A stretch of 64,000 bases of DNA. Source: Paraphysomonas bandaiensis (taxonomy: Eukaryota; Protista; Chrysophyceae). Location of the stretch: positions 271,569-335,568 of the forward strand of contig CBFFRP010000182.1 of assembly GCA_965644295.1 (NCBI GenBank). The letters run 5' to 3'. The notes under the pieces were generated by a model. That model made no database searches and was not told the DNA's origin. It was given only the letters and a program-made list of their open reading frames with translations. Shown here one piece after another: positions 1 through 64,000 of this stretch (positions within the stretch are counted from its first letter, which is position 1; each line of letters starts with the position of its first letter). A program made the translations under genes and the position numbers.

Positions 1-350
1 TAATACCATTCTTTGATGGCAAGATTTCAGCTACATCGAAGCGATCATCATTGGCCTTTACTCTTGATTCGGTGGATGGACGACAACATGCATTAACAAG
101 GTCCGTCACTCTTTTCATAATTTTTTGCAAAGTTATCTGGTTGTTATCATGTTTACGAATTTCGTTTTGTGCTAAGTATTTCTTCGTGATACTCTCAGGA
201 ATAAAATGTTTCTTACATGTATGCGTTAGAATTATTCGATTATCCTTCTTATCATGTCTGCAGAGACCAGCTTCGCTCCATTTCTGTGTTTTGATCTCAG
301 TGTGGAGATTGTTAAAATGAGTGCACACGAGATCGATGTCCTCATCATCT
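1..350 (-). CDS. Partial minus-strand exon of an unknown gene running off the window start
   Basis: Stop-free minus frame DDEDIDLVCTHFNNLHTEIKTQKWSEAGLCRH...DDRFDVAEILPSKNGI up to position 1, divergent from THADA. Start and upstream exons unresolved. Confidence 0.35.
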
Positions 351-376
351 ATATGATATATTTCGTCCATTTAGTT

Positions 377-434
377 ATGTGTATGTAGATATGTGTGTAT
401 GTAGATATGTGTGTATGTAGATTTGAGTGTATGT
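377..434. repeat. Short tandem repeat, ~16-nt unit (atgtgtgtatgtagat) x ~3.5
   Basis: Directly visible. Confidence 0.8.
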
Positions 435-793
435 GATAGTTGTTTGTTTGGAGCATCCATTTTTAGGATGGATCCGATCCTCTGTCCACTTTTTGGATAC
501 AAGTGAGATAGGCAGAGAGCCATGTGTAGAAATTGTATGAGGAATATTTTAATACTGTTGGAAATACTGTGGTACTACGTATCACAACTGCTGCTCGTGA
601 TATATCGTTCTCATCCAATGGTTCCTGGTATATGTCTTATCTTCATATATATGTACAGGAGATGTCTATATAGTGGACTTTAGTAACTAACTTCACTTCA
701 TCTTTGGGTAGAAGTGAATAGAATATTCATTTTCTATTGGCTACAAACCCGTAAAGTGTATCTTCCTTCTGTAAAAGTACTGAAACAAAGAAG

Positions 794-3700
794 ATGGTTA
801 GAAAATCAAAACGTAAACATGTTGTACAAGCATTTGAAAAGAGTGAGCATCCAGCTCCTGTAGATTTCAGTAAGTTCTCAACTATTGTTGAGGAAGGATC
901 TGGAAGTAGTAATGGAGTTGTTGTATTGGGAATCATTAAGTTGATTGCCTCATCACCATCTTTATCTCAACAGATACGTATTATTCAAGATAGTAAGAAA
1001 GTATTAAAGGTATTCATATCTACCCCCTCTAACCCTTATATCTAACGATCACATGGTGTTTCTAATAGGAGGTAACCACTAGAGAGTACTGTGAAGATGA
1101 TCGGGAAGAAAATATTGAGGTGAGTTGAGTGTTCGTATATATTAGGGGATAATAACGGTTCTATAAGGGCATCACACTACTCTTGCATGTGTTTCTAGAA
1201 CCAAGCCATATGTGGCTCCGAAAGTACTTAGAGTGGATATCTGAGGCTATATGCAAATCACGATGCCTTCCACATCGAGAGTTACGAAACTGTATTCGCA
1301 ATACATGTATGTCCGTACTTCACCAATGCGTCGAGTCCAGGGATTTTGAAAGCGGGTCCCTTGATCGATGCTTTGAATGGGTTTACACTTTTCAGTGGAT
1401 GGTAAACCTCGACAAAGAGATTGCCTGGATGGACGATATTACTTGTGAAGAAGGCACAGGGTACTGGGAGTCTGCTACCTGGCCGGCCGGCCGTGAACTC
1501 GGCGAAGGGGGCTTGCTCTTGTTCTTGCAAGCGATGACCCCTCTTGTAGTGCGTTGCTCCAAGACGGTGTGTGAATCTGGTGGTTCGGATACATTCGGGC
1601 AGCAGAGGAGCGCTGCAGAGGTACTGAGGTACGCCGAATGTGTTGGAGAGAGTCTAAGAGTGTTGTCCGCGGCCCTGAAGCCTCGACGTGGGGCTATAAT
1701 TCCCTCCCTGCCTCATCTCCCCAAAGAAAATGAAGATCCGTGGAAACAAGTGACAGATGTGATGCTCACGCATACTTGTCAGATGATTACCTCAGAAGCA
1801 CTGAGCAAAGTAAGTCGAGTTATATAGATAATTTTCTTGTCATTACTGCATCGAATTTGTGATGATTGTGAGTTTGTTTTCAGGATGCGCTTACATCAAC
1901 TGCATTAGCCATTGTTAACATTCAGTGGTTACTGCGTGAGCGCTTATGGGAATGTGCGCGTCGACGCTACCGCTACCTTTCTGTTGGTGGTGAGAGCCAC
2001 TTAACTGTGGTTAACATTGACAAAACTTCAAGTTTTAGCGACATCGAGTGGCAAGATGCCTCCTCCTGCGCTGGTTTGCAATTGGTAGCACTTTTGGGGT
2101 TATTACAACAGCCACCTGCCGTCGATAGTCCGCGTGCAACTTTAAATGTGCTACTCAACCAATCGGCCTCACTTATACTGCCCTTCGCACTCGCAGTGGG
2201 AATATCTCCAGTCGTTGTTTCTGCTCTCGGACCACAGACCTCAACTCTACCTCAACTCTCTCGCTGCGCACTTTTTCGCGCATGCCTGTCAGTATTCGAT
2301 GCATCAGCTCTTATGTACTGCCCTATGCGCAATAACTTTTCTAGCACCACTACCAGTCGGTCCATGAGAGACCTGCTGTCATTCCTGCAGCTATTAGGTG
2401 AGGCACAAAAGGAGTATGGAGAGGAGAAATCCCGCAGTGTTCACGAGGGGCTAAATGTTGAAGACCTCGAACAGATTGCTGCCCAATGTGTCACTGAGAT
2501 TTCCTCCGCCAAGGATTGGATAGCAGTGGCCGGAGCTACCTCGACCCCTTTTTCCCTTGATGGTAACGAATACCATTCATCTGGCCTTCTATTTGGAGCA
2601 ATGTTTGACATGACGGCCTCTCTCTGTTTCGATAGTGTTACTCCCGCTGTGCGAGTATACGGACTACAGACCTTAGAAACTTGGCTCGGTCGGGTAGATG
2701 TAGACCATTACTCAAAAGTTGCTGCTGGTGGAGGGGTCACGAGTATGAGCGGTGTAGCTGAGAAGCTTCTCAGAGGGAATCTTGTTTCACGCCTTTGTAT
2801 AGTTGATTTCCTACTCACGAAAGCTTGGAGTCACCCATCGAAACTGGTAGGTGTGACATTCTGTCAATACTTCGTAACTCGTTTTCTTCAGGTAAATCAC
2901 ATGGTTCCAATGGCCTACCAAAGAGTGTTAGATATTGCACACAAACTGGACACAGAAATCAAATCCAGAGATGCAGTGGGAATTCCTGACCATGACGATA
3001 TATGGGGCCCATTTGTACGGAACGCACTCAGTCAGCCTGTTCAGTATAGGTATATAAGCTGTATGACACCTTGTTTCCTTCATGACAAGGTAAATTGTTT
3101 ACAGGGGTCGGTACCAAGCTCTTTCATATTTGCTCCCGAAGGTGGGCGGCGAGCATCTGCTACAGCTACACCCCCAGGTATAATCATTGCATAGTGTATA
3201 TTTAAACTTACACTTCTCTCTTTCAGATCTTTCGATCCCTTGTCATGTCGATGAGGGTCCGGGATGTGGCATCTGCAGTCGGCTCATTTATGGGTAGTCT
3301 TCTGAGATCTCTTCTGAAGGATAAATTACGCAAAATTAGCGACATCAGAAAGATGTATATACACCATGTTGCGTGTGGCCTTTGCTCACCGGAAGTAAAG
3401 CTAAGGTTTGTAGTCTGCGCTATGAGTGCTTCATGTGAATGTTAATTTCAGAACCAATTGCGCGGATCATATTATTCCAGAGATCCTTTCTATTGACCTG
3501 GACAGCGGACCGATATTAATCAACGAAATAAGAGAATTGACGGCTGTTGATGATCAACCCGTGTCATCTATGAGCAAGCTGTGGGGTATTATATCCATTA
3601 CATTGCATGCACGTCTCTTGTCCAAAAATGGCGCTGATATTGTTGAAACCAATGAAATAAAGAATACATCTCATGTGATGGAGAATAAGAAAGGGAACCG

Positions 3701-6700
3701 CAGTACCTCATGGCTTCCACTCACTGCAAGGGAACTGGAAAGCGCATGCTTATGGTAAATTATACTCGTTTGATATAATATACCTAACGTCTACATACAG
3801 CAATGACGTAGAAATCAGACTTACTGGTCTTACCGTCCTCACCGCTTGTCAGGTATTTTCGAGTTTATGTTGAGTGTGTGAATATAACGTGCCTTAAATA
3901 GAGGACATTAGCTCCCATTCCACCGCTGGAACTGAGGATTCTTCGTAAGACGCTTCCTTACAGTCTGAAGAGTCCTGTTGCAGACGTTCGTCAGAAAATC
4001 GTTAGAGTTTTGCGAACTCTGGTGACCAGGTAGAGGAGCTTCAAATTTCGTTAGTTTTTCTTTGAAATTCTCTATATGCAGACTGCGGGAATCGTATCGC
4101 ACAAGTGTTAGAGATGGTAAGAAGTTATTGTCCCGAAGGCAGTATGATGCACGAGAAGCAGCAGGAGAGTCAACATCCGCTGCGTCCAGTTTTGATAATA
4201 TGACTGGAACCGATTTGGTAATATTTATTCTTGCGGATACAAGTGCAAAAGAAGAGGAGACTGCATGTAGGATGATTATTACTGACTCAATTTTCGCTCT
4301 GATGCTGTAGTAGGCGCAGAAGTTATTAAGAATGTCCTAAACACTCTTGAATGGCTTAGTCGAGTAATACTAGCTAATATTTACCCCGGTGCACCCAATG
4401 ATAGAGAGGTGAAAAGTTTGTGGTGAACTAGTTCTTTAATGAGTGCTTATTTTGTACAGATAATGGCCCTAGAGATGCTCAGGTGTGTGTTTACCAGCAT
4501 CACTGGTGAGTTGGGGACTGGTATCGCGAAGAAGACTAAAAACTCTCATGCTGCTGTTCCTCTTGACCCTGAACTCAATGCTGCTCTTCTGTCCATTTTT
4601 TGCACCGAGCAAATGACTTACAGTATTTTGAATCTCCTTATATCGAGGTAAGTTTGGGCTTCTGAACGTGACTAGCGCATCATTACATCACCTGTAGTTG
4701 GGATCGCACAAGATCACTGGCTGCGGAGTTGTTGAATGCTCTACCCAAGCCATTGCCAGGTTATGAGACTCCAGAAAAGGTTACTTCTCTGTGGAGGTTG
4801 GGGTGCAAACTTGTTGGAAGTGCAAGGCAACGGGAGTCTGATTCAGGTAAGTAGGTCATGTATACTGCTTTTTTTTTTCTACGTCATATTACAAAACGCA
4901 GGTGCCTTAATTTTGAGGGTTGTTATGTCAATTTTCTCCCTCCAACTGAATTGGGAAATCCAGCGTGATTCCACCACAGAGTACGATGAAAAGCTGGAGA
5001 TGGATATCTCCGAGAGATATGGAATGGTGTGGCCGGCTAAATCTATAACTACACCCGTGTCAGAAAAAAATCCGTACAGTGGACGCAAGGAGTCTCTAGT
5101 GTTCATAGAGTCCCTCTGCGATATTCTTGATAGCCGCCTCTTTCACGTATCTAAATCTTTTGAGCTGCTTTGTGGCAACAAAGATGCGATATTGAGTGGT
5201 GCGTTTGTGATGCCTTCATCTTTAGCCCATGGTACAGTTTTAGCCATCCGGTACTGTATTGAAGATGCACATGCCAGCGGAATATTGCCGTCTGCTACTT
5301 CTAACGATGCTTGTCAAGGCAAGAGAAAAGGGAAATCTTCACGTGACACAATCCCACTTGTCGCTGATGATATGGCAGAACGATGGAAAGACGTCGTTAA
5401 AAGGACTCTACAGCTGTCGTTAGCATCACTAAAGGCCGCCATGCAAATAGTAGCAGATGCACCGGTTGACACTATGTTTGCTCCGATGCCATTTGATTGC
5501 AAGAGTTCTTCCAAGAAAGATACTAGAGGATATGCATCCGACTCGTTTATGCTAAATACTAATGTTTTCATGGATCTCGATGTCGGCGCAGAAGGCGAGG
5601 GCGGGCCTGATGATGACAGTTTCGGCAAGAAAATGCAGCATGCAGTTATTGGTGCATGGCTTCTTGTGAAAGAATCGTGTGCACTTATAGCGAAATTGGT
5701 TGAAATATCACCCGCTCCTTGTGAATCCGCGGGAAATGAGCACTCTGTGCTGCTCACTACAAATGAGATATCCAATGTTGGATCGGTTTTGCTAGATGCT
5801 CTAGCCCGATTGAAACATAATGGGGCAATAGCTGAAACTCAAACAGCCTTACAATCTGTCTGTCAGAGCGTTCTCAGGTAGTAAATAGATATTTTGGTCG
5901 AAGCAAGAATGATTTTTTGTTGTAGCTGCAGTAGCAGTCGCGCATTATCGCAACTGCCATCTATTTGGCTAGACTCCCTATTTGAGAGACTTCGTGGAGA
6001 ACATCAGGTATTTTGCATACTTTACTGGAGTGAAGTATCACAATTTTGTCCAGGTGTTCATTCTTCGGCGATCAGCAGGATTTGCTTTTAGCTTTATATC
6101 CCTTCTCCGTTCCGAGCCAAAGAACTGTAAGCCGACTTTGCTCCCTTTAGCGATGCAGTTTTTGTTTGAGCATGCTTCCAAGGGCCTTGGGCAAGAAGAT
6201 GGCAACGACGCTCTCGAGGGAAATGGTTGGAGATCCGTTGTACATTCTCTTAATATTTTGCGGTGGGTTTACTAGTACTAAATGTGTGTTGCTTTCTAAC
6301 CGCTCTTTGTAAAATAGTCTTATAATATTGGACTCAACTCTCGGCCCTGACTTATTTCCGTACATACCTCAGACAACTAAGATTGCAGTGAAAGGGTTTA
6401 AATCCCCAATGTGGGCAATTCGAAACTCATCTATGATGGTAAGCAGTACTACATTGCTCTAGTTTTTATTCTGCTCTTAGATGTGATCTTTTGCAGGTGT
6501 TTTCGGCTGTTGTGCAAAGGACAGTTGATAACGACAAAAAGGAGTCCGGAGGAATGAGAGCAGCAACTCCAGCAGATTTCTTTCAGAGATACCCGTCTCT
6601 TTTTCCATTTGTGCTTAGTGGTGAGTATTTTTTCGTTTTCACTACTGGTGGTACTGCTGTGTTAACTCGGTCGTTTTCATTTGCAGAATTGTCAGATATT

Positions 6701-9700
6701 GTTCGTGCGAATCTGGAGATGGATAGCAGAGGCTGGCCTGTCAACATTTCTGTTGTTGTATCTACACGCCAGCCCCCAGAACAAACCCATCCTTCTCTTT
6801 ATCCCCTACTCTTGATGCTGTCGAAGATGAGGTATATTTTGTCTAGCGTAACTTCACGGGTTTACGCACTATTGTCCATAGAACATCTACATTAGAGTCG
6901 TCTCCACCCGACGCATCGAATGCGCGGAAGGACTCTGGTGGTGGAAGTGATATTTTGGAAAGTACTTTCACTGATGTGCAGTGTGATATTTCCTTATTCA
7001 TTCCGCTGATACAAATGTGCTCGAGCCAGCAATTATACCATGTATGCATTATAATTCAATGCTATAAGAGATATCTAATTTTCGCTACCATAGGTGCGGA
7101 CGATGGCAGCGAAAGCACTTTCATCTCTTGTGCCTTTACAGCAGGTATTTTCTGGATGCTCTTAATTATCATGTAACGAAATTCAGGTTCCACTACAAGT
7201 GGCTTCTATTATGGAGAGATTGTCGAAGTCATTTGTTGCTGTTAAGAAAAATGCAATCAGCAGGCGACGAGGGATTCACGGAGGAAATTGTGATGGCTTT
7301 TCGTCGAATATTTTGCACGGTATGCTTTTACAAGCCTATAATCTCACGTGGAATCTCCAAAGACTCATAGTTGGCGATTCAGCTGATATGGGGGATAATG
7401 AGGTATTGTTAGGGTTCTATACGTTATGATTCTAAACTCTAAACGCAGCTATATTTTTCTCGTATTGTCGATGACATATCGAAACTCGTCGTCCCACAGT
7501 TACTCCATCTACAGCAAGCAATGGTATCGTTTGCTGGATCCATGGAGAATGAGGGACTTGTTTTGAATGGTGTATCGTTAACGTTTCCTTATCCCCCTTC
7601 CGTCATACTTACATTTGAGCGACTTGTGAGGGTTGTGCACAAAATGGTACCGAACGAAATTACCACTGAACTTCTTGTGAAGGTCTGTGAGATGGGTATT
7701 GCGGAATTACTTGACGGGATGAATGTCAAAGTGGGTGCCGGGCACGACGTATTCTGTGTACCAATGTTACCTCTTCTGTGGAAAGAATGCCTTGAAGACC
7801 TCGTTGATGCTACGTTCTCTTATGTATTAAACGGGAAGAATGGCATGGATTCGCATGCTGGTGTAGATAGCGACGAATCCCCTACCAAGCCATTGGCTGG
7901 GCTAGACATGATCCCGTTATGCCATCTTCTCTCTCTAGTAGATCACCCAATTAGTGAAGTACGAGAAGGGATACTACGTGGGTGCTTACGCGCTTTTAAC
8001 ACACTTACTTCTGGTATCAATACTTCACCAAGTGCACACACTATATGTGCTAAGGTTAGAGACTACATATATGCGTCACGAACTGGTACAGAAACGGAAG
8101 CAACGGCGGGGAATATTATCGATGTGCTATTACGACGGTGTATGCAAGAAGCAGAGCCCCCGATTCTTGAAGTTACACTTGAATTGTTATCAAGGTACGT
8201 CACGTATTGTTTCATATGACTTGTTTTCATATTGTATCGTTCCTTGTTTGCAGTATAACTCTGTGGGTTCCTTTTTCGGCTCTAGAAGACTTGCAAACGA
8301 AAGAGAATTGCCTTGATAGCGTATCTGTTCTGCTGCAGATAGCATGTGGAACATACTCTCCTGACACCATGTTGGACTTCTTGGACCCAACGGTGCACAG
8401 CTCTGCAACACTGGTCAGCTGTGTAGCAACGAACGTGGAAAGAGAGGGTGATATTCGTGTTGCACCTACCACATCGGCATCGTTTGCCCTACAGGTATTG
8501 GGGTGGATGGTTCGCAGTTTTTTTACGATGTCATTGTCTCTTGTCCAAGAGAAAAATTCCAATATGGCCGAAATTTTATCCACCAATGTGCCGCTGGGCA
8601 GATTACGTAATGAACAAGAATCTGTGCTTTCTAATAATCGCGACGAAAGATTGCCGTCTTGCGGAAGCGATACTGAGGCAATTGGTAGTGCAGCCGATGA
8701 TGTGGTTTGTAGCAGTAACCATGTGTGGTCTTGGTTGAGACTGATGGAGTTGGCGGGAGCTGGGGAAGGAGCAGAACTAGATGCACGCGGTGCTGCTGCA
8801 CGCTGTTTGTCGACATCTGGTGCACTTCAATGGGCTGCATTTAATTCTGTTCTGGGCACTCAGCGTATAAACGATATTGACGACTCCTGCTTTGGTAGCA
8901 GCGATTTTTCATGTCGGGTGTGGATACTTGCGCTCCACTTGATGCAGGTATATGTCATAGAGCTCATATCGTGTGGGTGATCATATGTTCGTAGGACGAC
9001 GATTCAGACATACGCTGCTGGGTGAATTCTGCTGTCAGCGAAGCTATTGACCTTGTTTTCAAACTTCAGCCTTCACTGCGATACGTGAAAAACATTCAAC
9101 TGGGAACCTTACCGTGTAGCAGTCAGACTATATCAGAACTTATAGCTTTCAGTGAAATGAATAACGAGTCACAGGCAGATAATTACAGAGTAGTTGATAT
9201 ATATGAAGATGCGTACTCGTGCGGCGCCGTAGAAATCGAATTTGATAGTGTTCAGGGGCTTGCTCTTGAGCGCCTCACGATTCCTCTATCTCTAGCAATC
9301 ACGTGGTCGCTCCTGTTAACCCAAGTTAAGAGCGATGACGACGTGCTGCGTTCGGATAGAAGTGTCGATGAGTTGCTCACTATAAGAAGTGGTGGTATAT
9401 TGCCTGTGTGCCTGAGTGGAGTGGTTGCAGCATGGACCGAGACTTGTGGTGTATTCTCCACAGCCACATTGGTTTGTGAATCCGAACAGCGTATTGTACA
9501 GAGTTTAGACGTTCCGGAAAAGGTATTGATGCACTTTGTTTTTGTAATATTCTGACCTTCTTATGTAGATATTTGAGGCGGATCAGTCGAATCTTTTCGA
9601 GGAGCGCGTTGTACAATCGAATGCGTTGTCCTTAGCAATGTCTCTTTCGGTGAGTCTACTCCCAATTCACCGAACTTCTACAGTCTGGGCGACGATATTC

Positions 9701-10192
9701 CGAACTGCCTTATGTGCTATGAAGGTCATTGAATGTACCACTTCTGATGATGAGAACAGCACGGTAGCCTCACCAGGAGGTTGGATTGGAGGTTTTACGT
9801 ACTACTCGGATCAGTTTCTAGACTTTCATTGCGCTCTCTCTGGTGCAGCATCGCTATGCAAGATCAGCAGGCAACGTGATTCACTGGATAATCTCAAACA
9901 CCCTTCTTTTCGGACAAGAGAAAATGATATGTCAGAAAGAAGTGCTGTTAATGATTTTCATGCTGCAGTCTCATCTCTTCAAGATTACGCGCGACGTATT
10001 TTAACGCGTATATCCTTGAAATCTAACGCCCTTAATGTCAAAGAATCCAGTGAGTGTGGTGATACTACCCCATCGAACTGCAGTCAAAGTATGACTATAC
10101 ACCCCTTGATTATAAAAAATCTTGTTGATATTATTGGTCCCACGGATACTAAAAAGCATGAAGCTCAGAGCAGTAGTTGTTTAGTTGTTTAG
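794..10192 (+). CDS. THADA: THADA / Trm732-like HEAT/ARM-repeat protein (DUF2428), multi-exon
   Basis: Chain of + ORFs separated by short GT-AG introns. Family motifs: 'AWLLVKESCALI', 'LARLKHNGAI', 'ILRRSAGFAFSFISLLRSEP', 'VHSLNILR', 'WAIRNSS', 'DFFQRYPSLFPF', 'HPSLYPLLLMLSKM'. ATG at 794, stop at 10192. Confidence 0.85.
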
Positions 10193-12463
10193 GTCAAGGT
10201 TTCGACAACGTAATTAAATATGTCATTAAGTTTTATACTATACTGGATACTGGCTGGGTAGTCCGCTTCGTGCGGTTCAGTGTCGACATGTAGTAGCGAA
10301 ATTTAAGGAATCTTGTCGTGGTCTGGATGAGATGGCAAAGCGCTTGCCAAGTCAAGTTTATAGTATAAAATGGATGTTCATAGTACACTGCTTATCACTG
10401 CATTGCGTGAACTTTTGTCACTTCTTACCTCAAATTTGAGGAATGCGTCGTATATAGTAGGAATGCTGAGTGGGTATAAAATTATCTGCTGACTATACAT
10501 GCGGCTCACGTTAGAAACTGAGGGAGATGTTTGGAGTTGAGCTAGAATGAGAATAATTTCATGTATGTAATTAATTCTTAGTATTACAGACTATACCTCC
10601 TGTTGAACTTATATATATGCCCTTATTACACTATACTAAGAGATAGCATACGATATCGTACACTGCATAAATTATACATTGGTACTAATACTACTGTAAG
10701 TAGTAGTGGTGTTATTGCATGCAGTAGTGGTGAATATAGCTGTATGAGTGTGCAATATATACGAACTCGGGCTATTCGATTGGGGCGTTTGCAATCTCAG
10801 GAGAGGTAAATGCTGCTGTATAAGTGTACGATATTACAAAAAAAGTGGCAGGGGCAGCTTGTAACGCCTTAAATGGTTGCAACTTTTTCTTTATCTTTAA
10901 TCACAATATTAAGCTTTCTTTATTTACAAATTACAGCCTAATAATAAATCAACACTCAACTTTACCAGTTTTTGGTACTACCTCGACTTAATAGTACGTA
11001 GCTATCATACCGCTGTATCTGGCTTTCCACACTACAACGCATTACACAGCTGTATACTGTCTAGTCCACCTTTCAGTCCCATGACAGTCAGTATCCTATG
11101 CGCAAATGAAACGACATAATTGGTGTAAGATTGGCCTTAAATTCTCGTTTTGTTTAGAATGTTCGGATTTTAGGACAATAATGGAAGAGGTAAGAAAAAC
11201 GTGAGATCCAAATGTAAAAGTATGGCTAAACAAGACTCTAAAAAGAGAAAGAAGATGAATATAACAGTAAAACAAAGATTTTCTGATGGGTATAATATAT
11301 CAGATATTAGCACCTGTACATTAATATTCATTCCGGGTACGCTTGTGGTTAGTGCAGAAATGATTTCAGAAAAGCTCTTAGTACTGTAGACATCAAAGTA
11401 TTTAATTATTCAACTCTAATCCCAGTACTACATTCCAGGCTTGCGTAACAATTAGTTGCCAATTAAATGAATTGGTTTTAAAATGATAATGCAATTATTA
11501 TAATTGATCAATATTGCGTATTAATTGGCTGGCTAAAGAGCATCAAATGGAGTTCACTGTATGATATAGCCAAAACCATGATGTCCACTTATCTTTCTCT
11601 CTCTGCGTGTTTTGGATTAAGCTCAAGCAAAGTGGATTGTGCCAGGATAGGGGTGCCTTCTCTTATTTAGAAAGGTTTAGTATCGTCTGTAAAGTTTCGA
11701 AATCAGATGAATAAGAACAGATTGGTCTGGATGATGATTTAATTCGTCAGTACCTGAAATGAAATTCTACTTGAATAAAGACACAAGCATTGTTTTTAAC
11801 GCAGATTCAAGGTTCAAGAAGAACTGAACAGCGCTAAAAGCACAAATACGATGCTTTTAGATGTCCCTCCAGACGAATGTGAATTCTATGAAGAGAAAGA
11901 GGATAAGGTAGACAACGCCATTCGTTGACTTAGAGACAACCGAAATAACCATACACTAAATTACCAACACGATGTCGCTATATGTTATATGAAGCATATG
12001 AATATGGTTTCGTAAGAGGTTGCTTAGCAGTACTAAGATTGTTATGACTTATTCTTGCAAGCGAATGTTACTTATCCCCTGGACACCTTGAAATATCGAT
12101 GTTTCTGCCTGCAAATCGCCATCTTTGGGATAAGATTGTAGTTGAAAGTTATTCAAAACAGCAATAAAATTGAAGGCAATTAGTTAGCAATAGTTGCAAT
12201 TGCTTTCGTTGGATACCTCTCACCAATTAATTTGCATAGATCATGCTTACGCTACCCGTACACTGCGCTAAAGTAAAATATGTAGTGCTATATATATAAA
12301 CTATTAGTTCTTGGCTACACAGTACTCACCTTCAAACGTTTGATAACACAGACACGAATAGTAGCTACTTATTATATAATGTTGACTACTGAAAACACGC
12401 GCCGTACTGCTGTAAGGAAAATCATATCAACACTCAATATTTCTACATGTATTGGCAACAAAG

Positions 12464-15400
12464 TCAGGTCGAGTTATGCTGAGATCGTTCCATGAGTGAT
12501 CTTAGCAACTCTCCTTTTCTATGATCCGATATATTTTGCTGAGTTAGAATCTCGATAACTTGCGCTTTCAGACCTGGGTTGCTTTCTGCAATATGTCTCA
12601 AGCGAGCTAAACTACGGCTATCATGACTAAATTGGGATTGAGCAGGCTGTTGCTGTTCAGAGTTGGTGGAGTCAGAATTTTGCAAAAGAGGTGCACTGGT
12701 GAGTACACTCCCTGATCCGTGCTGTGGCAGCACACCCGGCCTCGCATCCAACACCGGTGGCGCAGAGTCTGTAGGGGGGAAATATAAATCACTAAACAAA
12801 ACAACTTTTTTAATGAGCTTACCTGATCGGCTTCTCTGCATGTTATCGAGGGCCAATGACCGCGCTTGTTGTTGCTTCTGCTGTTATTGCTACATAAGAG
12901 CATTCATTCAAATATGCACACAAGAGTACCTGCTGAACTCCTGTCTGAGACTGAATTCCCGACTGTTGTCCATGCTGCGGTTGCGTCCTTGTTATAGGTG
13001 AAGATTGCAAAGACCGCGGCCCTTGAGGACTGGCCATATGGTGAGATGTTGACGCCGGAGAGGCAACTCCACGACCACCGTGCAGTGAAGGTGAAGACAG
13101 CCGACTGAAGTGAGTTTCAAGCGGTCTCTCAGTACCATTTAAGTATCCCCCAGTCAACTGTCCCGAGGTATCTCTCTCACCAGCTGCCGGGGGTAGAGAC
13201 GAGAGTGCAGGAGCTGCGTAGCCGGAGTCTGGTATGTACGGTCCTGCCGATGAGGACCGCGCAGCGGTCGGAAGGAGTAAAGGAGACGACGAGTGGCCTG
13301 AGAAGACAGAGGACTGGTTTGAAGTATTAGTATAAGACCGAGGGGGTCGCTGGTGTAATTGCTGCTGCAATTGCTGAGGAGCCTTATCAGCCATGTGCGG
13401 AGATGATGAGTGGGAAGGATTACTTGCACTCCTACCACCATTAACGGGAACGCTAGGGCTGTAGTCTGCAGACAACACGGGCTGTTCAGCAGTCTGTGTC
13501 TTTGCTTGTTCCGCCTGACGCAACTTTTCAGCTATTTGTAGAGGGTTGAGAGCAGCATTGGCATACGAAGCAAATGCAGTTGTGTTGTGCGACTCATGGC
13601 AAGGTATTGGGAGACGTGCTCGTATTTCAGCTCTATCATCGTTAACGGCATGAGCAGGTTCCCGAGGGAGATACGGGGTGCGACGCACAGTCACCCCCAT
13701 CATAACCAATTCCTTCTGCGATTGCGATGAATCTAGCGCGCGCTTCAATCTCTCTGCGGTGTTAACCCGTTCAGTAGTATGTTCAACCTGCAAGGACTCA
13801 TTATTTATGTAAGGTGCCTCCAGTGATACGTCGACAGTATCTTTTCTGACTTTTAATGGTGGTTCGTCGTTGGACAAGGACGATGGGGACGAAGAGACAG
13901 CACTAAATGACCGCTTCTTTTTCCCAATAGTGTCTGTGGATGTTGTTTCGAGAGAACCTCGCTCGTCATCCTTTTCAATATCTTCACCGAGTAGTTCATT
14001 GCGGCGAAGTAGTGCTTGTCTAGAGGACCTGCTGCGACAGCCCATCAAAGGTGGACATTGATCCAAAATCCTCTCGTACACCCAACTCGCGTCGGCAGGT
14101 CGCTTCTTTTCACATGAATTGGTCATCTCTTTCAACGAATCACTCGAAGAAGTATTCACTGGGCTTGTATTCCCAAAAAACAATTTCGTAGCTGCGATGA
14201 TGGCAGCATTCTCGTCATCAGTCCACTTTTCACCTGCACGTCCATCTACAAAACAAAACATCGATTATAATTGTATTCCATATAACCACGCGAATTACCT
14301 CCAGATTTTGACGCTTTTCTATCTCCATCTAAAAGGAGACCACACACTTTCAGATCAAAATTCTTAGAACTGAAGAGTTTCCAGGAGTCCGAACATGTGC
14401 GTGACGATTGCTGGGCCGAGGGATGATTTACAGGAGTAGTTACAGGAGTGGAAGCATTTGTCGATACTGACGACGAATGCGGCAAGTACCCACCAACGCG
14501 ATGCTCTCCGACATGTCTATACTTCTTCCCTTCTCGTCCAAGAGGGAGTATCGAGACCAGTGTCGTATTTACCGTCATCGCGGGAGGGGTCACGTCCTCT
14601 ATCTTCCTGTATCCGGAAGTCATATGTCTCCATCCCGTGCCAGCGGGGTTGAATCGAACACGTGAAGCAGGGAAACGGTTCTTAGGAGCCTCCGAAAAAG
14701 ACACAGTTGGCGCAGTAGTTGGGGCAGTAGTGTTACTAGTCGGTTCGGCACCAGATGTTGGGTTCTTTGTAGCGGCAGCAGTTGCACTACTGTCAGCAGG
14801 GCCATTTTCGGCTGCAACGGTGGTACCAGCTTTCTTCTTCGCATCCGTCTTGACTGACTTTCTGCCTTTCACGTTTGGCTTGGACAGCCCAAGGAAGGCG
14901 TCACCTGGAACGGCTCCCGCCATTGATGACTCTCCAAAAGACACATGTACACTCACTTGGGCCAATTGTCTGTCAAGTGCTAACCAAGAAGGGCTCGATA
15001 TCACATCCCTTCCAGTTGCCATCTGCAACGGATTCGCAAAAACATAGTTATCCGCCAATCGCCCCCGTCGTCTTAGCTCTGAGATTGATGCTTTGAAGGC
15101 AGCGAAGTGATTCGCACCATCAACCCGCAGCTGTGCTGTATTTCCATCATTCGGCGGACTGATAGAAAGACGAGGGTGAAGAAAGGGCTCATAAATCTTT
15201 TGCATAATGTATTCCGAAGAGCTCACACCGAAACCATCCTGCTTGAATCGCTTACTAAACATATCGGTAGGAGCCCCCCCACTACTATTTGTTGCCTCGA
15301 CACCAACTATCTCATTTGCAATATTCACTAAGTAGGTACTCAAACTCGCAGACTGTCTAATATTACACGAACTTCCCTCCATTAGACACAAATCCACAAA

Positions 15401-18400
15401 AGTACGAGCAAGATGGACTATCATATGACAACCTCGTGGCTGCATTGTAGCAGATGACAAGGATTCGTCTAGCGCCCACAGGACACGAAAGAGGCGGTCA
15501 GACTCGAATGATATCTCCGTTTGTGTCCGAGACTTTCCCGTTCCCGAGCTGCTGCTCTTGGAATCCGATCCCTTACTCTTGGAATTGCTGTCAGTAGATT
15601 TGTGCTTAACACTAACACTCGCAGCTTTCAGGGCTCTGTAATCATCCCTTGCGAGAAGAAATGGTGGAATTGTGATCCTACCAGCCACTTCGCATCCATT
15701 GTTTCCAATAGTATGTAGATTAGTTCGGACAGGGTTACTGTCGGAGGATGCAGAGAACTCAAACTCGATCACCCGTGTAAGTTGGCGCAAAGCAAGGAGC
15801 CAGTCCCGGCCACTCCTTATGATCTGAACCAGCTCGGTGCGATTGACTTGAGTGGGCACAGCAGCAGGCACAATAGAAGTGGGGTTATCAGCAACTCTTG
15901 GGGCTGTGTCACTTGTACCCGAGGTGGTTACGGGACATCCAGTTCCGGTGGTATCCTTATCAGAAGGTGTCGTCGCTGGAGCAACGGTGACATCAGTTGA
16001 CGTCACAACAGTAGCCGTAGATGTCAAAGGCGGTACCACAGTATCAGGAGATGTCGAAGTAGGGGCAATAGTTGTATCAGATGATGTAGAGGGACGAGAA
16101 GATGCAGCGTTAGTAGATACAGAAGCCGGAGCAACAGGCGCATCAGATAATGTAGGTGTCGGAGCACCAAGGACATTAGGAGTGTGAGATGTCGAAGTGG
16201 TTGCCACTGATACATCAGAAGATATCACAGTAGAAGCGCTACTAGATGTACAAGTGGGAGCAACAGGAGCAACAGTTGACGTAGACACCTGTGCAGCAAG
16301 GGCATCCGGAGTATTTGATGTAGACGTAGTAGCAACTGGTGCATCCGAAGATGTAGCAGCTGATGCAACGGGAGCAGTAGAGGGTGTATTCTCTGGAAGT
16401 GGGGTTGGCTTCGTCGTAGCTGTGTGTTGTCTCGACACCCTTTTTTGAATGGCCATGTTGGCGGACAACACTGGCGCGCGCTGCAGAAATTTAGATTCCA
16501 AGAATGGCCATGTTGAAGGCGTGGACTCTGTAACACCTAGATCACGCATGCACTCTCCTTGAACAAACACTAAGGGGCATCTGAACCTAATGTCATCTCT
16601 GAGTAATTCATAGTCCAAATCGTCAATCTTATCATCCAGCCTTGATGGATTCATGTACTGTTCTATATCCCAGCAAGCTACAGTGCTCTGAGACTTATCA
16701 TGAAAAGTGGTTCCCTCGGCATACCTAGACATCATAGAATCTTCCAACGTATCAGTATAGACAACACGCACTACTTTACGAACAAAATTGGGTCTTCGAC
16801 TAAACCAACCAGTAAAATCTGATTCGTTAATCCAATCAGAGCTTAATACAACTATAACCTCGGCAGCAATGGGCTGAAAAGAATAGTACGATGAATATAA
16901 TTTATGAGCTGAATCGATTCCTTCATTCCCAAACACCCATCGACACAGCACAATCAAGTTAACGCTCGAATGGGAAAATGAGTCTTCATCATTGAACTGT
17001 GTGATAGCTCTCTGCGCACTATACCAGTTGGGTAACATATTCTCACCATTGTATGGACAGTCGTGTAAACCAACAGAATAATGCGCAATAGATTTTCTCT
17101 CCAGAAAACGGATTGTCAAAATATACTCATCATAAGTATCTACTACCACAGCAACCTTTGTGCCCACAGGGTTGTTTTGTATGATACTCAGAACAGCGTC
17201 AAACTTTGGGCAGTCCGAGGAACTCTTGTGTGGATGACATGAAGTGAACTGAACATGAGGGATAGCTTCAGGCACGGGCTTCGCTTCTGTGTCTGCTGCT
17301 GGCTCCTCTGTATTCGGTTGACTGTTAGCAGTTGTAGATGGTGCTGTTGCCACAATCGTAGTTTTCTCGCCTTTAGATTGGGTAGTACCTTGAGGCGTCG
17401 CTGACTCATTTGTCTTGTCTTGGCAACTACTGCCCAAAGCGATTGACATACTGCGCTCTCTCTTTACCCCCACATTACCTAGTGGAAGAGGTCGATGAAT
17501 CACGAAGGATCTGGGGCGCTTCGGTCCTGTTATACTTTTATCTAGAGGAGAAGATGCATGCACTAAGTCTTCATGAAAGCATAATCTCCGCAATATTACC
17601 AGTGACTTTGCGAATTCCTCGAATTTCGACGATGTCCGGTTATAGGACCCCTGCAGAGCGGAAGCTTTGCATAAATGCTCTAGCATAGAGGCATATTTCT
17701 GTCTATGTGACGGAGTCATATCTACGCGCATTATACAACTTTCGACGCGGTCCAGCCGCCAAGGGCGCGGCCCTCCTTCAACCTCACTATTTCTAGGAGA
17801 ACAGAACCCTGGCATTCGGATAAGAGTAAGCGGAATCAAGTCATCGTTTAGAAAAGATTTGTCGCTATACTTCTGGCTTTGCCAAACCATCCAACGTTCC
17901 GAGGCGAGAGGAGCGTACTCAGGGTAGACATCCCGAAATACAGAAGGCATAGAAAAGCACAGCCATGAGGAGAGAAGCGACCGAGAAATATCCACTACTG
18001 GTGGTCCAGAAAGCGCCATCTCTAGGAAATTGTTGTGGCTCACACAACACCTGGTGACATCAGACTTAGCAAAAAATGCAGTTACAACCTGCAGCCAAGT
18101 GGAGTATATACCATAGACACGCTTTTCTGCATGTCGTTTATCCATCATAAGTACATCTACAGCACTGGCAGATCCATCCGCGGAAGATGCTTTGGGAGGT
18201 TTTGTGTGTGGAAGGCTTGCCACAGACAAATTTCCAATTACACCATCAATGTCCCAGCACGGACCATATCGACCTGACTTGCCCTTTGCAGTGCCAACAC
18301 TTCCAGTAAGGTAGCGCATGTCGAGCATTACTCCACCCCATCGAGCAGCTCTTGACAGCGCATTCGTGTCACCTGATTTCAGTTTCAATACTTCCGCGGA

Positions 18401-21400
18401 ACTACAGAAAACAACCTCTGCATTTGTGATACTAGCAATTGTATCAGCAGGAATCTCACCATCGCCCGCAGACGAACCCACCACTTGATCCCACGATACA
18501 CTGCCATTTTCGGCTACAGTAAACGCATCATCCAGGATGTAGAAAACACAATCGTTAAGATTTTTCTTAATCTCATACTTCCAGCGGAAGATCTGGTATT
18601 TGTTTGTAATTATCATGACGGGGCGCCTCGTACAGGTAGAGGCTGATTCGCAGCGTTGAGACCTGATCCATGAACTCACAACAGCAGCACAGGCAACAGT
18701 TTTCCCAATATTGTCGTCACCATATACCAAGCTTGCAATATCGCACTCACTCTTGTTAAGTACAGAGCGCAGCACCATTTTCTGATCACTGTTCAGTTCT
18801 AAAGTGGGTGAGTCAGCTTTGTAGTTTGTTTGCCTTGAACTCTCCGATGATTCCATAGCCTTTAGCAAGTCGAATACTGAACCAAATTTACTTGTTATAG
18901 CATGGTCAAGAATGGACATGTCTTCATCGCTCATAGAAAATGGGTCCTTCTTCGACTTTGAGATAGTCAGCGTAACCCTTCCATCATTTCCTGCCACATC
19001 AACTGCGTCAGAAGGAGCACTTTTAGATGAAACGTTTCCAGGATTTTGTTCCCCACATACAGTTGAATTTTCCGCAGACTTCTCAAATTTTGAGCTGTTT
19101 TTGTTGACAATAGACTTTGCGAGGGAGTTCTTCAAAGCACTGGATAGAGACTTGGCAATGTTCCTCAAAGCTTCTTTTGATTGAGTCGCATCAACATTTC
19201 CCTCAGTCATTGTGCCATTTTCTGGTGAAGGACAGCGCTTCCGCTTCCTAGAACTACTCTCCCATTTCTCAGTATTACATCGTGTGGCCCGTCCTAATTG
19301 TGATAGCCATAGGGCATATCTGTAACTCAAAGGGGTAGTACCAGTAGTGATAACCTCATTGTCCGCTGGGCGACGGCGGAGGATTGCTTTCTCTGCGCAC
19401 ATTTCCGCAACTGCTTTGCTCTGTGATCGTTTCCACCTCCTTTCCTGTCTATAGTCAACTGCCATCCATTGAACCTCTTCCATTAGGTAATCCCACTGGC
19501 ACTTCAGACGTGGGGCCGAAAAGGGTGGTGCAGTGTTTGCAAGCACATTCTTCCTGTCTCTCATGAGTAGATCGGACTTGAGTGCCTCCTGTCTCTTCAA
19601 GAGCTTCATTGTCGTGTCATCCTTCTCTGGGCGAGAAGATGTACTGACAGTGGAGGGCGCGGAATATAAGGCTGCATTAGAAGCAGCTTCTGTCGCAGAT
19701 GCCGTTGTTTTCCCAGTTGTACTGGAAGACTTCGCCGCGGACGACCTTCCCCCACCCCCTTTGGACTGGCTCTTGCTCTTGCTTGCTGCAGTACCACCAG
19801 CCGCTCCGTCAGATTTAGATGACGTGAATACTGGAGTCGACGAGATATGACTAGTCGACTTCCCAATAGTCTTTGAGCCAGGACCCGGAGTAGACGACGA
19901 ACTCTTGGTTGTGGACGACGGAGTAGCAGTTGAAGTCTCTGCGGCGGGGGATGTGGACTTGGATGGCGCATTTACTGCCCCCGTAGAAGATGGTTTGCCA
20001 GATGATGCAGCATCACTTGAAGAGGTGCCAGTCGCAGTTGCCGGTTTACTCACTGCTGAACGGGCAGCATCCTTCTTTGCAACCGCTGGGCCACTTGTGC
20101 TTGAGGATGTACTGGTCTTCGTAGCGGTCTTAGCCGTGGGCTGCTTGGCTGTCGTTCCTGGCGTAGGACGAGAGGACTGTGTAGAAGGCTGCGACTTCGA
20201 CTGAGATGTAACACCTCCTTCCGCCGTAGTCCCTGGCGTCATGCTACTGGACATTGTTCCTGATGCATTCATTGCCATGGCGAGGGTATACCGTTGCTGC
20301 TGCTCCTGCTGCTGCTGCATTGCGGCTGGGACACTTGAGAGAAGCGATACAGAGCTATCACTCAACAGATCCGGGACTGCACCCATAAACATTTGTTGGG
20401 GTTTAGATAGACCAGGTGTAGTTGAGGCAGGCGTTTTTTCCTGAGTAGTTCCCGAGACAGATTTGTTACTATCCCCACCAGGGGCCTCGCTGTTAACAGT
20501 ACCTCCGGTGCTCGTGCATTGGGCGGTGTCCCCCTGAAGGGCTCCAGTTAAAGGGTGCCCAGGAGGCAATCGGGCGCTATTCATCGACCTCAACACTTGC
20601 TCGCCCTGCATAGCATCGTATTGTTCTGATCCAAATGCGGGGGAGAGTGACATAGCACGATCGCCAGATAAATATACGCCATCCTTTCCCGGAAGCAGTG
20701 ACGGCGCTGACGACGAGACAGACGAAAGAGATCGGGGAGAATTGCTAGTCATCGCGGATATTGCCGTAGGGACCGAGTTTGAAGAAGGTGACGTAGGATT
20801 CGTAGAGCTTTCGAGTCCAGAGGAAGTGGAGTTTTGTGTTTGTACTTCTCCGGGGGGTTGTGCAGGTGATGTTTGTACTTTCTCTGCAGCCGAATTACCA
20901 GCCGGGTTCGTAAAAACTGCTGGTAGCACTACTGATGATTCTGATGTTTCTGTACTTGGTGCAGGAGGAGGAACTAATGGCTCAGAGCTCGTGGTTTGGG
21001 GGTCCGTGTTTAGTGAAGCCTGTTGGACAGCAGCAGCAGCGAGGACAGGGGAGTTTGGAGTTGTATCTGTGGCACTCTTGTTAACAGCAATAGCAGGAGT
21101 GTTGAGTTCAACTGTTGTGGGGGGAACAGAAGACTCCTGACTGACGGACGCATTTGGAGTATTTTCAGAACTCTTAGAAGTTGGCTCCGCGTCGGCGATT
21201 TCCACATCATCAATAGTTGTAGGGGGATCATTCGACACCGGCGACTTCACCTCCACAGGTGTGCAAAGTTCAGGCGTCTGTGCATATATATTAGTTGCGT
21301 GTCACTGTGGCACATCAGGATACCTTTGGCTCTTGTGCATTTGCTGCTGTCTGTGTGGGTTCTGTGTGCACATTTTGGGCAGTTGACTCCACAGGCTTAG

Positions 21401-21796
21401 TACACACAGCCTGCATAATTATTACAATATTCAGATATTCTGCCCTCATTACCTCTTGGGAAGTATTTGCTATCTCTTCCCTTTTCTGTTTAACTATATC
21501 CAGTACCGATTTTTTATAACTAATAACTATGTTTCGTTTTGAAACTATATCATCACTATCACTGTCCGGATTCTATATATCAAAATATAAAAATGAAAAA
21601 TATAATTAAAATAATTAAAATATAATTTCATACAATTCTATACATAGAAATATATATATAATGTATATATGATAGTATAGAGTGTAGTTATTACCGTAGT
21701 ATTATCTTGACTATCTCCAGCTTTCTTTCGCGATCGTCCCTTCTTGGCACTTGTTTCAGATGATGGTGTTGATGCTTTCGATCTCCTTGAACGCAT
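12464..21796 (-). CDS. p400/Domino/Swr1/Eaf1-family chromatin protein: HSA domain + degenerate SNF2-type ATPase + SANT/Myb domain, multi-exon
   Basis: Three small 5' exons (MRSRRSKAS..., NPDSDSDD..., AVCTKPVE...) splice in frame into ORF 14246-21256, followed by exons in 12843-14245 and 12464-12856. HSA: 'PRLKCQWDYLMEEVQWMAVDYRQERRWKRSQSKAVA'. SNF2-like remnants: 'YGDDNIGKT', 'LRRLCFHEDL', 'SSDWINESD', 'RVVYTDTLED'. SANT-like: 'EKWTDDENAAII'. Confidence 0.75.
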
Positions 21797-21949
21797 AATA
21801 AATAAAATCTGCAATGAGGAGTATCAAAACACCATTAATATACTATCTATTCATTGCATGATGAGATCATCGAACTATGATTTTAAAATAAATATTAATA
21901 TACATGTATGTGTGTATGTATGTATATGTGTGATCCAGTTGCAATCATG

Positions 21950-22245
21950 AGGTGAATACAGTAATACAGAGGATAATACATTGTATTTGGAGGTTTGAGA
22001 GAGATAGTGTATTGATAATACAATGTATTTTATGATGTATAGAGATGGAATACTGGTAATACAATGTATTTTATGATGTATTCTAAGTTGATGGAAATGG
22101 AATACTGGTAATACAATGTAGTTTGCTTGTATACAATGTAGGATAAATACACTGTATTATGATATTTGTGTGGAATACATCAGTCATACATACAGCACAA
22201 TTGTGTACCTGTATTCCGCCCTGTATTCTTCATTGTATTCCGTCT
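21950..22245. repeat. Array of short aatac/gtatt motifs (ggaatactggtaatacaatgta repeated), partly inverted, in a divergent intergenic region
   Basis: aatacaatgta motifs repeated on the left, ctgtattc/ttgtattc on the right; possibly a decayed MITE. Confidence 0.4.
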
Positions 22246-22464
22246 CTATAATTTAAAAGTATGCGTCTAGTATACGTGTAGTTTACTATGAATATCTCAG
22301 GCAGTCTCTTACTATTTAAATCACCACAACAACACCTCATCATAGTGTTAGTTACTAGGTACTTCTACAGCACTTATACATTCATCTCATTTGAAATTTC
22401 ATTTCAATAAGAATTAATTTATTCAGTAACGAATACTTGATTAGAGTACAGTGTAATCAGTGTG

Positions 22465-23331
22465 ATGGTCTCTAAATCAAGAAGTAAAATGAAACAAGAG
22501 AAAGAAGCAAAGAAAGCTGCTTCAGCCCGTGAAAAACTAACGCTTTCTAAAGCTGCTCATTTGATTGATAAAAATTCACATACGATTGCCAAGTTAAATC
22601 AGCTTTTGGAAGCTTATCACAAACCGAATCGGGCTGAAATTGACAAAGACCGACTCATCTCGAGACGGATAGAGAAGCTGAAAGCTAGAATTAACCGGCG
22701 TCTTGTTAAGTTGGCAAAATGGGTTGACACCCCTGATCATGAGCGGATAACACATCATACCTATTCGACAAGAGCGCAGTCAAGAAGTGGAGCTCAATCT
22801 CGTTCTTATGCCACCTTATCCGGGCAAGCGAATGGTAGTCGTGGACGGTACAGCACATCTTCACGATATGCACAGAGCCAACCTGCTTTCTCTATGCCTC
22901 GCGCTACACCTGTCCCGCCACCTGGTCAAAACCAGAGTGTTCCAGCGAGTGCGCCGCGTTACGTTCCAAATTCCCAGCCTCCTCTCATGCTTCCCGGTAC
23001 CTCCTCCAAGAGTCTTTTAGGAATTACATCTGCTCAGCCATCACAACCTCCAGCTTCACAACCCAGTGTTAGTTCGAATTTAAGTGTTCTGATGGCGTTG
23101 CAAAAGAAAATGATGGAGTCTGTGTCCAATGCTGTTAAGTTCAAGTCTCCCGTAGCATCTTCCAATAAATCTGGTACCCCTGCATTATCTACTGATGAAT
23201 CTTCTACAAGTACTTCCAAATCAGACGCCCCTCCGTTATCTTCAACAGCTCATGTATCTCCTGCAGTCGTTCCATCTTCAGTGCAAGCTGCACCATCGTC
23301 GACGCCCACAGATCCGGACGAAGCAAAGTAA
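22465..23331 (+). CDS. Hypothetical protein (basic helical N-terminus, S/P/Q-rich disordered C-terminus)
   Basis: Single 288-aa ORF from ATG at 22465, GC-richer than its flanks, head-to-head with the HSA gene; no recognised domain. Confidence 0.6.
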   Translation: MVSKSRSKMKQEKEAKKAASAREKLTLSKAAHLIDKNSHTIAKLNQLLEAYHKPNRAEIDKDRLISRRIEKLKARINRRLVKLAKWVDTPDHERITHHTYSTRAQSRSGAQSRSYATLSGQANGSRGRYSTSSRYAQSQPAFSMPRATPVPPPGQNQSVPASAPRYVPNSQPPLMLPGTSSKSLLGITSAQPSQPPASQPSVSSNLSVLMALQKKMMESVSNAVKFKSPVASSNKSGTPALSTDESSTSTSKSDAPPLSSTAHVSPAVVPSSVQAAPSSTPTDPDEAK

Positions 23332-23586
23332 TTGTTCCACCTCATTCGATAGAGAAAACCGTTAAAATAGTTTTTATCTAGATAGTCGTTGTGTATTGTT
23401 CTTGTTAGCTATTCGTGACTCTATAACTAACCATAGTTTTGTACTACATCCCGAAATATTTTTAATGTGTCGTATGTAGTATGTAGCACTTTCAGAGATG
23501 TCCATGCTCGATGCTCAATACATTAATATTGTTGGAGCCTATATAAAATATTGCAGTGTGCAATGTATGTATACTTACGGATATAG

Positions 23587-23840
23587 TAAGCACTAACTTC
23601 TATAATAAAGAATAGAGCAAGCTACTCCTATTTACTTAGTAATCTGTACGAAGTACTAAGCTAATCGTCTGTTAAGTATAGAGACTGAAGGCAATCCTAA
23701 TTTACTTAGTAATCTGTACATCTGTACTAAGTACTAAGCTAATCGTCTGTTAAATATAGAGACTGAAGGCAATGTTCTATAAAAATTAAGAGTAGCTTGC
23801 TGTAGCCTTTATTCTTTGTTATAGAAGATGATAGTGTTTA
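23587..23840. mobile_element. MITE-like element with ~40-bp imperfect TIRs and an internal ~65-70-bp tandem duplication
   Basis: Left 'cttctataataaagaata..agcaagctactc' is the inverse of right 'gagtagcttgct...tattctttgttatagaag'. Internal copies at 23631-23695 and 23701-23773. Confidence 0.55.
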
Positions 23841-24691
23841 GGCGTTTACTACTTGATTTATATATATTGTGAACTTACTTTAACAGAAACATTATTGATG
23901 GAATTTTTGGTCGGTCCACCAATCAATATATTGTTCCCTATACCTGGACTACTGGCAGGTTTCAAAGTGGTTATTAAAATGATCTTAATTTATCAACTCA
24001 GTAACTGGTAAAGTTATCAATCACCAAACATCCAGTAATTTTTACTTGTGTAAGATATTACTATATGCATGAGGAGATGAGGAGTAGTATAGCTTCGTTG
24101 CTGGTTTAGTATTTAGTATACATATATACACTCTCATTAACACCAGCACCTTTCTTTGTTATATATATATTTATCACTACTGAAGTTGATAATCATAGTT
24201 GAGAATTATTAACATTAATATGGACTGACTTCTATATTTTGACTTCAATCTAGTTTCCTGGTTCCTATCTTCTATCTTATATTCTAAGTTCAACTGAGCA
24301 ACTTAGTCATTGAAAGCTTCTCTGTACATAATGGACAGTGTCGTATTGGGAAACGATTTATCAATTCTGATGGATCCTTACTGAAAGTAGTAATATTCTC
24401 GTAGGTTAGAATACGAATGGAAGTATTAGAATGGGTGGTTTCTACATACAGTAAAGGCTGCTTACAATAAATTGAAGTATACTGTGATGAACACTGTGAG
24501 TCAGTATGTATGTATACTCTTCGCCTTGAATCTAGTGAAGAGGAAAAGAGGAAAATATACAAGGGATACATTTGAAGGCAACATGATGCTGTGGTGAAGC
24601 TCTTGTTATTTACGAGCAATATACCCCCGTCTCTATAGTCTAGGTGATAAATTGGCAATATAAACTACCATAAAAATAATTTCCCATAACC

Positions 24692-24961
24692 TCATTCATT
24701 CTTTGTACGACTGTCTGCATCTGTATGCTTTGAGGGATCTTTTTCTTTGTTCTCGTCTACTAGTTTTATATATGACCTGCCATCTTCATTCCGCGCCCAG
24801 TGACCAATCAGGATTGGCTGCGAATTGCTATTTAAAGCAGCAATGTAGCTGTCATGGTCATAGACCTCGTCGCTGTTCTCGCGTCTGGCGTACTTCTTTC
24901 CGTAGTATATGATATCTGTGGCTTTCCACTTGATTCTGTCTTTATACAGCTGGTCCTTCAT
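24692..24961 (-). pseudogene. Gene fragment resembling the C-terminus of a giant-virus (Imitervirales-type) SF2 helicase
   Basis: 'IKWKATDIIYYGKKYARRENSDEVYDHDSYIAALNSNSQPILIG' matches, from memory, the 'ITWKA..V...GKKYA....EVYD..SY..A....PILIG' tail of mesomimivirus-type helicases. No search run. Confidence 0.4.
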
Positions 24962-26471
24962 TTCTGTGTCAAACAGTTAAACAAGTCTCAATCTAATGCT
25001 GTTTGCTGCACCTTCCAGTTTTTTCTTTTTATGAACTTGATACAAAACCAATCCAACGAAGGCAATAACGGATGGTACAATTAAAACAGGGGCAATAAAG
25101 TACAGTGATCGTCTCTGTAGATGCATCTGTGTGGTGCTGCGTGCTATTCCAAGCTGCTGTAACGTCCGACGACGCAAATGACCAAGTGACATGATACTTT
25201 TAACAGATCAAACTTCAGATATTACAACTAAATACAGAGGAGCACTAGAGGAGCGATGTATTGATAATGCACTAGAGGAGCGATCGATGTATGGAGAGTG
25301 CAATTGTTCTGCTTGCTTGTTGAGTTTGGAAAAAGTCGAGTTTTGTTGCAATTCTCGAGTTTTTAGTTTTTTTTTTAGTCATTTTCACATGTATTCCACA
25401 CACTTTCATAGTTTAAGGTCCCCTCCATGCATATGTCAATCATATGCTCCAACATTGAGACATACCACATTAACACACTGGGTTACCAATAGAACATGCT
25501 ATTCTGGAAGTGTGGAGTCCACCTTCTACAAGTTTTGGTGGAAATTTGCTTGTGAGACTGCAATTGTTATCCTGCATCAAAATTCACAGTTTATAGAGAG
25601 CTCCTGAACTCACTGTGAGGTACATAGCAGAGACCAGTTGCTGAAAACAATGTTGTGATTGCAAAGATGAGATTATGAGTTCTGATTCTGGATTCATTGA
25701 TAAACGGTCAAGAAATATGCACAGGTCACTGTAGGAGGACCTCTCCCTAATTGTGCCTTCCTTGTTGCACTTAATGTTCCCACATGTCCCCAAATTCAAA
25801 GAATCGTATTATTCTTAATATTTGAGTGATATGAAATCATGATATTGACATTCACCTCTTATTTTGTTGGAATTATGTGCATTCATTGACTGTGCTCTAT
25901 ATGCGGTATTGACACACATGGTCCCAAACCCCTTCCAACCACGGGTGTAGTTGTCCTATTTTGCAGTGAATTTAACCTCAATGACTGTTTATGATATATT
26001 ATAATGGTTTGATTCATGTAAGTATGCTTTGATGACATATTAAGGCCATATTGGATGAGTTGCTACTTTGCAAAGCAATATAGTTCGCACTTATGTCACT
26101 TGTGACGCAATGCGTATGATATGATATCAACCCCACCCAATCAAATTGGATGTTTATAGTGAGTTATTATAGTAAATAATTTAACTTCATTTTCTTGTTC
26201 AGGTTATTATGTCTTTCGCTTTTGGTCTGGAAATGCGATTATATGTAGATAACTTATGTGAGTTGTGACCGTATAAAAATGACAGACTACATTTATAGCG
26301 ACATGTAGGATGCGTAACCCCTTTATTATTCATCCTTAGATATCGTGCCTTCATTATATGTGCAACAAGCTTCATGCGATTTTATCAGAAGTTGACATTA
26401 TTTGCTAAGGTTTACTGTTCTCAAATGATTAGATGAAATTATAAACATTACATGATAAAGAACCTAAGTTG

Positions 26472-27482
26472 TGTTCGATGTGTTCAACACCATTCATTTA
26501 CTACTATAGTGTACAAACCACACACTCAGTGATCGTATCCTGTATAGTCACCCATTTCTACTTCAGTTTCATACTACACAATATAATGTACTAATTACAT
26601 ATATATCTTTCGATCCTTGCATCTCACATAATACTGCACTCAATTGCAAGTATATAGAATCTTCAGATCTCAACACTCCCCCTCAATTGAGTGTTGTACC
26701 ATGACGCCTCCTAGCTATTGAATGCCTGAGATAAAAATTCTGGACAGTAAAATAGACTCATCTCTAAGTCTAAACCTCTGTCTTAAAAAACTCAGTACCT
26801 ACTTGCGTCTTCTATATCTCTTGGTCCCTCATTAATCACTTCAGTGGAACTCTTAATTTTCTCTCCAAGATTTCTCTTTCTCTGCTCCATATATGATAAA
26901 CCAACTAATGACTTTGTATAAATATCTGCTGCTTGTTGCGATGTATGCACATGCACTAACTTAATCGTATTGAACTGATTGGGATCCACGTGCTCTCTCA
27001 CCATGTGATACTTAATCTCAATGTGCTTCGACTTCTTGTGAAACACTGGGTTTTCGGCCAAATCCTGGGCACTCTGACTGTCGATGAAGAATGGTGTGGG
27101 TTTGATGAGCCTCAACTTAATCTCACCCGTCACCCCCCGAACCCACAGCACTTCTTGGAGACCCGAGTATACACTGATACTCAGACTGCATGCTTGACGT
27201 TGCCACTGTCGTCTGCAGTTAGGACTGCCAGACTATAGGCCCTCCCGCTGCAAACCCAACGTACCCCGACGTGGACTTCCTGGACAGCTGGTCTCCCGCC
27301 CAATCTGCGTCAGTAAACATATGGAAGTCGAACCGTCTACTCCCATATTGAATCCCTTTGTCAATAGAACCACGAATATATTGCCATACGTGTGTTAATA
27401 GCTTGCATACTTCAATATTCACCTTATTACTGAACCGAGACAGTACTCCCACTACATAGGCAATATCCGGCCTCGTGTTCAT
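26472..27482 (-). mobile_element. Copia LTR-retrotransposon 3' fragment (RT C-terminus, RNase H, PPT, 3' LTR)
   Basis: Motifs 'NTRPDIAYVVGVLSRF', 'FTDADWAGD..RKSTSGY', 'IDSQSA..LAENPVFHKKSKHIEIKYH', 'ADIYTK', frameshifted. PPT ttgagggggag at 26686-26676, then an LTR starting TGTT at 26675. LTR end approximate (26472 or 26481). Confidence 0.85.
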
Positions 27483-27590
27483 CGATTAACGTAGAGCTCG
27501 AAGTAAAATAAGAACATAATCAGCACTATTTAAATGGAGTTTTGCATATGATAAATCGGCTGAGCGTTGTGCTTCCTCATCACCCTCGTT

Positions 27591-27995
27591 TTAATCTCCG
27601 CCATATGAACAGGCAAATAACAAAACTAGCACGAGTGCTAGTATTATTACAAAGTCTTCGTCTTTGAAGACGACACATAAAGCAACGCCCACAGCGAGGA
27701 CGAAAGCTTCCATAACAACTCGTCTATTTGAAGACTATCAGTTGAACACATGAGTACAATCTACATATTATCAGAAGTGATATGCATACCTCCGATAAAA
27801 CTGAGCTCTGGCGGCGTTCTCATCAGCTCTGGCGGCGTTCGCATCAGCTCTGGCGGCGTTCGTATCAGCTCTGGCGTTAGCTTCTTCTAGAGCTCCACGT
27901 AATGCACGCACCTCAGCAGCTGGGAGGATAACAACAGGGGCCTCTCCATCCTCATCGACAGGATCGGCTATGGGTAGAGGTATGATCTGTGCCAT
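27591..27995 (-). CDS. Putative small 2-exon coiled-coil + C-terminal transmembrane protein
   Basis: MAQIIPLP...EEANARADTNAARADANAARADENAARAQFYR, then a plausible gtatgc...caaatag intron into RVVMEAFVLAVGVALCVVFKDEDFVIILALVLVLLFACSYGGD*. Splicing is inferred. Confidence 0.35.
27804..27876. repeat. 21-nt tandem repeat x3.5 (encodes heptad NAARADx)
   Basis: Units of agctctggcggcgttc(tc/gc/gt)atc. Confidence 0.9.
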
Positions 27996-29146
27996 TGAAG
28001 CGAGTGCTGCTACATCATACAACTCCAATCATATGCTTGGGTTCATCTACATATACATACATAGAAATATAAAAGTCTTCTGATCTGAGCACGACTTCCA
28101 CTTCAATTGTTTCTGTTCGTTTCTAGTACAAAACAAATATCAAACAGTATCTTTAATGGGCACTTCGTTTTCAGGTTTTCTAAATGATCGAAAGTATGGT
28201 ATCTATTTACACAACCTAAACTAAAAACTCCTCTGGTTTTTCACTCAAAAAGTCACAAAACTACACATTTTCAAGAAAATAATGGCAGATGTCTGATAGC
28301 TCCACAATACAGAATATGATGCGATAGTTCTTGTAGTAAAGAGGAACGCAGGCTGTGATATGATCATAACCTCACTGGGAATACATGAGCTCATAGTTCT
28401 TTCATGCCACATGCTGCTGGTTGTTGATTTAGCTGGTGAAAGGTATGGTTAAGTGGCAATCATACAGGAGAGTTGGTCTATTTCAAAGACAGAGATAGCA
28501 GAGTTGATTCCATGACCATAACACCAGAGGGCTCTCAGGTAATACGATCGGATGATATTGTAAAGTATTCAATTTAGTGGTTCGAAACAGAGCATATGAA
28601 TATACGCATACTGCAGAGCTGATCATCAGAGACTCACATAAGAATCACTCCACTTGAGTGTCATTCTCCTCTCTGATTTGAAGGTATATACTACGATGAC
28701 TGTATCATTTATAGATACTTTCTCATAGTGTTCTGTGTGTATTGATGTATATGACAATACTGTGTTGGAGCATGTCAATCATTGTTGACGTGCAGCATAC
28801 TCTGCGGAGCCGCATGAACACGATTGTCATGTAACACCAGCGGAGTCTTCGGGTAACGTTCTTGAAATATGTTGTAACTCCACTGATTTTATCCCCAAGG
28901 GTGAAACAATCGGTACACTGCGAGATAATGTATGTATGAGTTTTTTACTTTTAATGTATGCTACATATTACACGAGGTTGTTACTGTGGCGGATCTACCT
29001 TCGGAATTATAGGGGTGGAGGGTGCCCCATATTGACAGCGTAACTAATCACCGCGTTTGACCGTCTTGTGTGTGCTGGTGAGTAGGGTTGCGACCGCGTA
29101 CCTCTGCCTATGTACACATTGCTTAGTTCAGCGCTTCCCCACCCGG

Positions 29147-29814
29147 GTTCTCATTGCATATTCAGCGCTAAATATAATGATGTAGCTAGTTGGTTTCAGT
29201 AGGTAGATAGTAAATAACATATGGGACTTAATCAATAATCAAGTATTAGTTAAACCCCCACCCGGCTCTACCTATATTGAAAGTCTTATTATTTATTTAG
29301 CAATAGGCGTTAAAAATCTGTACCAATGTAGTGGCTAGTTGAATGCTAGACAGACTATTTAGAGTTTAGACCTATACCCATAACTAATCAGTACAAACTC
29401 TATTATCCTACTATTTAGCAATAAATAAGCTGCTTGTGCGTCGCCACAAGCACCAAGGTGCAACCACTTCTGTTCTTAATGTTCTCATTGCATATTCAGC
29501 GCTAAATATAATGATGTAGCTAGTTGGTTTCAGTAGGTAGATAGTAAATAACATATGGGACTTAATCAATAATCAAGTATTAGTTAAACCCCCACCCGGC
29601 TCTACCTATATTGAAAGTCTTATTATTTATTTAGCAATAGGCGTTAAAAATCTGTACCAATGTAGTGGCTAGTTGAATGCTAGACAGACTATTTAGAGTT
29701 TAGACCTATACCCATAACTAATCAGTACAAACTCTATTATCCTACTATTTAGCAATAAATAAGCTGCTTGTGCGTCGCCACAAGCACCAAGGTGCGACCA
29801 CTTCCGTTCTTAAT
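29147..29814. repeat. Near-perfect 334-bp tandem duplication (2 copies)
   Basis: 29147-29480 and 29481-29814 differ at two visible positions. Confidence 0.95.
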
Positions 29815-29832
29815 GTTGATTGTGAGGTTCGC
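29609..29832 (-). mobile_element. Short 5'-truncated non-LTR retroelement 3' end with 9-bp TSD
   Basis: TSD ctctaccta at 29600-29608 and 29833-29841. Homologous (inverted) to 55369-55558. Minus strand ends ...aataagactttcaatat. Confidence 0.6.
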
Positions 29833-30969
29833 CTCTACCTAAGTACGCGCTCAGAATAGAGCAAGACTATGTTTTCACGAATGTTGAAGTCTCCATAGTA
29901 TGTCATACCAGCATAGATTTTTTATTCATCAGCTATATGATGACTCTATGTGTGGTATACAATGTTGACGTTCACAATGTGCTCCGTAGAGTACGCTGGA
30001 CTAAGACTCCAATTACTCCGCCAATACTACCACTTAAGGAATTGATTCATCAACAGTTCTATTATCAAGTATACTGCATTTGTTCCCGTCAAATTAGTAA
30101 ATAAGTTTTCCACATTTCCTTCAAGTCCAACATGCGGTTCCAAAGAATTCCTTTGGGAAATACACAATGATATCATTTTAGAAACATCGTTACGACGCAA
30201 ACATAGTAGATTACTAAAATTTCAAACACTTTGCAAATAAATTTATGCGAAAATAAATTTATGCGAAGCAAGAATACATGGCAAAGCCAATCTAAACCAC
30301 TCACAGTACAACTATATGAAACCAGTCAGCATGTCTTCCTATATTAGTGCCATCGAAGTGAGATAGCAAAGCCCGCATCTCTACTCGGTGTACCTGTAGC
30401 TGCTCTGCCAAAATATTGATCTCCATCTACTCCATCAAACATGTATCGACTCTGAATATGACCTAAATGTATCGACTCCATCTAGCTTTCATCTATATAT
30501 TTAGTATTTAGGTCACTTAGAACACCAGGGTCATTGGTTAATTCGGTTATTAAGTTATTTTACACAAAGATATAATAGCTAATCTCTGCATGAATGCACT
30601 CCTGTTTCTGCAGGTACTCTCTGTCAATCTCATCTCAAAATTCACCCTGTTCTCTAATATTTATTGTGGTTGTTATTTGTGTTACTCTTGCAGTAGATAT
30701 ACAGCTTATGGTTTGTATGGCAATAACTACTGAGAATGGACGATGAATATAAAGCATATATCATGGGTAAAGGTCTCACGTAGCCGCTCCTTATTCTATA
30801 TGTATTGTACACTATAACATCTTCTCAACTATGAAATATCTGTCATATGTCATACTCCTACCGCTTTCTACATTGAGACATATGTATATATGTATTAGCA
30901 TGCAGCATTAGTCATATTCAGACTTCGTACTGTTTCAGAATTCAGATGAAAGGGGATTGTACTGTGATG

Positions 30970-32416
30970 CTCCCAATAAAATGGACGCGCTCGCATCCCA
31001 AACGTAGAACACAAGAGATCAACGCAACTGGACCTACACTGACCACGGCATTTATATAGCTGACGCCGCCGCCAGCGGCGCTTGGAAGACACTAGACAGA
31101 GTGCTCGGAGCCTCCAACTACAGCGTTGTCACAACTGACGCCACGCACATACTGGAAGAATTCTTCACCACGGGTCAATGGCACAGGCGAAGATACGATA
31201 CACACCTCCTCACAGACCTCGGTTCCATGCTAGGAGACGTTACAGAACTCCACCACCAGTGGGACCTCCATCAATACACCCTCCGACGAGATAGCATGTA
31301 TGCTGCACAAACGCAGCGAGACCGGCAGTATTGGACACGTAGCGGAACAAGGCTCCCACACAAGCTCCATCCCCTCCGTACCCAAAACTCCTCCAAACAC
31401 TACATCCCCCTCGCAGAGCGTATACGCGAGACGGCATACGTATGGGACAAATCCTTTGCAATGGGAAGAAACCGAGCCAAAGGAAAATCCGGACATGATC
31501 GCACAACGGCTTCCACATGCACAGATTGTGCACACCCCACAGACAACGTGGCGCACATGCTTCTCACCTGCACTCACCCTGACATCATTCACATACGTGA
31601 AGATGTCCACCAAGCACACCACAATAAGCTTGACAAACTTCGCACACGCACGCTCCCCCATCCCTGGTTTTACACCGCCATAACCAAACTCTAGCCAAAG
31701 CCGCATGGAACCCAACCACCCCCCAGGTTGAGCGCTACTGGACCGGCCACATTACTGCCACACAATTGGCCGACGCATTCGGACGCCACATATCCAGCTC
31801 ACTGCTCGAACATCAATTCTACGCCCTCGAAAAATCCATCGCCTCTATCCTACTCCCCCTATATGATGGAGGGCTCCGCATGCTTCGCAATAGGGGACTC
31901 AGACACCACAACGCAGACACGGCAGCGACACCGGTCCCGACACACTCACAGCAACGCCAGTCCCATGATGCATGATGCTCACCCGACGCCAAAAATACTC
32001 CAGCTACTCCAGGCGACATCCATCCCAAGAACTACACCCTCTGCAAGAGTCCAGACCCGACAGAGGCTAGCACAATCACTCCGGAAACAACTCCTCCTTA
32101 CTTGTGGCCGAAACCCCACCTCAACAACCAGCACCATCTCCACCACCGACTTACACTCTCATATACATCTCGCCTCACCCACCCCCCACATAATCCATGG
32201 CACAGGCCCGCCAGACACATTGCTCAAAGGTAGACCCCCGACTAACCTCAATACAAGGGACGGTTGCACCATGGTGCTCGCAGCGATGCACAAGCAGTCC
32301 CGAGACGGTTGCCCGCCACTAGTAGTATATAGCAAATCTAGTTATTAGTTAGTCTATAGACATAACCTAGTTTCTGTACACAACCGTACTCATGTAATAA
32401 TCAGACTTTCCTATAT
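30970..32416 (+). mobile_element. 5'-truncated LINE (C-terminal part of ORF2 with CCHC zinc finger, plus 3' UTR), 14-bp TSD
   Basis: 'CTDCAHPTDNVAHMLLTC' CCHC finger in ORF 31101-31694, with stops/frameshifts after it. TSD attgtactgtgatg at 30956-30969 and 32417-32430. Confidence 0.8.
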
Positions 32417-32609
32417 ATTGTACTGTGATGTTCTTAGGATATAGGGAATAAAACGTAAGTGCAGTGAGAAAATATATTTCGCGTATTACAATAACGTAAA
32501 AAATTAATGCTGTTAAGCATTTCCAACCCACCTTACAAGTGTGATCATGTATACAATTACAAAGGCGCTACCTATTATTACGCAAATATGCTATTACTTC
32601 TGCATTTAA

Positions 32610-33752
32610 TTATTTCTGTCTTGGTTTGAATGAGCCTTTTGGCTGTCCGGTTTCAAAGTCACATATTGTAGGGCGCCCCTTGACAGCAATCCCTTCGCTC
32701 GAAAGACTCTTCTTTACGGCTATCTCAGCGGATTCTTCACTCTTGAAGTCCACGTACCCGAATCCTTTCAGCTGATTAGTATGTCCCCACACTGCCAAAC
32801 GCACCTAACAATAGTCAGTAGGGTCAATATTGGCAAATCTAATGTCTGGTAAAGTTAAGTGAGCAATACCTTGGCTATCTTCCCACAGAACATGAATGCC
32901 TTCGTCACATCTTCCTCCTCACAGTCATAGGGTAAGTTTTTTACGAAGATAGTGCGGCATCCTGGTGGGCGAGTTGTATGTGCAGCGCCCTTCTGTTGCT
33001 GCTGGAGAAGTCGAGGTGTCATTGGTCGGTCAACCTTGATAAATCTTTTTCCCATGTAAGATCCTGTGGAGTATTACCATTACCAGTGTATCAAGTGTCA
33101 CTAGCTACAATAAACAACTACTTTGCGTTCCTCGTACCATTCATATCCATTGCCCGTTGTGCACTTTCTTCGTCAGCAAACTCAACGTGGCCGTACCCTC
33201 TCAACCTTCCTGAGTCATGCCATCGAGGGAGTCTATCCAAAACACACTATCATGCCAGATGTATATGAAACAATTAAATAAACACACCTCAACGACTGAA
33301 TGGGGCCTGCAGATTCGAAGAACTTGGATATGTCAGACTCTGCGGCATCAAACGGCAATCCTTCTATGTACACTGTGCAACTATTCGTAAACCTGCATAT
33401 GCAGTATTAACTATAACATAACCCAGGTGCTTCATTCAAACCTATTTGCAGCACTACTGCTGGGCTCACTTGAAGGAGCGGGGGTATCCACTTTCAACTC
33501 TTTATCGTCTGTTGACACTGCGGCTGCTTTTCTCTTTCTGACTCTTTTCCTTTTTACAACTTTCTCTATACCCTGATCATTATCATGGTCTACTTCTGCT
33601 TCATTGTTACATTCATTAACATTTCCGTGTTTCACATGTTCATCAATAGTTTCATGGTCAATATTCTCTGTATCTGAGGTGCTCTTAGTAGCATCAGAGG
33701 ATGGTGTACTGGATGCTATCTTTCTTAACTTTGATATTGATTTCTTTCCCAT
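32610..33752 (-). CDS. Two-RRM nucleolar-type RNA-binding protein (nucleolin/NSR1/RBM34-like), 5 exons
   Basis: K/R-rich N-terminus; RRM1 'TVYIEGLPFD..RGYGHVEF'; RRM2 'TIFVKNLPYD..KGFGYVDF'; GT-AG introns. Confidence 0.85.
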
Positions 33753-34334
33753 TATCTTTTAATAATGTGTTCTATAAACTATCAAGAATGATATAATAAT
33801 ATTTAATAAGAAGATAAATGAGAGGTATATGTATATATTAGTGTGGTGTTCTAGTTATAGTTTAATGGGAGTCTATTGAGTGGTCTCACTCCTGTCCATT
33901 ACATACAATACATCTATACAGTGGTATACCAGGTATACCATATCCCATATACTACATACATATACAGCAGTGTATACTAACTACGTCGTATATAGAGTTC
34001 GTACAGGCAGCAGTGGAGTATATTGTAGTCAGGACCTAAATACTAGAGATTTCCTGCAGTTTCATGCAGTTTTTGTCTCCACATAACAAGAAAATTGTCT
34101 ACTAATTTTGAGAAATCTCTAAAAATCATGGATTTTTATAACTCTATCTTGTATGTGTACATACAGCAGCATGTGTACATGTGGAACGTTACTCTATTGC
34201 TCAGTGCATTAATTAAAATCCATTCCACTTCCATATACATAATATGCAATAATATACCTTTGTGCATTAACCATATCAGTTGTTTTTGCCTTTAAGTTAC
34301 TGTCTTCATTCTATCGTACATTAGTGCTGTAACT

Positions 34335-34870
34335 ATGAAGCGGTATATGAGAAAAATACAAGTCGATATCGATCCCTATGAAGGTATTGGTGGTCAATTT
34401 ATGCACCTTCTTCTTACAGTTTGGTAGCTGTTCATCAGGGTGATATTCGGAGGTTAAAAATAGCTATGGGAAATGAAGACTTTTCTATCAACTCTACGCG
34501 ATGGAGTGGTTGGTCTCTTTTACACAGAGCTGCAGAATTTGGAATGACGGATATCTGCATTCTGCTACTTGAAAATGGAGCAAATGTAAACCAGCGCTCA
34601 ACATGGGGATGGCACACACCTCTTCATTTAGCACTGGCTAATGGGTGGCTTGAAACTGCACTTGTTCTCTCTGATTATGGAGCTAATCAGTACGCCAAGA
34701 ATAAATACAAGGTCAATCCGGGTGCATATGCTACCCAAAAAGGGTATAGTACGGTAGTACGAGAGTTTAATGCTGAAATTTTGAGACGCGAAATTGCTCA
34801 AGGTCATTATAATAATGGCACCAAGGCAAAGAAAACTAGCGACTCACGACAGATCCAAGATAGCAAGTGA
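34335..34870 (+). CDS. Small ankyrin-repeat protein, 2 exons
   Basis: ATG at 34335, intron gtattgg...ttacag; ankyrin motifs 'GWSLLHRAAEFG', 'LLLENGANVN', 'HTPLHLALANG'. Confidence 0.85.
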
Positions 34871-36149
34871 TTCAATACACTGTAGTTGTTTTAGTGTTCT
34901 AGTTAATGTAAATACTTAAGTACTTGAATGTACGCGCTGTAGCATTAGTATTGCGTTAATTCCTCTCCTGTGTGGTGAGGCAATGGGCGTTAATAATTGT
35001 CAATAAAATCTTCTAGCACAGGCTTAATCTAGCCGATAGCAAGTATGAGAGTATGAGTGCCATGTATATTCAATATACCGTTCGTGTGCAATTACAATAT
35101 TCGTAGATTGAGTGTATCAGGGCCTGGTAACCGTTAATGATAATGGCATTAATAACCATCAATGGTAATGCCATTAAAATTGCCGGGAACTGCACTACCA
35201 TTAATGGTTTATGGCATCCCATTGATGACATAACCTGCTATATATAGAACTGAGTGTTATGGAGATAATGTAGTATCTACTCTATACTCCGACAAAACTC
35301 TAAAACATATTAGACAGCAATGTTCATGCAACTCTACAGGTACTTTGTGGCAACTTTGTTCACTATCTTCTCTATCAATAAAGAATTGATCTTTATAATA
35401 GTAAAACAATGTTGTGATTATTAGAGTGTAAGTAATGAACACGATAGAGTGAAAATTATGAATAACAATATAGAACGTACTATCATGCACAACGGAATAG
35501 TTAGAAGTGTAACTGATAATGACGACGTTATGATGACGATCACGTATCTTCGACAGATACTCTCTCTAATTCAGTTCATGGTGTATTTCATTGAACATTA
35601 TAACTCACAGATACAATCATGTATTAAGCTGAATCCTAATATGCTCTCTAACGTTAGAAAATAGTTTCCTGAGCAATATCCATTGCAACATACAATTTCC
35701 CCCAAGGTTGAAAGAAGCTATAACACAAAACTAAGCAAAGTCAGTACACCATACATTAAGCAACGATGATGGCAGTGTAATTTACAGAGTCTTCTTCCGA
35801 GTAGATCAGAGAATCCTCTGCTCTGTATCATATTTGTTCATTGTGCAATGATCGCCTTAAACAAGATATAATTCGAGATTACACGGCTTCTGTGAATCAT
35901 ACAACCAAGAAGGGCACCAAACGCGCGGCTTTTTCTTGGCGAGAGGAACTCGAGAATTTTGGGAAATGAAAGACTTCAAGGAGCTGATTTATTGTCTTTT
36001 ATAAGAAATAAAGTATCTCCTTACTCCAGATTCTTACTCCAGAAACCTAACTTTTGAAAGCTGAAACCTGAAACTATATTTAACGCAACTTGAAAAATTA
36101 CAGAGTGTTACGCTCGCCTTAGAAAAAGATGGAACCAATTTGTACCAAG

Positions 36150-36407
36150 AAATAAGATTTAAGGTTAGTCTTAATATTTAGTAAGAATATACTTGATATT
36201 ATTAGAGATAAAGATTGAACGATAAGGCCTAATAGTATAATAGCAAGACACGTTTGAGCAGAGCGTTAGCACCACACACATGTACGTATCTTGTACAGTC
36301 GCGTATCATGTATAGTTTGGTAATTATTCAGTCTATTTGGTATTTCATTGTATATGTGTGTTGTATTCACGCGTTAAGAGATATATGTGAATCAATGACT
36401 CCTAATA
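36150..36407 (-). repeat. 3' LTR of Copia-1
   Basis: Identical to 41416-41673; preceded on the minus strand by the PPT. Confidence 0.95.
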
Positions 36408-36418
36408 CTCCCCCTCAA
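36408..36418 (-). other. Polypurine tract (ttgagggggag)
   Basis: Abuts the 3' LTR; same PPT as the Copia fragment at 26676-26686. Confidence 0.9.
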
Positions 36419-36642
36419 TGAAATAATCATATGGCGTATACATAGATATATGGATATAGGTGTATATATTTGGAGATAGTTCTACTGAGGGTAAAACCCA
36501 CGAGTGCAATCACAGATTGTGGATTACACTGATGTCAACATACAGCATACTCGTGGGAAACTCCGTAGATCTCTAAGTCATCCATCGTGGTCTCTTGGTT
36601 GAGTTCTCTGCCGGTGGGATAGATACTTTTGTTCTTTTATTG

Positions 36643-39600
36643 CTAGCAGGTATGTTGATACCTCCCCCCCATTAGTGAATCCCGCAATCTGTGGAACGTG
36701 TTTGATGTGAGGGGTTTAGTTAGAATGTCGGCCAGCATCTCGTTTGTAGGCATGTAATCAACAATAATAGAGTGCGATGCGACTTGTTCTCTTATGAAGT
36801 GATATCTGATGGCAATATGTTTTGTTCGTCGGTGGTGTACGGGGTTTAGGCATAGTTGAATTGCACCTTTGTTGTCACACCATATGGTTGTTGAGTATGG
36901 CATGTGGAAGCCCAATTCCGAGAGTAGTGACCGTAGCCAAATAGCTTCTTGACATGCTGTTGATAGTGCCATGTACTCCGCTTCTGTAGAGGATAGAGCT
37001 ACAGTGGTCTGGAGTCGTGATTGCCAGGAAATGAGACAATTTCCAATAAAGAAGCAAAACGCTGTGGTCGACCTGCGAGTTAAGTTACAGCGTGCCCAAT
37101 CACTGTCAGCGAATCCAGTTAAAGTAACAGACTTCCCGGAGTACTGTAGACCTTGATCGATAGTGCCTTTGAGGTACCTAAGTATGTTTAATGCGGCTAT
37201 GAGCTCCTTGTAAGGAAAATTTTGGACAAATTCTTGATTTTCTTGAGATAGTTGTTTCTTTTCGAGAATGTCTATATGAAAATTTGTTGTCATGGGGTGA
37301 CTACGTGGCTTGCAATCTTCCATGTTGAATCTGTGGAGTAGGTTCCGTATGTATTGAGATTGATTTAGTGTCGTAGTTCGATTCTGTATATCCTGTTTGA
37401 CGAATATGCCGAGGTAGTAATCTAGGAGGCCGAGATCATGAATGTCGAATTTTTCAGCTAACGAATTCTTGATTTGGATGATGTCAGTCCTACTTTTACC
37501 GGCGATAATGATGTCATCGACGTAAACTGCCAGAATTATGGGTCGACCATTGATTGATTTCGTGAATATGCACGGGTCGGACACTAATCTGGTAAAACCA
37601 CAGTCTAACAAATAATTAGTACAACATTTATACCAATTTAACCCGGACTGTTTGAGTCCGTATATACTCTTTAGAAGTCTGAGGACTTTACCGTTTGGAA
37701 CATTGAGACCAGCGGGTGGATACATGTAAATTTCCTCTTGGAGGTCTGCATTGATGTAAGCAGTGGAGAAATCTACCTGGTGAAGCTCCAACCCAAGTAT
37801 AGTTGCTAGTGCTATGACTGTTCTCATTGATGTGGCCTTTGCGACTGGGCTGTAGGTTTCGTTGTAGTCTTTACCCTCGACCTGGGAGAAACCTTGAGCC
37901 ACTAACCTCGCCTTGAAGGTAACCTCATCTCGCTTGACCTTTACCCTAAACACGAATTTTCCCCTTATAATGTTGGAATTTGCTGGTGGTGTCGTTATCC
38001 TCCAACAGCCTTTGCTCTCTAGAGACTTGATTTCTTTGTTGATGGCTTTCAGCCATTGTTCCTTGTACCTGCCTGATAGTGCCTCGCCAACATTGTTAGG
38101 TGTGTTAGGTACATCATTGCTACATGTGTCATTTGCATGCATAATGATGTCAACATCATTCATGTATAATGTTCTGTAACTATCATGTTTATCAGGTGTT
38201 TTGTGGTTGTACAAATATCTTTTATCAACATCACAGTGGTATATATTATCACCGAATTTGTGTACATTCATGATTACCCTTTTCCTGGTCTGCCTCTTGC
38301 TGTGGAGACTTTTCTTTACGCAACGGCTCACCTTGTGTCGGTGGGGTGTCCTTACACCCGTAATTGTGCCATCCGGGCTTTGCCGGCTCCTGTCACCCTG
38401 GGAATTCACAGTCTTGATAGCTCGTTTGACCTTACGAGCAGGGTGATCACGCTTGTTGTCACCCCGTGCCTCCTTCGGCACTGTATTCCGCTGAGCTTCT
38501 GCTGTGCGGCGAGGCCTTGCCTCCTTTTCATTTGAGTAGGGTCCTCTCAAATGGCTGTGACTCCCGCCCCGTGTGGCGTCATGACGGCTGTCGGTTGAAC
38601 TGCTCCTCCCTGGAGCTGTTCCTTCCACGGGGCATCCTGGTTCCTCTTGCGGGGGTGATACCGCGTTCTGATAACTGAAGTGCTCGGCGGTGTATCTTTC
38701 GATGTCCGCAGCGTGTATTGGGTCATTTAACTCGATGACTCGCCCTTCATTTTCTCGTGGGGCCAATCCTCTGTAAGCAGCCACGTGGCCTTTGATGACT
38801 GTGATTCTTGTCGTGATGTATTGGAGGCCATCCTGTGGATCTGTGTGGGTCATTCCAACGAGGTATTGGAAGCTCTCGGTTGTTCGATTCTCTGAATTTT
38901 CTTCTCTCAGTGATGATTCGATTTCAGCGTAGTAGTTTTCCTTGACGTCGGGGATGCACTCATTGAAAAAGACGTGACTTGAGATTACGAAGTCCTTGAG
39001 TGAAGGTACATATATGACGTACCCTGGTCCATCTTCTCGGTATCCCATGAAGTACCCAATATGGCTATGTGGAGACCAATCGTTTCTTCTCTGAGACTTG
39101 TCTATGAATGTATGGCATTTGCAGCCCCAAATCCTGGCGTAAGATAAATCGGGGGCCTCGTCGTGGATGAACTGATACGGTGATATGAATCCCTTTGCAG
39201 TGGCGCATGGCAGGCGATTTTTCATATGCGTGACGGTGGACATAGCCTGTTCCCAGAAGTTGGGTGGTAGGCCCGAGTTGCAAATGGATGCAAGCGTTCT
39301 TTCCTTGGTCGTGCGCCATGGTCGTTCTTGTATGGGGTTGTCTTCTGGCGTGTACGGAGCGTTGAAGGTCCAGGTTGATCCTAATTTTCTCAGCAAGTTC
39401 AGTACACGATGTGATACTAGCTCACGGCCACCATCAGCATGATAGTGTATTAGCCGTTTGCCTTTCGAATGCAGATAATCCACAATTTTCTGAATGCACT
39501 CAATGACAAAATCCTCGGTTCTGTGTTTTCCATAGAATGTCCAACTGTATCTTGAAGCTGCATCGGTAGCTCCAAAGACTACGGTGTTTCCTGTGACTAT

Positions 39601-41406
39601 TGCTGGAGGTGAAAATGGTCCAGTAAAATCAACTGCTATAAGTCCTCCAAGCTCCTGCGATCTTCTGGTTTTTGTCGGTATCATTTGCCTTGTCTCGCGC
39701 CTATGTTTCCTCCTGTGAGCCTTGCCTTGTGCGCAGCCATCACAAAGGCCTTCTGGTAGCTGTGGCGAGCTCAGGTCGGATTTTGAAATAGTGATTCCTT
39801 TCACAAGATTCAACTTTAGTGCTTTTTGAATTAAGCCAATGGATGCGTGGGTCAACCTTCGATGTGCCAGGGAGATCGAGGAACCGCTTGATGTAGATGC
39901 CAAGTTGCACTGGTCTTGGATGTAACCTAAATCGGATAATTTGATCTCGTATAGACCGTTTTGTTTCCTGGCTGTGGTTAGCAAAATTCCATCGTGGTAT
40001 ACGCGTGCCTCGTTTGGTCCGAATATAATATTGCAGTTGGCGTCTGTTGTCAACTGGCTGATAGAAATTAAAGTCTTTGACGCGTCTGGAACTAGCCTGC
40101 ACTTGCTAATCAGTCCAAGCTTGCCGTATCCCAATGCCTGCATTTCTGATCCTGATTTGGCGGTGTAAATTGTGGTTTGATCGTAAGTGAATTCGGAGAG
40201 TAAGCTTCGTGCTGCTGTAATTGATATTGTGCAGCCAGAGTCTAGAATGCCAAATTCCTGCTTCTCGTGTTCCGTATGTAGGACGTGGTTGTCTGTGATC
40301 ATCCCAGAGAATGCACTGTAGTCATTGTCATCGTTTGGCCCCTCATCGTCATAGTCTTCCAGTCTTAAGTTCGAATCCCGATGACTGTTTCTTGGGTATT
40401 TTGATGATGTGTTCTTGGAGTGATGCCCTTTCCCTCTTTTGTCGTCGTTTCGTTTGTTTGTGGACTTCTGCATCTGTTGTATGTGTTCCCACGAGTGCTT
40501 GCACTCTGCTGCAATGTGGTTGGATCCATTGCATCTGAAGCACTTAACTTCGCGCGAGGCTCTTGTGACTTTGCTGGGCTTGTTGAATTTCTTCTGTTTT
40601 CGCTGCCCGTTGTTGTGCTTCTGCTTCTTCGGTAGACGGGGGTTAAACGGCTGTTTGCCTGTTGAGCTGTAGTTTGCGCTGTCCCGTTTGGTTTCCGTAT
40701 TTTGTGATAGTAGGGAGCCTACAGTGGAATGCTCGAATGCTCTCAATCTTCTTATCAGCGTTTTATAATCATCAATTGGGTTCATTTGGAGGTTGATTGC
40801 CAGGTCCTTATAGGTCTGGTTCTCATTTGAGACCATCCCTTGTCGTATTCTTGAAATAAGGTCTTGTTCAGAGACTTTGTGGCCATGTGTAGCGAGCTTT
40901 AATCGCAATTTTTCGACTTCGTCCAGGAATTGATTGATTGTTTGAGCTTGCTTGATTTTGATTGATTGCAGTTGGCCAATGAGGTCGGTTATCGTATCAT
41001 TTGAGGTCTTGTCTTTGAAATGCTTTTCGATCTCTGACCATGCCCTTTTTCCATCTCCTTCAGGGACTGTTTCGATAATACCCTCTGCTTCCTCGTTTTG
41101 GCCAATCACCGCGCTGGATAGAAGTGACCATAGGTAATTGTTGCCCTCCTCGAAATACTGCATATTTTCGTCGTAGGCGTTTTTCCTGTATAGGTAGTCC
41201 TCTTCTGTTTCTTCCTCTTGACGTATAGGCTCCTCTGGCGCATCGTTTCTTAGGATGTATACTATCTTAGGCTTACGAAAGAACCAGGCTCTACTTTTCT
41301 TCTGCCATTTTGAGAAGTTCTTGGCGTCGAAGGGTGGCATGGAATCCTTCCTCTTGTCCGATGAGTCGGAGTCGGAGTTATCGTAACTGTTAGTCTTAGA
41401 ACTCAT
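36643..41406 (-). CDS. Copia Gag-Pol polyprotein (1587 aa)
   Basis: Zn knuckle CFRCNGSNHIAAEC; protease ILDSGCT; HRRLTH..CDGC; integrase 'AVDFTGP','HADGGRE','NPIQER'; RT 'KARLVAQGFSQ','LKSIYGLKQS','YVDD'; RNase H 'ADSDWA','STEAEY','ADILTK'. Confidence 0.95.
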   Translation of the reverse strand: MSSKTNSYDNSDSDSSDKRKDSMPPFDAKNFSKWQKKSRAWFFRKPKIVYILRNDAPEEPIRQEEETEEDYLYRKNAYDENMQYFEEGNNYLWSLLSSAVIGQNEEAEGIIETVPEGDGKRAWSEIEKHFKDKTSNDTITDLIGQLQSIKIKQAQTINQFLDEVEKLRLKLATHGHKVSEQDLISRIRQGMVSNENQTYKDLAINLQMNPIDDYKTLIRRLRAFEHSTVGSLLSQNTETKRDSANYSSTGKQPFNPRLPKKQKHNNGQRKQKKFNKPSKVTRASREVKCFRCNGSNHIAAECKHSWEHIQQMQKSTNKRNDDKRGKGHHSKNTSSKYPRNSHRDSNLRLEDYDDEGPNDDNDYSAFSGMITDNHVLHTEHEKQEFGILDSGCTISITAARSLLSEFTYDQTTIYTAKSGSEMQALGYGKLGLISKCRLVPDASKTLISISQLTTDANCNIIFGPNEARVYHDGILLTTARKQNGLYEIKLSDLGYIQDQCNLASTSSGSSISLAHRRLTHASIGLIQKALKLNLVKGITISKSDLSSPQLPEGLCDGCAQGKAHRRKHRRETRQMIPTKTRRSQELGGLIAVDFTGPFSPPAIVTGNTVVFGATDAASRYSWTFYGKHRTEDFVIECIQKIVDYLHSKGKRLIHYHADGGRELVSHRVLNLLRKLGSTWTFNAPYTPEDNPIQERPWRTTKERTLASICNSGLPPNFWEQAMSTVTHMKNRLPCATAKGFISPYQFIHDEAPDLSYARIWGCKCHTFIDKSQRRNDWSPHSHIGYFMGYREDGPGYVIYVPSLKDFVISSHVFFNECIPDVKENYYAEIESSLREENSENRTTESFQYLVGMTHTDPQDGLQYITTRITVIKGHVAAYRGLAPRENEGRVIELNDPIHAADIERYTAEHFSYQNAVSPPQEEPGCPVEGTAPGRSSSTDSRHDATRGGSHSHLRGPYSNEKEARPRRTAEAQRNTVPKEARGDNKRDHPARKVKRAIKTVNSQGDRSRQSPDGTITGVRTPHRHKVSRCVKKSLHSKRQTRKRVIMNVHKFGDNIYHCDVDKRYLYNHKTPDKHDSYRTLYMNDVDIIMHANDTCSNDVPNTPNNVGEALSGRYKEQWLKAINKEIKSLESKGCWRITTPPANSNIIRGKFVFRVKVKRDEVTFKARLVAQGFSQVEGKDYNETYSPVAKATSMRTVIALATILGLELHQVDFSTAYINADLQEEIYMYPPAGLNVPNGKVLRLLKSIYGLKQSGLNWYKCCTNYLLDCGFTRLVSDPCIFTKSINGRPIILAVYVDDIIIAGKSRTDIIQIKNSLAEKFDIHDLGLLDYYLGIFVKQDIQNRTTTLNQSQYIRNLLHRFNMEDCKPRSHPMTTNFHIDILEKKQLSQENQEFVQNFPYKELIAALNILRYLKGTIDQGLQYSGKSVTLTGFADSDWARCNLTRRSTTAFCFFIGNCLISWQSRLQTTVALSSTEAEYMALSTACQEAIWLRSLLSELGFHMPYSTTIWCDNKGAIQLCLNPVHHRRTKHIAIRYHFIREQVASHSIIVDYMPTNEMLADILTKPLTSNTFHRLRDSLMGGRYQHTC

Positions 41407-41415
41407 CCGCTGCCA
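41407..41415 (-). other. Putative primer-binding site TGGCAGCGG (tRNA-Leu-like)
   Basis: Lies directly between the 5' LTR and the gag ATG; complementary to the CCGCTGCCA 3' sequence of many eukaryotic tRNA-Leu. Confidence 0.65.
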
Positions 41416-41673
41416 AAATAAGATTTAAGGTTAGTCTTAATATTTAGTAAGAATATACTTGATATTATTAGAGATAAAGATTGAACGATAAGGCCTAATA
41501 GTATAATAGCAAGACACGTTTGAGCAGAGCGTTAGCACCACACACATGTACGTATCTTGTACAGTCGCGTATCATGTATAGTTTGGTAATTATTCAGTCT
41601 ATTTGGTATTTCATTGTATATGTGTGTTGTATTCACGCGTTAAGAGATATATGTGAATCAATGACTCCTAATA
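41416..41673 (-). repeat. 5' LTR of Copia-1
   Basis: Identical to 36150-36407. Confidence 0.95.
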
Positions 41674-42246
41674 CCAAGCCCACCAGTTATTTGATACAAA
41701 GCAACAAGAATTTCCAGAGCTGCATCCATACTTTTCCTGAATGCAAACATTGTTGCCAGTGCAAATTTTGAGAAGGCAGTGGCTAAAATTCAAGGGAACG
41801 ATGAAAGAGAGTTGACAGGCAATGAGAGAAGAGCAGTTAGACATCTGCACCCATTGATGTTGGTGCACCCGACAGACGACAGATCCTGATGTGCCAGTGG
41901 AGATCCTGATGTTACAATTCGTAGTCTGCTATTTAATTAAAAATTAGTAATTAAGGGAGCACCACACTATCTATTATGAGCAGTATTATCTACTTTAAGT
42001 TAGTAGGTATTAATGGCCATATTAATTGCCGGGACATTTTTCATTAATGCCATCATAATTGCCGGGAACTGGGCTACCATTAATGGGCCATTAATGCATG
42101 GTTACCAGGCCCTAGAGTGTATACCAGTCACCCCAAGTACATACAAGCAAGAGACAACCAAAAGAAAGGACTATATTACAATGATTTACACGCTTTCAGA
42201 AATTTAGTTTCTATTGCTAACATAACTCCATGATGGGACAGTTTAG

Positions 42247-43635
42247 CTATATACTATTACTGTTCACACTGTGGTTGCCGAACTCTATCATGTGACTGCT
42301 TGTACGCATCCTTTCTGAACTGTCATCGCGATTGTCAGCTGACTTCGTTGCAAGTACAATTCTGAACGCAGAACACACTTCACATCTAACCCACATAGCC
42401 AGAACAACTAGTACAAGCATTGTATAGATGCCAGGCAGAAGGTGGGCCTTAATATGAATGTAATCATCAATGCCAGAGTTGGTAAGCATGGGCTCAAGTT
42501 CGTGTATAACCACAACAGCTGACACCAGGAAGACATCCAAACACGAAAAATGAGATATGAAGTCAAAGAGAACGTCTAAATGCATCATATTACGCGTGCT
42601 CATTGGTACAAACCACATGACTGCTAGCAGCACTTGCTGTGCCACTGGACACATAGTGACGAAGAATGCAGCTGCCCTACAGAGAGCTCGGTTCAATGCT
42701 GCGTGTCGTTGTGTCTGCCACATGTATTGAATCGCCTCGAATACAGTATATTTAGCCCCACCTAATGATACCCCACGAGCAGTATAGTGAGCCTCGAAGA
42801 CAGGCACCGTAAACATAGAGCCGATGTAGAACACCCAGATAAAAAGCAGTATGCAACTCAACACACAGCGATAGAGTGACTGATAAGTGCACCTCAAAGT
42901 TGGAAAGTAAAGGAAGGCGACATTCTGTACCTCCTCAGCACCACACCATATGTGGTTTGTTGATATGCATCCTTCTGAGGATTCTCTATCAGAAAGATCT
43001 ATCCCAGGTACAGAAGCATACGCGCGATTCAGGTTCAATGGGAGTTCAAGCGAGGGCTTGATTGTGGCTTTTACCCAATGCACCGCTGCGGTACTGGTGA
43101 GTTGTGAACATATAAGACCTGCCATGAAAGTGACCAGTCCCTCTAACACCTCAGTGTGAAGGTCGGATCGCACATGAAATCTCAAAATTTTTAATTCTGC
43201 TTGACGATGTACAATTACACACATCATGGCCACCATCCACACATCCACAAACGACCACTTTCCAAGACGACTCAACCATCGCACACAGCTGAGCCGCCAA
43301 TGAGCAGTGGTAGAGTGGTCTATGGTATGGAGCAAAAGAATTCCACATAGTAGAGCTAGTTTCACATATGGCCACACTCCAGACCAGAAGAGAAGAACAG
43401 TGAACAGAACATACATTTTATCCTCCCACAATTGATGTACCCCGCCCCATAAGCTGTACTGGAAAGCCTCACCCGATATCCTCAGTCGCTTTATAGAATA
43501 CTTAATAACAAAAGAGTCTTGAAACTGCCCTCTGACGAGTAAGAAGACCGACACAGCAACAGCCATACAAAATAGCACACATATACCCCTATGAGTCATG
43601 CTCGTCCTGTTCATATGACTACCTTGATTGATCAT
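42247..43635 (-). CDS. PqiA-like (paraquat-inducible protein A) multi-pass membrane protein with two PqiA halves
   Basis: Intronless 462-aa hydrophobic ORF; 'LLFWSGVWPYVKL', 'LSRLGKWSFVDVWMVA' and a second copy 'FISHFSCLDVFLVS'. Confidence 0.75.
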   Translation of the reverse strand: MINQGSHMNRTSMTHRGICVLFCMAVAVSVFLLVRGQFQDSFVIKYSIKRLRISGEAFQYSLWGGVHQLWEDKMYVLFTVLLFWSGVWPYVKLALLCGILLLHTIDHSTTAHWRLSCVRWLSRLGKWSFVDVWMVAMMCVIVHRQAELKILRFHVRSDLHTEVLEGLVTFMAGLICSQLTSTAAVHWVKATIKPSLELPLNLNRAYASVPGIDLSDRESSEGCISTNHIWCGAEEVQNVAFLYFPTLRCTYQSLYRCVLSCILLFIWVFYIGSMFTVPVFEAHYTARGVSLGGAKYTVFEAIQYMWQTQRHAALNRALCRAAAFFVTMCPVAQQVLLAVMWFVPMSTRNMMHLDVLFDFISHFSCLDVFLVSAVVVIHELEPMLTNSGIDDYIHIKAHLLPGIYTMLVLVVLAMWVRCEVCSAFRIVLATKSADNRDDSSERMRTSSHMIEFGNHSVNSNSI

Positions 43636-44151
43636 TCTACTCGACTATCCTCTAGAACAGTGTTTGAATATAGTTAAGTTTTATATACCTATAGCTGATA
43701 GAAATGCAATGGTTTTTATCTACATCACTGTGTCATGCAATGCACTCCCACATAGGAATGATAATCTTTTCATAGGAGGCATGTATGATCAGTGGGACAT
43801 GATGCAGTGTGCAATACCAAGATGCTTATGACGTATATGCCTACTATATATACACTACTCAACGACTACGAACTATACCATATGGTGTATACGTAGAGTG
43901 TATACGTCAACTGTGTATATAGCTGCATACGTAGTTGATGTTCTATATTCCATATACATATATGTATATATGTACTGCTGTACATCCACTATCCGCAGTA
44001 TATACGGTATATGGTATACACTGTAGGAAGTGTTGTATGTATGTAGCAACCTGACTGGAAAATCCATACACAAACTCCCTATAGAGAATAGTGTATACTG
44101 TACACCTCCATTAAATGGTCGGTTAAATAGCCCCATTTATCCAATCACTCA

Positions 44152-46258
44152 ATGTATTCACCCCTCTTTATTTTTACTGCCCTTTTCGGGCTTACCGCGT
44201 CCATGGACGCCGATCCCCCTCAACTGGATGTGGTTCCTTATCCCCAAGAGGTTAAGTTGGGATCAGGATATCTGCAGCTAGATGATCACTTCCTTATGGA
44301 TATTAACAAATGTTCAGCTGACTGTGATGTTCTTCAAAGAGCTATGGAGCGGTATATGAAGATTATCACACAGCCACCGGGATCAACCGGGACCACTTTC
44401 AGACTATCAATATTTGAGAATCGCATTAATACCACTGAACCAAACGGTCCACCTGGAAAACTTATGAGATTGAACATCATTACTACCGCACAAGTACGGG
44501 GTATTCGAGTCATTGTGTATGTATTTAATATTTGCTGGTTGTGTTGATAGGACTCCGTGGAACTGCAACTCGGGGTGGATGAGAGCTATGAAATAGACAT
44601 TCCGTCTGGCCTGAATGCTGACGCGCAAGAAGCTACACTCACCGCGTCCACCACTTGGGGTGCATTGCGAGGATTGGAAACTTTTGCACAGCTTGTTCAG
44701 TACCAGTCAACTGTCGATGGACTGTCCGGGTATGATATGCAACCACATGACCCGTTTTTGTTAACCCGCTGCACAGATATGTCATCAAGTGGTCACCAAT
44801 GAACATAGTTGACGCTCCTAGGTATCCATGGCGCGGTGTATTAGTTGATACCGCCAGGCACTATTTGTCTGTTCCACTGTTGCAGCGCACAGTGGACACC
44901 ATGGCGGCCATGAAGCTCAACGTTCTTCACTGGCATATTGTGGACGCAGAATCTTTCCCATATGTATCAGAGAAATACCCAGGTATGTTGCACTCTAATC
45001 CTCCACGTGTTATCGATTTAACAGTCAGTTTAGAATTGCAGTCGAAGGCCACTTACCACCCTTCTGCCTCCTACTCCAAGGACACTATCAAGGATCTCAT
45101 CGCTTATGCCAGGGACCGTGGAGTACGCATCATGCCCGAGTTTGACACACCTGGACATACGGCTGCCATTGGACAAGCGTATCCCGACCTCATAGCTGAT
45201 TGCTATGACTGGATGGTAGAGTATTATGGCACGAATTTGAGATGGTCTCTCTTCGACAACGTTGCTCTTGACGTAACGAAAGATGCTACAAAAAAATTCG
45301 CAGCGGACATTATATCCGAGATGGCCGAATTATTCCCAGACGACTACTTTCATGTAAGCTTCTGTGCATGTTAGTTCATTTGAATGTATAGCTTGTGCAG
45401 CCTTTAGTGGCCATAGAGTGTGTAATTTAGTGTATAACAGATTGGTGGTGATGAGGTCAACCAAGGATGCTGGGGTGCCGTGCCCTCCATCAACTCTTGG
45501 ATGCAAGAGAATGGGTTTGCCGAATACAATACTAGTACACAGAGTTGGGAATACGATTACACTGCCCTACAAGGGTAAGTATGCTTCTTGTTTTTAGATG
45601 CGTATATTCTCTAACGCTTTCTTGTCACGGTTAGAGCTTGGACAGAGTTTGTGCAGGTGATATGTTTTTTTCTGTGTTTGCAAGTCTCATTTCGTCATAG
45701 GGTGTAACAGCGTCTCATAAAAAACACGCTATGGTTTGGGAAGAGTCCTTTTCTCTTGGATTTAATCTAGCCAAAGACACTGTTGTACATGTATGGCTTC
45801 CGGATGATGGTAGTGACATTCTCCAACGAGTGCTGGAAGCACAGCACCGAGTCGTGCTATCCAACGGCTGGTATTTGGACCGCCAGGCCCCTACCTGTGT
45901 GGATGACAGCGTCTGTGAGGTGAACTGGATGTGGATTTGGTCTGGGCGGGACATGTATGAAGTTGAGCCCCTTGCTCCCTCACTTTCCGGATGGACGCCT
46001 AGTGAGGAGCAGGAAAAGCTCATCCTGGGTGGAGAAGCTGCATCCTGGGGTGAGTCTACCGACGATAAGAACTTCGACGCACGGGTATGGTCGAGAACCC
46101 CTGGTATTGCAGAGCGCCTGTGGTCACCGCGATCGTACAACGACCCATGGAACCTGCAACCTAGAATATCTGCTTTAGCATGCAATCTCGCCCGAAGAGG
46201 AGTGGCTATTGCTGACTCGCAGCCTGCCTTTTGTGATTACTATAATGGAAATCTCTAA
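44152..46258 (+). CDS. Beta-N-acetylhexosaminidase (GH20), secreted/lysosomal, multi-exon
   Basis: Signal peptide; 'VDESY','WGALRGLETFAQL','PRYPWRGVLVDTARHY','KLNVLHWHIVDAESFP','PEFDTPGHT', catalytic H-IGGDEV across an intron, 'ILGGEAASWGE','AERLWS'. Confidence 0.93.
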
Positions 46259-47304
46259 CAGGTTTCAATGTTATCACTGTGACTAGAAGTATACCAGTTG
46301 TCATGTTCTGTTAATGTTACGACTACAATACAAGGGTTGATTGAGGGCAGGGAGTTTGTGCGATTTAGTATTACTTGTAACTAAGTACACTCGAATTATT
46401 GGTGGAATCTAGATCCCTTGACAAGCGCGACAGTATTGACGATAATTATAACTCTTATAACTCATAAGCCTAATACTTTTATAATATTTAGCTTGACTGC
46501 ATTATTAGTTGAACATGTAATTATTGAAGGAAAGCTTAATTTTCCGCTACGTATACCATATACACATATACTACATCCTACATCGATCACTCCTATTTCA
46601 TCCACAGCACTGAGCCTAAACTTTTATTCCTGCAAATACAACTAAGGATTGGCACTATGATCATGAGAAGGCCTTATCTAGGAATGGCACTATATGCACT
46701 GATCTATATACCAATCTTTCAATGACCATGTTGTGTCCACAGGTCTAACATAACACTGCAGAGGAATGTACACGTCCAGACATCACATCCATCATCTACA
46801 CGCAAGATCATAACATAAACAAAAAACTGAAATATATTCGACCATTCAAGATATTCCAGTTGTAGATTGCACAAGACCGTTAAAAAAAACATTGCAAAAA
46901 AAACTGTCAACTTAATTTTAAACGACTATTTTACCTAACTGAAAAAAAAATGAAGTTAACATGAAATTATATATATAAAAATCTGTATATAGAATGTATT
47001 GTATGTATGTATGAACACACTTCGACTTCTTTTTTCTATATACAGTGAATCTCAGTATAGAGATAGAGAAAAGTTGTAGTAGCAAATCTTTCATTTGGTC
47101 GTTAATAATCGTGTATGCATACATATACATACATACATATATAGAGAGAGAGTATTATCTTATATATATATAATCAGACTGTATCACAAGTGTGAAGGGG
47201 TATATTAATCATTTCCCATTCACTTATTCACGTATTATATCTGATCATTTAACTCATACGTCTGTTACTTGATTGTTTTATTGAGTTTTGTAGTAAATAT
47301 ACAG

Positions 47305-50300
47305 ATGAGTACAACTCGTGTAAAACAAAGGCTACAAGCGATATTAAAACAGCGTGGAGTACGTGGATTAATAGGTCTACAACAAGCATTTCAAGAGTTT
47401 GATTTAGACAAGAATGGAAACTTGTCATGGGAAGAGTTTAATTTGTAAGTATATGTATGTATGTACAAGAGTATATGTATGTATATATTAGTATAGATAC
47501 ACCTAATAGTGAACCTTAAATTATATATCCATTGTATATAAATGTAATATGGATTTTATTACAGTGCACTGCAAAAATGTGGACTGGCGCCATCTCCACA
47601 GGATGCGAGATCATTGTTTCTTGAGTTTGATTCTGATGGAAGTAATGAAATATCATACCGTGAATTTATTTATCAGTTAAGGGTACGTGTAATGTATTCA
47701 GTGGTGATATTTTGACATACCAGTATTGCTACCCCAGGGTGAGCTCAGCGCACGCAGGAGAAACATTATTACCCGCATATTTGAAGGCATCGATAGGTAC
47801 GATGAAGTATTAGTACGAATTCATTGTTTATTTGCTGGTGTAGTGATGGAGATGGTATAATATCTATGACTGATATTGGCGGCTGCTTCAACCCAAAAAA
47901 TCACCCCGATGTGCGGTCTGGCAAAACTACTGTGCCAATCCTCCTGCATGACTTTTTTGAGACTTTCAACACTGTGACTACTAACGGATACGTTTCATTG
48001 GAGCAATTTCTGGAATATTATGCTAACGCTGCGTTTTTTGAGGACGATGCCACCTTTGAGAGTACAATGTCATCAGTGTGGAACATCTCTCGCCGTGCCC
48101 CTCCAACTGGTGGCAAGTCACAATCATTACAACATATTGCCTCTGCTCGATCTGCTGACTCTGCTTCGATTCAAGGAGATATGTCCGAGCAAACGGCTCT
48201 AGCGGAACTTAAGGCTCAATTGCATGCTAGAGGTGCGCGTGGTATCATTGGTCTCTCTCGAAAGTTCCGTATTATGGACGACGATGGTAGTAAGTCGCTC
48301 TCTTTGTCGGAGTTTAAGAAAGGCATCAGAGAATGTTCTTTAAAACTATCAGAGTTAGAATTAAATGAGTTATTTTCTCATTTTGATCGGGATCGTAGTG
48401 GATCTGTGGACTACGAAGAGTTCCTTGCAGGCCTTCGGGTACGTATGTGACATATTATCTGCATTCGCCTGACACTACTGTCACAGGGAAACATGTCACA
48501 TCGGCGAAAGACACTTGTCGGAATGGCATTCTCAAAAATGGATAAAACTGGAGATGGAATAATTGATCCAGAGGATGTTATCGACACATATGATGCAAGC
48601 AAACATCCTGATGTGCTTGCCGGTAAGAAAACGTCTGATGAGGTACTTCGTGAGTTTTTGGATACGTTTGATGTGGGTGGAGAAAAAGATGGCAAAGTAA
48701 CCCGAAACGAATTCATGAACTACTACGCGAATGTTAGCTCATCAATTGACGATGATGATTACTTCGAGCTGATGATTCGCAACGCCTGGCATATTAGTGG
48801 CGGAGAGGGTTGGTCTGCGAACAGTGCTAATCGCCGTGTACTTGTCACTCACCGGGACGGACGGCAGACGGTGGAGGAGATTAAGGATGATCTCGGACTG
48901 AAAGCGGATGATAAGAACGGGATGATTGCTCGGCTGAAGGCACAGGGTATTGATGCTGCAAATATTAGTATACATGATGGTATTGAGGACAAATCTCCTG
49001 GGCAGATTCGGCCGTCCACAGCTTCGATTCTTGAACGCTATAAGAGTGCTGCTGGTGCAGCTGAGGCTCCTCAGAATCGTCGAAGCTTGGGGGCTCAACC
49101 GTCGTCGCTCGTGGCAGAGGCGATGGGTGGTCTCTCTCTCATGAGCAGTAGTGCTCCTCCCAGCAGACCCAATACTGCTCCAGTCAGCGTGCGCAGTGCG
49201 CCCACTGCAGGACTTCAGATGATTATAGCAAAGCTGAAGCAACAACTGAAGTCTCGAGGTGGTAACGGATTTATTAGTCTCCAACGAAAATTCCGCATTA
49301 TGGACGATGATGGCAGTAAGTCGCTTAACATGGCTGAGTTCAAGAAGGCAATGAAAGAAATGACTCTAGGTCTATCGGACCCTGAAATGAGAATGCTCTT
49401 TGATCACTTTGACGCTGACCGAAGTGGGTCAATTGATTTTGAGGAATTTATTCAAGGAGTGCGAGACCCACTCAATGAAAGACGTTTACGTCTAGTTCAT
49501 ATGGCTTTTAGTCGTCTTGACAAAGATGGAAGTGGACTTGTGGATGCCGCTGATATCGCCAGTTGTTATGATGCAAGTAAGCATCCTGACGTACTTTCCG
49601 GTAAGAAGGCCCCAAGAGAAGTACTGGAGGAGTTTCTTGACACCTTTGATGTGGGTGAGGAGAAGGATGGAAAGGTGACACGAAATGAGTTCGAAAACTA
49701 TTACACCAACATCGGTGCTAATATTGATAACGATGATTACTTCGAACTGATGATTCGTAACGCCTGGCATATAAGTGGCGGAGAGGGTTGGTCTGCGAAC
49801 AGTGCTAATCGCCGTGTGCTTGTTACTGACCGTGATGGTCGGGAGTCTGTACAAGAGATCAAGGACGACCTTGGTCTTAAGGCTGGTGACAATGCAGCTG
49901 CTATTGCACGTTTGCGGAAGCAAGGTGTTATGGCGTCGAGTATCAGTTTCAGTGATGGTACTGAGGAAAAGCAACAAACACCGCCAAAGAAAGTAAAGCC
50001 GATTTTCTCTCTTCGTGATGCTTCCACAAAACAGCATAATGAGCCTGCGTCATCCTTTGAGAGTCGCCGGGAAGAACCGACTGCTCTAAGTCCAGAGGTA
50101 CAGGTTGCTTTGCAGGGGCCGGTTCGTGAGCCAACTGCTGTTTCTTCAAAATATGATCCACCCTCGACGTTCTCGAAGCACTCGAACAGCAGTGGATTGG
50201 TGTCCTCCACGCCTAACTATGGTCTACAAATGATTATTAAGAGGATCAAAGATGAAATGAAGTCAAGAGGTGCTCACGGCTTCATTGGAATGCAGCGCAA

Positions 50301-53300
50301 ATTCCGAATCATGGATGACGATGGCAGCAAGGCGCTCAGTATGTCAGAGTTCAAGAAGGCCATGATGGAAATGAAAATTAACATTACGGAGAGGGAAATG
50401 CGGCAACTGTTTGATCATTTTGACCAAGATCAGAGTGGCGCCATTGATTTCGAGGAGTTCTTGCAAGGTGTAAGAGACCCTCTGAATGAGAGGAGACGGC
50501 GTTTGGTGAACATGGCATTTTCTAAACTTGACAAGCAAAACGATGGGTGTGTAGAGCCACAAGATATTGTGGATATGTACGATGCGAAGTGTCATCCCGA
50601 TGTCATATCAGGAAAATCGACGGAGACTGAAATTTTACAAGAGTTTCTTGACACATTTGATGTGGGCGAGGAGAAAGATGGAAAAGTTACTCGAAAGGAA
50701 TTTGAAAACTATTATACCAACATTGGTGCTAATATTGATAACGATGATTACTTCGAACTGATGATTCGTAACGCCTGGCATATAAGTGGTGGAGAGGGTT
50801 GGTCTGCGAACAGCGCAAATCGTCGTGTGCTTGTCACCCACGCTGACGGTCGGGAGTCTGTTGAGGAGATTAGAGACGATCTCGGCCTTAAGGCTGATGA
50901 TAAAGCTGGTATCACTGCTCGACTAAGGGCACAAGGTGTACATGCGTCAAGTGTTGAACTATTTAATCAATCTGATAATTTTGATGGTGAAGTGAAGAAC
51001 AAAGCTAAGAAATTTTTTCAAGTTAGATCAGGCACTACCACTGCACCGGTTGGTGTACTTCCTGGTACCGGAGCTCCTGCTTTTTCCAAAAAGTTTGTTG
51101 GATCGCCGAAGCAGAAAAAGAGCCGCTCGACAGACATTTCCAATTGTCCCGTGGCTGTTCAAACCATCATAAAGAAAATAAAAAGTGAAATGAAGAGTCG
51201 AGGAGCTCATGGTTTTGTTGGAATGCAGCGGCGATTTAGGAGCATGGATGACGATGGGAGCAAATCCCTAGATATGGCAGAATTCCGGAAAGCCATGAAA
51301 GAAATGAATATGGGTTTGCAGGAAGCGGATTTACGTAACTTATTCGTGCATTTTGATACGGATCAGAGTGGTACAATATCATTCGAAGAGTTTATTCAGG
51401 GTGTTCGTGACCCTTTGTCTGAACGACGCCTTGCACTTGTGCACATGGCTTTCAAGAAGCTGGATAAAGATAGATCCGGAATTGTGGATGCTGCTGATAT
51501 CGCTCATAGTTTTGACGCTAGCAAGCACCCGGAGGTGATTGCAGGAAGGATGACTCCTGAACAAGTGTTCCGCCAGTTTCTGGATACTTTCGATGTTGGA
51601 GGACAAGTAGATGGGAAAGTAACTCGTGAGGAATTTGAAAACTATTATACCAATATTGGTGCCAATATTGATAGCGATGATTACTTCGAACTGATGATTC
51701 GCAACGCCTGGCATATTAGTGGCGGAGAGGGTTGGTCTGCGAACAGTGCTAATCGCCGTGTGCTTGTTACTGATCGTGATGGTCGGGAGTCTGTACAAGA
51801 GATCAAGGACGACCTTGGTCTTAAGGCTGGTGACACGGCAGGAATGAGTTCAAGATTACGTGGCCAAGGAGTTGATGCCCATAATGTTAGTACCTATGGA
51901 TCTGTGGAGGATATAGACAAGAAGGACAGTAAGCATCATGCTCCTGTGAATCTCGGGCATCTAGCGAAGACCAAGAAAGCCGACCCTGGAAGATACGGGT
52001 CTACTGCAGGGGCTTCCACGCGAGCACAACCTGGTCTCATTGAGGAAACACTTCAACTGAGGAGAAGTGATGATCGTCCTGGCACCCGACGCCCTGTTGC
52101 GCGGGCAGAAATGGATTATGGATTGTCGAATATCATCCGTCAATTGAAAGCAGAGATGAAATCGAGAGGTGCTCATGGGTTCGTAGGATTGCAGAGGAAA
52201 TTCAGAATCATGGATGATGATGGAAGTAAGAGTCTATCCATGTCGGAGTTCAAGAAGGCCATGAAGGAAATGAGGCTGGCTATATCAGATGCAGAAATGC
52301 GAATGCTCTTCGAACATTTTGATGCCGATAGAAATGGTACTATCAATTTTGAAGAATTTATTCAAGGGGTTCGGGATCCTTTAAGTGACCGTCGTCGGCA
52401 ATTAGTGCATCTTGCTTTCGATCAAATGGACAAAGATGGGACTGGGTTGTTGGATGGAACTGACTTGATTGATACCTATGATGCGAGTCTACATCCTGAC
52501 GTAATTGCCGGTAAGAAAAGTGCTCATGATGTTCTTGAAGAGTTCTTGGACACATTTGATGTGGGTGGAGTTAAAGACGGAAAGGTAACTCGTGAGGAAT
52601 TTGAAAACTATTACACCAACATCGGTGCTAATATTGATAACGATGATTACTTCGAACTGATGATTCGTAACGCCTGGCATATAAGTGGCGGAGAGGGTTG
52701 GTCTGAGAACAGTGCTAATCGCCGTGTGCTTGTTACTGATCGTGATGGTCGGGAGTCTGTACAAGAGATCAAGGACGACCTTGGTCTTAAGGCTGGTGAT
52801 AAAGTTGGAATGATTGCCAAATTAAGGAAACAAGGCGTCCAGGCGTCCAGTATAAACTTGTATGGAAACTATGAAGATCCAAGGTATGCAGCTGCAGACT
52901 CACAACGCCCGTCCACATTCCGAGAATTGGTTGAACATGGAAGGGCAGGAAAAACATCTGCACAAGTTGCAATGGACAGACCATATGGGAAGAAGAAGTC
53001 TACCAATTCCAGAATATTTGAATCATCCATAAAGATTGGAGATGATGGCGGTAGTGATATACAGAGGCCAAAGTTGAAGGTATATTTCGCTTAACTCGTT
53101 GGGCTGTACTCACATATAAAATTAGGGTGGCATCGCTCGCACTCATGCGGCGTATGATTCTAATATGTCTGGCGCAGGCATCACGGTCGCTGATACGGTA
53201 CCTGACTTGTCTATATTAGTATTTACCTGACTGATGATGTTCCAGCGCGGTGAAAGGAAAGCCCCAGTGCATGTGCCCAGTGCATCATCACTTGCCACAG

Positions 53301-54233
53301 TTGCCTTGAAAAAGAATCGTGACGTCGCAACTCTTCTTTCCGAACTCCGATCTGAGCTTGCAAAGAGGGGTGCTCGAGGTATTGTTGGTCTTTCTAGAAA
53401 GTTTAGAATCATGGATGATAATGGAAATGGGACACTATCGTATGCGGAATTTAAGAAAGGGGTTCGGGAATGTTCTCTTGAGCTCTCTGAACAGGTACTT
53501 TGATATCCTGCTTGTGGTACTTTGAATAAATTTTTTTGAAGGACTATCGACTTCTCTTTGCACATTTCGATAAGGATGGAAGCGGAGATGTTGACTTCGA
53601 AGAACTACTTCATGGCATCAGGGTAAAGTTTAGTAATGAAATGAGTATTATATCACTTACTGTGCTACTAAGGGTGAAATGAACGAACGTCGCAAGACAC
53701 TTGTCGGAATGGCATTCTCAAAAATGGATAAAACTGGAGATGGAATAATTGATCCAGAGGATGTTATCGACACATATGATGCAAGCAAACATCCTGATGT
53801 GCTTGCCGGTAAGAAAACGTCTGATGAGGTACTTCGTGAGTTTTTGGATACGTTTGATGTGGGTGGAGAAAAAGATGGCAAAGTAACCCGAAACGAATTC
53901 ATGAACTACTACGCGAATGTTAGCTCATCAATTGACGATGATGATTACTTCGAGCTGATGATTCGCAACGCCTGGCATATTAGTGGCGGAGAGGGTTGGT
54001 CTGCGAACAGTGCTAATCGCCGTGTACTTGTCACTCACCGGGACGGACGGCAGACGGTGGAGGAGATCAAGGATGATCTCGGACTGAAAGCGGATGATAA
54101 GAACGGGATGATTGCTCGGCTGAAGGCACAGGGTCTTCATGCCGCTGATATAAGCTTGCATGACGGGATGGAGAGTAAGTCACACATTAAAGGGCCTTCC
54201 CCAACATATCGCTCGAGTTTTACAATTGCGTAG
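47305..54233 (+). CDS. Multi-module calcyphosin-like EF-hand calcium-binding protein (7 modules)
   Basis: ATG at 47305. Repeated module 'RGA.G..GL.RKFRIMDDDGSKSL...FDxDxSGxIDFEEF...KHPDV..GK..FLDTFDVG..DGKVT..EF..YY.N....D.DDYFELMIRNAWHISGGEGWSANSANRRVLVT' typical of calcyphosins; GT-AG introns. Confidence 0.85.
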
Positions 54234-54510
54234 TGCTACTACAACATACTTGCATATTGCAGTAAGATATACTTCCAGAAATGAAAATTTATTATCGTGC
54301 TTACGTAGAAAATATGCAATACGCGTGTAGGATGATATCAGTATATGCCTCAATAATAATAAGGGAAGGGCCTACATAATTAGTTGTTGAAATAAATAGC
54401 ATTAACAAAAAAGTGTGGCAATGAATCATATCAAGAATAGACCTGGGGCTTGCACGATGAATTTTAGAAAGCTCCAAGTATGAATAAAGATTGCTCAATA
54501 TTAAATATAT

Positions 54511-54657
54511 CAGGGCCTGGTAACCATTAATGGTAATGGCCATTAATAGTAATACCATTATAATTGACGGTAACCGGACTACCATTGATGGGCCATGAAT
54601 GGTATCCCATTAATGACCTGTACTGCTATATATAGAACTGAGTGTTTTTAAGATAAT
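54511..54657 (+). mobile_element. Left-end fragment of the same hAT family
   Basis: Starts cagggcctggtaacc and aligns with 35118-35268 through 'ctgctatatatagaactgagtgtt..agataat'. Confidence 0.7.
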
Positions 54658-54893
54658 ATTGTTGTCATCCCCGTATAGGAGATTGGCTGTCATTGGAGTG
54701 AAAGCTTGGCTTGATAGTATACAGCTGTATATTGCACTATACTGTGGATGTAAAGTATACAGGATATATACAGTGTAGTGAAGACAGCCAGCTACAGTAG
54801 GGTAACGGTATACCATTATACGGTGTATGATAACAATACTGTGTAGGATATGTAATATGTACAGTCCAATATGTACAGTGGATTGGTATAGAA

Positions 54894-55040
54894 CAGGGCC
54901 TGATAACCATTAATAGCCCATTAGTGGTAGTCCAGTTCCCTGGAATTATAATGGCCTTAATTAAAATTGTCCCGGCAATTATAATGGCATTACCATTAAT
55001 GGCCATTAATGCCATTACCATTAATTGTTACCAGGCCCTG
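54894..55040. mobile_element. 147-bp hAT-family MITE
   Basis: TIRs cagggcctgataac / gttaccaggccctg; flanks gtatagaa / gtgtggag match at only 5 of 8 (degenerate TSD). Confidence 0.65.
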
Positions 55041-55076
55041 GTGTGGAGTAAGGGCATATATATATGCCCAAGCGGT

Positions 55077-55554
55077 CCCTCAACAAAGTCGGACTCGCAC
55101 CTTTTCGTGATGTTCTGGGGGATAAGTACAGGAGAGATTCTCTCTGGGAAACTAACGTGAGCCGCAAACATAGTCAGCAGATATTCTTCTGCCCACTCAG
55201 AGCCGAATGCTTGTGTGGTACAAGGTACACCAATAAGTGTCACTTGTGTAGACGTCTTTGGGTCCTGACGAATAAACAGGCATCCGGAAATGGGCCCACC
55301 TGAAGGGTAACCGGGGTATTGGGCTGCCTGCTGAAGTCAAGCATCCGGGATGTTCACCTTAAGAACTCAGAACGGAAGTGGTTGCACCTTGGTGCTTGCG
55401 GCGACGCACAAGCAGCTTTCGTAGCGTTAAATAGTAGGATAATAGAGTTTGTACTGATTAGTTACAGGTAGAGGTCTAACTAGTTTGTCTTGCATTCATC
55501 TAGCTACTAAATCGGTGCAGGTTTTTAACGCCTATTGCTAAATAAAGACTTTCA
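55077..55554 (+). mobile_element. 5'-truncated non-LTR retroelement 3' end with 15-bp TSD
   Basis: TSD atatgcccaagcggt at 55062-55076 and 55555-55569; its 3' ~190 bp is homologous to the 29.3-29.8 kb copies; ends aataaagactttca. Confidence 0.7.
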
Positions 55555-55701
55555 ATATGCCCAAGCGGTGAGCTGTAGGTGTAGTCTGTGATAGAAGAAA
55601 TATTGGAATGCTAGTCATTATTATCACATATAACCTTTGATAAAACAAGTTAATAACACTATCGTTACTGTCAACTTGTGGCTTGTTATTACCTTACAAC
55701 A

Positions 55702-56800
55702 TTAACTTGTTCTCGATAGTATGTTATCTAAGCATGTCGCTCGAGCAGTGTGGTTACGACGACCGGAAGAGGAGATGTATATGGAGTGAAGGAGTGCTGT
55801 GTTTGAGTTTGAGGAGACTGTGGAAGAGGAATTGAAAAAGGCTAATTTCACGGGTATTGGAGAATACAGATCGCCAGCTGTTTGCTCCTGTTGTGGCCTC
55901 TTGGAGTGTTTATCGAATAAGGAGGCACCTGAGTACAAAATAATGACTATTCGAGTGATTCAACGGCGTAATAGGAGTGTAACAAATGCAAGTAATTCTT
56001 TGTTGGGGATTGGATTGACTTTTATGGATTCTTCTGGGTTGATTGGTTCAATGTACCAAGGTGGCATCAATATTCCTCCTGCTCTGGCTTTTCCTGGAAC
56101 GTTAGCTGCACCTTCATTGGGCGTTGAGAAGTCAATGACAGAGATTGGAATGCGTGGAAAGTGGTGATCTTCGAAACAGGATCTTACCTATCATGATTTT
56201 TGCGAATGTCCGGTTGTTGTCTGTGATCGTCAAACATAGAGGGAGGACGATCAAGAGGGCGATGTTATATTTAGTGAAGAATATGAGTTAGATCCAGTGG
56301 GGTATCGACAGAGTGTATGCAGCGGTTTGTTGGGGTAAATAAGAGTCAGAATCAATGGGAGGATGCATGCATGATGGCCCTTGTGGATTCAGGAGCAAAG
56401 TTTAACAGAAGCGCTATCCTCAAATTGTTGCTGCTGTGTTGAGGTTGAGAGTATATTTGAGTGTGGGATCGGCATGGAGATTTGGTTGTACGACAGCCGT
56501 ATATATTATTACTTGAGTGTGAATATAGTGTTCCGGAGGGTTCAGTAGATGACTCGAGATATGTATCAGGTGTTGGCAATTAAGAAAACGGTGCTTGTTG
56601 CCAGGAGTTACTGTTAATCCGTCAGTGATAGAGGAGGTGTATTTACATCAGATGTTTAGCATGTTTGCTACTAGTTAAGGGCAAACTATTCTGTTGCATC
56701 GAACGGTTGTTTGAGGGATTCATATTGTGATAGTTGGACATATGATTGGATTGGATTATATATATATATGTGTGGACATGTATGTGACTTGGCGGTGGAA
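55702..56800 (-). mobile_element. Decayed non-LTR element, probably CRE/RLE-type (C-terminal region)
   Basis: Broken minus-strand reading 'NNLRIALLL', a 'VDxTG'-like zinc-finger remnant and 'IDFSTPNEGAANVPGKA', reminiscent of RLE endonuclease ends. Boundaries approximate. Confidence 0.4.
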
Positions 56801-57218
56801 GAGTACAGTGATAAAATTAAGAAGAAGTTGCGTTTTAGTAGCGTGATGTTTTTGTAATCCTGTTTATGATTGTACCGGTACGTACCGGGAGTCCAGAGTC
56901 CTTAACTGCATGATGGATGCGACATGTTGCACCACCGTTGGCCAGTACAGGTATTACACCCTACGAGCATTCCATGTACTCTCAACACAGCAGTCACTCT
57001 GCGGTATGTGGCATATATACAGAGGGGCGGGTTTATATACTGAATAGTATCATACACGAACTCTGTCTGTGGGAATATGTCGATCCAGCAAAAAAATCCA
57101 GGCTTTTTTGATGCATGTTGTTTTTTGACGAATATATTTCAGAGAAATAACGAAAAAAGGTCGATTTTTCTGATATGTCCATATATACATACACACATAG
57201 CTCCATGTGACTGATCTA

Positions 57219-57369
57219 CGTATCGGCAGTCAGCATTATATTTTTCGGAAATATATTGAAGCAAAATTCGTTTATATTACTGAAGTACATCTACGGCTGG
57301 AATACAGATAATTTTTGACTCAATATTTGAGGCATATTGGAACAAAAATATACAAAGGATGCCGATACG
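57219..57369. mobile_element. Small MITE with TA target duplication (Tc1/mariner-like)
   Basis: TA|cgtatcggca ... tgccgatacg|TA. Confidence 0.45.
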
Positions 57370-57451
57370 TACATATACATATATATAGATATGAACTCAT
57401 CTCATAATCATCGTCTGCTGTATTGCCACTCTATCAGCCTCATATAAACAT

Positions 57452-59146
57452 ATGAATGAAATCACTCTATCTGATCTTAATGATGATGTTCTCCGTCTCA
57501 TCATCTCTATGATCCCACACGGAGCTCTTCTTCCTGTGGTCATGACTAGTAAAAGATTTCACGATATAGTCTACACTGATAAGAGCAGAGAGAGACTTGA
57601 GTCACATGCATCTCACTACTGTATGACCAACTCAATGGTCTCATGGGCTCTGGCTATGGGCTGCCCACACACCAAACTAATGAATACATGTGCACGATAC
57701 GGCAGACTACATCTGCTGGAGCATATCATGAGCCACATATACACACATACACATACACGGCACCCCACACACATATGGGGTAAGGATTTGTCTTGCAATC
57801 CTGCACTGAGTGCTGCTTATGGTGGACACTTGGATGTTTTGAAGTGGCTGCGTTCTCAGGAGCCTCCATGTCCATGGAGTGAATTTATTTGTCATATTGC
57901 TGCTGGTGGTGGACACTTAGATGTTTTGAAATGGCTTCGTTCACAGGACCCTCCATGTCCATGGGATGAATGGACTTGCAGGTTTGCAGCTTATGATGGA
58001 CACTTGGGTGTTCTGAAGTGGCTTCGTTCACAGGACCCTCCATGTCCATGGGATATCAACACTTGCAGCGCTGCAGCAAGTGGTGGACACTTGGATATTC
58101 TGCAGTGGTTTTGTTCACAGGACCCTCCATGTCCATGGAATGAATGGACTTGCAGGGCTGCTGCACATGGTGGATATTTGGATGTTGTGATGTGGCTTCG
58201 ATTTCAGGACCCTCCATGTCCATGGGATGAATGGACTTGCTGTGCAGCTGCACAGGGTGGACACTTGAATATACTGCGGTGGCTCCGTTCTCAGGATCCT
58301 CCATGTCCATGGGATGAAGGCACTTGCAGGGCTGCTGCACAGGATGGACACTTGAATATACTGCGGTGGCTTCGTTCTCAGGATCCTCCATGTCCATGGA
58401 ATGAATGGACTTGCAACGCTGCAGCAGAGTATGGACATTTGGATGTTTTGAAATGGCTTCGTTCACAGGACCCTCCATGTCCATGGGATGAAAGGACTTG
58501 CAACGCTGCAGCAGAGTATGGACATTTGGATGTTTTGAAATGGCTTCGTTCACAGGACCCTCCATGTCCATGGGATGAAAGGACTTGCAGCGCTGCAGCA
58601 AGGGGTGGACACTTGGATGTTCTGAAGTGGCTTCGTTCTCAGGAGTCTCCATGTCCTTGGGAAAAAGACAGTTGCTGGACAGTTGCAGGGGGTCGACACT
58701 TGAATATACTACAGTGGCTTCTTTCACACGACCCTCCATGTCGGTGGAATAAAAATAATTGCAGCGATGCAGCACTGAATGGACGCTTGGATATTCTGCA
58801 GTGGCTTCGTTCACAGGACCCTCCATGTCCATGGGATGAATGGGCTTGCGGTGTCGCTGCAGCAGAGTATGGACATTTGGATGTTTTGAAATGGCTTAGT
58901 TCTCATGACCCTCCATGTCCATGGGATGAATGGACTTGCAGCGCTGCAGCAAGGGGTGGACACTTGGATGTTCTAAAGTGGCTTCGTTCACAGGACCCTC
59001 CATGTCCATGGAATGAAGAAACTTGCAGTGCAGCTGCAGAGGGTAGACACTTGGATATTCTGATATGGCTTCGTTCTCAGGACCCTCCATGTCCATGGGA
59101 TGAATGGACTTGCGGTTTCGCTGCCACAGATGATGTTCACAGCTAA
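57452..59146 (+). CDS. F-box-like + 15 x 29-aa 'PPCPWD' ankyrin-like repeat protein
   Basis: Intronless 564-aa ORF. N-terminal 'LSDLNDDVLRLIISMI...LLPVVMTSKRFHDIV' is F-box-like; repeat GHLDVLKWLRSQDPPCPWDEWTCxAAAx is encoded by 87-nt units. Confidence 0.85.
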   Translation: MNEITLSDLNDDVLRLIISMIPHGALLPVVMTSKRFHDIVYTDKSRERLESHASHYCMTNSMVSWALAMGCPHTKLMNTCARYGRLHLLEHIMSHIYTHTHTRHPTHIWGKDLSCNPALSAAYGGHLDVLKWLRSQEPPCPWSEFICHIAAGGGHLDVLKWLRSQDPPCPWDEWTCRFAAYDGHLGVLKWLRSQDPPCPWDINTCSAAASGGHLDILQWFCSQDPPCPWNEWTCRAAAHGGYLDVVMWLRFQDPPCPWDEWTCCAAAQGGHLNILRWLRSQDPPCPWDEGTCRAAAQDGHLNILRWLRSQDPPCPWNEWTCNAAAEYGHLDVLKWLRSQDPPCPWDERTCNAAAEYGHLDVLKWLRSQDPPCPWDERTCSAAARGGHLDVLKWLRSQESPCPWEKDSCWTVAGGRHLNILQWLLSHDPPCRWNKNNCSDAALNGRLDILQWLRSQDPPCPWDEWACGVAAAEYGHLDVLKWLSSHDPPCPWDEWTCSAAARGGHLDVLKWLRSQDPPCPWNEETCSAAAEGRHLDILIWLRSQDPPCPWDEWTCGFAATDDVHS

Positions 59147-61021
59147 TGTCGCTTCCGTTGCAGGACATGTCATGTTTATATGCAGAAATATTACAATCTA
59201 AGAGTTTTCGCGTGTAGCGGATGAGCCATTGCCTTTAATTTGAATCCAATCACGTGTATGACATCTCATATCAAGAACATGTTGTAGTATATTATGCAAT
59301 CAACTATATTGATATCCGTGCAGGATGTAGTTGTATAGTAATAATAGCGAAACTATGTTCAATTTCGCAAAGTTTTCTGAGCATTAGACAACAAAGTATG
59401 CATTGCAAAACATTTATAGACTTATTAATATACATGATATTAATCAGGACACACACAGCGTCGATGAAATGCATATTCTATTAAATCAATTTGTTCAGGT
59501 GTAGTCAAATTAACCATCACCCAGCTGGTGGTCTATTCCAGCAGGTTCCATGCCGTTAATTTCATCTTGTAAAATTTTCAATTAACTGGAGTTCTTTAGT
59601 TTTATACACGAACTGTATATTGAACTACAACCAACTCCTAAGTTTGGTAAAGCCAATCGCTAGTAGTTATCCTGTATTCTATGTAGCAATGAAATACAGA
59701 ATATACCTGACTACAGTATAGGAGTAGCTATTACAAGTATACAAAGAAACTGAAAATATAGTATCTATTAAAGATATGATTAGTGGAACAGAATGTTGAT
59801 GTTGGTGAATGACGTGGTTCCTAACTCACAGTGCTACAACATCATAAACTTACTATATATCTCCTATAATATCAATCAGTCAATATTGCACTAACTAAAA
59901 GCTTAAATTAATATGGAAGCGGATGGGAATTTCACGAATGTCGCCTCAGGCTCAAAGGTACCTCCCTTTTCGAGGAACTGAACTTCAAGAAATTCAAGAA
60001 GTTCTTCACCTCATTCCTCATGAGACACAATCGAGTTCATCTTGTCCTCTCAAAGGATAAACCAAGGCACATTCATGATCTAGACTCTACAGTCCCAGCG
60101 GGTGCTCATTTGACTGATGCACAGAAGAAGAGACTACGCAAAGCGAAGAAACTCTGGAACACCCGGAACGAGACCGCGTACTCCTTCCCGATGGAAGTGT
60201 GCAATGCTCACCCAAAAGCAGGCACAACAGCGGCTCTCTACGAAGAAAGTACAGCAAAAGGGTTACTACAGACACTCTGGCAGACAGAGAGATTTCTCAA
60301 TGTTGAAAAGAATACAGTACAGGCAGAGGTCACAAAGTTCTATTCAATGAAGATTACCTCAAGTCAGTCAGGAGCAGAGTTTGTCGACAGCGTTGAAGCC
60401 CAGGCCAAAATTCTCGAGAATCTAGGTCGTGAAGTCACGGAAGACGACAAGCTCACTCGACTAAAGGAAGGTCTCACAAACAAGAGATATTCCCAACTAG
60501 CACACAGCCTGTATACAGCAAACGATGTGACATACGCAAGAGCAAGCAGCCTAATCAAAGGGTATGAAAACACATCATTCGGCAAGCATGCGTTGCAAAA
60601 TTCAGGGGAAGACAGTGTCAATCAAGCAGTGGATGACAGTAAATGGAAAGAGCACAAGAGAAAGGGCAGATGCAATAAGTGCAAGAAATTTGGCCACTTT
60701 TTGCTAGGGAGTGCAAGACTCCAGAACATGTCATAAAGAGGATGAAGGGGACAAGATCACAGAGAAAAGATGGAGATCACAGAAACAGGGGTGATAACAA
60801 AACTAAGCTACCTGTGTGTGAGATATGTGACATCCCAGGCCATCAGACTAGAGACTGCTTCCACTTGAAGACTGCTAAAGCTGCAGTGGTCAGTTCTAAA
60901 CGGGGGCGAGACTCTAGAAGGGAAACGGCACCCTACAAGAATAAGAAAAACCGCGAGTGTCTGTACATGATTCAGAAGATGAAGCGGGATATGAATCGAT
61001 GATATGTATGTGTGGAAGAAG

Positions 61022-61559
61022 AAGCAACCTTAAGACAAACGTGGGAAAAATGTTCAAATTTGGGACTTTTGATTGAAAGCTATATGTTCTACGAGTAATT
61101 TTAATGTTAATTTGTCCCGAAATGTTATTCGAGTATGTAGTTTGCAAGAAGTTTTCATAATTATCGTATGATATTTTAATAAAATATATGATATATTCAT
61201 TATTTATAAGTAGTTACCGTGGGGCTAGTACGTTTTTCCATAACTTTTGGGGCTGAACCTACTGCACTCTAGTATCTTTTCATTCATAAGGTACAATTTC
61301 TACTTCATAACTAGCACAAGTTTTATTGACTCTTTCATGACGTTAGCAGCTTCCCTTCCATTCCTTCAGCTACTTCACCGACTATGAACTCTATATCATA
61401 TTTTCCATTCTTGTATTCTAATACGGCACCATTAATATTGTGAATTTTCTGATCTTTTCACCTATATTTCATAGAAGTGTTCGTGCCCACTACTATTCTC
61501 AGCACTACTATCGCCACAAGTTTCAAAAAAAATTTCCCACGTTTGTCTTAAGGTTGCTT
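61022..61559. mobile_element. 538-bp MITE (27-bp TIR, 3-bp TSD aag; PIF/Harbinger-like) inserted in Copia-2
   Basis: aagcaaccttaagacaaacgtgggaaa / tttcccacgtttgtcttaaggttgctt; excision restores EEEENLAHSMSDVIYLDSG. Confidence 0.8.
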
Positions 61560-63480
61560 AAGAGGAGAATTTAGCACACAGCATGTCAGATGTCATTTAT
61601 TTAGACAGCGGGTGCAACAAGATGATCCTCACCTCCACAAGCCACATGACCAACCTTCAGCACGCTGATAGGCAAATGTTCACAGCGAACAAAGGTAAAC
61701 TGTCAATACACATGTTCTCTTTACACCTGCTGCAGTATTTATTGCAAAAAGCATCAAAAACTCAACATAAATCGACATTTTCAAAATTTCACCAGGTTTA
61801 GAGCGCTTCTCCAGGTTTGTTCATCACATCGACGTGATGTAGGAAGCTTTAAAAAGGTGTACTACGCACCTGAAGCAAGTAAGAACCTCGTAGATATGAA
61901 GAGCATCACAGATAGGGGCTGTGTTGTGACGTTCGATAATGATGAAGTCGTCATTCGAAGTAAGACTACGAAGAACAAGACACTCATTAGACCGTGAAGT
62001 GTTAATGGATTATATCCAGTTCGACTCGAAGACTTACTTCAGCTTGGAGAAGAATCCTCAGCAGCACTTGAGGAGCAGGGATTTGATGATCAGCGAATTT
62101 TATGGCACAAAAGACTTGGCCATCATGTATTTTGTCAACTATGATAAACTGACTGAGTCCGACCGCCGAGGCCTAGTTGATGGAATAAATCTGGACAAGA
62201 AGTACTTCAGGAAAAAGCATAAAAAAACGATATGCAAATGTAATACCTGCATGCGATCGAAACTCACAAGAAAGAAATTCAGGACTCCACGCCAGTTGAT
62301 GAACTTAGACAACAACCCAAATGAGATGGGGTGCTCAGTGCAGATACGATGGAAGTCCTAAACACGCCATCGATGGAAGACTACAAACATGTGTTACTAT
62401 TCAAGCACAGTAATGCAAAACATGTATGGGCTTATGGCTTAAAAAACAAGACTGGGAGAGTGAAGTGTTAAAGTGTATGAAGGACATGGTAGAGACCCAA
62501 CTTGTCAAAGAAGGATTGCAACTACGACAATACCATCATGCAGATGGCGCAGGAGAATTTTAGTAGGGCAACATGTCAGGCAGTACTTACGTGAAACCAC
62601 CAGCACAAGGACTGTACAAGTTACTTGTGGACTCCACGTGACACACCCGAAATGAACTCGCTATCGGAACGCACTAATCGTACAGTGAAGGAGATGGCCC
62701 TTGCTATCTTGCTCAATAGTGGCATACCATAAGTATTTTGGTTCAAAGCAGTCTTGCATGCTGTATATCTGATCAACAGGTTACCTACGAAGACGACAAA
62801 AGGATTCATCTCACCTGTTGAGTATATTACTAGAACCGCACCAGATGTGAGTGGCTTGAAGATCTGGGGCTGCAAGGCATGGGCTATCGTGCCGAAGGAG
62901 CTGCGCCGCAAAGAGTGGAAAGAAAAGGGAAAGCCTGGATATATTATATGGGACAATGTCAACAACCTGTTGAACACCAAATATATATACTCCAGACCTG
63001 GATGCTATTATTGTTACAGTAATCGCCAAATTTGATGAGTCTATTCCAGAGCGTTCACAGGAGTATTTCGACGAAATAAATAATTTACAAATCGACACCT
63101 CAGAAACAGCAGAAAGTGTAAATGATTATCAGTACCTGGTGGGCCTCAGACATCTTGATGGACATCTGTATTATGTTACCACCAGAGTGATAGAGAGAAG
63201 AGGAGTCATTGTTGCATATAGGAAACTAGATACGGAAGGAAATACTACCGAGGAGCAAACTCCAATTCATATCAAAGATGTAGTAAAGATGACTCACTCT
63301 ACAAAGTGTCAGACCGACAAGTTTAATAGTTTGCGTGTGACCACGTGGCATCTCGCGTGCCTTACTTACGTGGCTATAGTGTTCTCCTAAGGGGCTACAA
63401 GACACTAGATAGACTAACTACCAAGAAAACACTCAGAGATAACAACAATTATTAGTTACCACAAAAGGAGAAATGACTAC

Positions 63481-63998
63481 TCACTTAAGGCGTAGCTTAC
63501 TCTTGCGGTGATACCACTCACCATAGTCAGCAATCAGCTCCTCACCTTCGGATATAGGTCTCAGAGTCTTCACCCAGACCACATCCAACCCAGACTCATC
63601 AACGCTAAACTCACAGTTGTAATCCATACCGGCAGCGAGGTCAGCATCATACAGAGTGTTTACGTACCGGCCATGATTAGGTGGGGCATGAAGCAAATTG
63701 CGAGCAGGCACTGGAGGTAGAAGTCCAATACGGCGGAACAAACCTCGGGTGCACATTCTGCGGAAGAACTGTAGAGATAAGGAACTACTTTGCAGAGCTT
63801 ACCAGACTTGTCTAAGACACCTTGAGGACATCGTGCAGCAATATCATGTGCACGGCGCTCTGCAGCATATTCTCGGATAGCCTTTCTCCGAGACTCCTCA
63901 TACCTTTGCAGGGAGGCTTTACCACGTCTTTTCTTGGATCTCTTCGCCTTAGACATACACTCTGAGCTTAAGGACGTGCAGGTGGCATGTTGCTGCAA
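63481..63998 (-). pseudogene. SET-domain (lysine methyltransferase-like) gene remnant, antisense to Copia-2
   Basis: 'NHGRYVN...YNCEF...VVWVKTLRPISEGEELIADYGEWY' is the C-terminal SET signature. A basic N-terminal ORF (MSKAKRSKKRRGK..., 63660-63998) lies in another frame; the N-terminal half of SET appears deleted. Confidence 0.7.
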
Positions 63999-64000
63999 GA

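Follow-up and report, generated by a model that had tools for sequence, protein, structure and literature searches.

Chromodomains are one means by which mobile elements read chromatin, and a few such elements have acquired DNA methyltransferases. The superantigen (sag) ORF of MMTV, which does not encode an enzyme, lies on the sense strand in the U3 of the LTR, while HTLV-1 HBZ, other retroviral antisense genes and the antisense ORFs of plant LTR retrotransposons occupy the internal region, between pol/env and the 3' LTR. Here we describe a SET-domain gene that lies antisense within the LTR of Ty3/Gypsy elements, a remnant of which is found at the end of the window, the whole 64,000-nucleotide stretch of Paraphysomonas bandaiensis DNA that was analysed. 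Like sag, it is an accessory gene encoded in an LTR and hence duplicated with it; unlike sag, it is antisense and has, within the LTR, a poly(A) site of its own. With HBZ and the plant ORFs it shares antisense transcription from the LTR and an accessory ORF opposite gag-pol, but here the entire transcription unit is contained within the LTR. In 2018, de Mendoza et al. (Nat Commun 9) reportedly described retrotransposons that had captured DNA cytosine methyltransferases. In both cases a retroelement bears a cellular-type chromatin or epigenome writer that multiplies with the element, although the DNA methyltransferase lies in the internal coding region, whereas the putative lysine methyltransferase described here is a separate antisense gene of the LTR.

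Compact SET proteins also serve genetic parasites, as illustrated by the Chlorella-virus vSET, which acts on host chromatin. A bacterial counterpart is Legionella LegAS4, labelled a histone methyltransferase effector and solved with an H3 peptide (PDB 5czy, 8swi). It resembles the LTR protein, a putative effector, as a small parasite SET protein directed at host chromatin, and both lack the motif III histidine; the two are only about 20% identical, however, and LegAS4 has ankyrin repeats where the LTR protein has a basic helix and a pre-SET region. Fusions between transposable elements and chromatin genes, including SETMAR, were surveyed by Grau-Bove et al. (bioRxiv 10.1101/2021.11.30.470311), and the chromatin domains that this survey lists as sharing gene models with transposable element domains include SET methyltransferases. 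The text consulted describes no LTR-embedded SET gene; the survey scored individual gene models in which the two kinds of domain occur together, and would miss a SET ORF that stands alone on the other strand of an LTR. In the literature searched, a limited collection, we found no description of a SET gene inside an LTR, and an antisense SET gene embedded in an LTR is apparently undescribed within it.

For the locus as a whole, we put a probability of roughly 85% on the reading that a nested Gypsy LTR carries an antisense SET gene whose product is a putative methyltransferase accessory factor.

The nested element and its Copia host

The earlier note on this DNA had read the SET gene as antisense cargo of a Copia lineage, placed between integrase and reverse transcriptase. 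The SET remnant indeed lies 146 bp past the last Copia base, and the boundary is not obvious to the eye. The repeat content nevertheless changes sharply at 63335/63336, the last Copia base and the first base of another repeat. Positions 63002-63335 are represented by more than 30 Copia copies (95% identity), which match only up to 63335 and are without SET, whereas a different repeat, present in about eight copies (97-100%), occupies 63336-64000. An intact Copia element on contig C75 crosses the site uninterrupted in one 1507-aa ORF with no SET there. The internal region of the window copy aligns to that element (L015) at 93-96% as far as its position 6130, within the same ORF; the window copy, which includes a retroviral SH3-like domain (Pfam, 62754-63035), has stops and two extra segments relative to it.

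The 5' LTR of a Ty3/Gypsy-type element begins at 63336; the element sits in the Copia integrase-RT linker, in the same orientation as the Copia copy (Table 1). The contig, C182, stops at window base 64000, inside this LTR. On another contig, C273, the order is Gypsy pol end, polypurine tract AAAGAGGGGAGGGGGCAA, 3' LTR, TGCG and the rest of the Copia element, with the Copia sequence restarting 4 bp before the window break. The junctions read ...GTTTGCG|TGTGACC in the window, ...GTCATA|TGCG|AAATGAG on C273 and ...GTTTGCG|AAATGAG in the intact Copia. This target-site duplication and the continuity of the Copia sequence suggest, at the level of sequence, that C182 and C273 join. The nested LTR starts with TGTGAC and finishes with GTCATA, that is, with TA instead of CA, and its two copies are identical, which argues for a recent insertion.

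With termini and a TSD of its own and a Gypsy-type gag-pol, the SET unit is thus part of a distinct element nested within the Copia copy, an outcome that the earlier note had itself named as contrary to its proposal. Its broader idea of a retrotransposon-borne methyltransferase stands in so far as a retrotransposon bears the gene; the carrier is a Ty3/Gypsy LTR and not Copia. The Copia reverse transcriptase and 3' LTR that it expected downstream are present on C273, but only beyond the nested Gypsy element. We regard the chance that a Copia lineage carries antisense SET cargo at this position as negligible. A MITE, Helitron or DNA transposon origin of the 1.2-kb unit was excluded because its copies flank gag-pol, and the SET strand was excluded as the sense strand of the element because gag-pol lies on the other strand and by the purine-rich tract.

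Table 1. Coordinates of features in the window
Feature	Position	Strand	Evidence
5' LTR of the host Copia	59618..59914	+	93-96% to both LTRs of the intact C75 copy (L015 3096-3402, 7968-8275)
Copia internal region, gag to integrase, degenerate	59915..63335	+	interrupted at 63335 by the nested insertion
TGCG, left-hand target-site duplicate (4 bp) flanking the nested Gypsy	63332..63335	+	sequence junctions in the window, C273 and the intact Copia
Type A 5' LTR of the nested Ty3/Gypsy, initial 665 of 1188 bp	63336..64000	+	100% identical to C273:874-1538
Conserved LTR terminus (TGTGACCACGTGGCAT...), U3 start, presumed integrase recognition end	63336..63380	+	
TAATAAT, poly(A)-signal-like, downstream of the SET stop codon	63448..63454	-	
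C-terminal SET half, remnant (RYVNT, NCEF, EELIADYG)	63484..63729	-	tblastn, residues 162-245, 72% identity, E=3e-33
Basic N-terminal and pre-SET region, other frame	63708..63956	-	tblastn, residues 12-86 (63708-63932), 57% identity, E=4e-21

The SET gene in the window and in full-length elements

What the earlier note had seen in the SET gene itself was borne out. The antisense C-terminal half is in place within a 91-aa ORF at 63481-63756(-), which contains GRYVN...NCEF...TLRPISEGEELIADYG; taken alone, this ORF scores E=3.1e-4 against Pfam SET (21.6 bits, just short of the 22.4 cut-off) and aligns to no more of the profile than positions 70-105. The K/R-rich N-terminal ORF (MSKAKRSKKRRGK...) lies at 63660-63998(-), in a frame different from that of the C-terminal piece, and its likely start codon is at 63956. 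An intact 245-aa homologue served as the tblastn query for both pieces. The gene is broken, as the note had said: residues 87-161 (about 75 codons, the N-terminal SET half) are absent from the window copy, which is of LTR type A, and with them motifs I and II (GxG, YxG). This deletion accounts for the frame change between the two pieces and leaves type A incapable of yielding a working enzyme. The note's impression that no intron is present also held: when all GT-AG pairs of 18-250 nt were tried, only 'introns' of 20-23 nt fitted, and none longer than 23 nt joins the pieces. The window pieces are a real gene remnant, as judged from their sequence, beyond chance.

The intact SET ORF that the earlier note proposed to look for exists in full-length elements. 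An element at C599 has direct LTRs of 1424 and 1432 bp (98.4% identical), a TSD (ATGG), and intact gag (598 aa) and pol (1321 aa), with the polypurine tract directly adjoining the 3' LTR as it does on C273. Direct LTRs around gag-pol and a target-site duplication identify it as an LTR retrotransposon. Pfam places RVT_1 at residues 378-505 of pol, RT_RNaseH at 573-704, Integrase_H2C2 at 782-831 and rve at 857-944; this order of reverse transcriptase, RNase H and integrase is that of Ty3/Gypsy. A primer-binding site could not be recognised downstream of the 5' LTR, where the sequence (GTAATTAATTAC...) gave no tRNA match. Each LTR of the C599 and C70 elements carries an antisense SET ORF of 244-245 aa, intact in the 3' LTR at C599 and in both LTRs of the C70 family (244 aa). 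The 245-aa ORF spans LTR positions 149-886, so that the gene occupies the 5', presumed U3, two-thirds of the LTR, antisense to gag-pol. Pol adjacency of the SET copies on C656 and C491 was judged from coordinates.

Within this one genome, near-identical elements differ in the middle of their LTRs. Types A, B and C have 511 bp and 42 bp in common, and between these SET is intact (B), deleted (A) or replaced (C). The 614-bp middle of type C showed no SET similarity by tblastn (E=0.059) and, outside its own family, no matches among the loci compared. The LTR terminus at 63336-63380 is identical or nearly so in types A, B and C, the C70 family and a contig from another sample (L068). Elements whose pol is 99% identical bear type A and C LTRs without intact SET and, together with the recent insertion of the window element, this indicates that SET is dispensable in cis. 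SET matches are absent from the contigs of three pol subfamilies, at 89, 78 and 70% identity. Solo LTRs also occur: 4-bp TSDs flank five of them, and for one an empty paralogous site exists.

Transcription of the LTR gene yields a separate mRNA of about 0.9 kb, unspliced and polyadenylated, with both ends within the LTR and its strand assigned from the poly(A) tail. An MMETSP transcript of 915 nt (L046), 99% identical to the C338 LTR gene, has a non-templated A tail and terminates within the LTR, some 80 nt short of its edge. Equivalents of the TAATAAT motif follow the SET stop codon in families B, C70 and C338 as well as in contigs of other samples, and in C338 the tail begins some 15-20 nt past this motif. 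Poly(A) metatranscriptome contigs span the SET ORF and not the adjoining pol, with the proviso that contigs from RNA libraries can contain DNA.

The SET protein, its family and competing explanations

The product of the intact gene is a stand-alone protein of about 245 aa in which a basic N-terminal helix and a pre-SET region precede the SET domain. An intact homologue (L041:8244-8981(-)) scores 30.9 bits against Pfam SET (PF00856; cut-off 22.4) over profile positions 2-105. An AlphaFold2 model built from a 43-sequence alignment reached a pLDDT of 92.4 and a pTM of 0.86, where an earlier model from 7 sequences had been poor (pLDDT 60), and in it the N-terminal helix and pre-SET region pack confidently on the SET domain. 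The top 50 Foldseek matches of this predicted structure in the PDB are all SET methyltransferases (E down to 7e-7, TM by target up to 0.69), as expected of a SET fold. MLL1 is the best structural match of the model (TM 0.6-0.69 by target, rmsd 3.2-4.6 A), followed by SET7/9 and NSD. At the sequence level, phmmer with a single SET protein gave no matches among PDB sequences; it took family profiles to detect SET proteins there. In an initial comparison LegAS4 ranked first among PDB sequences (E=4e-6), and the best match of the family profile is SETD8 (E=3e-9, whole domain). SETD8/KMT5A is an H4K20 monomethyltransferase. Orthology with SETD8 or MLL1 is not implied, given identities of 17-24%, N-[TS] in place of N-H and no post-SET zinc motif seen.

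It could be argued that the ORF is a host gene fragment, passively captured in the LTR and carried as a functionless passenger. LTR middles are exchanged between near-identical elements, as the segments shared by types A, B and C indicate, and SET-less types still spread. Against this, element families at 39-71% amino acid identity retain open frames of 233-287 aa in spite of 29-61% protein difference and saturated synonymous sites, and the dN/dS value below 1 that the earlier note had suggested looking for was obtained (about 0.13 for B against C338; synonymous sites are saturated in the remaining comparisons). The catalytic motifs are almost invariant in 52 members, and a dedicated polyadenylated mRNA exists. 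The same architecture (SET, a ...GGTCACA LTR end, polypurine tract and convergent Gypsy pol) recurs in metagenome contigs of other samples, whose SET is 27-41% identical and whose pol only 37-64%. Family searches gave 105 clusters at E<=1e-10. We conclude that the evidence supports a genuine family of genes that is borne by a retrotransposon and subject to selection, and consider a mere passenger improbable. It is about as improbable that the antisense unit acts mainly as RNA, regulating sense LTR transcription or feeding small-RNA pathways, with an incidental ORF. The anatomy of the element does suggest that SET mRNA from the 3' LTR, being complementary to the U3 of the genomic RNA, could form double-stranded RNA, but the constraint is at the protein level, as seen in the dN/dS, the conserved motifs and the confident fold obtained from 43-sequence covariation.

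Whether the protein transfers methyl groups is the finer question. The SAM-binding motifs I (GxG) and II (YxG) and the catalytic tyrosine of ELxxDY are present in the family, and G113 (47/52), Y129 (51/52), G131 (49/52), Y143, N187, E227 (51/51) and Y232 (50/50) are invariant or almost so. Motif III departs from the RFxNH(S/x)C consensus: its asparagine is kept in 51 of 51 members, and the next residue is T in 31, S in 19, C in one and H in none. Both SUV39H1 and SET7/9 require the NHS histidine. Its replacement throughout the family would fit a pseudoenzyme that keeps the SET fold and acts as a tether or decoy by binding SAM, a histone tail or a host factor; in the model, the pre-SET region together with the N-terminal helix could provide the binding surface. 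Retention of the ELxxDY tyrosine, the motif III asparagine, GxG and YxG is nevertheless the pattern predicted by selection for catalysis, and the aligned position reads NH in SETD8 and EHMT2 and NF in LegAS4, which the PDB names a histone methyltransferase effector although it likewise lacks this histidine. A pseudoenzyme is thus a credible alternative that we judge unlikely, and the intact protein is a putative nuclear lysine methyltransferase.

Implications for retrotransposon biology

Because each LTR includes the gene, replication of the LTR copies it too, giving two genes per element and copies that persist in solo LTRs. On our preferred reading, the intact protein would write a mark on chromatin, presumably on histones, or on another protein, to the benefit of the element; by analogy with viral and bacterial SET effectors, possible benefits include countering silencing and conditioning integration sites. 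The protein could act in trans, and SET-less derivatives such as those with type A and C LTRs could for that reason keep spreading. A bolder version can be offered tentatively, and we would give it somewhat less than an even chance. It holds that an old and widespread clade of marine-protist Ty3/Gypsy elements encodes an active histone lysine methyltransferase in the LTR U3, divergent from the element's promoter region, that solo LTRs are left with a working gene, and that the mark shields copies from silencing or prepares integration sites. In this version the same subfamily of SET proteins specific to transposable elements, recognisable by N-[TS] in motif III, would also move among Gypsy LTRs, non-LTR polyproteins and Helitrons.

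The intact, deleted and replaced forms of SET on near-identical elements provide natural controls within one genome, and the system offers a testable case of a retrotransposon that may manipulate host chromatin by means of its own putative enzyme. For genome annotation, many of the small 'SET domain proteins' in diatom and plankton genomes and metatranscriptomes may be LTR genes and not host regulators. Each new insertion, and each solo LTR, would seed another copy of a putative chromatin-writer gene of the histone methyltransferase type.

Nesting of a Ty3/Gypsy LTR in the Copia element

The SET-like features claimed for window positions 63300-64000 are present on the minus strand as two open frames (table below). 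The C-terminal frame matches the Pfam SET profile with E=3.1e-4 and 21.6 bits, slightly below the 22.4 cut-off, and the match is confined to the final third of the profile. No plausible intron restoring the window SET frame was found. The earlier note had proposed that this gene is cargo of the Copia element, lying between its integrase and reverse transcriptase. When window 63000-64000 was compared with its own assembly (62.6 Mb, 669 contigs), the sequence up to 63335 matched more than 30 loci at 95% identity, which is the Copia, and 63336-64000 matched about 8 loci at 97-100%, a set distinct from the Copia loci. On the plus strand, the Copia ends in ...GTTTGCG and an LTR starts with TGTGACC at 63336. 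Since Copia sequence and not a polypurine tract lies on the left flank, the window LTR is either a 5' LTR or a solo LTR. On contig C273, the final 570 bp of a Gypsy internal region are followed by the polypurine tract and an LTR 100% identical to the window LTR part; then comes TGCG, and the Copia picks up again 4 bp ahead of the place where the window Copia breaks off and continues through its 3' LTR. In the intact Copia on contig C75, a 1507-aa ORF is continuous across the insertion site. This order, the TGCG and the C75 read-through together show that a Gypsy element inserted into the Copia with TGCG as its target-site duplication (TSD), and that the window ends inside the 5' LTR of this Gypsy. 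Judged by its sequence, the nested element is a recent insertion of a SET-deleted type with identical LTRs, and the window's contig, C182, on which the window spans 271569-335568, ends at window base 64000; the assembly breaks at this 5' LTR because of that identity. The SET-bearing unit has its own TSD and belongs to the nested Gypsy, not to the Copia; a separate element with its own termini and TSD is what the earlier note had named in advance as speaking against its proposal.

The window Copia contains many stop codons. Directly upstream of its LTR lies an intact ORF that combines about 11 ankyrin repeats (type ...GGHLDVLKWLRSQDPPCPW...) with a weak match to the F-box (16.9 bits, cut-off 20.5; E=0.006).

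Coordinates and context of SET-related loci and neighbouring features
Feature	Location	Strand	Details
C-terminal SET frame	window 63481-63756	-	encodes ...GRYVNTLYD...NCEF...TLRPISEGEELIADYGEWY
Basic N-terminal frame	window 63660-63998	-	encodes MSKAKRSKKRRGK...
Segments absent from intact C75 Copia	window 61023-61559; 61717-61835		537 bp; 119 bp
ORF upstream of Copia LTR	window 57452-59146	+	564 aa
Inverted paralogous hybrid histidine-kinase genes	L012 (G000:C366:40000-49999) 2134-4500; 6676-9995	-; +	
Solo SET-LTR splitting one kinase gene	L012 7688-8875		TSD TCTG
LTR type C copies	L034 2012-2625; L035; L036; L037 (G000:C58, C95, C362, C400)		
Tandem Gypsy-SET elements	L044 (G000:C70:6500-15500)		1-2098 repeated at 6144-8241
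SET-bearing repeat pair	L045 (G000:C338:267500-276500)		
ORFs >1900 aa	L064 (G000:C566:1-6500) 3-5882; L067 (G000:C644) 2114-9997		
ORF row with a SET family member	L076 (metagenome contig Ga0308003_1000687) 3033-11732		SET member 237 aa, 32% identity
Diverged SET locus	L070		SET 29%; end ...GCGGTCACA, tract, pol C-terminus 42%
Diverged SET loci	L072; L073		SET 27%; end ...GCGGTCACA and tract as in L070, pol C-terminus 37-45%
Diverged SET locus	L074		SET about 40%; pol C-terminus 64%
Diverged SET loci	L081; L082		SET 31%; pol 54-66% (L082: 60% over full length), gag 28%
Diverged SET locus	L068		SET 58%; conserved LTR terminus ATGCCACGTGGTCACA

A SET gene antisense within the LTR

The carrier is best seen in a complete element on contig C599, which has two direct repeats, 1424 and 1432 bp long (98.4% identity), the TSD ATGG, the tract AAAGAGGGGAGGGGGCAA directly beside the 3' LTR, an intact gag-like ORF of 598 aa and an intact pol of 1321 aa whose RVT_1, RNase H and integrase domains follow the Ty3/Gypsy order. 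Read in the gag-pol sense, its LTR runs TGTGAC...GTCATA; a primer-binding site was not recognised in this element. Each LTR contains a SET gene at positions 149-886, on the strand opposite gag-pol. The ORF is intact in the 3' LTR (245 aa) and carries an 8-bp indel in the 5' LTR. The intact protein scores 30.9 bits against Pfam SET, above threshold and over the whole profile, and its ORF has a GC content of 51% versus 39-40% in the remaining LTR.

Alongside this SET-bearing type B, two further LTR types occur. Type A, that of the window (1188 bp), aligns by tblastn with the intact protein at residues 12-86 and, in another frame, at residues 162-245; it lacks about 75 codons, those with SET motifs I and II. 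Type C agrees with SET-bearing LTRs over its first 511 bp and over its last 42 bp, as read in the SET orientation, and has an unrelated middle of 614 bp. The pol attached to it and the pol of SET-bearing elements are 99% identical. Since all three types carry attached pol genes that are 99-100% identical, the LTR middle behaves as a swappable module and an intact SET gene is not needed in cis.

The SET gene is duplicated along with the LTR and persists in solo LTRs. On contig C366, a full 1188-bp unit is inserted in one of two histidine-kinase paralogues, the second of which represents the empty site. Other single copies are bordered by the 4-bp duplications CAAT, GATG, GCGT and ACAC. Some copies of the unit adjoin a common purine-rich tract on one side and others, on the opposite side, another common sequence, a signature of 3' and 5' LTRs. 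Poly(A) metatranscriptome contigs extend from the LTR end into the C366 kinase flank (loose ends at 9527), so that either the interrupted kinase gene or LTR-driven read-through is transcribed.

The SET family, its expression and its relatives

The 245-aa protein has 66 tblastn matches in the assembly, many of them paired and 5.5-7.6 kb apart. Genomic context was checked for three groups: C70, C338, and C656 with C491. The C70 Gypsy element has a pol 88% identical to that of C599 and a 244-aa SET ORF (55% identical) intact in both LTRs; the C338 element has no pol and LTRs bearing a SET gene 71% identical; on C656 and C491 (pol 73%, SET 39%), the SET gene is on the strand opposite pol, just beyond the 3' end of the latter. 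The presence of the gene is patchy, since no SET match occurs on contigs of pol subfamilies at 89, 78 and 70% identity. The gene is under purifying selection: between the C599-type and C338 genes dN/dS is about 0.13 (Nei-Gojobori), a rough figure because dS is about 2. Deeper comparisons show saturation at synonymous sites, with pN values of 0.36-0.45.

The C70 locus holds two tandem elements with one LTR in common (a 2098-bp stretch repeated 6143 bp downstream at 99.86% identity), and its gag region, with a 216-aa ORF, is shorter than that of C599. At C338, a 92% identical LTR-like repeat pair surrounds about 4.4 kb containing only a 228-aa ORF of unknown family, and this appears to be a non-autonomous relative.

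The gene also has its own poly(A) site. A word search found a 237-aa homologue that comes from an MMETSP transcriptome and whose 915-nt transcript is 99% identical to the C338 LTR SET gene over bases 1-909; one LTR of the C338 locus is its source. The transcript is unspliced, has terminal A residues not templated by the genome and ends about 80 nt inside the LTR edge, soon after an AATAAT-type motif that is kept downstream of the SET stop in every family. Two poly(A)-selected marine metatranscriptome runs contain contigs of 765 and 777 nt over the C599-type SET ORF with zero coverage of the adjoining pol; as assembled contigs, these indicate presence only, their ends marking repeat-variant junctions and not transcript ends or strand.

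Tara Oceans metagenome assemblies contain the identical SET protein beside the same pol. At E<=1e-3, a profile built from seven members matched 548 clusters (50% identity level); 105 of them reached <=1e-10 and 41 reached <=1e-30. Most are of 230-330 aa and are covered over their full length. In loci with context, the LTR end, an other-strand polypurine tract and a convergent Gypsy pol come after the SET gene within about 150 nt. This same layout in diverged loci indicates that the arrangement is old and not limited to this assembly.

Related SET genes occur in other settings. In the long ORFs of L064 and L067, a Pfam SET/PR domain precedes an AP-endonuclease domain, an arrangement suggestive of a non-LTR retrotransposon polyprotein. 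L064 has another SET-like region at residues 85-240, which has the N-T motif of the LTR-borne SET and 28% identity to it; from these sequences, one TE-specific SET subfamily seems to be present in two retroelement classes. The L076 member stands in a same-strand row of ORFs beside DUF6570, Helitron_like_N and PIF1-helicase ORFs, and this locus may be a Helitron with a SET gene of this kind. IMG/VR giant-virus MAG contigs (L085, L086, L095, L096) encode SET cores that share 29% identity with residues 104-244, and a Nucleocytoviricota SET cluster is among the nearest ESM Atlas neighbours; a link between TE and giant-virus SET genes is possible.

Predicted protein and proposed role

AlphaFold2, given a 43-sequence alignment, predicts a SET fold with high confidence (pLDDT 92.4, pTM 0.86), in which residues 16-44 make up a long basic helix, accompanied by a small pre-SET module and the SET domain. 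The best 50 Foldseek PDB matches are SET lysine methyltransferases only (MLL1, SET7/9, NSD1/2, LegAS4, SETD8), and the family profile finds SETD8 first (E=3e-9), then MLL3, EHMT2, LegAS4 and EZH2. The 52 members compared show little or no variation in the GxG and YxG motifs, the motif III Asn and the E and Y of ELxxDY. The single departure from SET motifs is the His of N-H-S, replaced by T or S throughout the family. This His is required in SUV39H1 and SET7/9. In LegAS4, whose structure was determined together with an H3 peptide, the N-H position is N-F. The favoured reading of the LTR SET protein is an active, if atypical, methyltransferase, with the odds of catalysis itself roughly even.

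Transposable elements are known to capture chromatin genes, including chromodomains and, in retrotransposons, DNMTs, and genes within LTRs are known from examples such as MMTV sag. For a SET gene that stands alone and antisense within an LTR, no description was found in the limited full-text collection searched. SET-TE gene-model fusions are listed by Grau-Bove et al. (bioRxiv 10.1101/2021.11.30.470311).

An antisense promoter would lie in the part of the LTR that precedes the SET start codon. This part measures about 546 bp in type B, with about 511-522 bp common to types A, B and C, and would also have to contain the sense promoter and R/U5. The SET mRNA may itself act at the RNA level, as in the 3' LTR it is complementary to the U3 part of the genomic RNA, but such an effect leaves the protein-level constraint unexplained. 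For a protein-level role, the basic N-terminus could direct nuclear import, and the protein could methylate histones or another protein to the benefit of the element. It would presumably act in trans, which would account for the spread of SET-less LTR types.
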